This document shows positions 1-64,000 of a stretch of DNA of 64,000 nucleotides, in pieces; within the stretch, counting starts at the first letter, position 1, and each line of letters opens with the position of its first letter. Position numbers and translations under genes: made by a program. The DNA lies in assembly GCA_963720545.1 (NCBI GenBank), contig OY970399.1, positions 1,824,001 to 1,888,000 on the forward strand. The letters are read 5' to 3'. The notes beneath the pieces were generated by a model that worked only from the letters and a program-made list of their open reading frames with translations, ran no database searches and was not told where the DNA came from. The DNA comes from an uncultured Acidobacteriota bacterium. GTDB taxonomy: Bacteria > Acidobacteriota > Vicinamibacteria > Fen-336.

Positions 1-846
1 CTGCATGCCGATCATGAAGAACACGACGCTCTCGAGCAGGAACTGGATGGTGACCCAGTTGGTGCGCTCGCTGACCCGCGAGGCAGCGCTCTGGATAATG
101 GCCGCCTTGTGCGCCAGCAGCACCCCGGCAACCACCACCGCGAGCACGCCCGAGGCGTGCACCCTCTCGGCGGCGAGGTACGCGACGAACGGCGTCAGCA
201 GCGACAGCGAGGTGTCGAACACCGGGTCGGTGACGCGCCTGCGAATCAGCGCGCCGAGCCAGGCCACCGCGGCGCCCAGCAGGAAGCCGCCGCCGGCGGC
301 GCGCGCGAAGTCGAGGAGGATCGCGGAAGCACTGACGGCGCCGGCCAGCGCAGCGAGCGCGGTGCGCAGGGCCACCAGCGCGGTCGCGTCGTTGAGGAGC
401 GATTCGCCCTCGAGCAGGGTGACGACACGGCGCGGCAGGCCGATGCGCCTTGCGATCGAGGTCGCGGCCACGGCGTCGGGCGGCGCCACCACGGCGCCGA
501 GCGCGACACCCGCGGCGAACGGGATGCCGAGCAGCCACCAGGCGAGCGCGCCCACTGCGAACGCACTGGCGAGCACCAGCACCACCGACAGGTACACGAT
601 CGACGCGCGGTTCGCGCGGATGTCGAGCAGCGAGGTCTTGATGGCCGCGGCGTAGAGCAGCGGCGGCAGCAGGCCGAAGAGCACCACTTCCGAGCGCATG
701 TGCACTTCGGGAACCCCCGGCAGGAACGACGCGAGGATGCCTGCGATGGTGAGTGCCAGCGGCGCCGAGACCTTGCAGCGGCGCGCCAGCGCCGCGATCG
801 CGGCGACCACCGTGAAGAGCGCGACGAGCGCGATGGCGTAGTTCAA
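1..846 (-). CDS. Na+/H+ antiporter, CPA1 family (3' end runs off the window)
   Basis: Not in the ORF track; read by hand on the minus strand from TTG at 846: MNYAIALVALFTVVAAIAALARR...LFGLLPPLLYAAA...AERVHASGVLAVVVAG...WVTIQFLLESVVFFMIGMQ. Multi-TM protein with CPA1-type LLPPLLY and SGVLAVV motifs. Confidence 0.85.
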   Translation of the reverse strand, partial: MNYAIALVALFTVVAAIAALARRCKVSAPLALTIAGILASFLPGVPEVHMRSEVVLFGLLPPLLYAAAIKTSLLDIRANRASIVYLSVVLVLASAFAVGALAWWLLGIPFAAGVALGAVVAPPDAVAATSIARRIGLPRRVVTLLEGESLLNDATALVALRTALAALAGAVSASAILLDFARAAGGGFLLGAAVAWLGALIRRRVTDPVFDTSLSLLTPFVAYLAAERVHASGVLAVVVAGVLLAHKAAIIQSAASRVSERTNWVTIQFLLESVVFFMIGMQ

Positions 847-871
847 GGGAGCCCCAGCGCCGCGAGTGGTC

Positions 872-1603
872 CTAGAACAATCGCCCCACGTAGAGGTCCA
901 TCTGCCGCTTCCAGTACGGCCAGTCGTGGCCGCCGTCGGGTCCCCAGTCGTCGAGGCTGTGGCGGATGCCGCGCTTGTTCAGGACCTCGTGCATGCGATA
1001 GGTCGGGCCGCTGTCCTCGTAGGGCCCGCAGCCGGTGGCGAGATGGATGTCGCACTGGCCGAGCAAATGCAGGAAGTAGCCGTCGTCGAGGTTCGAGATG
1101 TAGTCGACCGGCGAGTTGAAATAGAAGTTGTCGTCGAAGTCGCCGTCCATGAAGCGCCGCATGTCGTAGACACCCGAGAGCGCCAGGCAGCGCTTGAAGC
1201 TCTCTGGATGCTTGAAGACGGTGTTGGCCGCGTGGTAGCCGCCGAACGACGCGCCGGTGGTGGTGATGGCGACGCCCGGCGTGCGGCAATGGTCGGCGAT
1301 GAACGGCGCCACCTCGAAGGCGATGTAGGCGTCGTACATCGCCTGCATGTAACTGCGGTGCCGCGGGTGCGCCTTCTTGTTGTACCAGGACTCGTTGTTG
1401 AAGGAGTCGACGCAATAGAACTTCACGCGCCCGGCATCGATGTGATGCGCGAGCGCGCCGATCATGCCCTGGCCTTCGTACTCGCGCTCGTCTCCGCCGC
1501 TCGTGGGAAAGGCGAGGATCGGGGCGCCGTAGTGCCCGTACACCCGGATCCTCATCTCGCGTCCCAGTCGGGACGAGTGCCAGCCGTGTTGTTCCTGGTT
1601 CAT
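872..1603 (-). CDS. putative esterase (alpha/beta hydrolase fold)
   Basis: GASFGG nucleophile elbow, YGHYGAPILAFPTSGG, C-terminal GHDWPYW. Start placed at the ATG of MNQEQHGW. Confidence 0.8.
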   Translation of the reverse strand: MNQEQHGWHSSRLGREMRIRVYGHYGAPILAFPTSGGDEREYEGQGMIGALAHHIDAGRVKFYCVDSFNNESWYNKKAHPRHRSYMQAMYDAYIAFEVAPFIADHCRTPGVAITTTGASFGGYHAANTVFKHPESFKRCLALSGVYDMRRFMDGDFDDNFYFNSPVDYISNLDDGYFLHLLGQCDIHLATGCGPYEDSGPTYRMHEVLNKRGIRHSLDDWGPDGGHDWPYWKRQMDLYVGRLF

Positions 1604-1719
1604 GGGCGCCGCTCCGTTTCGAAGGCGGCGATTGTGACCGAAGGCGGCGTCCCCGGGCAAGCGGGGCGGCTGCCGGGCACCGTGCTACGCTGCGCGCCGG
1701 AACGTCGCGGGAGGTCCAG

Positions 1720-2805
1720 GTGAAGGAAGCGCGCTGGCAAGACGTCGGAGCGGCCGCGACGTTCGCCGCGGCCCCGGTGTCGGAAGTGAAGGTAGACAAG
1801 CTGGTCCTCGCCATCACCCATAAGGACGGCGAGTTCGGCGCCGTGTCCGGCGTCTGCAACCACGCCGGCGGCCCGCTGGGTCAGGGCCGACTGGACGGCG
1901 ACTTCATCGTCTGCCCCTGGCACTACTGGAAGTTCCACCGCACCGAGGGCACCGGCGAGCCCGGCTACGAGGCCGACCGCGTGCCGCGTCACGAGGTGCG
2001 CGTCGTTGACGGCCGCCTGCTCGTCAACCTCGAGCCGGCTACGACCCGCCACAAGCAGCCGCACGACCCGCACCCGCTGGCGCGTCCGCTGCAACGTGCC
2101 GCCGGTCCGGTGCGCGTCGCCGGCATCTCGACGACGGCCATGGACCCGGCCAACCCGCGTTACTCGGGTTCGGACGACCTGCTGGGAGTGGCGCTCGAAC
2201 ACGCCGCCGCCGGCGGAGCCGAGACGCGCATGCTGCGCCTGTATCAGCTCACGTTCCGCAACTGCGAGGGTTTCTACTCGAAGGCGGCGCGCGCCTGCAC
2301 CTGGCCATGCTCCATCACGCAGATGGACCCGAACGACCAGCTGGACCGGGTCTACGAAGCGCTGGTCCATTGGGCCGACGTCATCCTGGTCGCGACGCCG
2401 ATCCGCTGGGGCTCGGCGAGCTCGCTCTACTTCAAGATGGCCGAACGCATGAACTGCATCCAGAACCAGGTGACGACCCACGACCGCGTCCTCATCCGCA
2501 ACAAGGTCGCCGCGTTCATCATCGTCGGCGGCCAGGACAACGTGCAGGGCGTGGCCGGTTCCATGCTCGGCTTCTTCGCCGAAATCGGCTTCTCGTTTCC
2601 ACAGTTCCCCTACGTCGCGCACTCGCGCGGCTGGTCGGCCGAGGACATGGAGAACAACGTCGCGGCGATCAAGGCGAGCACGGCGCTGCGCGCAGGCTGC
2701 CGCGAACTCGCGAGCCGCTCGGTGGCGCTGGCGCAGACGCTCGTGGACGCCGCGGCGCCGCCGCAGCGCATTGCCCGCGGCGGCCGCAAGGCGCAGCGCG
2801 ACTAG
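1720..2805 (+). CDS. Rieske [2Fe-2S] domain fused to a flavodoxin-like NAD(P)H-dependent FMN reductase / iron-sulfur flavoprotein domain
   Basis: CNHAGGPL and CPWH Rieske motifs; C-terminal ADVILVATPIRWGSASS and NKVAAFIIVGGQDN; GGAGG before the GTG start. Confidence 0.8.
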   Translation: MKEARWQDVGAAATFAAAPVSEVKVDKLVLAITHKDGEFGAVSGVCNHAGGPLGQGRLDGDFIVCPWHYWKFHRTEGTGEPGYEADRVPRHEVRVVDGRLLVNLEPATTRHKQPHDPHPLARPLQRAAGPVRVAGISTTAMDPANPRYSGSDDLLGVALEHAAAGGAETRMLRLYQLTFRNCEGFYSKAARACTWPCSITQMDPNDQLDRVYEALVHWADVILVATPIRWGSASSLYFKMAERMNCIQNQVTTHDRVLIRNKVAAFIIVGGQDNVQGVAGSMLGFFAEIGFSFPQFPYVAHSRGWSAEDMENNVAAIKASTALRAGCRELASRSVALAQTLVDAAAPPQRIARGGRKAQRD

Positions 2806-3167
2806 CGGCTGGCGGACCGCCGCCGTTTCGCGGCGCTCGACACGGCGCTCGAGGCGGCAGCGGAAACGCCGGCAACCAGTGCCGCCTTGCCCGCGGTCTT
2901 CAGCCCCCTGCCGACCTTCTGCATCGTCTTGCGGCGGCGGCGCTGCGCAGCCGCGCGCTTGACCCCCGCGCGCCCGCCCTTGATCGCGTCGGCGATCCTG
3001 CCGGCAGCTTGCTTCACACTCGCAGCCGAACTGCTGGCCGCACGGCCAGCGGCGACCGCAGCCGCCGCCGTCTTCCTGCCGGTGCGCACCGCCTTGCCCG
3101 CCAGGCGTCCCGCCGACTCAGCTATCTCGACGGCGCGCGTCTTCTTCTTCTTTCTTCCCAGAACCAT
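2802..3167 (-). CDS. small, highly basic Ala/Lys/Arg-rich hypothetical protein
   Basis: 121-aa ORF with AGGAG upstream, following the GMC pair on the same strand; no recognisable domain. Confidence 0.6.
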   Translation of the reverse strand: MVLGRKKKKTRAVEIAESAGRLAGKAVRTGRKTAAAAVAAGRAASSSAASVKQAAGRIADAIKGGRAGVKRAAAQRRRRKTMQKVGRGLKTAGKAALVAGVSAAASSAVSSAAKRRRSASR

Positions 3168-3222
3168 GGAGTCGCTCCTCTGCTTCGAGTGTGCACGCGA
3201 CGAAAGTCGGATTGCAACCGCT

Positions 3223-3834
3223 CTACCGCCGCTTCGACGGCGGCGGCTCGTAGTCTTCAGGTTTCGCGGGCGCCTTGATCGGCGGAAGTGTCGCGACGTC
3301 GGTGCCGGCGAACTCGTTGAGCAGGGTGTTGCCCTGGTACTCCATCTCGTCCTTGAGGCCGATCTTCGACGTGTAGTAGCCGCGGGCGGTGAGGCGCTTC
3401 AGCTCGACGAAGAATTTTTCGCTCGCGGTTGCCGGCGAGGCTTCGGCTTTCGCCAGGTTCTCCAGGATCGCGACCTGCTGCGCGGCTTCGAGCGCGAGAT
3501 ACGGCTTGCCGGCCGACGCCTGCGCGAGGCGCTCGATCTCGGCGAGGCCGCTGCGCCAGAACTCCTGCGCTTCGCGCAACGCCGGAATTGCGGGGTCGTA
3601 TTCGGCGAGCCGGCCGTCTATGAGACCGGCGACGCCGGCCGCGCGCGCGCCGCCCGAATGGGCGTCCGCCGGCAGGATGGTTTCGCTCAGCTGGTCGACG
3701 AGCGCCAGCTCCCCTGCCGTAAAGAACTTGCCCGCGGCGTTGGCCGCGGCTTTTGCTTCGGCGACGCGCGGGAACACCGGAGCGGCCGCGGCGGCAGCAG
3801 CCATCTCGAGGATCTGGCGGCGGGTCAGCCTCAC
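3223..3834 (-). CDS. gluconate 2-dehydrogenase subunit 3 family protein (Tat signal)
   Basis: GTG start overlaps the GMC gene stop (GTGA); TRRQIL twin-arginine signal; ETILPADAHSGGARAAGV and GYYTSKIG motifs. Confidence 0.85.
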   Translation of the reverse strand: MRLTRRQILEMAAAAAAAPVFPRVAEAKAAANAAGKFFTAGELALVDQLSETILPADAHSGGARAAGVAGLIDGRLAEYDPAIPALREAQEFWRSGLAEIERLAQASAGKPYLALEAAQQVAILENLAKAEASPATASEKFFVELKRLTARGYYTSKIGLKDEMEYQGNTLLNEFAGTDVATLPPIKAPAKPEDYEPPPSKRR

Positions 3835-5627
3835 AGCTCGCCCATGCGCGCCTGGTCGGCGAGGTAGTCGCACGAGCGCCAGGCGAGCGCCATGATGGTC
3901 CACGTCGGGTTCTGGCACGAAGCGCTCACGTGCGAGCTGCCGTCCACCACGAACAGGTTGCGCACGTCGTGCGACTGCTGGAACTCGTTCAGCACCGAGG
4001 TCTTCGGGTCGCTGCCCATGCGCGCGGTGCCGAGTTCGTGGATCGACCAGCCTTCGGTGAGCACGCCGCGGCGCAGTCCGGTGATCTCGATGCCCGCCGC
4101 CTCGAACATCTCCTTTGCGGCGTCGGCCATGTCCTCGCACATCTTCTTTTCGTTGTCGCCGAAGCGGAAATTGAAGCGCAGCACCGGGACGCCGTGCTTG
4201 TCGCGCACCTGCGGGTCGAGCGCCACTGAGTTTTCGTAGCGCGCCAGCACCTCGCCGAAACCGCCCATCGAGATGGCCGCGCCGGCCATCTCGCGCATGC
4301 GCTTCTTGTATTCGACGCCGAAGCCCGCGGCCATGTCGCTGTCGTGAAACATCTCGGTGCCGCTGCTGCCCTCGAAACCGTAGCCGCGGATGAAGGCGCC
4401 GCGCGCGCCGGCCTCGAGGTTGCGGAAGCGCGGCACGTAGAACCCGCCGGGGCGCCCGTCGTCGAGAGTGCGCGGCTTGCCGACCAGCTCCTTGACGAAA
4501 CCGGAAACGCCCGGCCCCATGACGTGCTCGCAGAAGTTGTGGCCGACGTGGCCGCTCGAGTTGCCGATGCCGTTTGGGTGCTGGGGTGAGCGCGACAGGA
4601 GCAGCAGGCGCGCCGACTCGAGCGTGGACGCGGCCACTATCACCACGCGTGCCGATACTTCGAGCTCGGCGCCGGTCGTGGCATCGATAAAAGCGACGCC
4701 GCGAGCCTTGCCGGTCGCCGCATCGACGAGGATCTCGCGCGCCACCGAATCGGTGCGCAGCGTCAGGTGGCCGGTGTCGAGTGCTGGATAAATGAGGCCG
4801 GTGGGCGAATCGAAGGCGGCGTGGATGTCGCAGCCGCCGACGCGGCGGTTGCAGGCGCCGCGGCCGAAACAGCGGCTGCGGTACTTGTTGTGCTTCAGGC
4901 CATCGGTCGTGACGCCGGCACGATAAGGCGTGAGCACGCGGCCGGCATGTCCCATCGACTCGCGCAGCTGCACCTCCGCCTTGTTGAGGCGCGTCGCGCG
5001 CTGGAAGCGGCTGTCGGGCAGGTGCGCGAGACCTTCCTTGTGGCCGGATATGCCGAGGTAGTCGTCTACACGGTCGTAGTAGGGCGCGATGTCGGCGTAC
5101 TCGATTGGCCAGTCGTCGCCGTAGCCGTCATGGCTTTTCGCCTTGAAGTCATAGTCGGAAAGGCGCAGTGCGAGCCGCCCCCAGATGTTGGTCTTGCCGC
5201 CGAGCACACGGGCGCGCACCCATGCGTACTGCGTGCCGGTGTAGGGATGGTCCTTCTCCTCGACCACGATGTTCTTGCTGTAGTCGGAGCCGTCCCAGCC
5301 CTGCACGTACGACTGCACGCTCTTCCACGGCTGGTCCTGCGCGTAAGGCGGCTGGCGGATCGTGTACTCGTTGCGCTCGAGCGCGTGCGACGTGTACGGC
5401 ATCTCGCCGCGGCGCGGGTGGTCGTAGGGCCACTGCATCGACTTGAGCTCGCTCTCGATGTCGAGCTTGCGGCCGGCCTCGAGCATCAGCACATCCATGC
5501 CGTGGGAAGTGAGCACGTGCGCGGCCATGCCGCCGGCGGCGCCGGAGCCGACCACGATCGCGTCGTAGCGGCGCTTGAGGTCCACTTCTTTCGCGGTCAA
5601 CGCTGGTGGCGGCTGCGGCCGTGGCAT
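3831..5627 (-). CDS. GMC family oxidoreductase (flavoprotein subunit)
   Basis: DAIVVGSGAAGG FAD-binding motif, RVLGGKTNIWG, Cys cluster, HELGTARMG, NLFVVDGS, NPTWTIMALA. Confidence 0.92.
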   Translation of the reverse strand: MPRPQPPPALTAKEVDLKRRYDAIVVGSGAAGGMAAHVLTSHGMDVLMLEAGRKLDIESELKSMQWPYDHPRRGEMPYTSHALERNEYTIRQPPYAQDQPWKSVQSYVQGWDGSDYSKNIVVEEKDHPYTGTQYAWVRARVLGGKTNIWGRLALRLSDYDFKAKSHDGYGDDWPIEYADIAPYYDRVDDYLGISGHKEGLAHLPDSRFQRATRLNKAEVQLRESMGHAGRVLTPYRAGVTTDGLKHNKYRSRCFGRGACNRRVGGCDIHAAFDSPTGLIYPALDTGHLTLRTDSVAREILVDAATGKARGVAFIDATTGAELEVSARVVIVAASTLESARLLLLSRSPQHPNGIGNSSGHVGHNFCEHVMGPGVSGFVKELVGKPRTLDDGRPGGFYVPRFRNLEAGARGAFIRGYGFEGSSGTEMFHDSDMAAGFGVEYKKRMREMAGAAISMGGFGEVLARYENSVALDPQVRDKHGVPVLRFNFRFGDNEKKMCEDMADAAKEMFEAAGIEITGLRRGVLTEGWSIHELGTARMGSDPKTSVLNEFQQSHDVRNLFVVDGSSHVSASCQNPTWTIMALAWRSCDYLADQARMGEL

Positions 5628-5637
5628 GCGCCGAAGT

Positions 5638-8190
5638 CTACTTCCGGAAGATTCGCGCGTAGCCGCCGGCGACCAGCGCAGAGACGTCCGCCATGATGCG
5701 CGGCAGCCGGAACCCGCCCGGATAGGCGAGGTAGTGCGGCTGCCACTCCGGAAAAAACTTCTCTTTGTAGGCGCGCAACCCCTGGAAGTTGTAGACGGCC
5801 TCGCCGTGCTCGTAGAGAAAGGCGCCGAGCCGTGTCCACAACGACGCGACCGGCGAGCTCTCGAAGCCGGAGAGCGGCGCCATGCCCATGGCGAAGCGGC
5901 GATAGCCGTGTTCCTGTCCCCACTTCATCAAGTGGACGAACAGGCCCTCCATCACCGTGTTCGGCGCGTCGCGGTTGTGGCGCATCAGGTCGATCGACAG
6001 CTCCTGGCCGTCGGGGCCCGGCCAGATGTTCGCAAACGCGACGATGCGCGCGTCGCGCTCGATCACCGCCACCGGAAAGCGGCGCACGTACTCCTCGTCG
6101 AAGAAGCCGAGCGAGAAGCCCTTCTCGGCGCTCGCCTTCTCTTTAAGCCAGTCGTCGGAGATGACGCGCAGGCGCGCCATCGCGTCCGCTACCTCGCCCG
6201 GCTCGAGCACCCGGAACGAGCAACCCTCCTTCTCCAGCCGGCGCAGCGCCTGGCGATGCTTCGCCGCCTGGCTGCCGTCGAGTGTGAACGCGGCGAGATC
6301 CACCTTCGCTTCCTCGCCGAGCTTCACGAACGTGAGGCCGAAGTCGGCGTAGAGGTGCAGCAGCGACTTCCCCACCTCGTAGAACACCGGCACGCCGCCG
6401 TAGTCGTCGCAACGCTCGAGGAAGCGCCGGATCAGGTTCGCGGCTTCCGTCTCCGGCCCGACAGGGTCGCCCAGCGCGACCCAGGTGCGCCCCTGCACCG
6501 CGTACATCACGAAGGCGCTGCGCTCCTCGTTGAAGAAGAGTGCCTTGTCGCGCAGGTAGACGAGGTACGGAAAGGTCGCGCCCTGGGCCGCGATGACGCG
6601 CGCGGCGTCGGCCAGGTCGGCGTCCCCGGGCAGGGGCGCTTCGTGCGGTGCGTAGCGCACCAGCCGCGCCAGGCCGAAGACGGCCACCGTCACCGCGGCG
6701 CCGACCGAGGCGCGCAGGAAGCGCGAGGCCTCGCCGCGCAGCTCGAACTGCCACCACAGCTCGTGCGAATACTCGACGTGCTTGAAGGCGAAGAGCCCGA
6801 GCCAGATCGAGGCGCCGATGGCGCCGACCAGCGCCGCGGTCCAGCTTGCCGAGAAGCGGGTATCGAAGAACGCGGCGCGCCGGTCGAACGCGTGACGGGC
6901 GCGGGTCAGGATCAGCAGCACGATTGCGACCAGGAGCGCTTCCTCGTAGTCGAAGCCTTTCAGGAGCGTCGTCACCATGCCGGCGACCATGACCGCGGCC
7001 GTCAGGTAGTAGGCGGCGTCGAGGCGCCGCGCGACCCCCTGGGACAACACCAGCAAGGCAGCGCCCGCCACGCTCGAGAGGAAATGCGAAGCCTCGATGA
7101 TGCCGATCGGCAGGAAAGAGTCGAGCCACGCCAGCCGGCCCGCGGCGGCGGGGGTCGCACTCGAGAAGAGCAGCACGCAACCGGCGGAGAACACGCACGC
7201 GGCCAGCACCCTTGGCGTGAGCAGTTCCGTCAGCCGTCCGGCCACGGCGCCCGCCCGCGCCACGCTGCGCCGGCGTTGCCACGCCTCGTCGGCCACCAGG
7301 CCGAGGGCGGCGAGCGACAACGGCGCGAGGTAGTAGACGGCCCGGTACACGACGAGCGCCGGCAGCAATGCGCCGGACGTGACATACGGCCTCAGCAGCA
7401 GCACCATCAGCCCTTCGAACACGCCGACGCCGCCCGGCACATGGCTCAGCATGCCGAGGAGCGCAGCCGCCAAGAAGGCGCCGAGGAACCGCAGGTATCC
7501 CGGCTCGCCGGGCGGCAGCAGCACGTACAAGACGCCTCCCGCGAGCGACCAGTCGAGGGCCGAGAGCAGGACCTGCGCTGCCGCGATGCGCACGCCGGGC
7601 AGGGGCAGAGAGAAGCCACCGAACTGCAGCGGCGCGCGCCGCAGCGACGCGAGTGCCACGTACAAGGCCGGCACCAGCATGAATGCGAAGCCGGTGCCGG
7701 CCAGGAGCTCGCCGCCGGGAATCTCATGAAGCGCCTCGGGCGGCCGGGCGGCGAGGCTGAGCCCGCCGAGCAACAGCAGGCCGAGCCAGAACGTCACCGA
7801 ATAGCAAATGATGATGCGCGACAGCTCCTCGAGGGTGACGCCCCAGCGCTTGTAGAAGCGGTAGCGCATGGTCGTCCCGGAGACGAGCGCGAAGCCGACG
7901 TTGTGCGAAACCGCGTAGGCGACGAACGATGCGAACGCCACGCGCGCCCGTGCGATGGGCTTGCCGATGTAGGCGAACGCCAGCAGGTCGTAGCCGGTGA
8001 GCACGAAGTAGTTGGCCGCGGTGAGGATGGCGGCGAGCGCCAGGCGCTGCCACGGCGTTGCCAGCACGTCGCGCACCAGGTCGTGCCAGGAAACCGCGCG
8101 CAGCTCTGTGCGCAGAACGAAAAGGCCCGCTGCGAACAGCGCGAGCCCGAGCAGGACGGGCAGCGCCCGCCGCAGCTTCACGAAACCCAC
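5638..8190 (-). CDS. mprF: bifunctional aminoacyl(lysyl)-phosphatidylglycerol flippase/synthetase MprF
   Basis: 850 aa; N-terminal multi-TM flippase (HVPGGVGVFE) and C-terminal transferase (ALGDPVG, KLGEEA, EKGFSLG, SIDLMR, MGMAPLSG, YNFQGLRAYKEKF). Confidence 0.95.
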   Translation of the reverse strand: MGFVKLRRALPVLLGLALFAAGLFVLRTELRAVSWHDLVRDVLATPWQRLALAAILTAANYFVLTGYDLLAFAYIGKPIARARVAFASFVAYAVSHNVGFALVSGTTMRYRFYKRWGVTLEELSRIIICYSVTFWLGLLLLGGLSLAARPPEALHEIPGGELLAGTGFAFMLVPALYVALASLRRAPLQFGGFSLPLPGVRIAAAQVLLSALDWSLAGGVLYVLLPPGEPGYLRFLGAFLAAALLGMLSHVPGGVGVFEGLMVLLLRPYVTSGALLPALVVYRAVYYLAPLSLAALGLVADEAWQRRRSVARAGAVAGRLTELLTPRVLAACVFSAGCVLLFSSATPAAAGRLAWLDSFLPIGIIEASHFLSSVAGAALLVLSQGVARRLDAAYYLTAAVMVAGMVTTLLKGFDYEEALLVAIVLLILTRARHAFDRRAAFFDTRFSASWTAALVGAIGASIWLGLFAFKHVEYSHELWWQFELRGEASRFLRASVGAAVTVAVFGLARLVRYAPHEAPLPGDADLADAARVIAAQGATFPYLVYLRDKALFFNEERSAFVMYAVQGRTWVALGDPVGPETEAANLIRRFLERCDDYGGVPVFYEVGKSLLHLYADFGLTFVKLGEEAKVDLAAFTLDGSQAAKHRQALRRLEKEGCSFRVLEPGEVADAMARLRVISDDWLKEKASAEKGFSLGFFDEEYVRRFPVAVIERDARIVAFANIWPGPDGQELSIDLMRHNRDAPNTVMEGLFVHLMKWGQEHGYRRFAMGMAPLSGFESSPVASLWTRLGAFLYEHGEAVYNFQGLRAYKEKFFPEWQPHYLAYPGGFRLPRIMADVSALVAGGYARIFRK

Positions 8191-8194
8191 CGCC

Positions 8195-8968
8195 TCAGGG
8201 CGAGACGTTGCTCGTCACCCAATCGATCGCCTCGAGCAGCCGTTTGTCGAACTCGTCGAGGTTGCCGCTGAAGCGGTGGTCCTCGGCGGCGACGATCCAG
8301 AGCTTCTTCGGCTCCCTGGCGGCATCGAACATCTTTTGCACCACCGGCACCGGGATGAATTCGTCGTTGCTCGAGTGAATCGCCGCGATCGGCGCCGGAC
8401 TCACCCCGGCGATCAACGCGGCCGCGCTGAAGGTGGGCTCGTTCGGCACACCGTGCGTCAGGTAGATCACGCTGTCGCGCCAGCGCCAACCGAGCTCGTT
8501 GATGTCGGGCAGCCCCAGGGCGATGACGCCGGCGATCGAGCGGCGCGTGCCGGCGTCGGTCGCCGCCATCACCGCGAGCCCCGCTCCCTCGGATATGCCG
8601 ATCAGGATGGGGCGCTCGCCGGTTGCGGAAGCCGCGTAGTCGGCAAGCACCTTGAAGTCGCCGGGTTCGTCTTCGGGCCGGAGCGTTTCCTTGTCTCTCG
8701 TGAAGCTCTCGAGGTAGGCCCTGGCGTCGAGTCCCACCACGAAGTAGCCCTTGCCCGCCAGGAATTCCGCGGCGTGCGGCGCGAGGTGCATCCATCCGCC
8801 GTCGCCGCTCGCGAGCACCAGAGGCCGGGCGCTTGCGGACCCGTAGAGGTGCAGAACCTGCGGCCGGCCGCGCAGCATGAGGGTGGCCGGCGTCGACGTC
8901 GGTGACGCCGAGCCGGTCGCAGCAGCGAGCAATGCGGCAGCCACGAGGCGCAAGGATGAAGACAGCAT
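8195..8968 (-). CDS. AcvB/VirJ-family aminoacyl-phosphatidylglycerol hydrolase
   Basis: Signal peptide; SGDGGW, VVGLDARAY, LIGISEGA, DHRFSGN; directly upstream of mprF. Start placed at ATG 8968 (alternative 9031). Confidence 0.8.
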   Translation of the reverse strand: MLSSSLRLVAAALLAAATGSASPTSTPATLMLRGRPQVLHLYGSASARPLVLASGDGGWMHLAPHAAEFLAGKGYFVVGLDARAYLESFTRDKETLRPEDEPGDFKVLADYAASATGERPILIGISEGAGLAVMAATDAGTRRSIAGVIALGLPDINELGWRWRDSVIYLTHGVPNEPTFSAAALIAGVSPAPIAAIHSSNDEFIPVPVVQKMFDAAREPKKLWIVAAEDHRFSGNLDEFDKRLLEAIDWVTSNVSP

Positions 8969-9042
8969 CCGTCCGAGCAGTGTAGCGGCCCCCGTCGATT
9001 TGAGGAAAATGAGTAACATCGGGTGCTTCAAGGAGGCGACAC

Positions 9043-9315
9043 GTGCCGCGGTACATCGTCGAGCGCAACTTCAAGGACGGGCTCAACATTCCGGTCAACG
9101 ACCAGGGGGCGCAGGTGTGCCAGGTGGTCGTCGGCAAGAACCTGGAATCGGGCGTGACCTGGATCCACTCGTACGTCAGCGACGACCGGACCAAGACCTT
9201 CTGCGTTTACGACGCCCCGAACCCGGAGGCCATCAAGCGCACGGCCGAGCAGAACAACCTGCCGGCCGACAAGATCACGCAGGTGAGCGTGCTCGACCCG
9301 TACTTCTACAGGTAG
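9043..9315 (+). CDS. DUF4242 domain protein
   Basis: MPRYIVER...VTWIHSYVSDDRTKTFCVYDAPNPEAI...LPADKITQV; AGGAGG upstream. Confidence 0.85.
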   Translation: MPRYIVERNFKDGLNIPVNDQGAQVCQVVVGKNLESGVTWIHSYVSDDRTKTFCVYDAPNPEAIKRTAEQNNLPADKITQVSVLDPYFYR

Positions 9316-9321
9316 GGCGGC

Positions 9322-10599
9322 CTAGCGCATCACGCGGCGCGCGGCGGGCACGGCCGCCGGCGCCGCGATGGTGTTGAGGAACGCCGTGTTGTTCGGCGTC
9401 TTCGCGATCTTGTCGATCAGGAACTGCGCGGCGTCCACTGTCGACAGCTCGGCGAGCGCGCGGCGCAGCAGGTGGCGCTGCTTCAGCTCGTCGGGCGTGC
9501 ACAGCAGCTCCTCGCGGCGCGTGCCCGACTTCAGCACGTCCACCGCGGGGAAGATGCGCCGCTCCGAGATGGCGCGGTCGAGGATCAGCTCCATGTTCCC
9601 GGTGCCCTTGAACTCCTGGAAAATCACTTCGTCCATGCGGCTGCCGGTGTCGATGAGCGCGGTCGCCAGGATGGTGAGGCTGCCGCCGCCTTCGCAGTTG
9701 CGGGCCGCGCCGAAGAACTGGCGCGGGAACAGCAGCGCGCGGTTGTCGACGCCGCCGCTCATGGTGCGGCCGCCAGGCCCGATCTCGCGGTTCGAAGCGC
9801 GGCCCAGGCGCGTCAGGCTGTCGAGCAGGATGACGACGTGGCGCCCCGCTTCGACCAGCCGCTTGGCGCGCTCGATCGCGAGCTTGGAAAGCCGCATGTG
9901 CGCGTCGGCGGCCGAGTCGGCCGACGAGGCGAGCACTTCGGCGCCCTGCACGGCGCGGCGGAAGTGCGTCACTTCCTCGGGCCGCTCGTCGACCAGCAGC
10001 ATGATGAGGTGCACTTCGGGATGGTGCTTGACGATCGCCTTGCCCAGGTGCTCGAGCAGGGTGGTCTTGCCGGCCTTCGGCGGCGAGACGATCAGGCCGC
10101 GCTGGCCGCGGCCAATGGGGGCGATGAGGTCGATGACGCGCAGCGACGCCTCGGCTCCGGTGTCGGGCGCCAGCTTGAACGGCTCGCTCGGGTTGATCGA
10201 AACGAGATCGGCAAAGTGCGGGAGTTGCTTGTACTCCTCGGGCGTCAACCCGCTCATCTTCTGGATCTCTACTAATACGCGGCGTCCGCCGCCATCACGA
10301 GCCAGGCCTTCGATCTCCGTTCCGTCGCGGAGCGCCTGATCCCGGGCAACCTGCGCGGGAATCACGACGTCGTCGCGGTGCGGTAGGTAGTTCTGTTCGG
10401 CCAGCCTTACGTAGCCCCCACCGCTCTCGGTCACTTCTGCGACGCCCTTGACTTCCGTCGTGGGGCCCGAGGTCGGGATCTGGATCTGACGGGGCTCTCT
10501 CGGCCCTTTGGCTCCCTGGAACTGAGGGTTGTACCCGTTGGGCCGATCGTTTCGGTGATGTTGGCGATGGCGCCGCGAGTGCCGCGAACCGTGTCTCAC
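9322..10599 (-). CDS. rho: transcription termination factor Rho (short, divergent N-terminus)
   Basis: APIGRGQRGLIVSPPKAGKTT, LLVDERPEEVT, LLDSLTRLGRA, FFGAARN, ATALIDTGSRMDEVIFQEFKGTGNME, SGTRREELL. Confidence 0.93.
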   Translation of the reverse strand: MRHGSRHSRRHRQHHRNDRPNGYNPQFQGAKGPREPRQIQIPTSGPTTEVKGVAEVTESGGGYVRLAEQNYLPHRDDVVIPAQVARDQALRDGTEIEGLARDGGGRRVLVEIQKMSGLTPEEYKQLPHFADLVSINPSEPFKLAPDTGAEASLRVIDLIAPIGRGQRGLIVSPPKAGKTTLLEHLGKAIVKHHPEVHLIMLLVDERPEEVTHFRRAVQGAEVLASSADSAADAHMRLSKLAIERAKRLVEAGRHVVILLDSLTRLGRASNREIGPGGRTMSGGVDNRALLFPRQFFGAARNCEGGGSLTILATALIDTGSRMDEVIFQEFKGTGNMELILDRAISERRIFPAVDVLKSGTRREELLCTPDELKQRHLLRRALAELSTVDAAQFLIDKIAKTPNNTAFLNTIAAPAAVPAARRVMR

Positions 10600-10653
10600 T
10601 TAAGAGACCCGTTCGCGCAAACGCGCAACGGTCATCGTCTGCCTCCGAACGGC

Positions 10654-10684
10654 AATATAACAGTGTCCGTGACCCGACTGTCAA
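10654..10684 (-). promoter_or_regulatory. putative sigma70 promoter of rho
   Basis: Minus strand TTGACA-N19-TATATT with TG at the extended -10 position, in an AT-richer intergenic patch. The spacer is long. Confidence 0.5.
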
Positions 10685-10694
10685 GTAGGCAGGT

Positions 10695-11429
10695 TCAGGG
10701 CGCCTCGCCGGGAAGGAGCGGCGTGAGCGTCACGAGGTACCGCGAACTGGTGTCGCAGACCTGCGCCGCGACGGCACCGTGGGGCCAGTCTTTAGCCAGG
10801 TTCGCGGGCACCGCGACGGGGTTGGCGAGTGCCGGCATCAGCATTGGCGCAAGCCCCCCGGGCGCGCGGCACCCTCCGGGCAGCGTGCCGCGCATGGCGC
10901 GCATGCGGTAGGACGCCGGCGCGTAGGGGCGCAGGCACGGCACGTCGAATTCGGCGAGGCGCTGCGCCAGGTCGCCGAGCGGCTTGAGGCCGAAGGGCGC
11001 GCTCGCAGGATCGCCGACGAGCTCGAGGCGCAGCGCCGGCAGGCCGCGGCCGGCGTCTGCCGCGAAGCGCAGCACCGAACGTTCCCACGAGCCCCCGAAG
11101 CTCCAGACCGTCGGTCCGTCGAGCCAAGGCTGGCCGGGGTCCTTGCGCTTTTTCTTGCGCGGCTTGCGCACCGCGTCGACCTCGGCGAGGAACGCGGCCA
11201 ATTCGCCCGCCTCGAGCCGGCAGGTCTCGATTTCGCTGGTGCCGCCAACGAACACCTGGCCGTCGCCCAGCATCACGAAGCGTTCGGGCGCCGCCTCGGC
11301 AACCTGGCCGGTATGCGCCACGAGCGGCACGGTCAGGACGATGGTTGCGTTGGGCACGTCCGCGGCGGTTGCGGCCACGGTTACCGCCAGAATCACGGCT
11401 GCGGGCACGAATTTGCGAAAAGAAGTCAC
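10695..11429 (-). CDS. exported hypothetical protein
   Basis: GTG start gives MTSFRKFVPAAVILAVTVAATAA (signal-like); 244 aa, no recognised domain. The upstream part of the ORF-track call is antisense to the next gene. Confidence 0.55.
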   Translation of the reverse strand: MTSFRKFVPAAVILAVTVAATAADVPNATIVLTVPLVAHTGQVAEAAPERFVMLGDGQVFVGGTSEIETCRLEAGELAAFLAEVDAVRKPRKKKRKDPGQPWLDGPTVWSFGGSWERSVLRFAADAGRGLPALRLELVGDPASAPFGLKPLGDLAQRLAEFDVPCLRPYAPASYRMRAMRGTLPGGCRAPGGLAPMLMPALANPVAVPANLAKDWPHGAVAAQVCDTSSRYLVTLTPLLPGEAP

Positions 11430-11525
11430 CGCCCGGAGTCTATAACGCAGGTTTCTGGGTCCCGCGAGAGCGCGGTGTATCATCGAAACCGACTTCATAC
11501 ATCCACTTCTTCCGAGGAGGAATTC

Positions 11526-11906
11526 ATGCGTCGTATTCAAGGTTTCGTGGCACCGTTGCTGGTCGCGCTGCTGCTTTGCCCTGGTTCGGCATTCGCCCAG
11601 TCGGTCGTCACACCGCAGGATCTCGACAAGGCCGTGAGCGCGCAGCTCGGCTCCGATGCCGAAGCGCGCCAGGCGATCCAGAACCTGCTGGCTCGCGAGG
11701 ATGTCCGCGCCTACGCGCAAGGCTACGGCCTTGACGTGTCGCGCGCATCCGCCGCGGTTGCCACCCTGCAGGGCAACGATCTGCACGCGCTGGCGCAGCA
11801 GGCGAACGCCGTTGACGCCGGCCTGTCCGGCGGCGATCCGGTGATCCGCATCAGCCTGATCGCAGCGCTCCTCATCATCATCATCGTCATCCTCATCGTC
11901 AACTAA
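11526..11906 (+). CDS. PA2779-like small secreted protein with Gly-Gly motif and hydrophobic C-terminal tail
   Basis: GAGGAGG RBS; signal peptide ending SAFA; helical middle; ...AGLSGG-DPVIRISLIAALLIIIIVILIVN; adjacent to a C39 peptidase. Confidence 0.8.
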   Translation: MRRIQGFVAPLLVALLLCPGSAFAQSVVTPQDLDKAVSAQLGSDAEARQAIQNLLAREDVRAYAQGYGLDVSRASAAVATLQGNDLHALAQQANAVDAGLSGGDPVIRISLIAALLIIIIVILIVN

Positions 11907-11926
11907 GGCGCGCTCCGCAAGGCAGC

Positions 11927-13906
11927 GTGCAGTTCCTGGGCGTCCTGCTGGCAGCGAGCCTGTCGGCGGGCGCCCGGGACGTTCCTTACGTCCCGCAGAC
12001 GGGCGCACTCTGCGGCGGCGCCGCCGCGGCGATGATCGTGCGCTACTGGGGCGGCCCCGCCCTGCGGCCTGAAGATTTCGCGGCGCAGCTCAACCCGCAG
12101 AAGACCGGGATCCGCGCCCGCGACCTCGCCGCGGCCATCGCCGCCCGCGGCTTCGCGACCGAGGTCGTCAGCGGCGACCAGACCGCGGCACAGGAGTGGC
12201 TCGCGGCGGGACGCCCGTTCATCGCGCTCGTCAAGCTCGACCGCACGGGCCCGACCTTTCACTATGTCGTGGTGCTCGACTGGTCGCACGGCGAGGTGAT
12301 CGTCCACGATCCGGCGCTGCGTCCGTCGCGCGTGATCTCACAGGACGTGTTCCTCACCGCGTGGAATGCGACCGAGCGGCTGACGATCACGGCGGCGCCG
12401 GATGCGGCGGAGACGGCGGCGCTCGCGCCATCTACGGCACCGGCACCGGTGAACGCAGAGACGCCACGTACCGCAACGCCCTGCGCGCCGCTGGTGGCCC
12501 GCGCCGGGGAACTGGCGCGCGCCGACGACCTGGACAGCGCCGCCGCCGAGCTCGACGCGGCCATCGCGCGCTGCCCCGCCGACCCGGCGCCGCGCCGCGA
12601 GCGTGCCGGGGTGTACTTCCGCGTCAAGGAGTGGCAGCTCGCCGCGCGGTTCGCGCGCGCGGCGGTGGCTCTCGACCCGCAGGACCAGGCAGCCATTCGC
12701 CTTGCCGCCACCAGCCTTTATCTCAACGGCCAACAGGAGCTCGCGCTGCGCTACTGGAACCAGCTCCGCCCCGGCGAGCCGCGCCTCGATCTCGTGAACG
12801 TCAGCGGGCTGTCGCGGCTCGCCTACCGCTCGGTCGAGGATGGCCTCGGGCTCGAGACGGGTGAGCTCCTCACCGAGCGCGGCTACCGGCGCGCGGCGCG
12901 GCGCATCGCCGACCTGCCGGGAGTGCTGACCGCGAGCCTGCGCTACGAGCCGCACGCCGGAGTCGCCCAGGTCGAAGCCTCGGTGGTGGAACGGCCGGTG
13001 CTGCAGCCGCTGCGCTGGCTGGCCGTCGACACCGCGCTCGACGCATTGGTGCGGCGCGAGGTGGGCGTGACGGTCGCGAACCTGACGGCGTCCGGCGAGC
13101 GTTTCGACGCGCGCTATCGTTTCGAGGACCAGCGGCCCGCCGTGTTCCTCAACGGACGGGCGCCCACGCGTCTCGGCACCGCCGGCGTGTCCGGGTTGTG
13201 GGACGAGCAGTCGTACGCGGTGGCTGACGGCTTCGTGCGCGAACGCCGCAAGGGCGCCGCCGTCTCGCTCCGCTCCTGGCTCGACTCCGACCTGCGCGCG
13301 ACGCTCCTGCTCGGCGCCGACCGCTGGAACGAGAGTGACAGCACGGTGCTCGCCGCCGCAACGCTCGAACGCCGCTTTGCCGCCGACCGCTTCGCCGCGC
13401 TCGCCCGCCTCGAGAGCTACCTGGGCACTTCCGGCGGACCGTCGTTCCACCGCACCTCGCTCGAGTTCCGCGCGCGCACCTCGCGGCGCCCGCACAACTG
13501 GAACGCGTCGGCGAGCGCCGCCTTCGATGCCGCGAGTGGCGACGCGCCGCGGGCGCTGTGGCCGGGTGCCGGCACCGGCCGCGGCCGCGAGCGTTTGCTT
13601 CGCGCCCATCCGCTGCTGCGCGACGGGCTCATCGCCGGCCCCGCATTCGGCCGTCGCCTGGTGCACGGCACCATCGAGGCCGAGCACACCATCGGGCGCG
13701 CCGGACCGGTGGTGCTGGGTGCCGCGGTCTTCGCCGACCTGGCGCGGGTGCGCAGCGACTCGGGCACCGCGTCGTTCGTCGACTGGGGCGCCGGCGCGCG
13801 CATCCGCTTCCCGGCGACGCGTTCGGCGTTTCGCGTCGACCTGGCCACCGCGGGCACGTCGGGACGGTTCGTGGTCTCGGCCGGCTGGGTCGAGACCTGG
13901 CGCTAG
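11927..13906 (+). CDS. C39-like cysteine peptidase - TPR - POTRA - Omp85-type beta-barrel fusion
   Basis: Signal peptide; VPYVPQTGALCGGAAAAMIVRYWG, HYVVV, HDP (Gln/Cys/His/Asp); TPR-like helices; POTRA-like segment ending VVERP; beta-strand-rich C-terminus with FADLA, DWGAGARI, FRVDLA and terminal aromatic residues. Confidence 0.78.
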   Translation: MQFLGVLLAASLSAGARDVPYVPQTGALCGGAAAAMIVRYWGGPALRPEDFAAQLNPQKTGIRARDLAAAIAARGFATEVVSGDQTAAQEWLAAGRPFIALVKLDRTGPTFHYVVVLDWSHGEVIVHDPALRPSRVISQDVFLTAWNATERLTITAAPDAAETAALAPSTAPAPVNAETPRTATPCAPLVARAGELARADDLDSAAAELDAAIARCPADPAPRRERAGVYFRVKEWQLAARFARAAVALDPQDQAAIRLAATSLYLNGQQELALRYWNQLRPGEPRLDLVNVSGLSRLAYRSVEDGLGLETGELLTERGYRRAARRIADLPGVLTASLRYEPHAGVAQVEASVVERPVLQPLRWLAVDTALDALVRREVGVTVANLTASGERFDARYRFEDQRPAVFLNGRAPTRLGTAGVSGLWDEQSYAVADGFVRERRKGAAVSLRSWLDSDLRATLLLGADRWNESDSTVLAAATLERRFAADRFAALARLESYLGTSGGPSFHRTSLEFRARTSRRPHNWNASASAAFDAASGDAPRALWPGAGTGRGRERLLRAHPLLRDGLIAGPAFGRRLVHGTIEAEHTIGRAGPVVLGAAVFADLARVRSDSGTASFVDWGAGARIRFPATRSAFRVDLATAGTSGRFVVSAGWVETWR

Positions 13907-14931
13907 CCGACCGTGCCCCAGGTGTCGCCGAGCACATAGCCCTCGGGAAAGGGGTCGCGCGGGTCGACGAAGTACTGGTGCAGGCCGGTGATGAATGCCG
14001 AACCCTTCACCGCGGGCACGATCGCCGCACGGCCGGAGACGGTGGTCTCGCGCGCGATGCGGCCGGTGAAGCGCGAGCCGAGGACCGACTCCTGGATCAT
14101 CTCGTCGCCGGTGCGCATCGCGCCGCTTGCGTGCAGCACCGCCAGCCGCGCCGACAGCGCGGTGCCGGTGGGGCTGCGATCGAGCCGCCCCGGCGACACC
14201 ACCACGGCGTTGCGCGTGACACGGCCTTTGCCCGCGAAGGCGCAGGCGAACTGCACGATGCTGACGCGGCTGATCGACGGCATCTCGGGGTGCGCCACAT
14301 CGAGCTGCTCGCGCGCCGCCTGCCGCACTCTCTCGCCCATCGCCGAGATATCGCGGGCCTCGTCGGCGGTCACCCTGAAGCCGAAGGCCGCGGGATCGAC
14401 GATGGCGTAGATCATGCCGCCGTAGGCCACGTCCACCGCCACGGTGCCGACGCCGGGAACCTCCACGGGCGCCTGCAGGCGCAGCACGAAGCTCGGGACG
14501 TTCTCGAACTCGACCGACAGGACGGCGCCGTCGCGGCACTCGGCCGTCACGGCGACGACACCGCCCGGCATGTCCAGCTGCAGCAGCGTGTGCGGTTCGC
14601 GCATCGGCACGATGCCCGTCTCGAGCAGCACGGTGGCGATGCAGATGGTGTTCGAACCCGACATCGGCGGATACTCGGTCGGCTCCATGATGATGGCGCC
14701 GGCCTGGCAATCGGGCCGCGTCGACGGCACCAGCAGGTTCACGTGGCGCGCGACGCTGCCGCGCGGCTCGCGAAGCAGCAGCCTGCGGATGTGGTCGGAC
14801 TCGCGCTCCATCGTGTGCGCCTTGTCGAGCATGGTGGCGCCTGGCGGCGGCAGGACGCCGCCGATGATCACGTCGCCGACTTCGCCGGCCGCATGGCAGC
14901 CGACCACCGTGATCACGCGCTTCGCATTCAT
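13903..14931 (-). CDS. proline racemase superfamily protein, Ser/Thr catalytic pair (possible 3-hydroxyproline dehydratase)
   Basis: CHAAGE, LLREPRG, PPMSGSNTIC, VDVAYGG, DRSPTGTA. Confidence 0.88.
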   Translation of the reverse strand: MNAKRVITVVGCHAAGEVGDVIIGGVLPPPGATMLDKAHTMERESDHIRRLLLREPRGSVARHVNLLVPSTRPDCQAGAIIMEPTEYPPMSGSNTICIATVLLETGIVPMREPHTLLQLDMPGGVVAVTAECRDGAVLSVEFENVPSFVLRLQAPVEVPGVGTVAVDVAYGGMIYAIVDPAAFGFRVTADEARDISAMGERVRQAAREQLDVAHPEMPSISRVSIVQFACAFAGKGRVTRNAVVVSPGRLDRSPTGTALSARLAVLHASGAMRTGDEMIQESVLGSRFTGRIARETTVSGRAAIVPAVKGSAFITGLHQYFVDPRDPFPEGYVLGDTWGTVG

Positions 14932-14996
14932 GGCCGGAAGTGCCGGAATGCTAATACGATTGGCTTTTCGCAAACACGACCGAGGAGGCGCCCGCG

Positions 14997-15887
14997 ATGA
15001 CATTGCCTATCCTTGCCGCAACGCTGCTGCTCAGCACCATACAGGCGGCGGCGCCGTCGCCTGCACCCTCGCCGTCGGCGATGCCGACGCCGGTGCTCCC
15101 GCGCAACGAGGCGCTGCCGCCTTCGGACGCACAGGCTAAGGCGGCGCTCGACAGCACGCCCCGCCACGGCGAATACGTAAACATCGACTTCCCCGCCGGC
15201 AACACCAAGCTGCGCACCTTCGTGGTGTTTCCGGAACGCAAGGAGAAGGCACCCGTCGTGATCGTCATTCACGAGGTCTATGGCCTCAGCGACTGGCTGC
15301 GCGGTGTCGCCGACCAGCTCGCAAAGGACGGGTTCATCGCGGTTGCCCCCGACCTCATCACCGGCCTCGGGCCCGGCGGAGGCGGCACCGAGTCGCTGCC
15401 GAGCCGTGACGACGTGGTGAGCGCGATCCGCTCGCTGACGCCGGCGGACGCCACGGCGCGCCTCGACGCGGTGCTCGGCTGGGCGCTGCAGCTGCCTTCC
15501 GCCAGCGGCCGTTCGGCTACCCTCGGCTTCTGCTGGGGCGGCGCGCGCAGTTTCGCATACGCGACCACCCAGCCACGCCTGGACGCCGCCGTCGTCTACT
15601 ACGGCGCGGCGCCCGACGCCGCGGCGCTCGCCAGCATCAAGGCGCCGGTCCTCGGCCTCTACGGCGGCGACGATGAGCGCGTCAACGCGACCATCGAACC
15701 GGCGAAGGCGGAGATCGCGAAGCTCGGCAAGAGTTTCGAGTACGAGATCTACGACGGCGCCGGCCACGGTTTCGTGCGCGCCCAGGGCGACCGCAACGGC
15801 GCCAACCTCAAGGCCATCGAAGCCGCCTGGCCGCGCACCCTTGCTTTCCTGAGGAAGTATCTGAGCGACAATCGCCCACTGCAGTAG
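14997..15887 (+). CDS. exported dienelactone hydrolase family protein
   Basis: Signal peptide and Pro-rich linker; VIHEVYGL, GFCWGG, GAGHGF; GAGGAGG RBS. Confidence 0.9.
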   Translation: MTLPILAATLLLSTIQAAAPSPAPSPSAMPTPVLPRNEALPPSDAQAKAALDSTPRHGEYVNIDFPAGNTKLRTFVVFPERKEKAPVVIVIHEVYGLSDWLRGVADQLAKDGFIAVAPDLITGLGPGGGGTESLPSRDDVVSAIRSLTPADATARLDAVLGWALQLPSASGRSATLGFCWGGARSFAYATTQPRLDAAVVYYGAAPDAAALASIKAPVLGLYGGDDERVNATIEPAKAEIAKLGKSFEYEIYDGAGHGFVRAQGDRNGANLKAIEAAWPRTLAFLRKYLSDNRPLQ

Positions 15888-15909
15888 TCCATGCGCGGAG
15901 GGCGAACTC

Positions 15910-16710
15910 ATGAAAGCAATGACACTGGTGATGGCAGCGGTGCTGGTGCTCGCGGCGGCGGACACCCGCGCCGGCGGCGACGAGGCGCTCGCGGCCACGG
16001 TGCGCAGGATCCAGGCGGCGGACTACGGCAACGACCAGGCAGCGCTCGGCAAGTTCGCGGAGGAGCTGGCGCGCGGCGGCTCCGGCGAGGAGGTGGCGTA
16101 CCGCCGCTACTGGCGCGGCTTCGCGCTGTGGCGCAAGGCCATCAATGCCCTGAACGAAACCCCGCCGCCGCCGGGGGCGGCCGACGATGCGCGCGCCGGG
16201 ATCGCCAGCTTCCGCGAGGCGCTCGTCGCCAGGCCCGACTGGATCGAGGCCCATATCGGCATCGCCGGCTGCGCGCCGCTGCTGCTGTTCCTTGCCGCGA
16301 CCGATGCGGACCGCCAGGCGGTGCTCAAGGATTTCCTGCCCACATGGCAGGTCGTGCGCGACCGCAGCGCCGGCAATCCGCGCGCCTTGTGGGAGATGGG
16401 CCAGTCGCAGCTCGCCGGAAATCCGCGGCAGGCGCCCGATCCCGCGAAGGCGCGCGAGCTCTTTCGTCAGGGTGTCGAAGCGGCGCTCGCCGAGGCGCGC
16501 GCCGCGCAGGGCGCCGTGCCGGACGCGGTGCCGCGCTGGGGCGGGGCCGAGAACCTCATGAACCTCGCCTACCTCCACACACACACGGCGCTCAAAGACC
16601 GCGATCTCGCGACGGCCTATGCCGAGGGTGCGCTGGTCGCGGCGCCCAACTGGCACTACGTCCGCGACCTCCTGTGGCCGCAGATTCAGGCACTGCCAGC
16701 CCGGCCGTAA
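15910..16710 (+). CDS. exported helical-repeat (TPR-like) hypothetical protein
   Basis: GGAGG RBS, signal peptide, all-helical pattern; co-oriented between the hydrolase and M48 genes. Confidence 0.65.
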   Translation: MKAMTLVMAAVLVLAAADTRAGGDEALAATVRRIQAADYGNDQAALGKFAEELARGGSGEEVAYRRYWRGFALWRKAINALNETPPPPGAADDARAGIASFREALVARPDWIEAHIGIAGCAPLLLFLAATDADRQAVLKDFLPTWQVVRDRSAGNPRALWEMGQSQLAGNPRQAPDPAKARELFRQGVEAALAEARAAQGAVPDAVPRWGGAENLMNLAYLHTHTALKDRDLATAYAEGALVAAPNWHYVRDLLWPQIQALPARP

Positions 16711-16719
16711 CATCGGGGC

Positions 16720-17955
16720 ATGGTCAAGGCCTCGGCGCTCGCCGTCCTGCTGGTCCTGGTGGTGCTGTTCGCCGCCACCTCGTTCACGAAGTCGGAGGAA
16801 CGCGAGCGCACCGCGGCGCGCTATTTCACCAGCGGTGAGATCGCGCGCGGGCAGCAATACTCGCGCGGCGGCCGCCTGCTCTTCTGGTCGGCGACGGCTC
16901 TCGACCTCCTGGTGCTGGCCGCGCTCGCGGCGACATCCTTCGGCGCGCGCCTGGTGCGCGGCGCCGAAAGCCTCGCCGGCGGCCGGTTCGTGCTCGCGGT
17001 GCTCGCAGTCGCGGCGATCGCCTTCCTGGTGGAACAGCTCGTCTCGTTGCCGCTCGCGGTCTACGCGGGCTTCGTGCGGCAGAAAGCCTGGGGCCTCACC
17101 GACCGTACGTTCGGCTCGTGGGCTTCCGACTACGGCAAGGCGACGCTGCTCTCGATCGTCATCGGCGCCGTCCTCACCGCAGGTTTCTACCTGCTGCTGC
17201 GCCACCTGCCACGCGCCTGGTGGATCGCGGCCGGTGTCGGCAGCGGCGGCGTCGGCGTGGTGCTCGCGTGGCTGCTGCCGCTGGTGATCGCACCGCTCTT
17301 CAACACCTTCACGCCGCTTGCGAACACCGAGTGGGCGCCGCTGGAGCCCGACGTCCGCGCCATGCTGCAGCGCGCCAACCTGCCGGTGCGCGAAGTGCTG
17401 GTGATGGATGCCTCACGCCAGGGGCGCAACACCAACGCCTATTTCAGCGGCTTCGGCCGCAGCCGCCGCATCGTCCTCTACGACACGCTGCTGCAAAGCC
17501 ACACCGGGCCGGAGGTGCTTTCGATCCTCGCCCACGAGACCGGCCACTGGACGCACAATCACATCGTCAAGGGTCTCGTCCTTGGCACGCTCGGCGCATT
17601 CTTCGGCTTCTTCCTGCTCGACCGCATCCTGCGCGCCTGCATCGGCCTGGCACCTCTCAACCTGCGCGCTCTCGACGATCCGGCCGGGCTGCCGCTGGTG
17701 CTGCTGCTGTCGCTTCTCGGCAGCCTCGCGGCGATGCCGATCGCCAACGGCATAAGCCGCATGTTCGAGGCCGAAGCCGACCGCACGGCGCTCGAGACGG
17801 GCGGCGATCCACAGGTGTTCATCGAGGCGGAGAGGCGCCTGGTGCGCGACAACATCGGCGACCCGACGCCGTCCGACGTCCGCGTCCTGTTCTTCGCCGA
17901 TCACCCGCCGGCGCTCGACCGCATCGCGGCGGCCGAGGCTTTCAAGGCGCGCTAG
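16720..17955 (+). CDS. M48 family (Ste24p-like) membrane metallopeptidase
   Basis: TM helices; NAYFSGFG, RIVLYDTLL, AHETGH, SRMFEAEAD, HPPALDRI. Confidence 0.92.
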   Translation: MVKASALAVLLVLVVLFAATSFTKSEERERTAARYFTSGEIARGQQYSRGGRLLFWSATALDLLVLAALAATSFGARLVRGAESLAGGRFVLAVLAVAAIAFLVEQLVSLPLAVYAGFVRQKAWGLTDRTFGSWASDYGKATLLSIVIGAVLTAGFYLLLRHLPRAWWIAAGVGSGGVGVVLAWLLPLVIAPLFNTFTPLANTEWAPLEPDVRAMLQRANLPVREVLVMDASRQGRNTNAYFSGFGRSRRIVLYDTLLQSHTGPEVLSILAHETGHWTHNHIVKGLVLGTLGAFFGFFLLDRILRACIGLAPLNLRALDDPAGLPLVLLLSLLGSLAAMPIANGISRMFEAEADRTALETGGDPQVFIEAERRLVRDNIGDPTPSDVRVLFFADHPPALDRIAAAEAFKAR

Positions 17956-19217
17956 CGCCGGGTCAGCGCCAGCACCAGCAGCAAGGCGCGCTGCGTCCCC
18001 TTCCACGAGTCGGTCGAGTCGAACATCTCGTGAACCGAATGGCCGGCGGTGCCGTTGCCGCCGCCGTCGATGGTGAGCGCCGGCACACCGAGCGCCATCG
18101 GGATGTTGGAGTCGGTGGTGGCAAGGAAGGTGAAGTCCTTGAGGCCCAGCGCCTTCGTCACCGCATGAGTCGCGACCACGATCGCCGCATCCGCCGCAGT
18201 TTGTCCGGGCACACGCGAGCCGATGTCCTTCATTTCCACCGCCACCGGCTTGTTGCCGTCCCAGCGAGCGTTCTCCTCGGCGACGGCGTCCGCCACCGCC
18301 TTCTGGAACTGCACGTTGATGGCATCGAGCGCCGCGCGGTCGTGCGAGCGCATGTCCACCTCGAACCAGGCCTCGCCGGCGATCGAGTTCACGGACGTGC
18401 CGCCGCCGACCAGGCCTACGCTGAACGTGGTGCGCGGATCGGCGGGTGCCTGGAACTGCGCCACTTTCGCGATGGCGCGGCCAAGCGCGAACATCGGATT
18501 CGCCATGCCGAAGGAGAAGTAGCTGTGGCCGCCGGGACCGCGGAAAGTGACGCGGTAACGGAAGGCGCCGACGCCGACGTGGGTGAAGCCCTCGCCCGAG
18601 CCGTCGATCGAGATGAAGCGGTCGATCTGCCCCTTCATGCCGTCGTTGAAGAGGTAGGTGACCCCGCGCAGGTTGCCCTTCGCCTCCTCGCCGACGTTGG
18701 CGACGAAGGTGACCGGGCCCTCGGTCTGCAGGTTGGTCTTCTGCAGCGTGCGGATGACGCCGAGGAGCGCCGCCAGCCCGCGGCAGTTGTCGCCGATGCC
18801 GGGCCCCGTGAACTTGTCGCCCTCGCGCGGGAACTTCAGTTCGGTCTCGGCGGGAAAGACGGTGTCGAGGTGCGCAGCCATCACGAGCCGCGGGCCCGGG
18901 GCGCGGCCCGCCCTCGTGGCGATGACGTTGCCGACCGCATCGACGCGAACGTCCTTCAGGCCCGCATCCTCGAACAGCTTCTTCACGGCCGCGCCGCGCA
19001 GCGTTTCCTCATTGGACGGCGCCGGAATTTCGCAGAGGCGCACCTGGTCGAGGAGCAACTGCGGCTCGTCGCGCTTGACGACGTCCATCGCGGCCTTGAC
19101 GGCGGGGTCCGCGAGCAGGAGCGTGCCGATATCGGCCGCGCCCTCCTGCGCGGCTGCGGGGGCGACTGCGAGTGCGGCGAGTGCGCCGGCGGTTGCGGCA
19201 CGCTGGGCGAAATTCAC
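17952..19217 (-). CDS. exported M20/M25/M40 family metallo-hydrolase
   Basis: Signal peptide; AAHLDTVF, GIGDNCRG, NVGEE, GPGGHS, GGGTSVNSI, TTDSN, GHSVHE. Confidence 0.88.
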   Translation of the reverse strand: MNFAQRAATAGALAALAVAPAAAQEGAADIGTLLLADPAVKAAMDVVKRDEPQLLLDQVRLCEIPAPSNEETLRGAAVKKLFEDAGLKDVRVDAVGNVIATRAGRAPGPRLVMAAHLDTVFPAETELKFPREGDKFTGPGIGDNCRGLAALLGVIRTLQKTNLQTEGPVTFVANVGEEAKGNLRGVTYLFNDGMKGQIDRFISIDGSGEGFTHVGVGAFRYRVTFRGPGGHSYFSFGMANPMFALGRAIAKVAQFQAPADPRTTFSVGLVGGGTSVNSIAGEAWFEVDMRSHDRAALDAINVQFQKAVADAVAEENARWDGNKPVAVEMKDIGSRVPGQTAADAAIVVATHAVTKALGLKDFTFLATTDSNIPMALGVPALTIDGGGNGTAGHSVHEMFDSTDSWKGTQRALLLVLALTRR

Positions 19218-19960
19218 CTGGAAGCTTCCGGGAGGATGGCGGCGACAGGTTCGCGCCCGGCGAAGCGGATCGCCGCTCGCGCCAGGATGTCCGACGGATC
19301 GAAGACCGGCACTTCGAGATCCTGTTGCGACAGCACGAGCGGCAGCTCGGTGCAGCCGAGGATGATGCCCTGAGCGCCACGCGTGATGAGCCCCGCGGCC
19401 ACCTCAATGAGCGACGCCGTGATGGCGGCGCGGGCGGCGCCCGCCGCCGATGCCGACGACTTGATGGCGCGGATGGCCGCGAGCACGCGGTCCTGCGCCT
19501 CGCTCTCGGGCACCAACACCGAGGCGCCTTCGCGGGCGAGGCGGTCCTGGAAGAGGCGCGCGTCCACCGTGCCCGAGGTAGCCAGCAGGCCGATGCGCGC
19601 CACCGCCGGCCGCGTGGCGCGGATCGCTTCGGCTGTGGTGTCGAGCATCGACACGAAGGGAATCCCGGTTCTCCCCGCGACTTCGGCGAGGAAGGCGTGC
19701 GCCGTGACGCACGGCATGACGACAAAGTCGGCGCCGGCGCGCTGCAACGCCGCGGCGCCTCTCGCCATCTGCGCCACCGGCGACTCCCCGCCGTCCAGGA
19801 GCGCCTCGGTACGGTCGGGCGTCTTGGCGTTCGAGTCGATGACGACGCGCAGGTGGTCCTGGTCCCTGGCCGCGGGCGTGTTGGCGATGAGCCGCGAGTA
19901 GAAGGCGGCGGTCGCCTCCGGCCCCATGCCGCCGAGCACGCCCACAACCTTCTCGCTCAT
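19214..19960 (-). CDS. aspartate/glutamate racemase family protein
   Basis: VGVLGGMGPEAT, MPCVTAH, LLATSGT, ILGCTELP (two catalytic Cys). True start at ATG 19960 inside a longer ORF-track call. Confidence 0.92.
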   Translation of the reverse strand: MSEKVVGVLGGMGPEATAAFYSRLIANTPAARDQDHLRVVIDSNAKTPDRTEALLDGGESPVAQMARGAAALQRAGADFVVMPCVTAHAFLAEVAGRTGIPFVSMLDTTAEAIRATRPAVARIGLLATSGTVDARLFQDRLAREGASVLVPESEAQDRVLAAIRAIKSSASAAGAARAAITASLIEVAAGLITRGAQGIILGCTELPLVLSQQDLEVPVFDPSDILARAAIRFAGREPVAAILPEASR

Positions 19961-20958
19961 AGCGAGCTGCGCGGTTCGAGCAAGCCGCAGAGCACGGTCT
20001 CGCTCGCGTAGCAGAGGCAGCGGATCGCCATGCGGCCGATGAGGTACGCCTGGCCGAGCGCGAAGGTGGCGATGACGGCGAAGGCCGAGCCGTGCGCGGC
20101 GCCGGGGACGACCGCCGCGTAGACGGCGAGGAGCGCCAGCCAGAGGAGGCCGATGAGCAGGTACAGACCGCCGGCACGGCGCGGATGCCGCCACACGAAG
20201 CGCGCGCCGCGGAACGCTCCGCCAGCGGCAGCGCCGAGCCACGAAGCGTCCTGGTTGCGCACCGCAAGGATTTTCGCGTAGTCGAGGACCACATTCAGCA
20301 GCAGGATCAAGGACCAGAGAAAGGCGTACTCGGCGGCGGTCGCGGCGAACTGCCAGCGCTCGTCGGTCGATTCCCGCAGCAGCCGCGCCACCACGTCGTC
20401 GAGCGTGCCACGCAGCGGGCCGAGCACCAGCCAGTAGCCCGCGAGCCCGAGGAGTGCCAGCGTGAACACGCGCGGAAATGCCCAGCCGGCGCGCTGCAGG
20501 AAGCCGCCGCCGCGGCGCCCGGCGAAGGTCGCGACGAAACCGCCGTTCAGGAACGCCACCGAGAACAAGTAGAGCAGAACCACCGGCAGCAGCACCGCCG
20601 CCGGACCTCCCAGGAGCGTGGTAACGAAGCCGTCGAGGAGCGAGTCGAGCGAGTCGAGGATGGCGCCGATGCCGCTGACGGTCGGGCGCAGGGTTGCCGC
20701 GACGCCGGTCGCCTGCGCTGAGAAGCTGTAGGACCACAGCGAATCCCAGCCCTGGCGCATGCGCGCGCCCGCCAGGCTCGAACCGAGGCTCCGGACCACG
20801 GCGTCGTTGACGATCGCGCCGAGACACACGGCGATCGAAAGGTTCCAGGCCCAGGCGAAGAGCAGCGGCTTGCGCACGTTGCGCAGGTGGGCGATGCCGC
20901 CGCGCAGCGACGCGCGCACCAGCGGCTGGGACTCCGGCTTGCCCGCCCTCACGCTCAT
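19957..20958 (-). CDS. multi-pass membrane protein of unknown function
   Basis: ATG overlaps the M1 peptidase stop; about six hydrophobic segments; VVLDYAKI motif. Confidence 0.75.
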   Translation of the reverse strand: MSVRAGKPESQPLVRASLRGGIAHLRNVRKPLLFAWAWNLSIAVCLGAIVNDAVVRSLGSSLAGARMRQGWDSLWSYSFSAQATGVAATLRPTVSGIGAILDSLDSLLDGFVTTLLGGPAAVLLPVVLLYLFSVAFLNGGFVATFAGRRGGGFLQRAGWAFPRVFTLALLGLAGYWLVLGPLRGTLDDVVARLLRESTDERWQFAATAAEYAFLWSLILLLNVVLDYAKILAVRNQDASWLGAAAGGAFRGARFVWRHPRRAGGLYLLIGLLWLALLAVYAAVVPGAAHGSAFAVIATFALGQAYLIGRMAIRCLCYASETVLCGLLEPRSSL

Positions 20959-22976
20959 GAGAAGAACGCCGCCGAGTCGAGCAGGCTTTGCAGCCAGATC
21001 GCCCACTTCGAGGTCCACTTGAGCGCACCCATGGCGCCCTCCGGCCGGCTCGTCCAGGAATTGTTGGTGTGGTTCACGTCGAGCGTGAGCACGTAGCGCG
21101 GGTCGATCTCGACCGTGCGCACGGCGCTCGGGCGGAGGTAGGTGTAGCGGTGCCAGCGCGCGCGGCCGTCCCATTCCTCGTTCACGACGCTGCCGTCGGC
21201 AAATGTCACCCGCACCTCTACCGGGAAGGTTGCGCCGCCGAAGCGGCGCACGTCCACGGTCGACAGGACCTGCGCGGCTTCGCTCCTGCCCCCGGCGCCG
21301 CCCACCTGCCACACGGAGCCGCCGTCCTTGCCGTCCGTGTCGACATACCCGCGCGGGGGACCTTGCGGCCGCGAGGCGACACGATCGACCGCGTAGTCGT
21401 AGAGCTCGGTGCCGCGGAACGCCTGCTCCCAGAAGAAGCCGAGATCGCGGCCGCTCACTTCGTTGGCGACGGCGAAGAAGTCTTCCGGCTTCGGGTGCTT
21501 GAACCAATAGCGCTGCGCGAAGGTGGCCATGATGCGGCGCATCGTTTCCCAGCCAAGGTAGCGCTCCAGCGTGACGAGCGCCATGCCGCCCTTGGTGTAG
21601 GACAGCAGGTAGTAGGTGCGCTCGTCGTAGCGGAAGGAAGGTGTTGCGATCGACTCGAACGTCAGCGCCGAGCGCGGGCCGTCGAACGGATCGGCGCCGT
21701 GGGTGTTCTGCGCGCGCGGCAGGTCGAGGAATGCCACCGGCAGGAAGTCGTGGAAGTAGCGCTTCTCGACGAAGCTCGGGCGGTAGAGCTCCTCGAGGAC
21801 GCGCTTGTGCGAGTAGGTGTTCATCGCCTCGTCGAGCCACGAGTCCTCGAACTCGTTGTTGGCGACGGCCCCCTGCCACCACATGTGGCCGACTTCGTGA
21901 ATGGTGTTGGCCTCGGCCAGCCGGTTGACCGCGAGCGTCGGCCAGCGCGACTCGCCGGTCACGAACATCGGGTATTCCATGCCGCCGGTGTCGGCACCCC
22001 ACGGCGGGTCCACGACCGTGATGCGATGCCAGGCATAGGGATGGAACCACTCGCCGTAGAGGCGCAGCGTGTCCTTGGTGCACTGGATGTAGCGCTCACG
22101 CAGCGACGCGTGATCGGGCAGCAGCAGCAGCTCGATGTCCACTGGCGGCAGGCCGGGGTTCTCGAAGCGGTCGTTATATATGGTGAAGTGTGGGGAGGCG
22201 GTCCAGGCGAAGTCGTGGACGCCCTGCGCCGTGAAGCGGTGCCGCGTGGTGCCGTCGGCGTTCTGCACCGCGGGATGCCGGTCGCCGGTGGCGCCGACCA
22301 CGAAGCGCGCGGGCACGTCGAGGGTGACGTCGTAGTCGCCGAAGTCGGCGAAGAACTCGGTCTGGATGAACTGGTGAGTGTTCCAGCCGCCGGCTTCGTA
22401 GACGCCCACCTTCGGGAACCACTGCGCCATCAGGTAGTAGTCGCCAACCACGCCGGTGCGCGCGAACGGCCGCGGGATCTTGAGGCGGAAGTCGATCGCG
22501 ACGCGCACCGTTTCGCCTGGCTGCGCCGGCGCGGGCAGCGAAACCCGCAGCACGGTGCGGTCGTCGGGGTTGCGGTCGTCGGGCTGGATGAAGGCGGTCG
22601 GCAGCGCTCCGCCTGTCGGCGCGCCGCTCGTCCCGAGCAGCTTCACGGAAGACACTACGTTTTCCGCCCAGTCGTTCTCGCCCCAGTTGCGGATCGGAAA
22701 CGGCGCGCCGCGCAGTGCGGCGGCCTTCATCCACGACGAGCGGGAGTTGCGCCAGGCGTTGTAGTAAAGGTGCAGCTGCAGCTCGCTGGTGGCGGCTTGC
22801 TGAACGTTCGTCCAGGTGAGCACTTCGCTGCCGGTGAGCGTGCGCTCCTGCGGCTCGAGGCGCGCGCGGATCTCATAGCTCGCGATCTTCGGCGGTCGTG
22901 CCAGGGGCGCCGGTACGACCGGCGCGGCAAGCGCGGGCGCCGCGGCGAGCGCCGCCGCGAGATAGCTCAACCACAT
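20955..22976 (-). CDS. exported M1 family aminopeptidase
   Basis: Signal peptide; GGMEYP, HEVGHMWW...WLDEA, SYTKG. Confidence 0.92.
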   Translation of the reverse strand: MWLSYLAAALAAAPALAAPVVPAPLARPPKIASYEIRARLEPQERTLTGSEVLTWTNVQQAATSELQLHLYYNAWRNSRSSWMKAAALRGAPFPIRNWGENDWAENVVSSVKLLGTSGAPTGGALPTAFIQPDDRNPDDRTVLRVSLPAPAQPGETVRVAIDFRLKIPRPFARTGVVGDYYLMAQWFPKVGVYEAGGWNTHQFIQTEFFADFGDYDVTLDVPARFVVGATGDRHPAVQNADGTTRHRFTAQGVHDFAWTASPHFTIYNDRFENPGLPPVDIELLLLPDHASLRERYIQCTKDTLRLYGEWFHPYAWHRITVVDPPWGADTGGMEYPMFVTGESRWPTLAVNRLAEANTIHEVGHMWWQGAVANNEFEDSWLDEAMNTYSHKRVLEELYRPSFVEKRYFHDFLPVAFLDLPRAQNTHGADPFDGPRSALTFESIATPSFRYDERTYYLLSYTKGGMALVTLERYLGWETMRRIMATFAQRYWFKHPKPEDFFAVANEVSGRDLGFFWEQAFRGTELYDYAVDRVASRPQGPPRGYVDTDGKDGGSVWQVGGAGGRSEAAQVLSTVDVRRFGGATFPVEVRVTFADGSVVNEEWDGRARWHRYTYLRPSAVRTVEIDPRYVLTLDVNHTNNSWTSRPEGAMGALKWTSKWAIWLQSLLDSAAFFS

Positions 22977-22983
22977 CGGGGCG

Positions 22984-24120
22984 CTACCAGCCGTACTCGG
23001 CGATGGCCTTCTTGCCGATCTCGCCGACCGGTTCCCACTTGTCGCCGTTCGTCATGATGGCGATGCCGTTGCCGCCCTCGACGCTGGCGAGCAGCCAGCA
23101 GATGTAGCCGGCGTTGCCGCCGGTGTGGCCGAAGAAGCGGCGTACGTCGTCTTCCTTGCGGAACAGCTCGAAGCCGAGGCCGAAGTTGAACTCCTTCACT
23201 GGCGAGACCGCGGTGGTCATCGCGAGCGCCAGCTCTTTCGACAGCAGCTTGTCGTTCCTGCCGAGGCGCGCTTTCTGGATGGCGATCCCGGCGCGCGCCA
23301 GGTCGCTCGCCGTCGTGTAGAGCCCCGCGGCCGCCATCTCCGGATACGTGTGCCGCTCGCCGGGAATGACGACGCCGCCCTCGTGGCCGGCGCTCGCAAC
23401 TGCTAGGCGCGACGCAGGCAGCGGCTGCTCGTAGGTGCTCTCCTTCATGCCGACGCGGTCGAGCACCATGCGCTTGATGATTGCCGGATACGGCTCGTTC
23501 AGCAGCTCGGTGACCATGAGCTGCATGATGGTGGTGCCGCCGCCGGAGTATTCGAGCTGCGCGCCCGGCTTCATCGTGACGCGCACCGCCTCGGAGTTGG
23601 CGGGCGGCAGTCCGTCGAGCACCTGCTGCACCGTCGGCACCGGCACGCCCGCGGCGTAGCCCTTGAAGCCGTGGACGTTGGTGCCGGCCGTGTGGCTCAT
23701 CAGCCGGCGCAGCGTCACCGGGTTGTCCTTCGTCAGCTCGTTCTCGGGCAGCTGCCAGCTCTTCAGGTAGGCGTTGACGTTGCGGTCGAGGTCGAGCTTG
23801 CCCGCGCGCACCAGCTGCAAGGTGGCGATGCCGGCGATCGGCTTGCTGATCGACGCGGCCTGGAACAGCGTGTGCGTGTCTACTGGCTTCTTCGTGTCGG
23901 CGTTGGCGACGCCGAAGCCCTGCGCCCAGACGATCTTGAAGTTCTGGAACACGGCGATGCTGACGCCGGGAACCTTGAACTTTTCCTGGATCTCGGGAAT
24001 CGCCCTTTGCAGCGCTGCGCGATGCGGATCGGCGGCCGGTGCGGCCGCCGCCGCCGCGGGCCGCGCCGCCGGAATGAGCAGCGCGGCGGCGAACGCCAGG
24101 GTGCGGAAGCGGAAGGTCAT
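22984..24120 (-). CDS. exported serine hydrolase, beta-lactamase/AmpC-like (peptidase S12) family
   Basis: Signal peptide; ASISK, LMSHTAG, YSGGG, GHTGG. Confidence 0.9.
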   Translation of the reverse strand: MTFRFRTLAFAAALLIPAARPAAAAAAPAADPHRAALQRAIPEIQEKFKVPGVSIAVFQNFKIVWAQGFGVANADTKKPVDTHTLFQAASISKPIAGIATLQLVRAGKLDLDRNVNAYLKSWQLPENELTKDNPVTLRRLMSHTAGTNVHGFKGYAAGVPVPTVQQVLDGLPPANSEAVRVTMKPGAQLEYSGGGTTIMQLMVTELLNEPYPAIIKRMVLDRVGMKESTYEQPLPASRLAVASAGHEGGVVIPGERHTYPEMAAAGLYTTASDLARAGIAIQKARLGRNDKLLSKELALAMTTAVSPVKEFNFGLGFELFRKEDDVRRFFGHTGGNAGYICWLLASVEGGNGIAIMTNGDKWEPVGEIGKKAIAEYGW

Positions 24121-24121
24121 C

Positions 24122-26875
24122 CTAGAAGTCGACCTGCGCCCCGATCTGGATGGTGCGCGGCCGGCGCGCGGTGATGGGCTGGCCGAACAGCGTCGAGCGG
24201 ATGCTGCCCTGGTAAGCCGAGTAGTTCACCTTGTTGGTGAGGTTGAACGCCTCGCCGTACAGCTTGAAGGTCAGCTCCTTGACACGCACCGACTTGGCGA
24301 GGCGCGCGTCGATCGCGAAGTAGCCGCCGGCGATGCCGGCGTTCTTCCCCAGGTTGCCCTGCACGCCGGGACCCGTGCCGGGATCGACGTAGGCGCCGTT
24401 CACGAGGTTGGGGCGGTCGGCGAGCACGCCGTCGCCGTTGTTGTCGCGGCCGGTCGTGATGTTGAAGCGGCGCGAGCTGTTGTACTGCATGACGCCGCTG
24501 AGCTCGAAGCCGAGCGGCATCTTGAAGAGCCCGCTGAGCGTGACGTGATGGCGTTCGTCGTCGTCGGCGTTGAGGCCGGAGGTCGCCGACAGCGCCTTCT
24601 CCGCGTCGGGGTTGTACCAGGCCTGCGGCCCGCCGCCCTGGGTGATGTACTCGGGCCAGGTGTCGTCCATGGTCTTCGACAGCGTGTACGCGAGGCTGAA
24701 CTGGTAGTTGTTCGACATGCGCTTCTCGAGGCGCATCAACAGGCCGTCGTACCACATGTGGCCGTTGGTGTCGTAGACCCAGTACTGCGCGAAGTCGGGG
24801 CGCGGCTTCAGCCCCGTGACCGGATCGGGGAAGTTCTTGTCGGCGGCGCGCGTGTAGTGCTTGCCGCGCGTGTGCACGAAGTCGGCGGTGAGCGCGAAGT
24901 TGTGCCCGAGTTCGCGGGCGACGCCGAGGCTCAGCTGGTCGGCGAACGCCGTCACTTCGTTGCCGTCGCTGTAGCCGCCCGACTTCAGCGGCGTCACCAC
25001 CGTCGAGCCGCCGCGCGGGTTGGGCCCGGAGGGATCGGGGAAGCCGGGGTTCACCAGCACCACCTGGTTGGTGGTGCCAATGCCGTCCGGCGGCGGCGCG
25101 CCCTGCACGATCATGTTCACGCCGAGGTTGCCGTTGAGGCGGTAGTAGAAGCGCCCGAAGCCGCCGCGCACCGAGGTCTTGCGGCTGCCGCCCGGCGTCC
25201 ACGCGAACGAGACGCGCGGCGCGATGTTGTTGTTGTCGGGAAAGTTCTTGAAGGTCGCGACCGAATCGCCCGACTCGCGGTCGTAGCGCAGGCCGAAGTT
25301 GAGCGTCAGGTCGGGGTTGGCCTTCCACGAATCCTCGACGAACATGCCGAAGACGTTGCCGTCCACCGAGGCGTCGCCGGTGCCGGTGGCCACGGTGTAG
25401 CGGATCGGGTAGGTGCTGGCGTCGGCGGCGTTGAACGGCTTGTCGGTGTCAAACACATACTGGCCGGTGAAGAAGCTCTCGAACAGCCACTTCGAGCCGT
25501 AGACGCGCTGCAGGTTGATGCCGCCCTTGACCGAGTGGTTGCCGGAGACGCGGGTGATGGTGTCGAGCAGCTGGATCTTCTTCTCGAGCTGGCCGAAGGC
25601 GCCGCTGGCGGTGCGGCCCGTGAGCGAACTGGGCCGCGAGATCTCGGGGCCGACATCGGAGTTGGGCAGCGCCACGCGGCTGTTCTTCTGCCACTGGATG
25701 CGCAGTTCGTTGACGACGCTCGGCGAGAGCACGCCGATGTCGCTGAGGATGACGTTGTCGTTGCGGTTGGGGCGCGTGTAGCCGTTCTCGATCTGGCGGA
25801 TGCCGCCGACGTTCGCGTTTTCGGTGGTGTTCTTGTCGAGCAGGTAGGAGAACTGCATGGTGTGCTTGTCGTTCAGCTGGTGGCTCACCTTGGAGAAGAT
25901 GCTCCAGCCGCGCAGCGGCGAGATCAGGTTCTGCGACGGCCCGCCGTTGGGATCGCGCAGCGTGAGCGGCGAATCCTGCTGCAGGCGCTCTGCCGCGACG
26001 AAGAAGTGCGTGCGGTCCTTGACGATCGGGCCGCCGAGGGTAAGGCCGTACTGCTTGGTTTTGGCGGTTGGCTTCGGCAGGGTGCGCGCGAAGTAGTTCT
26101 TGGCGTTCCAGGTGCCGTCCTGCGCGTAGCCGAAGACGCGGCCGTGCAGCTCGTTGGTGCCCGAGCGGGTCACGACGTTGACGGCGCCGCCCAGCGCGCG
26201 GCCGAACTCGGCCGAGAACTGATTGGTGAGCACCTGCACCTCGGCAACCGCGTCCTGCGTCACCCGGCTCTGCGCGCCGGCGACCGATTCCTGGTCGTTC
26301 TCGACGCCGTCCACCTTCCAGGTGTTGGCGTAGTAGGCGTTGCCGCCGATGCGCGGGTTGGCGGTTTCGGTGCTGCGCACGCCGGGCGCCAGCGCCACCA
26401 GGTTCTGGTAGTTGCGGCCAAGGCTCGGGATCGCGTCGACTTCGGCGGTCTTGATGGTCTTGCCGATGACGCCGTCGGTGGTGGAGATGAGCGGTGAGCC
26501 TCCTTCGACCGTGACTTCCTCGCTGACGGTCGCGACCGTCATGTTGAAGTCGATTTCGACCTTCTGGTTGACGCTCAGGTCGAGGCCTTCGCGGGCGACG
26601 GTGTTGAAACCCTGCATCGCCACAGTCACCTTGTACGGACCGGGCGGCAGGCTCAGCAGCGTGAAGCGGCCGTGCGCGGTGGACACGGCGACGCGCTCGA
26701 AGCCGGTGCCGGTGTTGCGCGCGGTCACGGTGGCGCCGGGCAGCAGGCCACCCGAGCCGTCCTTCACCAGGCCGGAGATCTCGGCGGTGACCGCCTGCGC
26801 ATGTGCCGCCGCCGGCAGCAGCACCGCCGCCGCCACTATCAGGGTTGCCGCCACTCGCTTCATCAGCGCGCTCAT
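24122..26875 (-). CDS. TonB-dependent receptor with N-terminal carboxypeptidase regulatory-like domain (Oar-like)
   Basis: Signal peptide; ISGLVKDGSGGLLPGATVTA, FSAEFGRALGGAVNVVTRSGTNELHG, LTLNFGLRYD, IAPRVSFAW, terminal QIGAQVDF. Confidence 0.93.
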   Translation of the reverse strand: MSALMKRVAATLIVAAAVLLPAAAHAQAVTAEISGLVKDGSGGLLPGATVTARNTGTGFERVAVSTAHGRFTLLSLPPGPYKVTVAMQGFNTVAREGLDLSVNQKVEIDFNMTVATVSEEVTVEGGSPLISTTDGVIGKTIKTAEVDAIPSLGRNYQNLVALAPGVRSTETANPRIGGNAYYANTWKVDGVENDQESVAGAQSRVTQDAVAEVQVLTNQFSAEFGRALGGAVNVVTRSGTNELHGRVFGYAQDGTWNAKNYFARTLPKPTAKTKQYGLTLGGPIVKDRTHFFVAAERLQQDSPLTLRDPNGGPSQNLISPLRGWSIFSKVSHQLNDKHTMQFSYLLDKNTTENANVGGIRQIENGYTRPNRNDNVILSDIGVLSPSVVNELRIQWQKNSRVALPNSDVGPEISRPSSLTGRTASGAFGQLEKKIQLLDTITRVSGNHSVKGGINLQRVYGSKWLFESFFTGQYVFDTDKPFNAADASTYPIRYTVATGTGDASVDGNVFGMFVEDSWKANPDLTLNFGLRYDRESGDSVATFKNFPDNNNIAPRVSFAWTPGGSRKTSVRGGFGRFYYRLNGNLGVNMIVQGAPPPDGIGTTNQVVLVNPGFPDPSGPNPRGGSTVVTPLKSGGYSDGNEVTAFADQLSLGVARELGHNFALTADFVHTRGKHYTRAADKNFPDPVTGLKPRPDFAQYWVYDTNGHMWYDGLLMRLEKRMSNNYQFSLAYTLSKTMDDTWPEYITQGGGPQAWYNPDAEKALSATSGLNADDDERHHVTLSGLFKMPLGFELSGVMQYNSSRRFNITTGRDNNGDGVLADRPNLVNGAYVDPGTGPGVQGNLGKNAGIAGGYFAIDARLAKSVRVKELTFKLYGEAFNLTNKVNYSAYQGSIRSTLFGQPITARRPRTIQIGAQVDF

Positions 26876-26914
26876 CTTGCCTCCTGCAGGTGCGTCCCGT
26901 TCTCCCGGGGACGC

Positions 26915-26940
26915 GTCTCATACTGTGAGACGCTGTCTTG
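26915..26940 (-). promoter_or_regulatory. operator-like element copy 1 (CAAGAC-agc-GTCTCA-cagta-TGAGAC)
   Basis: Perfect 8-bp inverted repeat GCGTCTCA-N5-TGAGACGC (26913-26933) plus an extra half-site, upstream of the TonB receptor. Confidence 0.8.
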
Positions 26941-26947
26941 AACGATG

Positions 26948-26975
26948 ATTCTCCGTCGTAGCGAAGCGTTGTCAA
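26948..26975 (-). promoter_or_regulatory. putative sigma70 promoter of the TonB receptor operon
   Basis: TTGACA-N16-GAGAAT, 7 nt upstream of the operator; same geometry as the promoter at 42111. Confidence 0.6.
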
Positions 26976-27010
26976 GCGAAAATCACGCAGCGCGCGGCGC
27001 CGCGCCGCTG

Positions 27011-28075
27011 TTACCAGCCGGCGAGCCGGTCGAAGTACGACTGCAGGTCCGCGGCGTCGGTGGCGCGTCCAATCGCAAGGATCAACAGCAGCCGCGCCTT
27101 GAAGCCGTCGAGGTCCTGGCCGTTCAGCACGCCGAGGGCGGCGGCGTCCTCGCCGAGCTCCACCCTGCCGCCGCGAGTGCGCGTCGTGAAAGCCACCACC
27201 ACGCCCTGGCGGCGGGCCTCTGCAACCGCCTGCATCACCGCTGGTGGAACGTTTCCGCGGCCGAAAACCTCGAGCACCAGGCCGCGTGCGCCCGCGGCGA
27301 CCGCGGCGCGCACCAACCGGCCGTCGCTGCCGGCGACCAGCGTGATGAGCTCGACGTCGACACTGACGTTGACCTCGACATTCGCTTCCATGGATCCAAT
27401 CGGCAGTGTCAGGCGGCGCGCCGGCTTGCGTCCGATGACGACGTGCGCGCCGTCCACGTAGCCGACGGGCCCGTACTCCGGCGACTTGAATGCGTCGAGC
27501 GCGACCGAGTGCGTCTTGCGGACGTCGCGCGCGGCGTGGATCTCGGAATTGAGCGTCACCAGGACGCCGAGGCCCTTCGTCACGGGTGAAGCGGCGATGC
27601 GGAACGCGTTCAGCAGGTTGCGCGGCCCGTCCGAGTCGGGTTCGCGCGGCGGCCGCTGCGCCGCGGCGAACACCACCGGCCGCTGTTCGTCGCCGGTGAG
27701 CAAGTCGCAGACGAACGCGGTCTCCTCGAGCGAGTCGGTGCCGTGGGTGACGACGATGCCGGCGAGCCCGGGGTCTTTCGCGAAGCGCTCGCGGATGCGC
27801 GCCGCGAGCCGCACCTGCAGCTGCGGCGTCATCTGCGAGCTGGGCAAGTTCGCGAAGTCCTCGACCTCGACGGTGGCGACCTCGCCGAGCCCCGGTATCG
27901 CAGCCACCAGCGCCTTGCCGTCGAGCCGGCCGCTGCCGCCGCCTGCAATGGTGCCGCCGGTCGCGAGCAGCGCTACGTGCGGCGGCGCTGCGGCAGCGCT
28001 CGCGGCGGGCGCTTGCGCCAGCGCCGCACCACCCGCGAAGACGACGAGCAACGCGAGGCGCGCCGGCGCCCTCAT
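27011..28075 (-). CDS. exported L-asparaginase/glutaminase family protein
   Basis: Signal peptide; LLATGGTIA, VTHGTDSLEE, AAQRP, SDGPRNL, ARDVRKTH, GRGNVP. ATG overlaps the upstream stop. Confidence 0.9.
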   Translation of the reverse strand: MRAPARLALLVVFAGGAALAQAPAASAAAAPPHVALLATGGTIAGGGSGRLDGKALVAAIPGLGEVATVEVEDFANLPSSQMTPQLQVRLAARIRERFAKDPGLAGIVVTHGTDSLEETAFVCDLLTGDEQRPVVFAAAQRPPREPDSDGPRNLLNAFRIAASPVTKGLGVLVTLNSEIHAARDVRKTHSVALDAFKSPEYGPVGYVDGAHVVIGRKPARRLTLPIGSMEANVEVNVSVDVELITLVAGSDGRLVRAAVAAGARGLVLEVFGRGNVPPAVMQAVAEARRQGVVVAFTTRTRGGRVELGEDAAALGVLNGQDLDGFKARLLLILAIGRATDAADLQSYFDRLAGW

Positions 28076-29784
28076 GCCTGCGAGTGAACCGTCTGGCCGC
28101 CGACCACCGTGCGCACCACCGGAATGTTCTTGATGGTATCGGGGTCGCCCTCGTGCGGATCGCGCCCGAGCTCGACGAAGTCGGCGAGCTTCGCGGCGCC
28201 AATCGAGCCCTTGATGCGCTCCTCGAACGACGCGTAAGCGCCACCCATGGTGCAGATCTGCAGCGCCTCGGGCACCGTGATGCGCTGGTTCGCGCCCCAC
28301 ACCCGGCCGGCGTAGTCCTTGCGCGTCACCATGCTCTGGATCGCCATCATCGGCTCGTACGGGCCGGGAATGTAGTCGGAAGCGGGCGCCACGTGGATCC
28401 CGTAGTCGAGGAACGAGCGGTGCGCGAACATGTGCTGCATCTTTTCCTGCCCGTACGCGACCCAGTTGTTCCCGTGGTAGTGCACGTACGTGTAAAACGG
28501 CGTCGGGATGACGTCCTGCGCCTTGATGCGGCGCAGCAGGTCGTCGTTGACCAACGAGCAGTGCTCGATGCGAAAGCGCGGATCGGGGCGCGGGAACAGG
28601 CGCTGGGCGCGCTCGTAAGCTTTCAGCACCATGTCGATCGCAACGTCGCCGTTGGCGTGGATGCCGATCTGAAAGCGGTGGCGGTGCGCGTCCTCGACCG
28701 CGGCGTCGATCGCGTCCTGCTCCATGTAAAGGATCCCGTAGTCGTTGGGCTTGTCGGCGAACGGCGTGCTCATGCGCATGGTGCGCTCCTGCGCCGAGCC
28801 ATCGGCGAGCCACTTCGCGCCGCCGAGCCTGAGCCGGTCGCTGCCGAAGCCGGTGTAGAAGCCGGCGTCGCGCATCTGCTTGTAGATCGGCGAATAGCCC
28901 TGCGGCATGACGTACGCGCGAAACAGCAACTCGCCTGCCCGGTGGCAGTCCTGGTACGAGGTGAGGTGCTCGGGCGACGCCTCGGCGTCGGTGACGGAGG
29001 TGAGCCCGGCGGCGGTCATCAGCTTGGCCATCACCGCCAGGCCGCGCTGCCGTTCGGCGCGGTCCGGCCCAGGCGGCATGAGCTTCGTGAACGGTTCGTT
29101 GGCCGAGGCGGCGAGATAGCCGTCGAGCTGGCCGTTGCTGCGGCCGATGCGGCCGCCCTTCGGGTCGGGCGTGTCGATGGTGATGCCGCCGAGCGCCAGC
29201 GCCCGGCTGTTGTACCAGCTGGTGTGGCCGCCGCGGTGCATCACCCGCACCGGGTTGTCCGGCGCCGCCTCGTCGAGGTCGGCGCGCGTCAGGCGCCGGC
29301 CCTCGGCCACCTTGGTGTCGTCGTACTTGGCGCCGACGATCCATGCGCCCTGCGGTGTCTTCGCGGCCTGCGCGCGGATCTTCTCCTTGATTTGCGCGAT
29401 CGACGGCAAATCCATGTTGAGTGCGCTGACCTCGACGGTGCCGCCCCACGCCGGGTGCGAGTGCGCGTCGATGAAACCCGGCACCACGGTGTGCCCGTCG
29501 GCGTCGCGCACTTCTGTTTGCGGCCCCTTGAGGTTGAGCACGTCGGCAGACGCGCCGACGGCTGTGAACTTGCCGTCGGTCACCGCGAACGCTTCGGCGC
29601 GCGGCTGCCCCGGGTCGGAGGTATAGACACGCGCGTTGTGGACGATGAGATCGGGCCGCGTGGGCGTGATGCCCGCGGCGGCCGCGTCTTTCGCCAGCAG
29701 CTCGTCGGCTCCTGCCCCGCTCGCGAGCCATGCGGCGGCGCCGCCGCTGCCGCGCAGGAATGCGCCGCGGCCGCCTCGCTTCAC
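28072..29784 (-). CDS. amidohydrolase 3 (YtcJ-like) metal-dependent hydrolase
   Basis: VVPGFIDAHSH, KWLADGS, IHANGD, RIEHC, ASD, KLADFVEL. GTG start overlaps the IclR stop, GGAGG upstream. Confidence 0.9.
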   Translation of the reverse strand: MKRGGRGAFLRGSGGAAAWLASGAGADELLAKDAAAAGITPTRPDLIVHNARVYTSDPGQPRAEAFAVTDGKFTAVGASADVLNLKGPQTEVRDADGHTVVPGFIDAHSHPAWGGTVEVSALNMDLPSIAQIKEKIRAQAAKTPQGAWIVGAKYDDTKVAEGRRLTRADLDEAAPDNPVRVMHRGGHTSWYNSRALALGGITIDTPDPKGGRIGRSNGQLDGYLAASANEPFTKLMPPGPDRAERQRGLAVMAKLMTAAGLTSVTDAEASPEHLTSYQDCHRAGELLFRAYVMPQGYSPIYKQMRDAGFYTGFGSDRLRLGGAKWLADGSAQERTMRMSTPFADKPNDYGILYMEQDAIDAAVEDAHRHRFQIGIHANGDVAIDMVLKAYERAQRLFPRPDPRFRIEHCSLVNDDLLRRIKAQDVIPTPFYTYVHYHGNNWVAYGQEKMQHMFAHRSFLDYGIHVAPASDYIPGPYEPMMAIQSMVTRKDYAGRVWGANQRITVPEALQICTMGGAYASFEERIKGSIGAAKLADFVELGRDPHEGDPDTIKNIPVVRTVVGGQTVHSQA

Positions 29785-30626
29785 CTTGACCTCCGGAGGC
29801 CAGGACGCGCCACATCCGCGAGTGCCAGCGGGCCGTAGCCGAGGCGTGCGGAAATGAGGTCGGCCGTCTTGCGCAGCTTGGCCGCGACCGCCGGCAGCAT
29901 GGCTGGGCGCAGCCGCGAGCTGGGTCCGGCGACGCTGATGGCCGCGGCGACGCTGCCCGAGTGATCGCGGATCACGGCACCGACGCTGACGAGGCCGAGG
30001 TCCATCTCGCCGTCCGAGGTGGCATAGCCGCGCTTGCGCACCAGCTTGAGGTCGTCGATGAGCGCCGCCACGGTGCGGTGGGTCTTGTCGGTGTAGCGCT
30101 TCAGTGCACGGGTGCCCAGCAGCTTCTCGACCGAGGCATCGTCGAGCTCGGCGAGCATCGCCTTGCCGAGCGACATGGCGTGCGCGCCGAACACGCGCCC
30201 GGGGGGCGAAGGTGCCGCGCTCGACTGCGGCCCAGTGTTGTCCAGCAGCACCACCTGGTCGCCGTCCATGACCGCGAGGTGCACGGTCTCGCCCACTTCG
30301 ACCGCGAGGCGCGTCATGAACGGGCGGGCGATGTCGCGCAGGTTGAGGCGCGCCACCGCCTGTTCGCCGAGCTTCACGAGCTGCAGCCCGAGGTGGTAGC
30401 GGCCGGAGAACGGATCCTGCTCCACCAGGCGGTTGTGCTGCAGCGCCATGAGGATGCGGTGCGCCGTGGCCTTGTGCAGCCCGGTCTGGTCGGCCACGTC
30501 CTTGACGTTCAACTCCGGATGGCCGGTGTCGAAGCAGTTGAGGATGGCGGCGGCGCGATCGAGCGCCTGGATGCGGTAGCGGCTGGCGGCGGCGGGGCGC
30601 GGCTTGTCTGGTTGTCTCTTGGCCAT
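29781..30626 (-). CDS. IclR family transcriptional regulator
   Basis: IQALDRAAAIL...TGLHKATAHRIL wHTH; GETVHLAV, HAMSLGKAML, VRKRGYA, VAAAISVAGP. Confidence 0.95.
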   Translation of the reverse strand: MAKRQPDKPRPAAASRYRIQALDRAAAILNCFDTGHPELNVKDVADQTGLHKATAHRILMALQHNRLVEQDPFSGRYHLGLQLVKLGEQAVARLNLRDIARPFMTRLAVEVGETVHLAVMDGDQVVLLDNTGPQSSAAPSPPGRVFGAHAMSLGKAMLAELDDASVEKLLGTRALKRYTDKTHRTVAALIDDLKLVRKRGYATSDGEMDLGLVSVGAVIRDHSGSVAAAISVAGPSSRLRPAMLPAVAAKLRKTADLISARLGYGPLALADVARPGLRRSR

Positions 30627-30650
30627 ATCCTGGGATCCGGTTGGAGGCGG

Positions 30651-30680
30651 ATGGTAAGGCGGCGGCTTCACCGCCGTCAA
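30651..30680 (-). promoter_or_regulatory. putative sigma70 promoter of the IclR gene
   Basis: TTGACG-N18-TACCAT ending 24 nt before the ATG; no copy of the operator here. Confidence 0.5.
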
Positions 30681-30694
30681 TCGGCGCTGCGTTT

Positions 30695-32676
30695 TCACGG
30701 GCGCTTGCCGCCGTCGGCGCCGGTTTCACAACCGCCGCCGGCAACGACTGGAAGCTGGAGCGCCGACGGGCGGCGAACGTCGCGATAGATGCGCTGCGTT
30801 GCCGGACGGTAGTCCGCGGCCGCCGCGTGGTAGACGTCCACGAACTTCTGCGGGTTGCGGTCGAACATCGGGAACCAGCTGCTTTGCACCTGCACCATCA
30901 GGCGATGGCCCTTCAGGAAAGTGTGATAGCGGTCGCCGAGGGTGAAGCGCAGCTTCGCCGGCACCCCCGGCTGCATCGGCTTCGGGTCGGAAAGGCTGTC
31001 GCGGAACTTCGCGCGCAGGATCTCTCCCACCAGCAGCATCTGGTAGCCGCCCATGCGCAGCGCGAGCGGATTGGGGTCCGGGTCCTTCGCGTCATCGGGA
31101 ACACGTCGATCAGCTTCACCACGAAATCGGAGTCGGTGCCGCTGGTCGCCGCATACAGCTCGACCGGCGTCGGCCCGGCGATCGTCAGGTCGGCGGCAAG
31201 CGGTTCGCTCTCGTACACGAGCACGTCGGGGCGGCTCGACACGAAGCGCTGGTCTTCGACGGCGAAGCGCCGGCCCTCGCCGGTGAGGATCTGCGCCGTG
31301 TAGGGCACGGGCCGGCGCGGGTCGCTCACGTACTCGTCGTGCGCCGACGCCGGGGCGGCGGCCGCGCGGTCGAAGGACAGGGTTCCGCGCGGACCCAGGT
31401 AGAGCGGCTTCGCCGCGACGCCTGCCGGCGGCCACTCGGAGCAGCGGCGCCACTTGTTACCGCCGGTCTCGAACATCAGCGCCTTCGGCAGGTCCACCTG
31501 GCCGCGGTCTTTCAGGTATTGCACGAACATCGGCAGCTCGATGTCGCGCCGAAACTGTTCGCCGGTCTTCACGGCGAACGGAATGCCCGCGAACTCGTCG
31601 CCCGCGTTGCGCGCCCAGCCGCCGTGATCCCAGGGCCCCACCACCAGGTGCGCCTGGTTGCCCGGGCTCAGGTTCTGCAGGCCGTGGAACATGAGGAAGG
31701 GGCCGGCAAAGTCCTCGGCGTCGAACCAGCCGCCGACGATGAGCACGGGATGCTTCACGCCCTTGAGGTGCTGCGGCACGTTGCGCAGCTTCCAGTACTC
31801 GTCGTACGTGCCGTGCTTCATGAAGTCGTCGTAGGTGGGCACGCCGTCGCCGAAGTATTTCTTCGCGTTGGCGGCCGCGCCGAGCTCGAGGAAGAAGCGG
31901 TAGCCGTCGGGCGTGCCGAAGTCGAACTCGACCGCCGGCTTGTCGGTCGGCGCCTGGCGGAGGGTGGCGTTCTCCGCCATCCAGTTGAATCCGTATGCGA
32001 GCTGGAAGGCGCCGCCCGAGTGATAGTCGTCGCCCAGGAACTGGTCTTGCGGCGGCGCTTGCGGAGAGGAGAAGCGCAGCGCGGGATGGGCATCGATCAT
32101 CCCCATCGCCGCCTCCCAGCCCGGCCACGAAACGCCGCGCTCGGAGACGCGGCCATTGTTGTTGGGGACGTTCTTGAGCAGCCACGCGACCGTGTCGTAC
32201 ATGTCGGTGCTGGAGTTGGGGCGCTGCGAGCCGGCGAGGTACGGCGCGTGGTGGACGAACTCGCCCTCGGAGCGAAAGCGGCCGCGCGAATCCTGGTAAA
32301 CGAAGATGAAGCCCTCGTGGCTGAACTCGACGTACGGCCCCGCCCAGGATCGGAAGGCGTCCGGGCCGTAGGGTGCGACGCCGTAAGCGGTGCGATTGAC
32401 GAGGAACGGATACGACTGCGACTGGTCCTTCGGAATGTAGAGGACGGTGAAGAGCCTGATCCCGTCGCGCATCGGGATCATCACTTCGCGCTTGTCGTAG
32501 TGCTCCTGTAACCGGTAGCCGCCGGGCGCCGGCACGCCCGGCTCCTGGGCCCGCGCCGTGGCCGCAGCGAACAGGCCCGCGGCGGCGATCAGGAGCGCTC
32601 TGGCCGTGACGGCGGACGTCGTATCGCACCTCCTGCCGCCGGTCACCGCGTTTCGCGATGCGAGACGGCGTCTCAC
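30695..32676 (-). CDS. CocE/NonD family (S15-like, alpha-amino acid ester hydrolase-like) exported hydrolase; one frameshift near 31098, start codon uncertain
   Basis: IPMRDGIRL, RTAYG, QDSRGRFRSEG, GVSWPG, GGWFDAED, GPWDHGGW. After KLIDVFP the protein continues in another frame (DDAKDP...QVQSSWFPMFDRNPQ). Restoring one base at 31097-31099 joins the halves. Confidence 0.85.
32650..32675 (-). promoter_or_regulatory. operator-like element copy 2 (TGAGAC-gcc-GTCTCG-catcg-CGAAAC)
   Basis: Lies between the divergent CocE and SDR genes, next to an extended -10-like TGcTATGTT (32678-32686) on the plus strand. Confidence 0.65.
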
Positions 32677-32694
32677 ATGCTATGTTCTGCGCCA

Positions 32695-33498
32695 ATGGAG
32701 CGTCAATCGAAAGCTGCGTTTCGCGACGATCTCCTGGCCGGGCGCCGCGCCTTCATCACCGGCGGCGGCACCGGCATCTGCCGCGGCATTGCGCTCGCGT
32801 TCGCCGCCCACGGCGCCGACGTCGCGATCGTCAGCCGCAGCGCCGAGCATCTCGAACCGACGGCGCGCGAGCTCGCAGCGCTGGGCGTGCGCGCGTTCCA
32901 CCAGGCGACCGACGTGCGCGTCCCCGAATCGGTGGCGGCGGCGATCGACGGCGCGGTCGCTGCCTTCGGCGGCCTCGACATCGTCGTGAACGGCGCCGCC
33001 GGCAACTTCGTCGCGCGCGCCGAGGACCTGTCGCCGAACGGCTTCGGCACCGTCGTCGACATCGACCTCAAGGGCAGCTTCAACGTCGCGAAGGCGGCGC
33101 TCCCCCACCTGCGCAAGGCCGGCGGCGCCCTCCTCAACATCAGCGCCACGCTCCACTATCTCGGCACCGCTTCGCAGGTGCACGTCTCGGCGGCCAAGGC
33201 CGGCGTCGACTCGCTGACCCGCACGCTCGCGGTCGAATGGGGGCCCTACGGCATTCGCGTCAACGGCATCGCACCAGGTGCCATCGAAGGCACCGAGGGC
33301 GTGAAGCGCCTGCTGGCGGGTGACAAGCACGAGGCGGCGGTGCGCCGCAACCCGCTGCGCCGACTGGGCCAGCTCGACGACATTGCGCACGCCGCGCTCT
33401 ATTTGTGCTCCGACGCCGCGTCGTTCGTCACCGGCGCGACCCTGGTCGTGGACGGCGGGCAGTGGCTCGCGAACTACCGGATCAGCGGCGAGCCATGA
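32695..33498 (+). CDS. SDR oxidoreductase, 2,4-dienoyl-CoA reductase (DECR2-like) subgroup
   Basis: TGGGTGI, NGAAGNF, LSPNGFGTVVDIDL, NISAT, HVSAAKAGVD (no canonical YxxxK Tyr), IRVNGIAPG. Confidence 0.85.
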   Translation: MERQSKAAFRDDLLAGRRAFITGGGTGICRGIALAFAAHGADVAIVSRSAEHLEPTARELAALGVRAFHQATDVRVPESVAAAIDGAVAAFGGLDIVVNGAAGNFVARAEDLSPNGFGTVVDIDLKGSFNVAKAALPHLRKAGGALLNISATLHYLGTASQVHVSAAKAGVDSLTRTLAVEWGPYGIRVNGIAPGAIEGTEGVKRLLAGDKHEAAVRRNPLRRLGQLDDIAHAALYLCSDAASFVTGATLVVDGGQWLANYRISGEP

Positions 33499-34613
33499 AA
33501 TTCCGGCGCATGGCGATCGAGAAGGAATCTCCCGAGGAAGCCGGCTACGACACCATCGACTGCAACCTCTCCGAAAGCTCGGTGAGCGACGCGCTGCTGC
33601 GCGACCTCGACATCCGCATCGCCGACCTGGCCCTTCCTTATGTAGAGCACCGCGGCGACCGCCGGCTGCGCGAGGCGATCGCGGCGGCACATCCCGGCAT
33701 CGGCGCGGACGACGTGCTGGTGACGCCCGGCGCGGCGGCCGCGCTGTTCATCATCCACGCGGTGCTGCTCGAGAAGGGCGACCACCTGGTGGTGGAGCAT
33801 CCCAACTACGGCACCAACCTCGAGACGCCGCGCGCCTTCGGCTGCGAGGTCGAGACGCTGCCGCTCGCCTTCGAGTCCGGCTTCCAGCCCGACCTCGACT
33901 TCGCGCGCCGGGCAGTGGGCGCGCGCACGCGCCTGCTGAGCGTCACCAACCCGCACAACCCCACCGGGGTGCTGAAGCCGGCCGCGGCGATCACCGCGCT
34001 CATCGACATCGCCCGCGGCCGCAACACCCGGTTGCTGGTGGACGAAACCTACCGCGACGTCTCCGCGGTTGCCAAGCCGCCGCTCGCCGCGCAGCTCGAT
34101 CCGTGCGCGCTGTCGGTGTCGTCGATGTCGAAGGCGTATGGCCTGCCGGGCATCCGTATCGGCTGGATCATCAGCAAGGACCGGGCGCTCATGGAAGAAC
34201 TGCTCGCGGCCAAGGAACAAATCGTCATCTGCAACTCGGCGGTGGACGAGGAGATTGCGCTCCAGTACCTGCGCAAGGCGGACACCTTCCTGCCGCGCAT
34301 CCGTGCGTCGGTCGCGCAGAACGCAGCGCTCCTCGAGGGTTGGATGACGCGGCAGGCGGACACCATGGAGTGGGTGGCGCCGCAGGCGGCGGTCGTGGCC
34401 TTTCCGCGCTTCCGCAACTCGGTCGCGATCGACACCGAGCGGTTCTACCGCCTGCTGCGCGACGACTACCGCACCGCGGTCGGTCCTGGCCATTGGTTCG
34501 AGGTGAGCGACCACCACATGCGCCTCGGCTTCGGCTATCCCACCGCCGACCAGATGCGCCGCGGCCTCGACAACCTCGCCGCCGCCGCGCGCCGCGCCCA
34601 GACCGCGGCGTGA
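33495..34613 (+). CDS. PLP-dependent aminotransferase class I/II
   Basis: NLSESS, NPHNPTG, VDETY, SMSKAYGLPGIRIGW; ATGA overlap with the SDR gene. Confidence 0.92.
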   Translation: MKFRRMAIEKESPEEAGYDTIDCNLSESSVSDALLRDLDIRIADLALPYVEHRGDRRLREAIAAAHPGIGADDVLVTPGAAAALFIIHAVLLEKGDHLVVEHPNYGTNLETPRAFGCEVETLPLAFESGFQPDLDFARRAVGARTRLLSVTNPHNPTGVLKPAAAITALIDIARGRNTRLLVDETYRDVSAVAKPPLAAQLDPCALSVSSMSKAYGLPGIRIGWIISKDRALMEELLAAKEQIVICNSAVDEEIALQYLRKADTFLPRIRASVAQNAALLEGWMTRQADTMEWVAPQAAVVAFPRFRNSVAIDTERFYRLLRDDYRTAVGPGHWFEVSDHHMRLGFGYPTADQMRRGLDNLAAAARRAQTAA

Positions 34614-35866
34614 CGGACGATCTCGAAGTGCGCTCGGTGCTTCACGAGCGCCTGCAGAAGAGCCGCGTCAGTCAGCAGGAGTTTCTCGCAGCACTCGTGC
34701 GCCAGCCGTCCGACAACCCGCCGGGCGACTGCGCGCCGATCGCGGAACGCGCGGCTGCGCTGCTCGCAACCCTCGGCCTCGAGGTCGAAAGCCACGCGGT
34801 GCCGCAGCCGCAAGTCGCGGGCGCCGGCATGGTCTCCTGCACCAACCTGATCGTCCGCAAGCGCTTCGGTCCGGGTCCGACGATTGCCTGCAACGCGCAC
34901 GGCGACGTGGTTCCACCCGGCGGCGGCTGGTCATTCGACCCGTACGGTGCCCAGGAAGCGGCCGGCTTCCTGTACGGCCGCGGCGTGGCGGTTTCGAAGT
35001 CGGATTTCGCGACCTACACGTACGCGCTGCTGGCGCTCGCGGGCGCCGCAGCCGCGACCCATACCGAGCTGCGCGGCGCGATCGAGCTGCACTTCACGTT
35101 CGACGAGGAAACCGGCGGCACGCTCGGCCCGCAATGGCTGCTCGCGCAGGGACTGACGAAGCCCGACTACGTCCTGTCCGCCGGCTTCGCTCATGGCATC
35201 GTCACGGCGCACAACGGCTGCCTGCACCTCGAAGTGGTGCTCACGGGAAAGTCGGCGCACGCCGCGCGTCCGGAGAATGGGCACGATGCGCTCGAGGCGG
35301 CGGCGGCGGTGCTGAGCGACCTCTACGCGCATCGCCAGGCGCTGCAGGCAACCCGCTCGAAAGTCGCCGGCATCGGCGCGCCGAGCCTCGTCGTCGGCCG
35401 TATCGAAGGCGGCACGAACACCAACGTGGTTCCCGACCGGGTCGCGTTCCGCCTCGACCGCCGCATCCTTCCCGAAGAGGATCCGGCCGCCGTGGAGCAA
35501 CCGCTCACCGCGTTCATCCAGGCTTCGGCGGCACGCTGGCCGGGCATCACCGCTACCATCCGGCAGGTTCTCCTGGCCGCGCCGTTCAAGGCGCAGCCCG
35601 GCCAAAATCGCCTCGTGACTTCCCTGCAGCGCAACGCGCGGACGGTGATGGGCATCGACGTGCGCCCCCACGGCGTGCCGCTCTATACAGATGCGCGCCA
35701 CTACGCCGCAGCCGGCATTCCGACCGTCCTCTACGGCGCCGGCCCGGCCACCCTCGAGGAAGCCCGCGGCCACGCCGCCGATGAGCGCCTGGCCCTCACC
35801 GACTTGTGGTCCGCCACCGAAGTGGTGGCCCTGACCTTCCTCGACCTGCTGACCGCCACCGACTAG
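34610..35866 (+). CDS. M20 family (ArgE/DapE-like) deacylase
   Basis: NAHGDVVP, YGRGVAVSKSD, FDEETGG, GKSAHAA, GGTNTNVVPD, YTDAR, GHAADE; GTGA overlap. Confidence 0.9.
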   Translation: MTDDLEVRSVLHERLQKSRVSQQEFLAALVRQPSDNPPGDCAPIAERAAALLATLGLEVESHAVPQPQVAGAGMVSCTNLIVRKRFGPGPTIACNAHGDVVPPGGGWSFDPYGAQEAAGFLYGRGVAVSKSDFATYTYALLALAGAAAATHTELRGAIELHFTFDEETGGTLGPQWLLAQGLTKPDYVLSAGFAHGIVTAHNGCLHLEVVLTGKSAHAARPENGHDALEAAAAVLSDLYAHRQALQATRSKVAGIGAPSLVVGRIEGGTNTNVVPDRVAFRLDRRILPEEDPAAVEQPLTAFIQASAARWPGITATIRQVLLAAPFKAQPGQNRLVTSLQRNARTVMGIDVRPHGVPLYTDARHYAAAGIPTVLYGAGPATLEEARGHAADERLALTDLWSATEVVALTFLDLLTATD

Positions 35867-35961
35867 CGCGGCGCAGCCACCGTTTTGCCGAGGGCGTTCA
35901 TCGCTTGCGCGGCGCCCGAGGGACTCTCGTTGGAACCTACTCCGGACACAGTAGCCCCGCG

Positions 35962-38546
35962 TCAGTGATCGTGGGGCGCGTCGCGTAAGTGAGTGTGGAA
36001 AATACCCGCCTCGTGCATGCGGTTGTGGAATTCGCGGCGGATGCTGGTGAGGCGCAGCCGGAGACGCTTGTGGGTGGCGGCGTCGGCGCGCGAGGCTATC
36101 GTGTCGAGGTAGGCGATGGCGCCCTCGATCTGGTCGAGGATGGTGGCGGCGTCGGCGGCTGAGCCGTGGGCGGAACCGGCGACGTCGACCATCACCGGCG
36201 ACGAGTGCGCGGCGATGATGTGCGCGCCGCCCGGCAGCGTCGCACGCACCAGCAGCGCCAGCCAGCTGCTGCGCTCGACGCGCACGTTCCATTCGCCCTC
36301 GCTGTCGCCGTCGAGCGTGCGCTTCTCCACGATCTCGCCATTCCTCACGAGCTCCACGCTGGCGAGCTTGGTCACCACGCTGGCGGCGCGCCACGCCACC
36401 GTGAGAGTGCCTCCGGACCTCGTGAGCGCGAGGCGTTCGCCCATGGCCGTGCCTTCGACTGTGAACTCGAGGAGCGCGCCGCTCGAGGCGAACGTGCGAC
36501 CTGGCGGATCGCTTCGCGCCAGCCCGCGACCGTGAACGGTTCGCCCGCACCGAGGTTCGCGTAGGTGCGCAGTGCGCCGATGGGGGTGTCGCCCGCCATC
36601 TTGTCGGTGCCGCCGACGATCGCCGCGGCGTAGCCGCAGTTGAGGTAGCGGTACCAGTCGACGAGCGAGTACGGGTCGATCGGCATGGCCGGATTGAACG
36701 CGCACATCTCGACCCCGTCCACCAGGCCGCCGACGAGGGCGGCGGCGTTCTCGAGGCGCGGGTGCGGAAAGTGCGGCAGGACCACGATGCCGTTCTGCGC
36801 GCGCGCCTGCGCCGCGAACCCGGTCAGCGTGTTCTCCACCGGCGTACCGAGCGCCGACTCGATCGGGCCGGCGGTCGAGAGTGGCGTCACCATCGGCCCT
36901 TCATAGGTGAGCAGCGAGATGTGGCCAAGCACCCGCTGGCGGTTCTCGGTGCCGACCCACAGGTGGTAGTCGGCATCGGCGGCCGTCGCTTCGTAGCGAT
37001 GCAGGGTCTTGCCGTCGAAATCGCCGACGTTCGTTTTCAGCTCGCCCCACTGCGCCGCCAGCAGGTTCACGAGGTGCACGTCCTCGGCCGCGCCCTCGAG
37101 GAGGCCCGTGGTCGGCGAGACGAAATGCACGTGCGTATCGGACGTGTACCAGCCGCGCTCGTGCCAGCGCAGCGCCCGGCCCACCTCGACCTCGATCCGC
37201 TCGGTGCCGGGGCCGATGTCGAAGGACTGGCGCACCGGCCTGAACTCGAAGCCTTTGCTCGCCTCGACGAACACTTGCCCCCACGGCAGCTTCGCCGTGG
37301 CCTCCCCGGGAATGTAGGCGGCGAGGTGGCCGTTGTTGTAGTGGGTGGTGTCTGGCGCGTGGTCCTGGAACCAGTACGGGTTCGGCTCGCGGTTCCACGC
37401 TTCCGGCGCAAAGTACTGACCGTCGGCGCTGTGCATGTGCAGTTTCGCCGCTACGGGTCGGCGGCTCACGGCCTCGACGACGCGCACCAGCACGCGCTGC
37501 GTCGGTGCCGGCAGCGATTCGATCACCGCGTCCGCCGGCTCACCGGGCAGGTCGGCGAGGGCGAACGACTCGCCGGCGAGCTGCAGGCGCGCCTGCGGAT
37601 GCGCGGCGAACTCCACGATCGCGTGCTCGGGGTCCATCGCCGGCGGCTCGAGCGCGGTGGATTCCGCCCAGGCCGCGTCGGGATAGACCCGCGGGCGGAA
37701 CACGCGAATCACACGCCCGAGGTCGAGGTCGATCGGGTCGGCGCCCTCGGGAACGTAGTCGTTGCCGAAGCGCGTGCGCCGGTAGAGCGACAGGGGATCG
37801 ACACCCTTGCCGAGGCGGATGCGTAGCCGCCGCCGCGGCTGCCAGCGCAGCGGATGCTCCTCGACGTCGCCGACGCTCAGGCCGAAGAAGTAGAGCGTGC
37901 CGTTCACGGGCTCGGCTCGAAACCCGGTGAGCGCGGCTTGCGGCCGCGGGTTCGCAACAGCCCACAGCCAGTTGAGCCATTGCGGCGCCGGCTCGTCCCA
38001 GCTCTCGATCGTCACTTGCGTCTGCTGCGTCCCCCACTCCCAGGCGCGCGCGCTGTCGTTCTCGAGCCGGCCGAGGACCCGCGGCTTGCGGTGCGACACG
38101 CACGCGACGCCGGGATCGCCAAAGGTGCGCATCCACATCCCGACCTCGAGGCGGCGGCGGACAGGGAGGCGAACTTCGCCGCCATCCTCGTAGATGAGTA
38201 CGTAGTCGGCGGCGTGCTCCGCCAGCCGCCCGGCACCCCGCGGATGCTGCTCGATGCCGTCCGTGCCCAGGTCGCGCACCGGCACCTCGGACGCGTGCTG
38301 GAACACGAGCCAGCGGCCGCGCATCGCTTCACCGCCGAAGGTCACGTGCTGCTCGGCGATTCGCCACGGCACCTGCGGCAGCTGGAACGGTATGCCCCAC
38401 GCGACGCAATCGCCCTGCGGGGCATTGCCGAACGCACGCCGCGCCGCCGCATCCAGGCTTTGCGGGTCGAGGGCGGCTGCGCCTGTCGCCGACCACGGCG
38501 CGGCGCGAAACAGCGGCGAGGCCGGTCCGTCCACCCAGGCCGGCAT
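35962..38546 (-). CDS. large PHP-like (CehA/McbA-family-like) metallohydrolase; one frameshift near 36500
   Basis: WYTSDTHVH, GTENR, LGHISLL, PHFP, WYRYLNCG, GGTDKM. After REAIRQ the protein continues as GRTFASSG in another frame; one extra G restores it. Confidence 0.75.
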
Positions 38547-40008
38547 CAGGCCTTGCGGTTCCAGTGCGTGAAGACCGGCAGGCCGATGGCGACGATGGCA
38601 AAGCCGGGCCAGGTGGTCGTCGGCTTGTAAATCAGCAGGACCGCGAGCAGGGTCACGGCCCCGGTGATGTAGAGCGCGGGCACCAGCGGGTAGCCGAAGG
38701 CGCGGTAGGGACGTTCGGCCTGCGGGCGCAGCCGGCGCAGCCGGAAGACGGCGGCGATCGTGAGCACGTAGAAGAACAGCTCGGCCGAGATGACGTAGTC
38801 GAGCAGGTTGCCGTAGAGGTTGCCGTAGGCGCCCGTCTCGGGGTTGACGGTGCGCGGCAGCACCAGTGCACTCGTCCATGTGCCTTGCAGCACCAGGGCG
38901 AAGCCTGGCACCCGCGCCTGGTTGAGGAACGACGCACGCTTGAAGAACAGGCCGTCGCGCGACATCGCGAACGCGGCGCGCGCGCCGGTGAGGATCAGGC
39001 CGTTGGCGCAGCCGAAGGTCGAGACCATGATCGCGACCGCCATGAGGCCGCCGCCGAGCCCCGGCCATACCGACTCGAGCGTCAGCGAGGCCACCCTGTC
39101 AGCGGGCGCCGCCTGGATCGCGGCGAGCGGCAGCGTGACGAGGTAGGCGAGGTTCGCGAGCAGGTACAAGGCGATGACGAGACCGGTGCCGACGGCGAGC
39201 GACAACGGAATGTCGCGGCGCGGGTTTTTTACCTCGCCGGCGGTGAAGGTGACGTAGTTCCATGCGTTCGCTGCGAACAGGCAGCCGATCTGCGCCAGGC
39301 ACACCGCGACGAACAGGCCGAAGGCGGTGTCGAGCGAGCCGCCGGCGGAAGCGACAGCGCCGCGCGGCGTCCACAAGTCGTTGAAGTTCGCCGCCACCGC
39401 GGCATGGTTCCAGCCGAGGAGCAGTCCGACGACGATCAGCGCCGCCAGCGCCGCGGTCTTCGCCGAGGTGAAGACGTTCTGGATCAGCCTGCCCCACGAG
39501 AGGCCGCGGGTGTTGCTCCACGTGAGCAGCGCGATTACGGCGATCGCGAGCGCCTGGGTTGTGGAGAGCGAGAGCGCATAGCCCCGCGTCAGGTGGACCG
39601 GGGCGATCAGGTACTGCGAGTCGGAGATGCGCGGGAAGAAGACGCCGGTGTAGCGCGCGAAGCCGACCGACACCGCGGCGATGCCGCCGGCCTGCATGAC
39701 GAGGAAGAACGTCCAGCCGTAGAGGAAACCCCAGAGCGGCGACCAGGCTTCGCGCAGGTACACGTACTGGCCGCCGGCCTTCGGCATCATGCCGGCGAGC
39801 TCGCCGTAAGCGAGCGACGCCGCCATCGTCAAGGCGCCGGTGATGAGCCAGGATGCCAGCAGCCAGCCGGGGCTGCCGAGGATGCGCGCGGTTTCGGCGG
39901 ACATCAGGAAGATGCCGGAGCCGATCATCGACCCGACCACCACCATCGTGGCGTCGAAGGCACCGAGCCGGCGCTTGAGTCCGCCTTCCCCGGCGCAGCC
40001 TCGCTCAA
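38546..40008 (-). CDS. APC family amino acid permease (probable 1-bp deletion in the first codons)
   Basis: GSMIGSGIF, YGELAGMMPKAGGQYVYL, GEVKNPRRDIP, RPYRAFGYP. The TTG overlapping the S9 stop comes into frame if one G is added at 39988-39991 (MSEAAPGEGGLKRRLG). Confidence 0.88.
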
Positions 40009-41991
40009 TTGCCGGCCGGCTTGTCGCCGAAGAGCTTCTCGGCGAACCAGTCGATGTTGTGCGGCATTGCCGCCGGAACGCGCGCGGCTCGCCAGTACGT
40101 GGCCAAAACCCTTGTAGAGGATGAGCCGTGTGTCGACGCCGTGATCGCGATGCGCGCGTTAGAACTCGTGCGCGTTCGGCGATCGGCACCCGTCGGTCGA
40201 GGATGCGGTGCTGGATCAGCGTCGGGGTGCTGCGCCTTCTAGACGTAGGTGATCGGCGAGGCCTTGCGGAGATCTAGGTTCGTCCACGGCGTCGCCTTCA
40301 GGTAGCGGCGCGTGAACAGCTCGATGTCCGTGTTCGAGTAGTAGGTCGTCCAGTCGGTGACGCCGGCGCCAACCGACACCGCCTTGAGGCGGTCGCGTAA
40401 GCGGTGGCGAGGAACGCGGAGATGTAGCCGCCATGGCTCCAAGCCCATCGCGGCCGACCCGATCGCGCATCCGCCATGCCCTGCTGCCACCAGCGAATCG
40501 ACGCCCGACATCACATCCCACGCGTCGCCGATGCCGAGGTTGCGGATGTTGAGCTTGCGGAACTTCTCGCCGTAGCCGCTGCCGCCGCGGTAGTTCGGCT
40601 CCAGCACCAGCGCGCCGCGGTTCACGAACACGTCGATCGGATAGGGGTCGGTCGTCTGGCTGTAGGGGACGGGCCGCGGACGCCGGTCGGGCCGCCGTGG
40701 AACACCAGCAGCAGCGGATAGTGTTGCCGCCGGCGGAAGTCGGCCGGCTTGTGCAGCACGCCCTCGATGGGCGTGCCGTCCTTGCTCTTCCACGAGACGA
40801 TCTCCCGTGTCGTCTTCGGCCAGGCCGCGACCTGCGTGCCGAAATCGCTGAGCTTCGGGGGCGCCTCGCTTGCGGCGCCGACGGCAGCGGCATAGACCTC
40901 CGGAAAGCTGCGTGCGTCGGCGCCTAGGTAGGCGACGCCGCATCTGGCAATTGCTAAGGCTGTACGAGAAGCCGGGCGATCCAGCGTGCGGCAGCAGCCG
41001 TGTCGCCACGGCGGGGGCGGGATCGAGACGGTAGAGATACGCGGAGACAGTGGGCAGCGTCAGAAGTAGATGCCTTCGCGGCCCCAGCGCAGGAGGATCG
41101 GGCTCTCGTCGACCTCGTTCTTCAGTGCGGTGACGGCGCCGCCCTCCACGGACACGGTCGCGATGCGGGTGGTCGTGTAGAAGTAGGCATCCGGGTCTTC
41201 GCTGGTGGTGACGAACGCGACGCGCTTGCCGTCCGGCGAGAACACCGGCCGTTCGTCGACCCCGCGGCGCACCACCAGCGGCCGGGTCGCGCCGCCGGCC
41301 ACCGGCACCAGCGAGATGTCCGACTCGAAGTTCTGGTCGAGGCTGAGGTTCTTGCGGTGGTCGAATGCGATGAGCGTGCCATCCGGCGAAAAGGCGAAGC
41401 GCACGACGGAGAAGGCGCCTTCGGTCAGGCGCCGCGACGCGAGCGTCGCGACCTCCACGAGGTGCAGGTGCGTCTTGCGCAGGTCCTCACCGACCACCTC
41501 GAATTCGCCCGCGCGCTCGAGCCGCGCCTCGAGCGCCTGGTCCTTCGCGTCGAGCGCCGTGTACGCGATGCTGCGGCCGTCCGGCGACCATTGGTAGTCG
41601 ACGATGCCGTCGGCGGCGGTCGTCAGCACGCGCGCCTCGCCCCCGCGCAGGTCCACAACGTAAACCTGGCGCTTGCCGGTTCGGTCGGAGACGAAGGCGA
41701 CCTGCTGCGAGTCGGGCGAGAACGCCGGCTGTTCGCTCGATTTCTCGCCGCGCGTCAGCTGCCGGGCTGCCCCGCCGGCGGCGGGTGCGAGCCACACCTG
41801 GCTGCGGTACTCGTCGGCCTGGAAATCGGGCTCGCGCGCCACCCAGGCGACGAGCCGGCCGTCAGGCGACATCGCGACCCCCGCCGGACGGCGCAGTGCG
41901 GCCAGGTCGTCGACGGTGGGCGCCGCTGCGGCGGCCGCGGGCGATGCTGGCGCCAGGGCCAGCGCAGCCGCGAGCAGGACGTGCCGCTCAT
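40005..41991 (-). pseudogene. S9 family prolyl oligopeptidase/dipeptidyl aminopeptidase, broken by many indels (pseudogene or sequence error)
   Basis: Fragments in shifting frames: signal peptide, five SPDG/SPDS propeller repeats, WKSKDGTPIEGVL, HGGPT, PNYRGGSGYG, G-WSHGGY, TPTLIQH, YKGFGH, NIDWF. Confidence 0.8.
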
Positions 41992-42036
41992 GGGAACCTC
42001 GAGTTTAGGCGGGCACCTGCGCCGCGGCCGCGCCTT

Positions 42037-42062
42037 GTCTCATAGTGTGAGACGAGGTCTTG
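42037..42062 (-). promoter_or_regulatory. operator-like element copy 3 (CAAGAC-ctc-GTCTCA-cacta-TGAGAC)
   Basis: GTCTCA-N5-TGAGAC palindrome plus half-site upstream of the S9 gene; preceded on the minus strand by TCGACA-N17-CAATCT. Confidence 0.8.
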
Positions 42063-42110
42063 GAGATTGCCATGGGCGGCCGCCACTGTCGACGCCAGGC
42101 AAGATGGTCC

Positions 42111-42138
42111 TTGACATCAAGGCAAACCGGGTAATACT
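42111..42138 (+). promoter_or_regulatory. putative sigma70 promoter of the aminotransferase/beta-oxidation operon
   Basis: TTGACA-N16-AATACT, 7 nt upstream of operator copy 4. Confidence 0.65.
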
Positions 42139-42145
42139 CCTGTTT

Positions 42146-42171
42146 CGAGACGCCGTCTCATATGGCGAGAT
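42146..42171 (+). promoter_or_regulatory. operator-like element copy 4 (CGAGAC-gcc-GTCTCA-tatgg-CGAGAT)
   Basis: Matches the other three copies in sequence and spacing and overlaps the expected transcription start. Confidence 0.75.
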
Positions 42172-42210
42172 TTGGCCCCCCTTCGAGCAAAGGACCACAG
42201 GGGTAAGAGC

Positions 42211-43593
42211 ATGGCAACCAGGACCAGGCTGGGAGCGGATGGCGGTGCCGAGCAGCCGCAGGGAGAGAGCTGCGTCGAGTACCGCGGCGCCGGCGCGCGC
42301 TCGCGCGCCCTCTACGAACGGGCGCTGCGGGTGATGCCGGGCGGCAACACCCGCCATTCCGTGGTGATGGCCCCCTACCCGGTTTACATCGCCAGCGGCC
42401 GCGGCTGCCGCGTGCTGGACGTGGAAGGCCAGGAGCGCATCGACTTCCTCAACAACTACACCTCGCTGATCCACGGCCACGCCGACCCGGAAACGACGCG
42501 CGCCGCGCAGGAGCGCATGGCCCTCGGCACGGCGTTCGCCGGCCCCACGGCGCTCGACGTGGAACTGGCCGAACTGCTGGCCGAGCGGCTGCCAAGCGTG
42601 GAACTGCTGCGTTTCTGCAACTCCGGCAGCGAGGCGATCCAGCTGGCGCTCAAGGCGGCGCGCGCCTTCACCGGCCGCTCGCGGTTCGCGAAGATCGAAG
42701 GCGCCTATCACGGCATGTATGACCAGGTGCAGGTGAGCGAGACGCCGCAGCCGGAGGATTGGGGGGCCGACGACCGGCCGACGAGCGTCGCCGCACCCGG
42801 CGCCGCCGCGAGCGCCGCAGCCGAGGTGCTGGTGCTGCCGTGGAACGACCTCGCCGCGTGCACCCGGCTCATCGAGGAGAACGCCGCTTCACTCGCGGCG
42901 CTGCTGGTGGACGCGCTGCCGCTCGGCATCGGCCTGGTGGCACCGGTGCCCGGCTTCCTCGAGGGCCTGCGCGCATTGAGCCGGCGCCACGGCATCCTGT
43001 TCATCGCCGACGAGGTGATGGGCTTCCGCCTCGGCTATCACGGCAGCTTCGACAGCGCCGGGATCCGCGCCGACCTCACCTGCCTCGGCAAGATCATCGG
43101 CGGCGGCTTTCCGGTGGGCGCCGTCGGCGGGCGCGCCGACGTGATGAGCGTCTTCGACCATCGCCAGCCGGGAGGCGTGGGCCATGGCGGCACCTTCAAC
43201 GGCAACCCGGTGACGATGGCGGCGGGCCTCGCGACGATGCACAAGATGACGCCCGACGCGTTCATGCGCCTGAACGGCATGGGCGACCTGCTGCGCGAGA
43301 AGACGCGTGCCCGCCTCGGCGCGCGCGGCATCGCCAACCAGGTGCTCGGCCGCGGCTCGCTGTTCTGCGTGCGGCTCGCCAGCGAAGAGCTGCGCGACTG
43401 GCGCAGCGTCAGCAATCACGTGCGCGCCGAACCGCTCTACCGCGAGGTGTGCCACGGCATGCTCGGCCGCGGCATCCTGATGTCGCAGCGCGGCATCGTC
43501 GGCTGCCTGTCGACGCCGATGGGCGAAGCCGAGCTCGACGCCTTCGTCGACGCGCTCGACGCAACCCTGCAGGCCGCGGGGCGCGGCGCGTGA
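42211..43593 (+). CDS. class III aminotransferase (GSA-aminomutase-like; possible beta-amino acid transaminase)
   Basis: MPGGNTR, NSGSEA, EGAYHG, FIADEVM, LGKIIGGGFPVG, HGGTFNGNP. Confidence 0.9.
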   Translation: MATRTRLGADGGAEQPQGESCVEYRGAGARSRALYERALRVMPGGNTRHSVVMAPYPVYIASGRGCRVLDVEGQERIDFLNNYTSLIHGHADPETTRAAQERMALGTAFAGPTALDVELAELLAERLPSVELLRFCNSGSEAIQLALKAARAFTGRSRFAKIEGAYHGMYDQVQVSETPQPEDWGADDRPTSVAAPGAAASAAAEVLVLPWNDLAACTRLIEENAASLAALLVDALPLGIGLVAPVPGFLEGLRALSRRHGILFIADEVMGFRLGYHGSFDSAGIRADLTCLGKIIGGGFPVGAVGGRADVMSVFDHRQPGGVGHGGTFNGNPVTMAAGLATMHKMTPDAFMRLNGMGDLLREKTRARLGARGIANQVLGRGSLFCVRLASEELRDWRSVSNHVRAEPLYREVCHGMLGRGILMSQRGIVGCLSTPMGEAELDAFVDALDATLQAAGRGA

Positions 43594-44996
43594 GCGGCGC
43601 GGCCGCAGCGGCCGGTCCCAGGGAGCTGCGCGGCCGCATCGGACTCGCGAGCGCGGTGTTTGCGCTCGTCGGCTACATCATCGGCGGCTCGATCTTCATC
43701 ATGCCGGGGGCGCTCTCGGCCGAGATCGGGCCGGCGCTGTTCGTCTCCTACCTGCTGGCGGCGGGCCTGACGCTCTTCATCTGCTTCGCCTCTGCGGCCA
43801 TCGGCAGCGCCTTCCCGATGAGCGGCGGCACCTACGTCGCCGTCAGCACCACGGTCTCGCCCTTCTGGGGCGCCATGGTCGTGTGGATGGGCGTGCTGAT
43901 CATCTTCACCAGCCCGCCGGCGCTCGCCTACGGCCTCGTCGACTACCTGAGCGCCTACATCCCGGTGCTCGGCGAGCACCGCTTCCTGGGCGCCATCTCT
44001 TCGGTGGTGCTGTTCACCATCGTCAACCTGTGCGGCATCCGCACCGCGGTGTGGGCGCAAGTGGTGATGGTGGTCGTCTTCATGGTGGTGCTGCTCGGCG
44101 TCGGCATCGGCGGACTCGCGCACAGCAGCGTTGCCAACTTCACGCCGCTGTTCCCGCTCGGCGCGTGGCTGGTGGTGAAGACCGCCATCCCCGCCTTCTA
44201 TTCGTTCAGTGGCTTCAGCGCCATCGTCACCTTCGGCGGCGAGATCGAGAATCCGCGGCGCAACATCCCGCGGGTGCTGCTCATCAGCTTCCCCATCATC
44301 GTCGTCACTTACCTGCTGGTGGCGCTGGCGGTGCCCGGCGTCGTGCCGTGGCGCGAGCTCAGCCACGGCAACTCCACCCTGAGCGCGGTGGCGAGCCGCT
44401 TCCTGCCGCCGTGGATCAGCACCGTGGTGGCCGCCGCCGCGGTCTGCGCCATCGCCACCACCATCAACGGCATGCTGCTTTCGAAGAGCCGCGACTTGTT
44501 CTCGCTCTCGATCGACCGGGTGCTGCCGAAGGCGTTCTCGTCGATCGGGCCGTTCGGCGAGCCGCGGGTGGCGCTGATCTTCATGTGCGCCGTCGCCATC
44601 AGCGGCATTGCGCTGCGCCGCTCATTCACCGAGTACGCGAGCATGGCGGTGCTGTGCGTGATGGTGGTGCACGTGCTGCAGGGCATCGTCATCCTGGTGC
44701 TGCCGCGGCGGTTGCCCCGCCACCATGCCGCGGCCGGCTACAAGCTGAACGAGGGCGGGCGCCTCTTCTGGGGCATCGGGCTCGTGGTGCTCGCCACCGT
44801 CTTCATCGCCGCCGGCCTGTTGGGTGACTACTACGGCGGCGTCATCTATCTCGCCGCCTGCGCGCTGGGCGCCGCCGGCTACTTCGTGCGCCGCGCCGCA
44901 CTGCGCCGGCGCGGGCTGAGCATCGAGGCCCTGCTTCTCGAACACGCGTCGAGCGTGGTGCCGCAGCCGGCCGCCGGCGCCAGCGCGAGCCGCTGA
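43590..44996 (+). CDS. APC family amino acid permease
   Basis: GYIIGGSIF, FPMSGGTY, GGEIENPRRNIP; about 12 TM segments; GTGA overlap. Confidence 0.9.
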   Translation: MSGAAAAAGPRELRGRIGLASAVFALVGYIIGGSIFIMPGALSAEIGPALFVSYLLAAGLTLFICFASAAIGSAFPMSGGTYVAVSTTVSPFWGAMVVWMGVLIIFTSPPALAYGLVDYLSAYIPVLGEHRFLGAISSVVLFTIVNLCGIRTAVWAQVVMVVVFMVVLLGVGIGGLAHSSVANFTPLFPLGAWLVVKTAIPAFYSFSGFSAIVTFGGEIENPRRNIPRVLLISFPIIVVTYLLVALAVPGVVPWRELSHGNSTLSAVASRFLPPWISTVVAAAAVCAIATTINGMLLSKSRDLFSLSIDRVLPKAFSSIGPFGEPRVALIFMCAVAISGIALRRSFTEYASMAVLCVMVVHVLQGIVILVLPRRLPRHHAAAGYKLNEGGRLFWGIGLVVLATVFIAAGLLGDYYGGVIYLAACALGAAGYFVRRAALRRRGLSIEALLLEHASSVVPQPAAGASASR

Positions 44997-45001
44997 CGCC
45001 C

Positions 45002-46204
45002 ATGCAGCACGACACCCCGGCCGTGCTCGACGGCGTGCGCGTCCTCGATGTCGGCCGCTATCTGGCCGGGCCCTACTGCGCGAGCCTGCTCGCCAAGTTC
45101 GGCGCCGAGGTGGTGCGCGTCGAGCCGGTTGCGGGCGGCGACGACCGCCAGCTGGTGCCGCTTGGCCACGGCCTTGCCGGCGCTCTCTTCCTGCAGGCGA
45201 ACCAGGGCAAGCGCGGCATGACGCTCGAACTCGGCACCGAAGCAGGCCGTGCGATCCTGCGGCGCCTGGTCGAGCGCAGCGACGTGGTGGTCGCGAACTT
45301 GCCGCCCGCAGCACTGCGCAAGCTGGGCCTCGACTATCAGAGCCTGCGCGCGTGGCGCCAGGACATCATCCTCACACGGGTGACGGCGTACGGCGGCAGC
45401 GGCCCGCTCGCGGAGCAGGTGGGCTTCGACGGCGTGGCGCAGGCGATGTCGGGCGCGGCGCACCTCGGCGGCTTTCCCGGCGCACCGATGAAGGCGTACG
45501 TCCCGTTCGTCGACTACGGCACGGCGCTCGCCGCCGCGTGCGCCACGCTCGCCGCGCTGATGGCGCGCGCACGCACCGGCGAGGGCCAGGAAGTGGACGC
45601 GTCGCTGCTGCGCACCGCGGTGTGCTTCGCCAACGCGCCGCTCGCCGAGGAAGCGATGCTTGCCTCCGGGCGCAACGGCACCGGCAACCGCGGTCAGCTC
45701 TACGGGCCGGCCGACATCTTCGCCACGCGCGACGGCTTCGTGCTGGTGCAGGTGATCGGCGACGGCGCGTTCGCCCGCTGGGCGCGCCTCGTCGGCGAAC
45801 CGGGCCTGGCCGCCGATGCGCGCCTTGCCAACGACCAGGCGCGCGGGCAGGAGGCGGCTCTGCTCGGCGAGGTCATGGGCCGCTGGTGTGCAGCGCGCAC
45901 GAGCGCAGACGCGCTCCGCGAGCTGGCGGCGGCGCGCGTCCCCGCGGGCGAGGTGTTGTCGCCAAAGCGCTGCCTCGAGAGCGAACAGGTGGCGGCCGCC
46001 GGCGCGCTGCGCGAGGTGTCCTACCCCGGCCTGCCGCGCGTGGCGCGCATCGCCGCCTATCCTTTCGAGATGGCGCAAGGCGCGCTCGCCCAGGGCGACG
46101 AGCGGCGGCCGCCGGTCCTTGGCGAGCACACCGACGAGATCCTCGGCGAGCTCGGCTACGATCGCGCGGCGATCGGCGTGCTGCACCAGCAGGGCGTCGT
46201 CTGA
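45002..46204 (+). CDS. CoA-transferase family III (CaiB/BaiF)
   Basis: LDGVRVLD, AGPYC, GAEVVRVE, NQGKRG, conserved Asp in PFVDYG, PPVLGEHTDEIL. Confidence 0.92.
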   Translation: MQHDTPAVLDGVRVLDVGRYLAGPYCASLLAKFGAEVVRVEPVAGGDDRQLVPLGHGLAGALFLQANQGKRGMTLELGTEAGRAILRRLVERSDVVVANLPPAALRKLGLDYQSLRAWRQDIILTRVTAYGGSGPLAEQVGFDGVAQAMSGAAHLGGFPGAPMKAYVPFVDYGTALAAACATLAALMARARTGEGQEVDASLLRTAVCFANAPLAEEAMLASGRNGTGNRGQLYGPADIFATRDGFVLVQVIGDGAFARWARLVGEPGLAADARLANDQARGQEAALLGEVMGRWCAARTSADALRELAAARVPAGEVLSPKRCLESEQVAAAGALREVSYPGLPRVARIAAYPFEMAQGALAQGDERRPPVLGEHTDEILGELGYDRAAIGVLHQQGVV

Positions 46205-46225
46205 GCCCAGGAGAGAGCGAAACGG

Positions 46226-48316
46226 ATGGCGGTCGAATTCGAGCAGTCGGGCAGCGTCGCGATCTTCGTGCTCGACAATCCGCCGGTCAACGCCTTGTCG
46301 GCGGCGGTGCGCACCGAGCTGACGGCGCTCTTCGAGAGCACTCTTGCGCGCCCTGACATCAAGGCCATCGTGCTGGCCGCGAAGGGCCGCCACTTCAGCG
46401 CCGGCGCCGACCTGCGCGAATTCGGGGCGCCGCCCCGGCCCGACGCGCCGCAGCTGCCGCACCTCATCGAACGCCTCGAGCAGTCGCCGCTGCCGGTGGT
46501 CGCGGCACTCAGTGGCACGGTCGCGGGCGGTGCCACCGAACTCGCGCTCGGCTGCCACTACCGCGTCGCCGCGAACGACCTCGCCATGAGCCTGCCCGAG
46601 GTGACCCTCGGCTTCATCCCCGGCGCCGGCGGCACCCAGCGGCTGCCGCGCCTCGCCGGGCTGTCGCTGGCGCTCGACCTCATCCTCAGCGGCCGTGCCA
46701 TCGGCGCGAGCGAAGCGGCTGGCGCCGGCATCGTCGACCTGGTGGCGGGCCGCGACGAGCTGCGGGCGCGTGCCATCGCCTTTGCGCGCAACGCCGCTGC
46801 TCAGCCGACGCGGCCCACCGGCGCGCGCCCGGCGCCGGTGGCGGACGCCGCGATGCTGGCGCAGGCCGCGGAGAAACTGCGGCGCGAGGCGCGCGGCCGG
46901 CGCGCGCCGCAGGCGGCGCTCGAGTGCATCGTGGCGACGCTCGCGATGCCGTTCGCGGCCGGGCTCGCCCACGAGCGCGAGGTGTTCAAGGAGCTGCTCG
47001 GCGGGCCGGAGTCGCGGGCGCTGCGCCACGTGTTCTTCGCCGAGCGCGACGCGCCGAAGGTCGCGGGCATCGATCCGCGCGCACCGGTGCGGCCGATTCG
47101 CACCGCGGGCGTCGTCGGCTTCGGCACCATGGGCAGCGGCATCGCCATGGCTTTCGCCAACGCCGGCATCCCGGTGCGGGTGCTGGAGGCGAACGACGCG
47201 GCCCTGCAGCGCGGTCTCGCGACCGTGCGCTCGGCCTACGACGCCGCCCACGCCAAGGGCCGCATCTCCGCGGCCGAGCGCGATGCGCGGCGCGACCTGG
47301 TGAGCGGAGTCGCCGAGTATGCCGCGTTCGCCGACGCCGACCTGGTGGTGGAAGCGGTGTTCGAGGAGATGGACGTCAAGCACACGGTGTTCCGCGACCT
47401 CGATGCGGTGTGCCGCACGGACGCGATCCTCGCGACCAACACCTCGAGCCTCGACGTCAACGCGATCGCTGCCGCCACCGCCCATCCCGGCCGGGTCCTC
47501 GGCCTGCACTTTTTCAGCCCGGCGCAGGTGATGCGCCTCGTCGAAGTGGTGCGCCCCGCGGCGGTGGACATCGAGGTGCTCGCCACGGCTATGGCGCTCG
47601 TGAAGCACCTCGGCAAGCTGGGCGTCGCCGTGGGCGTGTGCGACAGCTTCGCCGCCAACCGCTCCCTCTACGCGTATCGCCGCCAGTCCGACTTCCTGGT
47701 CGAGGAGGGCGCCTCGCCGCTGCAGGTGGACAGCGCGCTGCGCGCCTTCGGCATGCCGATGGGCCCCTTCCAGACCGGCGACATGGTGGGGCTCGACGTC
47801 AGCTGGCGCATCCGCAGGCGCCAGGCCGCGACCCGCGACCCTTCGTTGCGCTACTCGCCGATCGCGGACCGGCTCTGCGAGCTCGGCCGCTTCGGGCAGA
47901 AGACGGGAGCCGGCTGGTATCGCTATGAGAAAGGCAGCCGCGAACCGCTGCCCGACCCGCAGGTGGACGCGCTCATCGCCGCGATCAGCAACGAGCTCGG
48001 CATCGCGCGCCGCGCGGTGAGCGACGCTGAGATCGTGGAGCGCTCGTTCTTCGCCCTCGTCAACGAGTGCGCGCGCATCCTCGAGGAGGGCCTGGTGGCG
48101 CGGCCGGGCGACCTCGACGTCATCTGGATCCACGGCTACGGCTTCCCGCGCCACCGCGGCGGGCCGATGCACTGGGCGGACGGCATCGGGCTCGCGCGCA
48201 TCCTGGCCGCGGTCGAGGCCATGAACCGCGAACAGGGCGACCTGGTGAAGCCGTCGGCGCTGTTGCGCGACCTGGCGCGCACCGGACGCTCCTTCGCCGA
48301 CATCGGAGGCAAGTAA
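46226..48316 (+). CDS. multifunctional enoyl-CoA hydratase / 3-hydroxyacyl-CoA dehydrogenase
   Basis: NPPVNAL, FSAGAD, GGATELAL, PEVTLGFIPGAGGTQRLPR; GFGTMGSG, EAVFE, TNTSSL, HFFSP. Confidence 0.95.
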   Translation: MAVEFEQSGSVAIFVLDNPPVNALSAAVRTELTALFESTLARPDIKAIVLAAKGRHFSAGADLREFGAPPRPDAPQLPHLIERLEQSPLPVVAALSGTVAGGATELALGCHYRVAANDLAMSLPEVTLGFIPGAGGTQRLPRLAGLSLALDLILSGRAIGASEAAGAGIVDLVAGRDELRARAIAFARNAAAQPTRPTGARPAPVADAAMLAQAAEKLRREARGRRAPQAALECIVATLAMPFAAGLAHEREVFKELLGGPESRALRHVFFAERDAPKVAGIDPRAPVRPIRTAGVVGFGTMGSGIAMAFANAGIPVRVLEANDAALQRGLATVRSAYDAAHAKGRISAAERDARRDLVSGVAEYAAFADADLVVEAVFEEMDVKHTVFRDLDAVCRTDAILATNTSSLDVNAIAAATAHPGRVLGLHFFSPAQVMRLVEVVRPAAVDIEVLATAMALVKHLGKLGVAVGVCDSFAANRSLYAYRRQSDFLVEEGASPLQVDSALRAFGMPMGPFQTGDMVGLDVSWRIRRRQAATRDPSLRYSPIADRLCELGRFGQKTGAGWYRYEKGSREPLPDPQVDALIAAISNELGIARRAVSDAEIVERSFFALVNECARILEEGLVARPGDLDVIWIHGYGFPRHRGGPMHWADGIGLARILAAVEAMNREQGDLVKPSALLRDLARTGRSFADIGGK

Positions 48317-49498
48317 TTGCGCGAAGCCGCGATCGTCTCGACCGCACGCACCCCCATCGGCAAGGCAACCCGCGGAGCGTTCAACATGACGCACGGCGCC
48401 ACGCTCGGCGGGCACGTCATCAAGGCGGCCGTGGAGCGGGCCGGCGTCGATCCTGCCGAGATCGAGGACGTGGTGATGGGCTGCGCCCTGCCCGAAGGCG
48501 CCACGGGCAAGAACATCGGCCGCATGGCGGCGATGCGCGCGGGCCTGCCGGTGTCGGTCTCGGGCATGACCGTCAACCGCTTCTGCTCGTCGGGCCTGCA
48601 GGCGATTGCGATCGCCGCGCAGCGCATCGTCGTCGACCGCGCGCCGGCGATGGTCGCCGGCGGCCTCGAGTCGATCAGCCTGGTGCAGGGCGTGCGCAAC
48701 AAGGACCACGACCACGAAGAGTGGCTCATGGAGCGGATGCCGGCGTTGTGGATGCCGATGATCGAGACGGCCGACATCGTCGCCGAACGCTACGGGATCA
48801 GCCGCGAGGCGCAGGACGAGTACGCGGTGGAGAGCCAGCGGCGCACCGCCGCTGCGCAGCAGGCGGGGCGCTTCGACGACGAGATCGTGCCGCTCACCAC
48901 CACCATGCAGGTGACCGACAAGGAGAGCGGCGCCGCCAGCTTCGAGGAGGTCACGCTGCGCGCCGACGAAGGCAACCGGCCCGACACCTCCATGGCGGGG
49001 CTCGCGAAGCTGGCGCCAGTGCGCGGAGCGGGAAAGTTCATCACCGCGGGCAACGCGAGCCAGCTTTCGGACGGCGCCTCGGCGTGCGTGCTGATGGAGA
49101 AGATGCTCGCGGAGCAACGCGGGCTCCGGCCGCTCGGCATCTTCCGCGGCCTGGCGGTCGCTGGCCTCGCGCCGGACGAAATGGGCATCGGGCCGGTCTA
49201 CGCCGTGCCGCGGCTGCTGGAGCGGTTCCAGCTCACGCTCGACGACATCGGACTCTTCGAGTTGAACGAGGCGTTCGCGGTACAGGTCGTCTACTGCCGC
49301 GACCGGCTCGGCATTCCCGCGGAGAAGCTGAACGTGAACGGCGGCGCCATCGCCGTCGGCCATCCCTACGGCATGAGTGGCGCGCGCCTCGCCGGCCACG
49401 CGCTCCTCGAGGGGCGCCGGCGCAAGGTGCGCTATGTCGTCGTGACGATGTGCGTCGGCGGCGGCATGGGAGCGGCCGGCCTCTTCGAGGTCTGTTGA
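48317..49498 (+). CDS. acetyl-CoA C-acyltransferase (thiolase)
   Basis: RTPIG, NRFCSSG, NEAFA, GHPYG, CVGGG; TTG start. Confidence 0.95.
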
Positions 49499-49502
49499 CC
49501 GC

Positions 49503-50375
49503 ATGCCCGTGCCCTCTTCCGCGGTCGGCATGCTCTTCGGTCCGGTCACGAACGAAGTGACCGCGCGCATGACGCTCGCGTACGCCGCCGCCGTGGGCGA
49601 ATTCGGCCCGCGCACCTTCGACGACGCCGGGGCGGTGCCGCTGATGGCGCCGCCGGCGTTTTGCGTGCGGCTCGAGTGGGCTGGCATCCTCGACGAGCGC
49701 GCCCGGCAGTTGTCGCTCGCTCCCGAAGAAGCGCGCCAGGCGGTGCACGTTGTGCAGGACTCGTTCTTTCACCGCCCGATCTGGCCGGGCGACATCCTCA
49801 CGACCCGCGGCCGGATCGTTGCGGTGCGCGCCACGCGCGCCGGCGCCCTCGTCACGACCCTGATCGAAACCACGGATGCCCGCAACGGCGCTCCGGTGGC
49901 GGCCTCGTGGCACGGCTCGATCTACCGCGACGTCGCGGTGAGCGGCGGCGACCGTATCGCTCTCGAGGCGCCCGGTTTTCCGCCGCCGGTTGAAGCGCTC
50001 ACCCGAGCCGCCACCGTGGCGATCCCGGTGGACCGCGCCGCCGCGCACGTCTACACGGAGTGCGCGGCCATCTGGAACCCGATCCACTCGCAGCAAAGCG
50101 CCGCGCGCGCTGCCGGGCTGCCCGGCATCATCCTGCACGGCACGGCGACCTGGGCCATGGCGGGCCGCGAACTGGTGCGCGCCTATGCCGACGGCGATCC
50201 GTCGCGCCTGCGCCGCCTGCGCGCCCGCTTCCGCGCGCCGGTGGTGCCGGGCACGACCCTCACGCTGGCGCACGGCGCCGCGCGTCCCGGCGACGTGCAC
50301 TTCACCGTGGCCACTGCGAACGCCGATGGCGCGCTCGCCCTCACCGACGGCTATGCCCACTTCGCCGTGAGCTAG
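49503..50375 (+). CDS. MaoC-like double hot-dog (R)-specific enoyl-CoA hydratase
   Basis: WNPIH...AGLPGIILHG, ARFRAPVVPG. The usual Asp before NPIH is not seen. Confidence 0.8.
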   Translation: MPVPSSAVGMLFGPVTNEVTARMTLAYAAAVGEFGPRTFDDAGAVPLMAPPAFCVRLEWAGILDERARQLSLAPEEARQAVHVVQDSFFHRPIWPGDILTTRGRIVAVRATRAGALVTTLIETTDARNGAPVAASWHGSIYRDVAVSGGDRIALEAPGFPPPVEALTRAATVAIPVDRAAAHVYTECAAIWNPIHSQQSAARAAGLPGIILHGTATWAMAGRELVRAYADGDPSRLRRLRARFRAPVVPGTTLTLAHGAARPGDVHFTVATANADGALALTDGYAHFAVS

Positions 50376-50387
50376 GAAGAGAGCACA

Positions 50388-51980
50388 ATGCCCGCCCCCA
50401 CCGCGCTCCCGGTCCCGCTCCTGCATCCCTTCGTCGGCCTCGACGTGCCCTGGCTGCTGCGCGAGCGCGCCCGCACCCACGGCGAGCGTCCCTACCTCGT
50501 CTGGGAGCCGTTCGCGGGCGAGGGCCTCACCCTGACCTACGCGCAGTTCCACGCCCGCGTCGAGCGCTTCGCCGCCGGTCTCCTGGCGCGCGGCATCGGC
50601 AAGGGCGATTTTTTCCTCATCCACCTCGGCAACTGCGCCGAGTTCCTGGTCGCGTGGCACGCGTGCTCGCGGATCGGCGCCGTGGTCGTCACCACCAACA
50701 CCCGCTCCTCCGCCGAAGAGCTTGCGTACTACGCCGCCGACTGCGGCGCCGTCGCGGCGCTCACGCAGCCGGCCTTCGTCGACCTCGTCGCCCGCTGCGC
50801 GCCGGCCTTGCGCTTCATCGCGGCAACCGAAAAGGACCAGGGCGCCGAACCCGCCCCGTTCACCACACCGGACGTCGTGCCGTTCGCGGCGATCGACGGC
50901 GATGCGGCGGCGCTGCCGCAGGGCGCGCACGATCCGCTGCAGTTCAACAGCGTGCAGTACACCTCGGGCACCACCGCGCGGCCGAAGGGCGTCGTGTGGA
51001 CGCACGCGAACGTGCTGTGGGGCGCGCGCATGACCGCGAGCCTGCTGCGCCTGACTCCACAGGACGTTGGCCTCGTGTTCTTTCCGCTGTTCCACACCAA
51101 TGCGCTCCTTTATTCCTCGCTCGGCAGCCTCTGGGCCGGCGGCTCGATCGTGGTGATGCCGCGCTACTCGGCGAGCCGCTTCTGGGAGCGGGCGCTGCGG
51201 CATCGCTGCACCTGGGCTTGCAGCTCGCCGTTCATGCTGAAGACGCTCGCGAAGCATCCGGTGCCGGAGCGGCACTTCTTCCGCTTCTGGGGCTCGGGCA
51301 CCACCGACCCGCCGCTTTGCAACGACTTGTTCCGCGTCCAGGGCCTCGGTTGGTTCGGCATGACCGAGACCATCAGCTTCCCGCTCATCGGCCACCTCGA
51401 CCTGCCGAATCGCCCGCTCGGCATGGGCGCGCCGGCGCCCGGCTACGAAGTGGCGGTGCGGCGCGACGACGGCAGCCCGGTGGCGAACGGCGAGACCGGC
51501 GGATTGTGGGTCCGCGGGGTTCCCGGACTGTCGCTGTTCCACGAGTACCTCAACAATCCGCAGGCGACGGCGGCGGCATTCGACGCCGAGGGCTGGATGG
51601 ACACCGGCGACCTGGCGACGCCGTTCGCCGATGGCCACCTGCGCTTCGAGGGCCGCGGCAAGGACATGCTGCGCGTTGGCGCCGAGAACGTGGCGGCGGC
51701 GGAGATCGAGCGCGTGATCGCGAAAGTCGCCGGCGTCTTCGAGGTGGCGGTGGTGGCGAAGCCGCACGAGTTCCTGAGCGAGGTGCCCGCCGCGTTCGTG
51801 ATACCGTCCGGCGACACCGCCGGGCTGGCCGAGCGCATCCTGCAGGCGTGCCGGGAACAGCTCGCCGACTTCAAGGTGCCACACGAAGTGCTCTGCGTGG
51901 CGGAGTTCCCGCGCTCAACGCTCAACAAGGTGTCGAAGAAGGACCTGCGCGCGCTGCTGACCGCGCGGCCGGCAAGATGA
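50388..51980 (+). CDS. acyl-CoA ligase (AMP-binding, CaiC-like)
   Basis: YTSGTTARPKG, PLFH, FGMTE, DTGD, GRGKDML, KVSK. Confidence 0.93.
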   Translation: MPAPTALPVPLLHPFVGLDVPWLLRERARTHGERPYLVWEPFAGEGLTLTYAQFHARVERFAAGLLARGIGKGDFFLIHLGNCAEFLVAWHACSRIGAVVVTTNTRSSAEELAYYAADCGAVAALTQPAFVDLVARCAPALRFIAATEKDQGAEPAPFTTPDVVPFAAIDGDAAALPQGAHDPLQFNSVQYTSGTTARPKGVVWTHANVLWGARMTASLLRLTPQDVGLVFFPLFHTNALLYSSLGSLWAGGSIVVMPRYSASRFWERALRHRCTWACSSPFMLKTLAKHPVPERHFFRFWGSGTTDPPLCNDLFRVQGLGWFGMTETISFPLIGHLDLPNRPLGMGAPAPGYEVAVRRDDGSPVANGETGGLWVRGVPGLSLFHEYLNNPQATAAAFDAEGWMDTGDLATPFADGHLRFEGRGKDMLRVGAENVAAAEIERVIAKVAGVFEVAVVAKPHEFLSEVPAAFVIPSGDTAGLAERILQACREQLADFKVPHEVLCVAEFPRSTLNKVSKKDLRALLTARPAR

Positions 51981-51999
51981 CAACCAAAGGGGCAACGCA

Positions 52000-53127
52000 A
52001 TGAAGGTCGAAGTCTTCGAGATGGAGCGCTTCCAGTCGATCTGGGAGAACAAGGTCAAGCACAACCTCTCCGAGAGCGGGGTCCATCCCATGACGCTCGC
52101 CGAGCTGCTCGATCCCGACGAGCAGCAGGCACTGATGCGCCAGCCGCTCGTCTACGTGCAGACGAACGGCACGCCGGCACTGCGCGAGGCGCTCGCGAAC
52201 CTCTATCAAGGCGCCGGCGCCGACAACATCGTGGTGGCGAACGGCACCGCGGAAGCCAACTACATCAGCGTCTGGAGCCTGGTGGAGCCCGGCGACGAAG
52301 TGGTGATGATGGTGCCGAACTACATGCAGATCTGGGGCATCGTCCGCGGCCAGGGCGCCACGGTCGTGGAATGGAAGCTGCGCGAGGAGCGCGGCTGGGC
52401 ACCCGACGTCGACGAGCTGGCGAGCCTCGTCACCCCGAAGACGAAACTGATCGCCGTCTGCAACCCCAACAACCCGACCGGCTCCATCCTCAGCCACGAA
52501 GCGATGAAGGCGATCTGCGGCATCGCGGAGAGGAACGGCTCGTGGGTGATCGCCGACGAGGTGTACCGCGGCGCCGAGCTCGACTCGCGCGAGAGCCGCA
52601 GCTTCTGGGGGCTCTATGACCGCTTGCTGGTGGCGTGCGGGCTCAGCAAGGCCTACGGGCTGCCGGGGCTGCGCATCGGCTGGGTGGCGGGACCGAGTGA
52701 AATGGTCGCGAAGCTGTGGGAGCGCAAGGACTATCTCTCGATCGCGCCGGGGTCCTTGTCCGACTACTTGGCGAGGAAGGCAGTACGCCCCGACGTGCGG
52801 CCGAGGATCCTGGCGCGCACCCGCGGCATCGTCAACGCCAACCTGCCGATCCTCGAGGAATGGATCCGCCGCCATGCGCACGGCTTCAAGCTGACCTCGC
52901 CGCTGGCCGGCGCCATCGCCTATCCGCGCTACACGTGGCCGATCAATTCCACGAAGCTGATGGAGCGGCTGCGCGACGAGCAGAGCGTGCTGGTCGTCCC
53001 CGGCGACCAGTTCGGGATGGACGGCTACTTGCGCATTGGCCTCGGCAACGAGCCGGCCGACCTGCTGGCCGGGCTCGAAAAGATCGACCTGGTGCTCGCT
53101 TCGCTCGGCCAGGCGCCGGCGCAGTGA
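52000..53127 (+). CDS. PLP-dependent aminotransferase class I/II
   Basis: NLSESG, NPNNPTG, ADEVY, GLSKAYGLPGLRIGW. Confidence 0.93.
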   Translation: MKVEVFEMERFQSIWENKVKHNLSESGVHPMTLAELLDPDEQQALMRQPLVYVQTNGTPALREALANLYQGAGADNIVVANGTAEANYISVWSLVEPGDEVVMMVPNYMQIWGIVRGQGATVVEWKLREERGWAPDVDELASLVTPKTKLIAVCNPNNPTGSILSHEAMKAICGIAERNGSWVIADEVYRGAELDSRESRSFWGLYDRLLVACGLSKAYGLPGLRIGWVAGPSEMVAKLWERKDYLSIAPGSLSDYLARKAVRPDVRPRILARTRGIVNANLPILEEWIRRHAHGFKLTSPLAGAIAYPRYTWPINSTKLMERLRDEQSVLVVPGDQFGMDGYLRIGLGNEPADLLAGLEKIDLVLASLGQAPAQ

Positions 53128-54635
53128 ACCGGCGCGCCGCAGCCGCGGTCCTGGTCGCGGCCGCGTGCACCCTCGGCACGGCACCGCCGAGCGCCCCAGG
53201 CGCCGGCGTGGTGTACGACGTGGTGCTTGCCGGCGGCCGGGTGCTCGATCCGGCGTCCGGGCTCGACGCGGTGCGCGATGTCGGCATCGCCGCCGGCCGC
53301 ATCGCCGCGGTCAGCAAGGCGCGGCTGCGCGGCCGCGAGCGCATCGACTGCACCGGGCGCGTGGTGGCGCCTGGTTTCATCGACCTGCACTCGCACGCGC
53401 TCGATGCGGAAGGCAACAAGCGCCAGGCGGCGGACGGCGTCACCACGGCGCTCGAGCTCGAGGAGGGTGTGTTCCCCGTTGCCGAGTGGTATGCGTCGCG
53501 CACGGGCCGGTCGCTTCTCAACTACGGCGCCACGGCCGGCCACATCCCGGCGCGGATCGCGGCGTTCACGGGCGTCACCACCGGCGCCGAGCAGCGGCGC
53601 ATCCGGCTCGACTCCGCGGCGCAGCCGCCCTGGGCGCGCAGCGCCGCCGATGCGCGGACGCTCATGCGACTCGAGCAGATCCTGCAGAACGGCCTCGACG
53701 ACGGCGGCCTGGGAATCGGCGTCGAGATCGCCGAGTCGCCCGGCGCGACCCGCGAGGAGGTGTTTCGAGTCTTCGGCATCGCCGCGCGGCATCACGTGCC
53801 GATGTACGCGCACCTGCGCGGCTTCGGCCTAGCCGAGGAAGGCGGGGCGCTCGAGTCGGTGCAGGAGATGCTGGCCGACGCGGCCGCGACCGGCGCGCCG
53901 CTGCACTTCGTGCACCTTGGCAGCAGTTCGCTGAAGCAGGCGCCGCTGGTCGTGGAAATGCTCGCGGCGGCGCGCGCCCGCGGCATGGACGTGAGCGGCG
54001 AGGTCTACCCCTACACCGCGGCTTCCACCTTCATCCAGGTTTCCATGTTCGACCCCGGCTGGCAGGAGCGGCTCGGCATCGGCTTTGGCGACTTGCAATG
54101 GACTGCCACCGGCGAGCGCCTCACCGAGGAGACGTTCGCGCGGCGCCGCGCCGAGGGCGGTTTCGTGATCATCCACATGATTCCCGAGGCGACCGTCGAG
54201 TTCCTGCTCGCGCAGCCCGACGTCATGGTGGCAAGCGATGCGCTGCCGATCGTCAACGGCCGCGGCCATCCGCGCGCGAGCGGCACCTTCGCCCGCGTCC
54301 TCGGCCGGTACGTGCGCGAGAAGAAGCTGCTCTCGCTCATGGACGCGGTGCGGCGCATGAGCTACCTGCCCGCCGAGCGGGTGCGCGGCGCTGCGCCCCA
54401 GATGGCGCGCAAGGGCCGCATCGCAGCCGGGGCCGACGCCGATATCGTGGTGTTCGACGCCGCGAGCGTCATCGACCGCGCCACCTTCGAGAATCCCGGC
54501 CTGCCATCGGCGGGCATCGACCACGTGTTGGTGAACGGCACGTTCGTGCTGCGCGGCGGCCAGCCGGTCGCCGGCGTCTTTCCCGGGCGCCCGGTTCGTG
54601 GCGTCTCATTGCCGTTGAACAAGGAGAAGCGATGA
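53124..54635 (+). CDS. exported amidohydrolase, N-acyl-D-amino acid deacylase-like
   Basis: Signal peptide; APGFIDLHSH, EVYPYTAAST, VASD, HPRASGTFARVL, ADIVVFD; GTGA overlap. Confidence 0.88.
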   Translation: MNRRAAAAVLVAAACTLGTAPPSAPGAGVVYDVVLAGGRVLDPASGLDAVRDVGIAAGRIAAVSKARLRGRERIDCTGRVVAPGFIDLHSHALDAEGNKRQAADGVTTALELEEGVFPVAEWYASRTGRSLLNYGATAGHIPARIAAFTGVTTGAEQRRIRLDSAAQPPWARSAADARTLMRLEQILQNGLDDGGLGIGVEIAESPGATREEVFRVFGIAARHHVPMYAHLRGFGLAEEGGALESVQEMLADAAATGAPLHFVHLGSSSLKQAPLVVEMLAAARARGMDVSGEVYPYTAASTFIQVSMFDPGWQERLGIGFGDLQWTATGERLTEETFARRRAEGGFVIIHMIPEATVEFLLAQPDVMVASDALPIVNGRGHPRASGTFARVLGRYVREKKLLSLMDAVRRMSYLPAERVRGAAPQMARKGRIAAGADADIVVFDAASVIDRATFENPGLPSAGIDHVLVNGTFVLRGGQPVAGVFPGRPVRGVSLPLNKEKR

Positions 54636-55522
54636 AGCGTGCCTTCGCCGCATTGTTGTTCGTGCTGTTGCCCGCCGCCTCATTCGCACAGCAGTCGGCG
54701 CCGCCTGCCGCACCCGTCATCGGACCGGCGCACGGCACGCTGCTCATCATCGGCGGCGGCAACAACGACATGGAGCTGCGCAAGCGCTTCGTGGCGCTCG
54801 CCGGCGGCCCGGAAGCGAACATCGTCGTGATCCCGACGGCGCAGGAGGGCAACGACCCCAACTACTGGGCCGAGGACCTGCTCGACCTGCAGAACGCCGG
54901 CGCGCGCCACCTGAAGGTGCTGCACACGCGCGACCGCAAGGTGGCGGATTCCGAGGAGTTCACGGCACCGCTGCGCGAGGCGAGCGGCGTCTTCTTCGTC
55001 GGCGGCCGCCAATGGCGGCTGGCCGATGCCTACCTCAACACCCGCGTGCAAAAAGAGCTCGGCTCGGTGCTGGAGCGCGGCGGCATCCTCGCCGGCACCT
55101 CGGCCGGCGCCACCATCATGGGCTCCTACCTGGTGCGCGGCGACACCTCGGGCAACACCGTCATCATCGGCGACCACACCGAGGGCATGGGCTTCCTCAA
55201 GAACGTCGCGATCGACCAGCACCTGCTGAAGCGCAACCGCCAGTTCGACATGGTGCAGGTGATCGAGAAGCATCCGGAACTGCTCGGCATCGGCATCGAC
55301 GAGGACACGGCGATCCTGGTGCGCCGCGATTCCTTCCAGGTGCTCGGCGCCAGCTACGTCGTGATCTACGACTACAACCGCAAGCTCGATTCCGGCGGGC
55401 CTTTCTACTTGCTCACGGCCGGCGACCGCTTCAACCTCAAGACGCGCGAGGCGGAGCGGCCGGAGCCGAAGGGCTCGCCGATCGAGCGGGTCATCAAGGA
55501 ACCTTGGAAGAAGCAGGGGTGA
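54632..55522 (+). CDS. exported cyanophycinase-like peptidase (S51)
   Basis: Signal peptide; LLIIGGG, IVVIPTA, FFVGGRQWRL, GTSAGA, IDQHLLKRNR, GIDEDTA. Confidence 0.88.
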   Translation: MKRAFAALLFVLLPAASFAQQSAPPAAPVIGPAHGTLLIIGGGNNDMELRKRFVALAGGPEANIVVIPTAQEGNDPNYWAEDLLDLQNAGARHLKVLHTRDRKVADSEEFTAPLREASGVFFVGGRQWRLADAYLNTRVQKELGSVLERGGILAGTSAGATIMGSYLVRGDTSGNTVIIGDHTEGMGFLKNVAIDQHLLKRNRQFDMVQVIEKHPELLGIGIDEDTAILVRRDSFQVLGASYVVIYDYNRKLDSGGPFYLLTAGDRFNLKTREAERPEPKGSPIERVIKEPWKKQG

Positions 55523-57204
55523 ACGCCGTGAAAACAATGAAGACGAAGAGCCTTGCGCTCCTGTTCGGCGCCGCGCTGTTGTGCGCGGCATCTCCCCAGG
55601 CGCGCGCGCTCGACGACGCCATCGCACCGAAAGTGCGCACCGACATCGACGAGCTGTTCCAGCGCTGGGACACGACCGCACTGCCCGGCTGCACGCTCGG
55701 CATTTCGCAGGACGGCCGCCAGGTGCTGAGCCGCGCCTTCGGCATGGCCGACCTCGAGCACGGCATAGCGAATCGCCCCGACACCATCATCGAGGCGGGC
55801 TCGGTGTCGAAGCAGTTCACCGCGGCCGCGGTGCTGCTGCTGGCGCAGCAGGGCAAGCTCTCGCTCGACGACGCGGTGCGCAAGTACATTCCGGAAGTGC
55901 CCGACTACGGCACGCCCATCACCATCCGGCAGCTGCTCTCGCACACCTCCGGGCTGCGCGACTGGGGCAGTGTCTCCGGCATCGCCGGTTGGCCGCGCAC
56001 CACGCGCACCTATACCCACGCCCACGTGCTCGACATCATCAGCCGGCAGAAGTCGCTCAACTACCCACCGGGCACCGCGTACTCGTACACCAACAGCGGC
56101 TATAACCTGCTCGCGGTGCTGGTGTCGCGGGTGAGCGGCAAGAGCTTCGCCGACTTCACGCGCGAGTCGCTGTTCGAGCCGCTCGGCATGACCCGCACTT
56201 CATGGCGCGACGACTACACGCGCATCGTCCCCGACCGCGCCATCGGCTACACCGTCGACGGCAGCATGGTGTCGCTCAACATGCCGTTCGAGAACGTCCA
56301 CGGCAACGGCGGCCTGCTCACCACGGTGGGCGACCTGCTGCGATGGAACCAGAACGCGGTGAGCGACACGGTCGGCGGCGCGGCGCTCACCGAAACGCAG
56401 CGGCAGAAGAGCCGGCTCAAGGACGGCAGCGAAATCAGCTACGCCTCGGGCATCGTGATCACGCAGTGGCACGGCGTCCCCGAGGTGAGCCACAGCGGCG
56501 GCACCGCGGGCTATCGCGCCTGGCTTGCGCAGTATCCGGCGCAGAAGGTGTCGGTGGCGGTCCTGTGCAATGCCGGCGACGCGCCGGCGTGGACGCTCGG
56601 CCGGCAGGTGGCCGACCTGGTGCTGGGCCTCAACGCCGACCTGCCGCCCGCTGCCGAGGTTTCTGCGGCCGACCTCGAGGCGGTCGCCGGCCTGTACCGC
56701 AACCGCAACACCCACATGGTCGCGACCGTCACGCTCAGCGACGGCGCCCTCCACGTCGACGGCGGCCCGGCCCTCGTGCCGCTGTCACGCGACGCATTTC
56801 GCACGCAGAGCGGCGGCACCCGCTTCGAGGTCGAGCGCAGCGCTGCGGGCGCCATCGCCGGCTTGCGCGCGGTCTCCTCGGGCGAGGGCACCGGCTACGA
56901 ACGCGTGGCGAGGGTCGAGCCGACGGCCGCGCGGCTCGCGGCGTATGTCGGCGAATACACGAGCGACGAGGCCGAGGTGAGCCTGCGCGTTGTCGTCGAA
57001 GGGGGCAAGCTCATGGTGCTGCGCCGTCCCGACACCAAGCTGCCTTTGACCGCAAACTATGACGACGGCTTCGACAGCGACCTCGGCCAGATTCGCTTCC
57101 TGCGCGACGCGCGCGGACGCGTCAACGAGCTGAGCGTCAGCGAGGACCGCGTCTGGGACCTGCGCTTCACGAAGCAGGCGGCGGCAGCGGTGATGAAGAA
57201 GTGA
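55519..57204 (+). CDS. exported serine hydrolase (S12, D-aminopeptidase-like with C-terminal beta domains)
   Basis: Signal peptide; GSVSK, LLSHTSG, YTNSGY, HSGG. Start is GTG 55519 or ATG 55537. Confidence 0.88.
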   Translation: MNAVKTMKTKSLALLFGAALLCAASPQARALDDAIAPKVRTDIDELFQRWDTTALPGCTLGISQDGRQVLSRAFGMADLEHGIANRPDTIIEAGSVSKQFTAAAVLLLAQQGKLSLDDAVRKYIPEVPDYGTPITIRQLLSHTSGLRDWGSVSGIAGWPRTTRTYTHAHVLDIISRQKSLNYPPGTAYSYTNSGYNLLAVLVSRVSGKSFADFTRESLFEPLGMTRTSWRDDYTRIVPDRAIGYTVDGSMVSLNMPFENVHGNGGLLTTVGDLLRWNQNAVSDTVGGAALTETQRQKSRLKDGSEISYASGIVITQWHGVPEVSHSGGTAGYRAWLAQYPAQKVSVAVLCNAGDAPAWTLGRQVADLVLGLNADLPPAAEVSAADLEAVAGLYRNRNTHMVATVTLSDGALHVDGGPALVPLSRDAFRTQSGGTRFEVERSAAGAIAGLRAVSSGEGTGYERVARVEPTAARLAAYVGEYTSDEAEVSLRVVVEGGKLMVLRRPDTKLPLTANYDDGFDSDLGQIRFLRDARGRVNELSVSEDRVWDLRFTKQAAAAVMKK

Positions 57205-58781
57205 AGCGCGCTGGCATCTTCGCACTGGCGGCGTTCCTCGGCGCTTTCGGCGCGAGCGCTGCCGTCGCCGACGACCAGTTCGACGTGCTCATCCGCAACG
57301 GGCGCGTCGTCGACGGCACCGGCGCCGCATGGTTCCGCGCCGATGTCGGCATCAAGGCCGGGCGCATCGCCGCGGTTGCGCCGCGGCTTGCGGGCACAGC
57401 GAAGCAAACTTTCGATGCGAAGGACCAGGTGGTGGCGCCGGGCTTCATCGACATCCACACGCACGCTCGCCGCCGCATCTTCGAGCTGCCGACGGCCGAC
57501 AATTACGTCCGCCAGGGAGTGACGACGCTCATCGAGGGACCCGATGGCAGCTCGGCGCTGCCGATAGGCGCCTTCCTCGACAAGGTGGCGGCGCTGCCTC
57601 CCGGCGTCAACTTCGGGACCTTCTTCGGCCAGGGTACGGTGCGCGCGGCCGTCCTCGGCGACGTCGACCGCAGGCCGACGCCCGCCGAAATGGACAAGAT
57701 GCGCGAGCTGGCGCGCACCGCCATGCGCGAAGGCGCCCTCGGCATGAGCAGCGGCCTCTTTTACGTGCCGGGCGCCTTCACCCCCACCGAAGAGGTCACG
57801 GAACTCGCCAAGATCGCCGGCGAATTCGGCGGCATCTACATCTCGCACATGCGCGACGAAGCCAGCAGGATCGTCGACAGCGTCAAGGAAACGATCGCGA
57901 TCGGCGAGAACGGCGGGCTGCCGAGCCAGATCACCCACCACAAGATCATCGGCAAGGCGGGCGCCGATCGCAGCAAGGAGACGCTCGCGCTCGTGGCCGC
58001 GGCCCGCGCACGCGGTGTGGACGTGACGATCGACCAGTACCCGTACACGGCGTCGAGCACCGGCATCTCCTCGGCGCTCTTCCCGCAGTGGGCGATGGAA
58101 GGTACCGACGCCCAGATCCTGGCGCGGTTGAAGGACCCCGCGGCCCGCGCCAGGATACGCGCCACGGTGATCGACAAGATCACGAACGAGCGCGGCGGCG
58201 GCGATCCCGCCAACATCCGCATCGCAGCATCCGCGATCCCCGGCATCGTCGGCAAGGACCTCGCCGCCATCACCAGGGAGCGCGGCAAGGAGCCGAGCGT
58301 CGACAATGCCGCCGACGTGGTGCTCGACATCGTCGCGCACGGCGATGCCTCGGGCATCTTCCACGCGATCCCGGAAGCCGACGTGGTGCGCATCCTGGCC
58401 TCGCCGTTCACCATGATCGGCTCCGACGGCGAGATCCCGGAGTTCGGCAAGGGCGCGCCGCACCCGCGCAGTTACGGCACGTTTGCGCGCGTCCTCGGCA
58501 CCTACGTCCGCGAGCAGCACGTCATCGGCCTCGAGGAGGCGGTGCGCAAGATGACCTCGTTCCCCGCCGCCCGCATGCGCCTCGCCGACCGCGGCATCCT
58601 CCGCCCCGGGATGCGGGCCGACGTCGCCGTCTTCGACCCCGCGACGGTGCGCGACACCGCGACCTTCGAAAAGCCGCACTCCTACGCCGAAGGGTTTTCG
58701 CTGGTCCTTGTCAACGGCGTTGCGGTGCTCGCGGACGGCAAGGTCACAGGGGCTCGCCCGGGAATGGTCCTCCGCCGGTAA
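57201..58781 (+). CDS. exported N-acyl-D-amino acid deacylase (D-aminoacylase)
   Basis: Signal peptide; APGFIDIHTH, GLFYVPG, SHMRDE, DQYPYTASST, GSDG, HPRSYGTFARVLG. Confidence 0.92.
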   Translation: MKRAGIFALAAFLGAFGASAAVADDQFDVLIRNGRVVDGTGAAWFRADVGIKAGRIAAVAPRLAGTAKQTFDAKDQVVAPGFIDIHTHARRRIFELPTADNYVRQGVTTLIEGPDGSSALPIGAFLDKVAALPPGVNFGTFFGQGTVRAAVLGDVDRRPTPAEMDKMRELARTAMREGALGMSSGLFYVPGAFTPTEEVTELAKIAGEFGGIYISHMRDEASRIVDSVKETIAIGENGGLPSQITHHKIIGKAGADRSKETLALVAAARARGVDVTIDQYPYTASSTGISSALFPQWAMEGTDAQILARLKDPAARARIRATVIDKITNERGGGDPANIRIAASAIPGIVGKDLAAITRERGKEPSVDNAADVVLDIVAHGDASGIFHAIPEADVVRILASPFTMIGSDGEIPEFGKGAPHPRSYGTFARVLGTYVREQHVIGLEEAVRKMTSFPAARMRLADRGILRPGMRADVAVFDPATVRDTATFEKPHSYAEGFSLVLVNGVAVLADGKVTGARPGMVLRR

Positions 58782-58801
58782 GCTCTGGCGGGGGTTTCAC
58801 C

Positions 58802-60502
58802 TTGCCAACGATCCGTTTCGGCGCTGCCACTGCCATTGCAGCCACGCTCGCGATGCCGGCGGCGCTTCTCGCCGCCGCGCAGCCGGTGCGCCAGAAAGAG
58901 TCGATGGTGGTGTCGGCGAACCAGCTTGCCTCGAACGCGGGTGCGTTGATGCTGGCCGCGGGCGGCACGGCCGTGGACGCGGCGGTTGCCACCGCGTTCG
59001 CGCTCGCCGTCACTCACCCGACCGCGGGCAACATCGGCGGCGGTGGTTTCCTCCTCTATCGGCCAGCGAAGGGTGAGCCCGTTGCATACGACTTCCGCGA
59101 AGTCGGGCCGTCGGGCTCGAACCCGACGATGTTCCTGAAGAACGGCAAGTACGACGAGCAGGCGCACCACGAGAGCCATCTCGCGGTCGGCGTGCCGGGC
59201 ACGGTCGCCGGCCTGCACATGGCCTGGAAGGAGCAGGGCCGGCTGCCGTGGAAGGACCTGCTGCAGCCCGCGATCACGCTCGCCCGCGACGGCTTCACCG
59301 TGACCGACGGCCTGGCGCGGTCGCTGAAGTACGTGCTGCCGGAGATGAAGAAGTATCCGGCGTCGGTTGCGCAGTTCTCGAAGGCCGGCGTGCCCTACGA
59401 GATGGGCGAGACGCTGCGCCAGCCCGACCTCGCGAAAACACTCACGCTCATCGCCGCGAAGGGCCCGGCCGGCTTCTACGAGGGTGAGACGGCGCGGCTC
59501 ATCGCGGCGGAGATGGCGGCGCACGGCGGGCTCATCACCACGGCGGACCTCAAGGCGTACCAGGCGAAGAAGCGCGTGCCGGTGCGCGGCACCTACCGCG
59601 GCTACGACATCATCGGCATGCCGCCGATCAGCTCCGGCGGCACGGCGCTCATCGAGATGCTCAACATCCTCGAGGGCCATGATCTCGCCGCGCAGGGCTT
59701 CGGCTCCGCGGCCAACGTCCACGTGATCGTCGAATCGATGCGGCGGGCGTTCGCCGATCGCGCCCGCTACCTGGGCGACCCCGACTTCGACGTCAACAAG
59801 GCGATGCCGATCGACCGTCTGCTGTCCAAGGACTACGCGAAGGGCCGCGGCGCCTCGATCGTCGCGGGCAGGGCTTCGGTGTCGGCGCCGTCGAGCTTCG
59901 CCTGGCCCGGAGAAAGCAACGAGACGACGCACTTCTCGGTGGTGGACAAGGAGCGCAACGCCGTCGCCATGACCTACACGCTCGAGGACAACTACGGCGT
60001 CAAGATCGTGGTGCCCGGCGGCGGCTTCCTCCTCAACAACGAGATGGGCGACTTCAACGCCGGCCCGGGGCTCACCGACAAGGACGGCCTGATCGGCACC
60101 GAGCCCAACCTGGCGCAGCCGCGCAAGCGCATGCTGTCGAGCATGACGCCGACGATCGTCGCCCGCGACGGCAAGCTGGTCATGGCGCTCGGCAGCCCGG
60201 GCGGACGCACCATCATCAACACGGTGTTGTTGTGCGTCCTCAACGTCATCGACTTCGGCATGAACATCCAGGAGGCGATCGACGCGCCGCGCTTCCACCA
60301 CCAGTGGCTGCCCGACCGCATCTCGTACGAGAAGCACGGCCTCTCGCCCGACACGCTCGCGCTGCTGCGCTCGTTCGGCCATGCGCTCAAGGAGAACGAA
60401 GGGCAGGGCGTCGCCGAAGGCATCTTCTACAACGCCAAGGACGACCTGCTCGAAGGCGGGTTCGACCGGCGCACGCTCGACGGCGGCGTCGCGGGGCGGT
60501 AA
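58802..60502 (+). CDS. ggt: gamma-glutamyltransferase
   Basis: GNIGGGGF, YDFRE, GVPGTVAG, ETTHFSV, LNNEMGDF, RMLSSMTPT, GSPGG, PRFHHQW. Start uncertain (TTG 58802). Confidence 0.93.
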   Translation: MPTIRFGAATAIAATLAMPAALLAAAQPVRQKESMVVSANQLASNAGALMLAAGGTAVDAAVATAFALAVTHPTAGNIGGGGFLLYRPAKGEPVAYDFREVGPSGSNPTMFLKNGKYDEQAHHESHLAVGVPGTVAGLHMAWKEQGRLPWKDLLQPAITLARDGFTVTDGLARSLKYVLPEMKKYPASVAQFSKAGVPYEMGETLRQPDLAKTLTLIAAKGPAGFYEGETARLIAAEMAAHGGLITTADLKAYQAKKRVPVRGTYRGYDIIGMPPISSGGTALIEMLNILEGHDLAAQGFGSAANVHVIVESMRRAFADRARYLGDPDFDVNKAMPIDRLLSKDYAKGRGASIVAGRASVSAPSSFAWPGESNETTHFSVVDKERNAVAMTYTLEDNYGVKIVVPGGGFLLNNEMGDFNAGPGLTDKDGLIGTEPNLAQPRKRMLSSMTPTIVARDGKLVMALGSPGGRTIINTVLLCVLNVIDFGMNIQEAIDAPRFHHQWLPDRISYEKHGLSPDTLALLRSFGHALKENEGQGVAEGIFYNAKDDLLEGGFDRRTLDGGVAGR

Positions 60503-60523
60503 TCGGGCAGAGTTCGTGCGACC

Positions 60524-61600
60524 ATGCCGGCAATGGCACCGGCGATCGCCGCTTGCGTCGCGCTCCTGCTCGCTGCCGCGCCCGCGTCTGCGTTCACGAT
60601 CGACGTGCCGAGCAAGAAGACGCGGGGCGACACGCGCCGCAACCCGCTGCGCGTCGAGTTCGCGGCCGGCGAGACGACCGCCGTCGTGAGGGGCGAAGTC
60701 CAGGGCGACGGCAGCACCTACTACGCCCTGCACGCGAACGAAGGCCGCCAGCTGAGCGTTGCCCTCACCGCCGACGACCCGTCGCTGGTGCTCGACGTCT
60801 ATGACGACGCCTCGCTGGAGTTGCCGAGCGGCAAGCACCAGACCGCGCAGCAGCCGCGCGACGTCCGCCAGTGGTCGGGAACCCTGGACAAGCCGGCGGA
60901 GTACATCATCCAGGTGCACCTCAGCGGCGAGCGCGCCGGACGCAAGGCGGGCTACTCGCTGCGCATTTCCCTCACCGGCCGCGACGAGCACGCGAAGCTC
61001 GCCGGCGAGGCCCGGACCGTCGCCTACTCGTGCGTCAAGGGCAAAGAGCTGAGCGTGCAGTTCGTGCCGGGCGCGGCGCCGATGGCGAACGTGGCGTTCG
61101 AGGGCAAGACGTTCGCGCTGCCGCTGGTCCCTGGTGCCAGCGGCAGCCAGTACGCGCAGGACACCACCATTTTCTGGGCGAAGGACGACGAGGCGACGTT
61201 CGAGTCGCCGGACTGGAACGGCACATGCCTGGTCAAGGTAGCCGCGGGCAGCGCCGACCTCACGACCAGCGACTGGGACCTCGACGGGCTGTCGCACCAG
61301 CGCAAGACGCTGCCGGTGCCGCACAACGCAAAGGTGAACGCCACGTTCAGGGACGGCACGCTCAGCGGCACGGGAGGCTGCAACCGCTACTCCGCGAGCT
61401 ACACCGTGACCGGCGGCGCCATCGAGATCGGACCGGTGCGCTCGACACGCACGCTGTGCAACGACATCGACTTCGAGACGGCGTTCTTCGAGGCGCTCGG
61501 CAAGGTGGACAAGTTCTCCGTGGGCAAGAGCGGCCTGCTGCTTTCCGGCCCGGAGACGACGCTGCGATTCGTCGCGCGGGCCAGGGCGCAGAAGAAGTAG
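60524..61600 (+). CDS. exported multidomain protein: PPC-like + MliC-like + META domains
   Basis: Signal peptide; YSC...PGASGSQY...FWAK...TC (MliC-like); SGTGGCNRY...STRTLC (META). Confidence 0.75.
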   Translation: MPAMAPAIAACVALLLAAAPASAFTIDVPSKKTRGDTRRNPLRVEFAAGETTAVVRGEVQGDGSTYYALHANEGRQLSVALTADDPSLVLDVYDDASLELPSGKHQTAQQPRDVRQWSGTLDKPAEYIIQVHLSGERAGRKAGYSLRISLTGRDEHAKLAGEARTVAYSCVKGKELSVQFVPGAAPMANVAFEGKTFALPLVPGASGSQYAQDTTIFWAKDDEATFESPDWNGTCLVKVAAGSADLTTSDWDLDGLSHQRKTLPVPHNAKVNATFRDGTLSGTGGCNRYSASYTVTGGAIEIGPVRSTRTLCNDIDFETAFFEALGKVDKFSVGKSGLLLSGPETTLRFVARARAQKK

Positions 61601-61614
61601 CGCGCCTTGACGCC

Positions 61615-62481
61615 ATGACGATGACCGCGTTGCTGCTGGCGGCAGCAATCGAAGCGTCGGGGCCGCTGCAGGGCGCGCAGTACGAGGTCGCCCGGCTGGC
61701 CGAAGCCGCGAACGGCGAGATCTCGGTGGCGGCCGTGTCGCTCGATGGCAACGCCTCGCTCTCGATCGACGCCGACAAGGTGTACCACGCAGCCAGCACC
61801 ATGAAGGTGCCGGTGATGATCGAGCTGTTCCGCCAGGCGCAGTCGCGGCAGCTGAGCCTCGACGACGCCGTGATGGTGCGCAACCAGTTTCGCAGCATCG
61901 TCGACGGCAGCCCCTACGCTCTCGATCCAGGCGACGATTCGGACGACGCGACCTACCTCAAGGTCGGCACGCGCGTATCGCTGCGCGAGCTGTGCGAGTC
62001 GATGATCACGCTCAGCAGCAACCTCGCGACCAACGTGCTCATCGAGCGACTGGGAATCGGCAGCATCCGTGACGGCGTCGAGCGCCTTGATGCCGGCGGC
62101 ATGCAGGTGGTGCGCGGCCTCGAAGACGGCAAGGCGTTCGCCGCCGGCAGGGTCAACTCGACGAGCGCTCGCGGCCTGGCGCAGCTGCTGCTGGCGCTCG
62201 GCCGGCACCGGGCGGTGAGCGAGGCGGCGGACACCGAGATGCTCGCGATGCTCGCGCGCCAGCGCTGGAACGACGCGATTCCAGCGGGCCTGCCGGCGGG
62301 CACGCCGGTCGCACACAAGACCGGCTGGATCACGCGCATCCACCACGATGCTGCGATCGTCTACGGCATGCGGCCGTTCGTGCTGGTGATCCTGACCCGC
62401 GGCATCGACGATGACCGCAAGAGCGCGGCGCTCATGGCCGAAGTCGCGAAAGTCGTCTACCAGCGCCTCGAAGCGCCGTAA
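61615..62481 (+). CDS. class A beta-lactamase-related serine hydrolase
   Basis: ASTMK, SSN, HKTG, HDAAIV. Confidence 0.88.
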   Translation: MTMTALLLAAAIEASGPLQGAQYEVARLAEAANGEISVAAVSLDGNASLSIDADKVYHAASTMKVPVMIELFRQAQSRQLSLDDAVMVRNQFRSIVDGSPYALDPGDDSDDATYLKVGTRVSLRELCESMITLSSNLATNVLIERLGIGSIRDGVERLDAGGMQVVRGLEDGKAFAAGRVNSTSARGLAQLLLALGRHRAVSEAADTEMLAMLARQRWNDAIPAGLPAGTPVAHKTGWITRIHHDAAIVYGMRPFVLVILTRGIDDDRKSAALMAEVAKVVYQRLEAP

Positions 62482-62511
62482 CATGGGCGCGCCGCCCCCT
62501 GAAGAGCACGA

Positions 62512-63720
62512 ATGAGCGACTTCCACCAGTTCGGTCCGGTCACGGCGCTGCCGCGCCTCGTCAGCCGCCCCATCGAGGACCTCGAGGCGCGCGTCAAAGT
62601 CTACAGCGGCCGCTATCCGGTGGCGCTCGTCATCCCGATCATTCCCGAGGAGATGGATCGCCCCGCGCTCGCGCGCATCGTCGACGAGCTGTCGCGGGTC
62701 ACGTACCTCGACACACTCCTGGTGTCGCTCAACAAAGCGAGCGCCGACGACTGCCGGCGCGCCGTCGAGTTCTTCAAGCCGTACTCCGGCCGCTCGGTCA
62801 TCCTGTGGAACGAGTCGCCGGCGGTCCAGGACGTCGTCGACCACATGAGCAGCGCCGGGCTCTACACCGGCGAGCCCGGCAAGGGCCGCGCCTGCTGGCT
62901 CGCGATGGGCTTCATCCTCGCGGAGGAGCGCGTCGAGTACATCGCCTTCCAGGACGGCGACGTGGTGAACTTCTCGCGCGAGATGCTCGCCCGCCTGGTG
63001 CTGCCGGCGCTCGACCCCACCATCGACTTCGACTTCGTGAAGGGCTACTACGCGCGCATTTCCGACCGGCTGAACGGCCGGGTGACGCGCCTGATGCTGG
63101 CGCCGCTCCTGACCGCGTTCACGCGCCTCATCGGCGACGATCCCTACATCCGCTACCTGTCGGCGTTTCGTTACGCGCTCTCGGGCGAGTTCGTGGTCAA
63201 GGTCGACCTGGCCGAGCGCATGCGGCTGCCCTGCGACTGGGGCCTCGAGATCGTCACGCTGTTCGAGGCGCTGCGCCACCGGGCTCCGGTGCGCGTCTGC
63301 CAGGTGGAGCTGGCCGAGAGCTACGACCACAAGCACCAGGGCGTGTCCGCGGACGATCCTTCGACCGGGCTCAACCGCATGGCCCGGGACATCGTCAAGC
63401 ACCTGCTGCGCACGCTCGCGGCCGCCGGCGTCAACCTGCACGACGGCCTGCTGCGCAGCCTGCTCGCCGCCTACCAGCGCGAGGCCGAGGATGCTGTGGG
63501 CGACAGCTATGCCGTGGCCCTCATCAACGGCCTGCGCTTCGACCGCCACGAGGAAGAGCAGTCGGTGCAGGTGTTCGTCCAGTCGCTGCGCTCGTCGATC
63601 GAGGAGTTCCTGGCCGATCCGCTGGGCGCGCCGCTCGTCCCCAACTGGGCGCGGGTCTGGGCGGGCATCCCGGATGCCGGCAACCGGCTGCTGGCTGCAG
63701 TAAAGCGCGACGCCATTTAG
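62512..63720 (+). CDS. glycosyltransferase, glucosyl-3-phosphoglycerate synthase-like
   Basis: GKGRACW, DGD, FVKGYYAR, GRVTRL, YALSGEF, DWGLEI, YDHKHQ. Confidence 0.8.
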   Translation: MSDFHQFGPVTALPRLVSRPIEDLEARVKVYSGRYPVALVIPIIPEEMDRPALARIVDELSRVTYLDTLLVSLNKASADDCRRAVEFFKPYSGRSVILWNESPAVQDVVDHMSSAGLYTGEPGKGRACWLAMGFILAEERVEYIAFQDGDVVNFSREMLARLVLPALDPTIDFDFVKGYYARISDRLNGRVTRLMLAPLLTAFTRLIGDDPYIRYLSAFRYALSGEFVVKVDLAERMRLPCDWGLEIVTLFEALRHRAPVRVCQVELAESYDHKHQGVSADDPSTGLNRMARDIVKHLLRTLAAAGVNLHDGLLRSLLAAYQREAEDAVGDSYAVALINGLRFDRHEEEQSVQVFVQSLRSSIEEFLADPLGAPLVPNWARVWAGIPDAGNRLLAAVKRDAI

Positions 63721-63732
63721 ACTCCTGGGGAC

Positions 63733-64000
63733 GTGGCCGTCACCCTCGATTTCAAGGACCATCGCCGTGAGCTCGACCGCAACGCCTACGTCTACGCGGT
63801 GGTGTCGCGGCGCGCCCGGGGCCTGTCGATCGGCGTCAACCTCAATCCCGACAAGGTGTGCAACTTCGACTGCCCCTACTGCCAGGTGGACCGCACCGTC
63901 CCGGGAAGCGACGCGCCCATCGACCTCGACCGGCTCGATGCCGAATTGGACGCGCTGCTTGGCCGGGCCGCGACACCGTCTTTCTGGAGCGAGCCGCCGT
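63733..64000 (+). CDS. radical SAM protein (5' part only)
   Basis: Not in the ORF track; read by hand from GTG: MAVTLDFKDHRRE...YAVVSRRARGLSIGVNLNPDKVCNFDCPYCQV (CxxxCxxC). Confidence 0.88.
   Translation, partial: MAVTLDFKDHRRELDRNAYVYAVVSRRARGLSIGVNLNPDKVCNFDCPYCQVDRTVPGSDAPIDLDRLDAELDALLGRAATPSFWSEPP

Follow-up and report, generated by a model that had tools for sequence, protein, structure and literature searches.

Two adjoining genes on the stretch of DNA analysed here (64 kb as a whole, hereafter the window) encode a small protein with a double-glycine motif and a large protein in which a C39 peptidase is joined to a barrel of the outer-membrane type. The locus raises the question of what such a peptidase cuts, on which side of the inner membrane it does so, and where the product goes. 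The evidence argues for a processing pair whose released peptide would be a hydrophobic helix; its destination has to be weighed between several readings.

Organization of the locus

Open reading frames, domain assignments and the structural model all agree on the two-gene module that had been predicted originally, a small secreted Gly-Gly protein followed by a large C39/barrel protein (Table 1). The stop codon of the precursor gene and the GTG start of the fusion gene are 20 bp apart. The survey of gene pairs proposed with the original prediction found an intact precursor gene immediately 5′ of the fusion gene in 76 of 80 related loci from several phyla, so the pairing is not due to chance; fused genes without an adjoining precursor are rare (2/80). 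There is no conserved third gene, the most frequent neighbour family being present at 14 of 76 loci. A profile search of the genome recovered the precursor as a single copy and no second precursor that could serve as a further substrate; likewise, the fusion protein is the sole C39 match of the whole genome. That no ABC transporter lies nearby, as noted before, holds, since no ABC ATPase is encoded within the 64-kb window and the nearest ones are situated approximately 14 kb upstream and 59 kb downstream of the locus.

Control by sigma-54 was considered and dropped as a general feature because a corresponding motif precedes 2 of 74 precursors, with 1.1 expected, and none was seen in the window. 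Scanning for promoters and terminators gave no terminator and one antisense promoter-like match within the small gene. A minor part of the stretch is represented in four metatranscriptomes from two studies, where five contigs of almost identical sequence span positions 11515–11996. One of the five runs across the 20-bp gap; the remainder lies outside all of them. As these are contigs, which may derive from DNA and from which neither expression level nor gene ranking can be derived, they are not counted as evidence.

Table 1. Features of the precursor and fusion genes (positions in the window)
Feature	Position	Strand	Basis
GAGGAGG ribosome-binding site of precursor gene	11514..11520	+	Sequence
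Precursor gene, PA2779 family, 126 aa, ATG start	11526..11906	+	NF033919, 50.4 bits (curated cut-off 40)
Predicted Sec signal peptide, residues 1–24, ending A-F-A	11526..11597	+	Sequence
Helical pro-domain/leader, residues 25–101	11598..11828	+	Model (pLDDT 71.7), complex prediction
Gly102-Gly103, likely cleavage site	11829..11834	+	Conservation
Hydrophobic core, 23 aa, predicted single helix, likely product	11835..11903	+	Sequence, model
C39-TPR-POTRA-Omp85-like fusion gene, 659 aa, GTG start	11927..13906	+	Profiles, AlphaFold2 model, fold searches
Short predicted signal peptide, residues 1–16, no lipobox	11927..11974	+	Sequence, homologues
C39 peptidase domain	11975..12400	+	Pfam profiles, alignment to ComA
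C39 Gln24	11996–11998	+	Conservation, ComA alignment
C39 Cys29	12011–12013	+	Conservation, ComA alignment
C39 His112	12260–12262	+	Conservation, ComA alignment
C39 Asp128	12308–12310	+	Conservation, ComA alignment
TPR helices, residues 186–280, with conserved Cys186/Cys216 pair	12482..12766	+	Pfam, AlphaFold2 model
Single POTRA domain, residues 284–357	12776..12997	+	AlphaFold2 model, fold search, profile alignment
20-residue segment at Omp85 beta-1/loop 1 place, predicted amphipathic helix (362–376)	12998..13057	+	DSSP (pLDDT 92–93), profile alignment, composition test
15 predicted strands, equivalent to beta-2 to beta-16	13058..13894	+	AlphaFold2 model, fold searches, profile alignment
Loop-6 motif LRAHP	13598–13612	+	Conservation, profile alignment
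FxD motif (beta-13)	13730–13738	+	Conservation, profile alignment

The precursor

The small protein belongs to the PA2779 family, as had been suspected; it exceeds the curated cut-off of NF033919, and this profile is matched by all 66 of 66 aligned homologues at E ≤ 0.01. The Ala-x-Ala/Gln junction of the signal peptide is conserved in homologues. The predicted LSGG sequence with a very hydrophobic tail running to the stop codon was borne out, and the Gly-Gly pair is present in every precursor of the fused clade (77/77) and in 147 of the best 150 profile matches. Its strict conservation applies to the fused clade; distant members mostly have Ala-Gly.

Mean hydropathy of the core is 2.4; it is almost devoid of polar residues and rich in beta-branched ones (Ile 30%, Val 14%, Thr 14%). 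Within the fused clade it is more conserved than the leader (51% vs 40% mean identity). The hydrophobic run ends close to the C-terminus, with a median of 1 residue following it in the 150 top profile matches; none of these 150 carries two or more Lys/Arg after the helix, compared to 16 of 36 in a rough control from the genome, among which the precursor is itself counted and some frames are probably spurious. The pro-domain weakly matches the Nif11-type leader profile PF07862 (E 0.0023; 18.6 vs a cut-off of 23.8) and the precursor, even more faintly, the NHLP-type leader profile TIGR03798 (E 0.095). When the precursor model was compared by fold with 48,161 chains, no match stood out, the best one (Z 8.5, rmsd 6.8) being within the noise for helical proteins.

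The fusion protein

The signal peptide of the large protein is short and lacks a basic residue, and it is the homologues that argue for export as originally predicted; a hydrophobic N-terminal stretch is found in 96 of the 103 whose N-terminus is long enough, which suggests that the protein is secreted. None of 114 family members has a lipobox. The C39 domain scores above both Pfam cut-offs (PF03412, 39.8 vs 22; PF13529, 40.3 vs 24). A search of solved structures with the single sequence of this domain found nothing; the profile search did match ComA (E 3e-13), aligning Gln, Cys, His and Asp with the corresponding residues of the latter. The catalytic residues are thus intact, as claimed before, and all four are kept in 116 of 120 homologues, the other four lacking the N-terminus. 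The C39 domain would likely cut after Gly103. The TPR helices that had been described are present in the AlphaFold2 model, whereas the respective Pfam matches stay below cut-off; the cysteine pair they carry is retained in 116/120 homologues. NF033920 (PA2778) matches residues 17–275, that is, C39 followed by TPR, with a score of 43.6, which is below its cut-off of 150.

Pfam finds neither POTRA nor barrel in the fusion protein. The Omp85 family PF01103 has no match there and a weak one in 3 of 33 family barrels. Both domains, which had been proposed from the letters of the sequence, are instead supported by the AlphaFold2 model (pLDDT 91.7, pTM 0.89) and by fold searches, in which it resembles BamA/TamA (E about 1e-11); the match to TamA has a Z of 25.1 (rmsd 5.0, 352 aligned), with FhaC (23.3) and CdiB (23.0) close behind. 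The lid-lock motifs are kept as variants which align to the canonical ones, LRAH for RG(F/Y) and FxDxA for FxDxG, and the residues concerned are nearly invariant (Arg559 in 120/120 homologues, Phe602 and Asp604 in 119/120).

What the original assignment to the Omp85 type missed is the predicted loss of strand beta-1. Canonical barrels have 16 strands; the model has 15, with a helix at the position of beta-1. Aligned with a profile of 28 BamA/TamA sequences (probability 98.7 global, 97.3 local), this segment falls on beta-1/loop 1, with colinearity from beta-2 onward; it measures 20 residues in 118 of 120 homologues. Its glycine content is 7%, that of the canonical strand 21%. Periodicity of the strand type prevails in 26 of the 28 canonical proteins and in 48 of 120 from the family, where the helical periodicity of this segment is modest (72/120). 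In the barrels of the split form described below, which share approximately 15% identity, the helix lies at the same position (probability 99.6). A conserved helix in place of beta-1 is predicted for the family barrel. It may either line the seam or act as a plug in the lumen, in which case parallel strands would close the barrel. Besides the fusion protein, three strong canonical Omp85 matches are retained in the genome.

Predicted recognition of the precursor

Co-folding places the pro-domain on the TPR and POTRA domains with a score of 0.71, the best of three controls reaching 0.00; of 157 solved complexes 116 attain the mark applied, of 215 mismatched pairs 2, counts that hold roughly given the use of our own alignments. 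The runs share at least 84% of contacts, with a partner pLDDT of at least 74. Residues 191–268 (TPR) and 293–361 (POTRA) of the fusion protein face residues 25–41 and 70–83 of the precursor; the confident contacts include neither the C39 domain nor the Gly-Gly motif or core. The pro-domain is thus predicted to bind the TPR groove and the POTRA edge.

Distribution and variant forms

At nine loci the system is split, with precursor, C39 peptidase and TPR-POTRA-barrel encoded by separate genes, and two further loci have precursor and TPR-barrel with no C39 gene between them. In one of the latter, from a genome that is 100% complete, the precursor has no Gly site, and no C39 peptidase of this type was found. 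Among 61 related genomes, barrel and precursor co-occur in 33, both are absent from 22, and one has the barrel only and five the precursor only; among 201 genomes of the phylum, 14 of whose 20 barrel-positive members were built into the barrel profile, the respective figures are 20, 178, zero and three. These counts cover related genomes.

In other genomes one machine often corresponds to several scattered precursors, whose cores vary and are always hydrophobic; some have acidic Tyr/Cys tails. Systems without a barrel occur on an Azoarcus plasmid and in G076, G234 and G238, so the peptide can be handled without one. PA2778 of Azoarcus has a lipoprotein-type N-terminus, which is a third way to hold the protease at a membrane. 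For the helix-type barrel, coverage of the Proteobacteria amounts to one plasmid record. A weak search among 8000 candidates yielded no longer fusions of the barrel; shorter barrel proteins gave 25 uninformative matches, nearly all from short contigs.

Proposed function and its alternatives

Since both partners carry Sec signals, processing would take place outside the cytoplasm. What stands of the dedicated extracytoplasmic processing and export system predicted originally is the processing pair, supported by adjacency, conservation of Gly-Gly, the intact active site and the predicted binding. Two fates had been envisaged for the cut precursor, sorting-like release of the soluble domain from its anchor or liberation of a hydrophobic peptide for the barrel. 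The second is favoured over the first because the tail has no basic cytoplasmic end, and because barrel and precursor remain associated even where a separate gene encodes the protease or none does. We put an even chance on a leader-guided machine that would process a hydrophobic helical peptide and insert it into the outer membrane. Both proteins would cross the inner membrane by Sec, and the precursor tail would be held there weakly, as few residues and no basic cluster follow the hydrophobic run, with the pro-domain acting as its carrier. TPR groove and POTRA edge are predicted to grip the pro-domain just below the seam, whereupon the C39 domain would cut after Gly103 and the freed helix would enter the outer membrane via the seam of the barrel, which is predicted to be helix-lined. 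Without beta-1, the barrel would not be expected to template beta-barrel clients in the manner of BamA; the predicted helix-lined gap may suit a helical client. Speculatively, the product might be a small helix that is abundant in the outer membrane and serves a structural purpose. The insertion reading gives no account of how so hydrophobic a tail would exit the inner membrane and traverse the periplasm.

Signal peptide and C-terminal hydrophobic helix are also the layout of a tail-anchored protein, and the tail could be an ordinary inner-membrane anchor from which the cut frees the 77-residue soluble domain as the working product (a chaperone, signal or regulator), the barrel merely tethering the protease. 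We consider this unlikely, even though the Gly-rich motif ahead of the helix is reminiscent of GlyGly-CTERM, conservation extends to the soluble domain, and PlpD is an Omp85 protein with a resident periplasmic enzyme. The basic cluster that defines GlyGly-CTERM is missing from all 150 precursors, a protease at the outer membrane with one POTRA and few TPR helices would hardly reach a site that lies 2–4 residues off the inner membrane, TPR-barrel genes still adjoin the precursor where the protease is separate or missing, and the loss of beta-1 is left unexplained. Recognition and cut would be the same if the core were passed to the cell surface or medium, as a water-repellent coat, a Fap-like fibre or amyloid, or a membrane-active peptide. 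Fap does combine a periplasmic C39 peptidase with a dedicated barrel, the many-precursor layout with varied cores, some with acidic Tyr/Cys tails, resembles peptide natural-product systems, and the core is rich in beta-branched residues; however, given its hydropathy and near lack of polar residues, it should stay in the bilayer, no immunity or accessory gene is conserved, and a core more conserved than its leader is not what a diversifying weapon would show, which makes release from the cell rather improbable. Still less probable, in our view, is a two-partner type of secretion, in which the POTRA binds the pro-domain as TpsB does its cargo, the tail is cut off and the pro-domain reaches the outside by threading through the lumen. 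The POTRA edge strands in the predicted interface, the Z-scores of FhaC and CdiB close to that of TamA and the single co-encoded cargo are in line with it. TpsB proteins such as FhaC and CdiB have two POTRA domains and an N-terminal plug helix, and TpsA cargo is beta-helical; here, by contrast, the model has one POTRA with no plug helix ahead of it, the pro-domain is all-helical, and the strong constraint on the tail would go unexplained.

Carried further, the insertion reading would make this family a dedicated outer-membrane insertase for alpha-helical peptides, that is, an Omp85 protein with a helix for the beta-templating strand, which reads the leader by TPR and POTRA, clips it with its own protease and places a family of helices of approximately 23 residues in the outer membrane, PA2778/PA2779 being the barrel-less form in Proteobacteria. 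This wider proposal is tentative and somewhat less likely than not; if true, a possibly abundant class of outer-membrane components would have been overlooked.

Significance

The literature presents characterised Omp85 proteins as barrels of 16 strands (PMC11116518, PMC13067283); beta-1 is the strand that engages the beta-signal, and BamA starts client folding on it (PMC13067283). A natural family whose barrel is predicted to be without beta-1, and whose one obvious client is helical, would directly test what a lateral gate can do, and also how alpha-helical segments reach the outer membrane, an entry route which the same source treats as open even for SlyB. If the proposal is true, the system would give helical peptides a new way into the outer membrane and might serve as a tool to place chosen ones there. 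It gives the catalogued, unstudied PA2778/PA2779 pair a testable job, and the two-gene unit is small enough for rebuilding in the laboratory.

Comparison with known systems

The closest relative is the PA2779/PA2778 pair (NF033919/NF033920; Pfam DUF6627), of which the small protein is a member and to which the C39 and TPR parts and the gene order (as on the Azoarcus plasmid) correspond; the fusion protein differs from PA2778 in scoring far under the cut-off, in lacking a lipobox and in being extended by POTRA and barrel. In agreement with the original view that such pairs are uncharacterised, no published function was found in the literature searched, which contained few subscription papers; nor did it yield a description of an Omp85 protein with a C39 peptidase or of a 15-stranded barrel with POTRA, and neither C39 nor TPR is mentioned in the survey of Heinz and Lithgow, be it the main text or the four supplements. 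PA2778 is named as a candidate T6SS toxin in a preprint (bioRxiv 10.1101/733030) and not followed up there; this reading is set aside here, as it fits poorly with the signal peptides and with conservation of the precursor. A PA2779-family gene is listed among the top 3% of expressed genes in all four P. stutzeri samples (PMC10155442).

PCAT/ComA-type double-glycine exporters share the C39 fold and catalytic residues, an expected cut after Gly-Gly and a conserved leader with variable core. PCAT/AMS exporters are cytoplasmic and join C39 to ABC domains, which are absent from the fusion protein and the window; the leader here is a 77-residue domain predicted to bind TPR/POTRA, unlike PCAT leaders. 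GlyGly-CTERM/rhombosortase likewise has a Gly motif ahead of a C-terminal hydrophobic helix in a Sec-exported protein; there, the basic cluster is a defining part (PMC6219818), while here it is lacking, the partner is a cysteine peptidase and not a rhomboid, and the tag is not spread over unrelated proteins.

Fap resembles the present system in that export, which takes a dedicated outer-membrane barrel and no ABC transporter, requires a Sec-exported periplasmic C39 peptidase, FapD; the target of FapD is unclear in that paper (PMC5557850). FapF, however, is trimeric, its barrels having 12 strands each and no relation to Omp85, whereas the barrel here matches Omp85 structures, and Fap cargo is polar and Asn/Gln-rich rather than a hydrophobic helix, with protease and barrel not in one chain as here. 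The patatin-like PlpD joins a periplasmic enzyme to one POTRA and an Omp85 barrel, with no known export (PMC11116518); it is a lipase and not a peptidase, has 16 strands and is without a co-encoded substrate. With BamA/TamA the fusion protein shares the POTRA-barrel fold and, as variants, the loop-6 and beta-13 motifs; it departs from them by its one POTRA, the fused TPR and protease and the predicted loss of beta-1.

The gene pair and its surroundings

Reading of the window sequence confirmed the positions originally predicted for the precursor gene and the fusion gene. The small protein scores 50.4 bits against the PA2779-family cut-off of 40, and the domain scores of the C39 peptidase in the large protein exceed the Pfam cut-offs, and its intact catalytic residues had been seen in the original prediction. 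The source genome holds no other C39 match and a single copy of the precursor gene; as foreseen, no ABC transporter is nearby, the window being without any ABC ATPase. Matches of the TPR region to Pfam profiles are weak, the barrel has no Pfam match, and the PA2778 model aligns with residues 17–275 of the large protein at 43.6, far under its cut-off of 150.

The stop codons of the fusion and proline racemase genes overlap (CTAG at 13903–13906), and a terminator scan found no terminator-like site there. Among the related loci of the L004–L079 group, 10 have an OmpA-family-like gene close to the pair and seven an outer-membrane beta-barrel-like gene; these recurrent neighbours probably reflect lineage synteny.

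Genes of the pair and its neighbourhood (window coordinates)
Feature	Position	Strand	Remarks
MprF-like lysyl-phosphatidylglycerol synthase gene (850 aa) beside VirJ-like hydrolase gene	5638–9031	−	labelled by eye; presumed identities
Transcription terminator Rho	9322–10599	−	RNA-binding and ATPase domains
Secreted-type protein gene, ~241 aa (probably secreted)	10695–about 11420	−	divergent from precursor, sharing a short upstream region; no meaningful Pfam or NCBIfam match
Precursor gene	11526–11906	+	126 aa
Fusion gene	11927–13906	+	659 aa
Proline racemase-family gene	13903–15003	−	converges on fusion gene; domain match

The small protein

The gene pair is real and conserved: among the best 80 of 395 matching stretches, an intact precursor lies directly upstream of the fusion gene in 76, a frameshifted one in one, a contig edge in one and no precursor in two, and Gly-Gly is present in all 77 precursors (76 loci and the window). 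The frameshift (L077) is possibly an assembly error; the fusion genes without an adjoining precursor are those of L039 and L064, and the gene upstream of the former presumably belongs to the BON-domain genes, which it resembles.

The hydrophobic core that follows Gly-Gly has 21–27 residues with a mean hydropathy of 2.4 and runs to the stop codon. A precursor profile retrieved 1695 representatives at E ≤ 0.001; the best 150 have GG in 147 cases and a median of one residue beyond the hydrophobic run. At least two Lys/Arg after this run were found in 0/150, versus 16 of 36 source-genome frames with one C-terminal hydrophobic run, a rough control in which the precursor itself and, probably, spurious frames are counted. 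The basic end that belongs to the GlyGly-CTERM tag (PMC6219818) is therefore missing from the tail. The precursor model is all-helical (pLDDT 71.7), and a fold search gave no clear structural match to it.

The large protein and its barrel

Among 7999 candidates, 149 homologues of the large protein were found; the best 120 are 612–721 aa long with a query coverage of 80–100%, and 116 of them have the full set Gln24, Cys29, His112 and Asp128, which matches the ComA active site in alignment. The AlphaFold2 model (pLDDT 91.7, pTM 0.89) runs from C39 through a loose linker and TPR helices to one POTRA and a barrel. BamA and TamA rank first in fold searches (TamA: Z 25.1, rmsd 5.0, 352 aligned) and are followed at a short distance by FhaC and CdiB, in agreement with the POTRA and Omp85-type barrel proposed originally.

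In this model 15 strands follow the POTRA, from 378–384 to 648–656, and a helix at 362–376 (pLDDT 92–93) precedes them. A canonical Omp85 profile of 28 proteins from related genomes (30 loci, two incomplete ones left out) is in register with the family at the POTRA end, beta-2, the first periplasmic turn, loop 6 and the last strands, and places residues 358–377 on canonical beta-1 and loop 1. In the canonical proteins this segment forms a strand rich in Gly (21%), with strand periodicity dominant in 26/28; in the family it has 7% Gly and is 20 residues long in 118/120, helix periodicity outweighing strand periodicity in 72/120. Averaged over alignment columns, the family segment presents a wide hydrophobic face with a polar stripe along positions 368, 372 and 376, the pattern expected of a helix in the barrel wall, and the same arrangement recurs in split-form barrels at ~15% identity. 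Beta-1 of the family barrel is thus predicted to be replaced by a helix, which may plug the lumen instead of lining the wall. Since beta-1 of BamA is the template for client beta-signals (PMC13067283), the folding of ordinary beta-barrel proteins is an unlikely task for the family barrel; for this the source genome has three strong matches to canonical Omp85 proteins.

Distribution of fused, split and barrel-less forms

The other ARRANGEMENTS surveyed comprised 201 of the phylum and 61 closer ones. The phylum set has a precursor match in 23 genomes and a full-length family barrel (E<1e-40) in 20, all within those 23, 14 of the 20 having fed the barrel profile; a short fragment of the barrel occurs in one further genome, and the other, weaker rows represent partial hits, probably on canonical Omp85s. 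Both genes occur in 33 of the closer genomes and neither in 22, with barrel only in one (78% complete) and precursor only in five, two of the 34 barrel-positive genomes being known contributors to the profile. The co-occurrence genomes are kin, not independent, and Fisher values from them are too strong. In two of the five precursor-only genomes a C39 gene adjoins the precursor, a barrel-less PA2778-like layout.

Of 20 stretches read, nine have the split layout (precursor, C39, TPR-POTRA-barrel), two precursor and TPR-barrel, two the fused form, two precursor and C39 without family barrel, and five precursors without an adjacent machine gene. C39 was fused (3) or adjacent (16) in 19/19 full-length barrels fetched, and 20/20 paralogous precursor loci have no adjoining C39 or barrel. 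Many genomes thus combine one machine (C39 and TPR-POTRA-barrel) with between one and five dispersed precursors. In distant precursors the site is mostly Ala-Gly rather than Gly-Gly (rough count 39/51). In some paralogous precursors (L165, L169, L173, L175, L177) an acidic Tyr/Trp stretch containing Cys-x-Cys comes after the core, often with His runs before the core; such tails could serve in metal binding or disulfides. Tandem precursor pairs occur at L153, L170 and L178, the first lying before a C39-TPR gene without barrel.

The genome G030 (100% complete) is a natural protease-less version of the system: its precursor (L152, 5242–5691, minus strand), which lacks Gly at the site, adjoins a TPR-POTRA-barrel gene, and only weak generic C39 matches, none of family type, were found. 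This single case suggests a core pair made up of barrel and precursor. In the annotated PA2779/PA2778 pair of Azoarcus, GG is followed by a hydrophobic core of 21 residues, and the protease has a lipoprotein-type N-terminus; no family barrel was found on the plasmid carrying it.

Predicted complex and proposed mechanism

The co-fold of precursor and large protein scored 0.71, the best of three controls 0.00; such a mark was reached by 116/157 solved complexes and 2/215 mismatched pairs, a rough guide for the alignments used here. Contact agreement between runs was at least 84% and partner pLDDT at least 74. Confident contacts join TPR 191–268 and POTRA 293–294 and 334–361 to precursor residues 25–41 and 70–83, which supports binding of the pro-domain; it would act like a leader read by TPR and POTRA beside the barrel seam.

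The gene pair, its motifs and their conservation, the co-occurrence and the lack of a basic tail are direct observations, whereas the fold, the helix in place of beta-1 and the binding of the leader are predictions. We infer that both proteins are exported, that C39 cuts after Gly103 and that the freed core is handed to the seam. Its insertion into the outer membrane has, in our estimate, an even chance, and that the system is a new kind of insertase is proposed somewhat more tentatively. Sorting-like release, with the barrel serving as anchor, is rather unlikely, because a protease held at the outer membrane would be poorly placed to cut 2–4 residues from the inner membrane; for the same reason the core would already be at the outer membrane when cut. 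Its passage to the cell surface is unlikely, and export of the pro-domain decidedly improbable. To return to insertion, the job of the freed peptide is the weakest step; a structural role is favoured because the core is conserved, a PA2779-family gene of P. stutzeri shows strong constitutive expression (PMC10155442), and the neighbour survey of related loci found no conserved immunity gene near the pair.

Comparison with known systems

The gene pair is apparently without a published description so far. PA2779 and PA2778 were found only as passing mentions, in PMC3985676 and bioRxiv 10.1101/733030; Heinz and Lithgow's survey of Omp85 proteins (PMC4104836) shows no C39 or TPR class in its text passages and four supplements, and no description of a C39-barrel fusion or a 15-stranded Omp85 was found in the largely non-subscription literature searched. 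Nearest in build is PlpD (PMC11116518), of which the fusion is not a member. Nearest in working is Fap, where export through FapF requires periplasmic FapD with an intact Cys (PMC5557850); the gene pair is not a Fap member.
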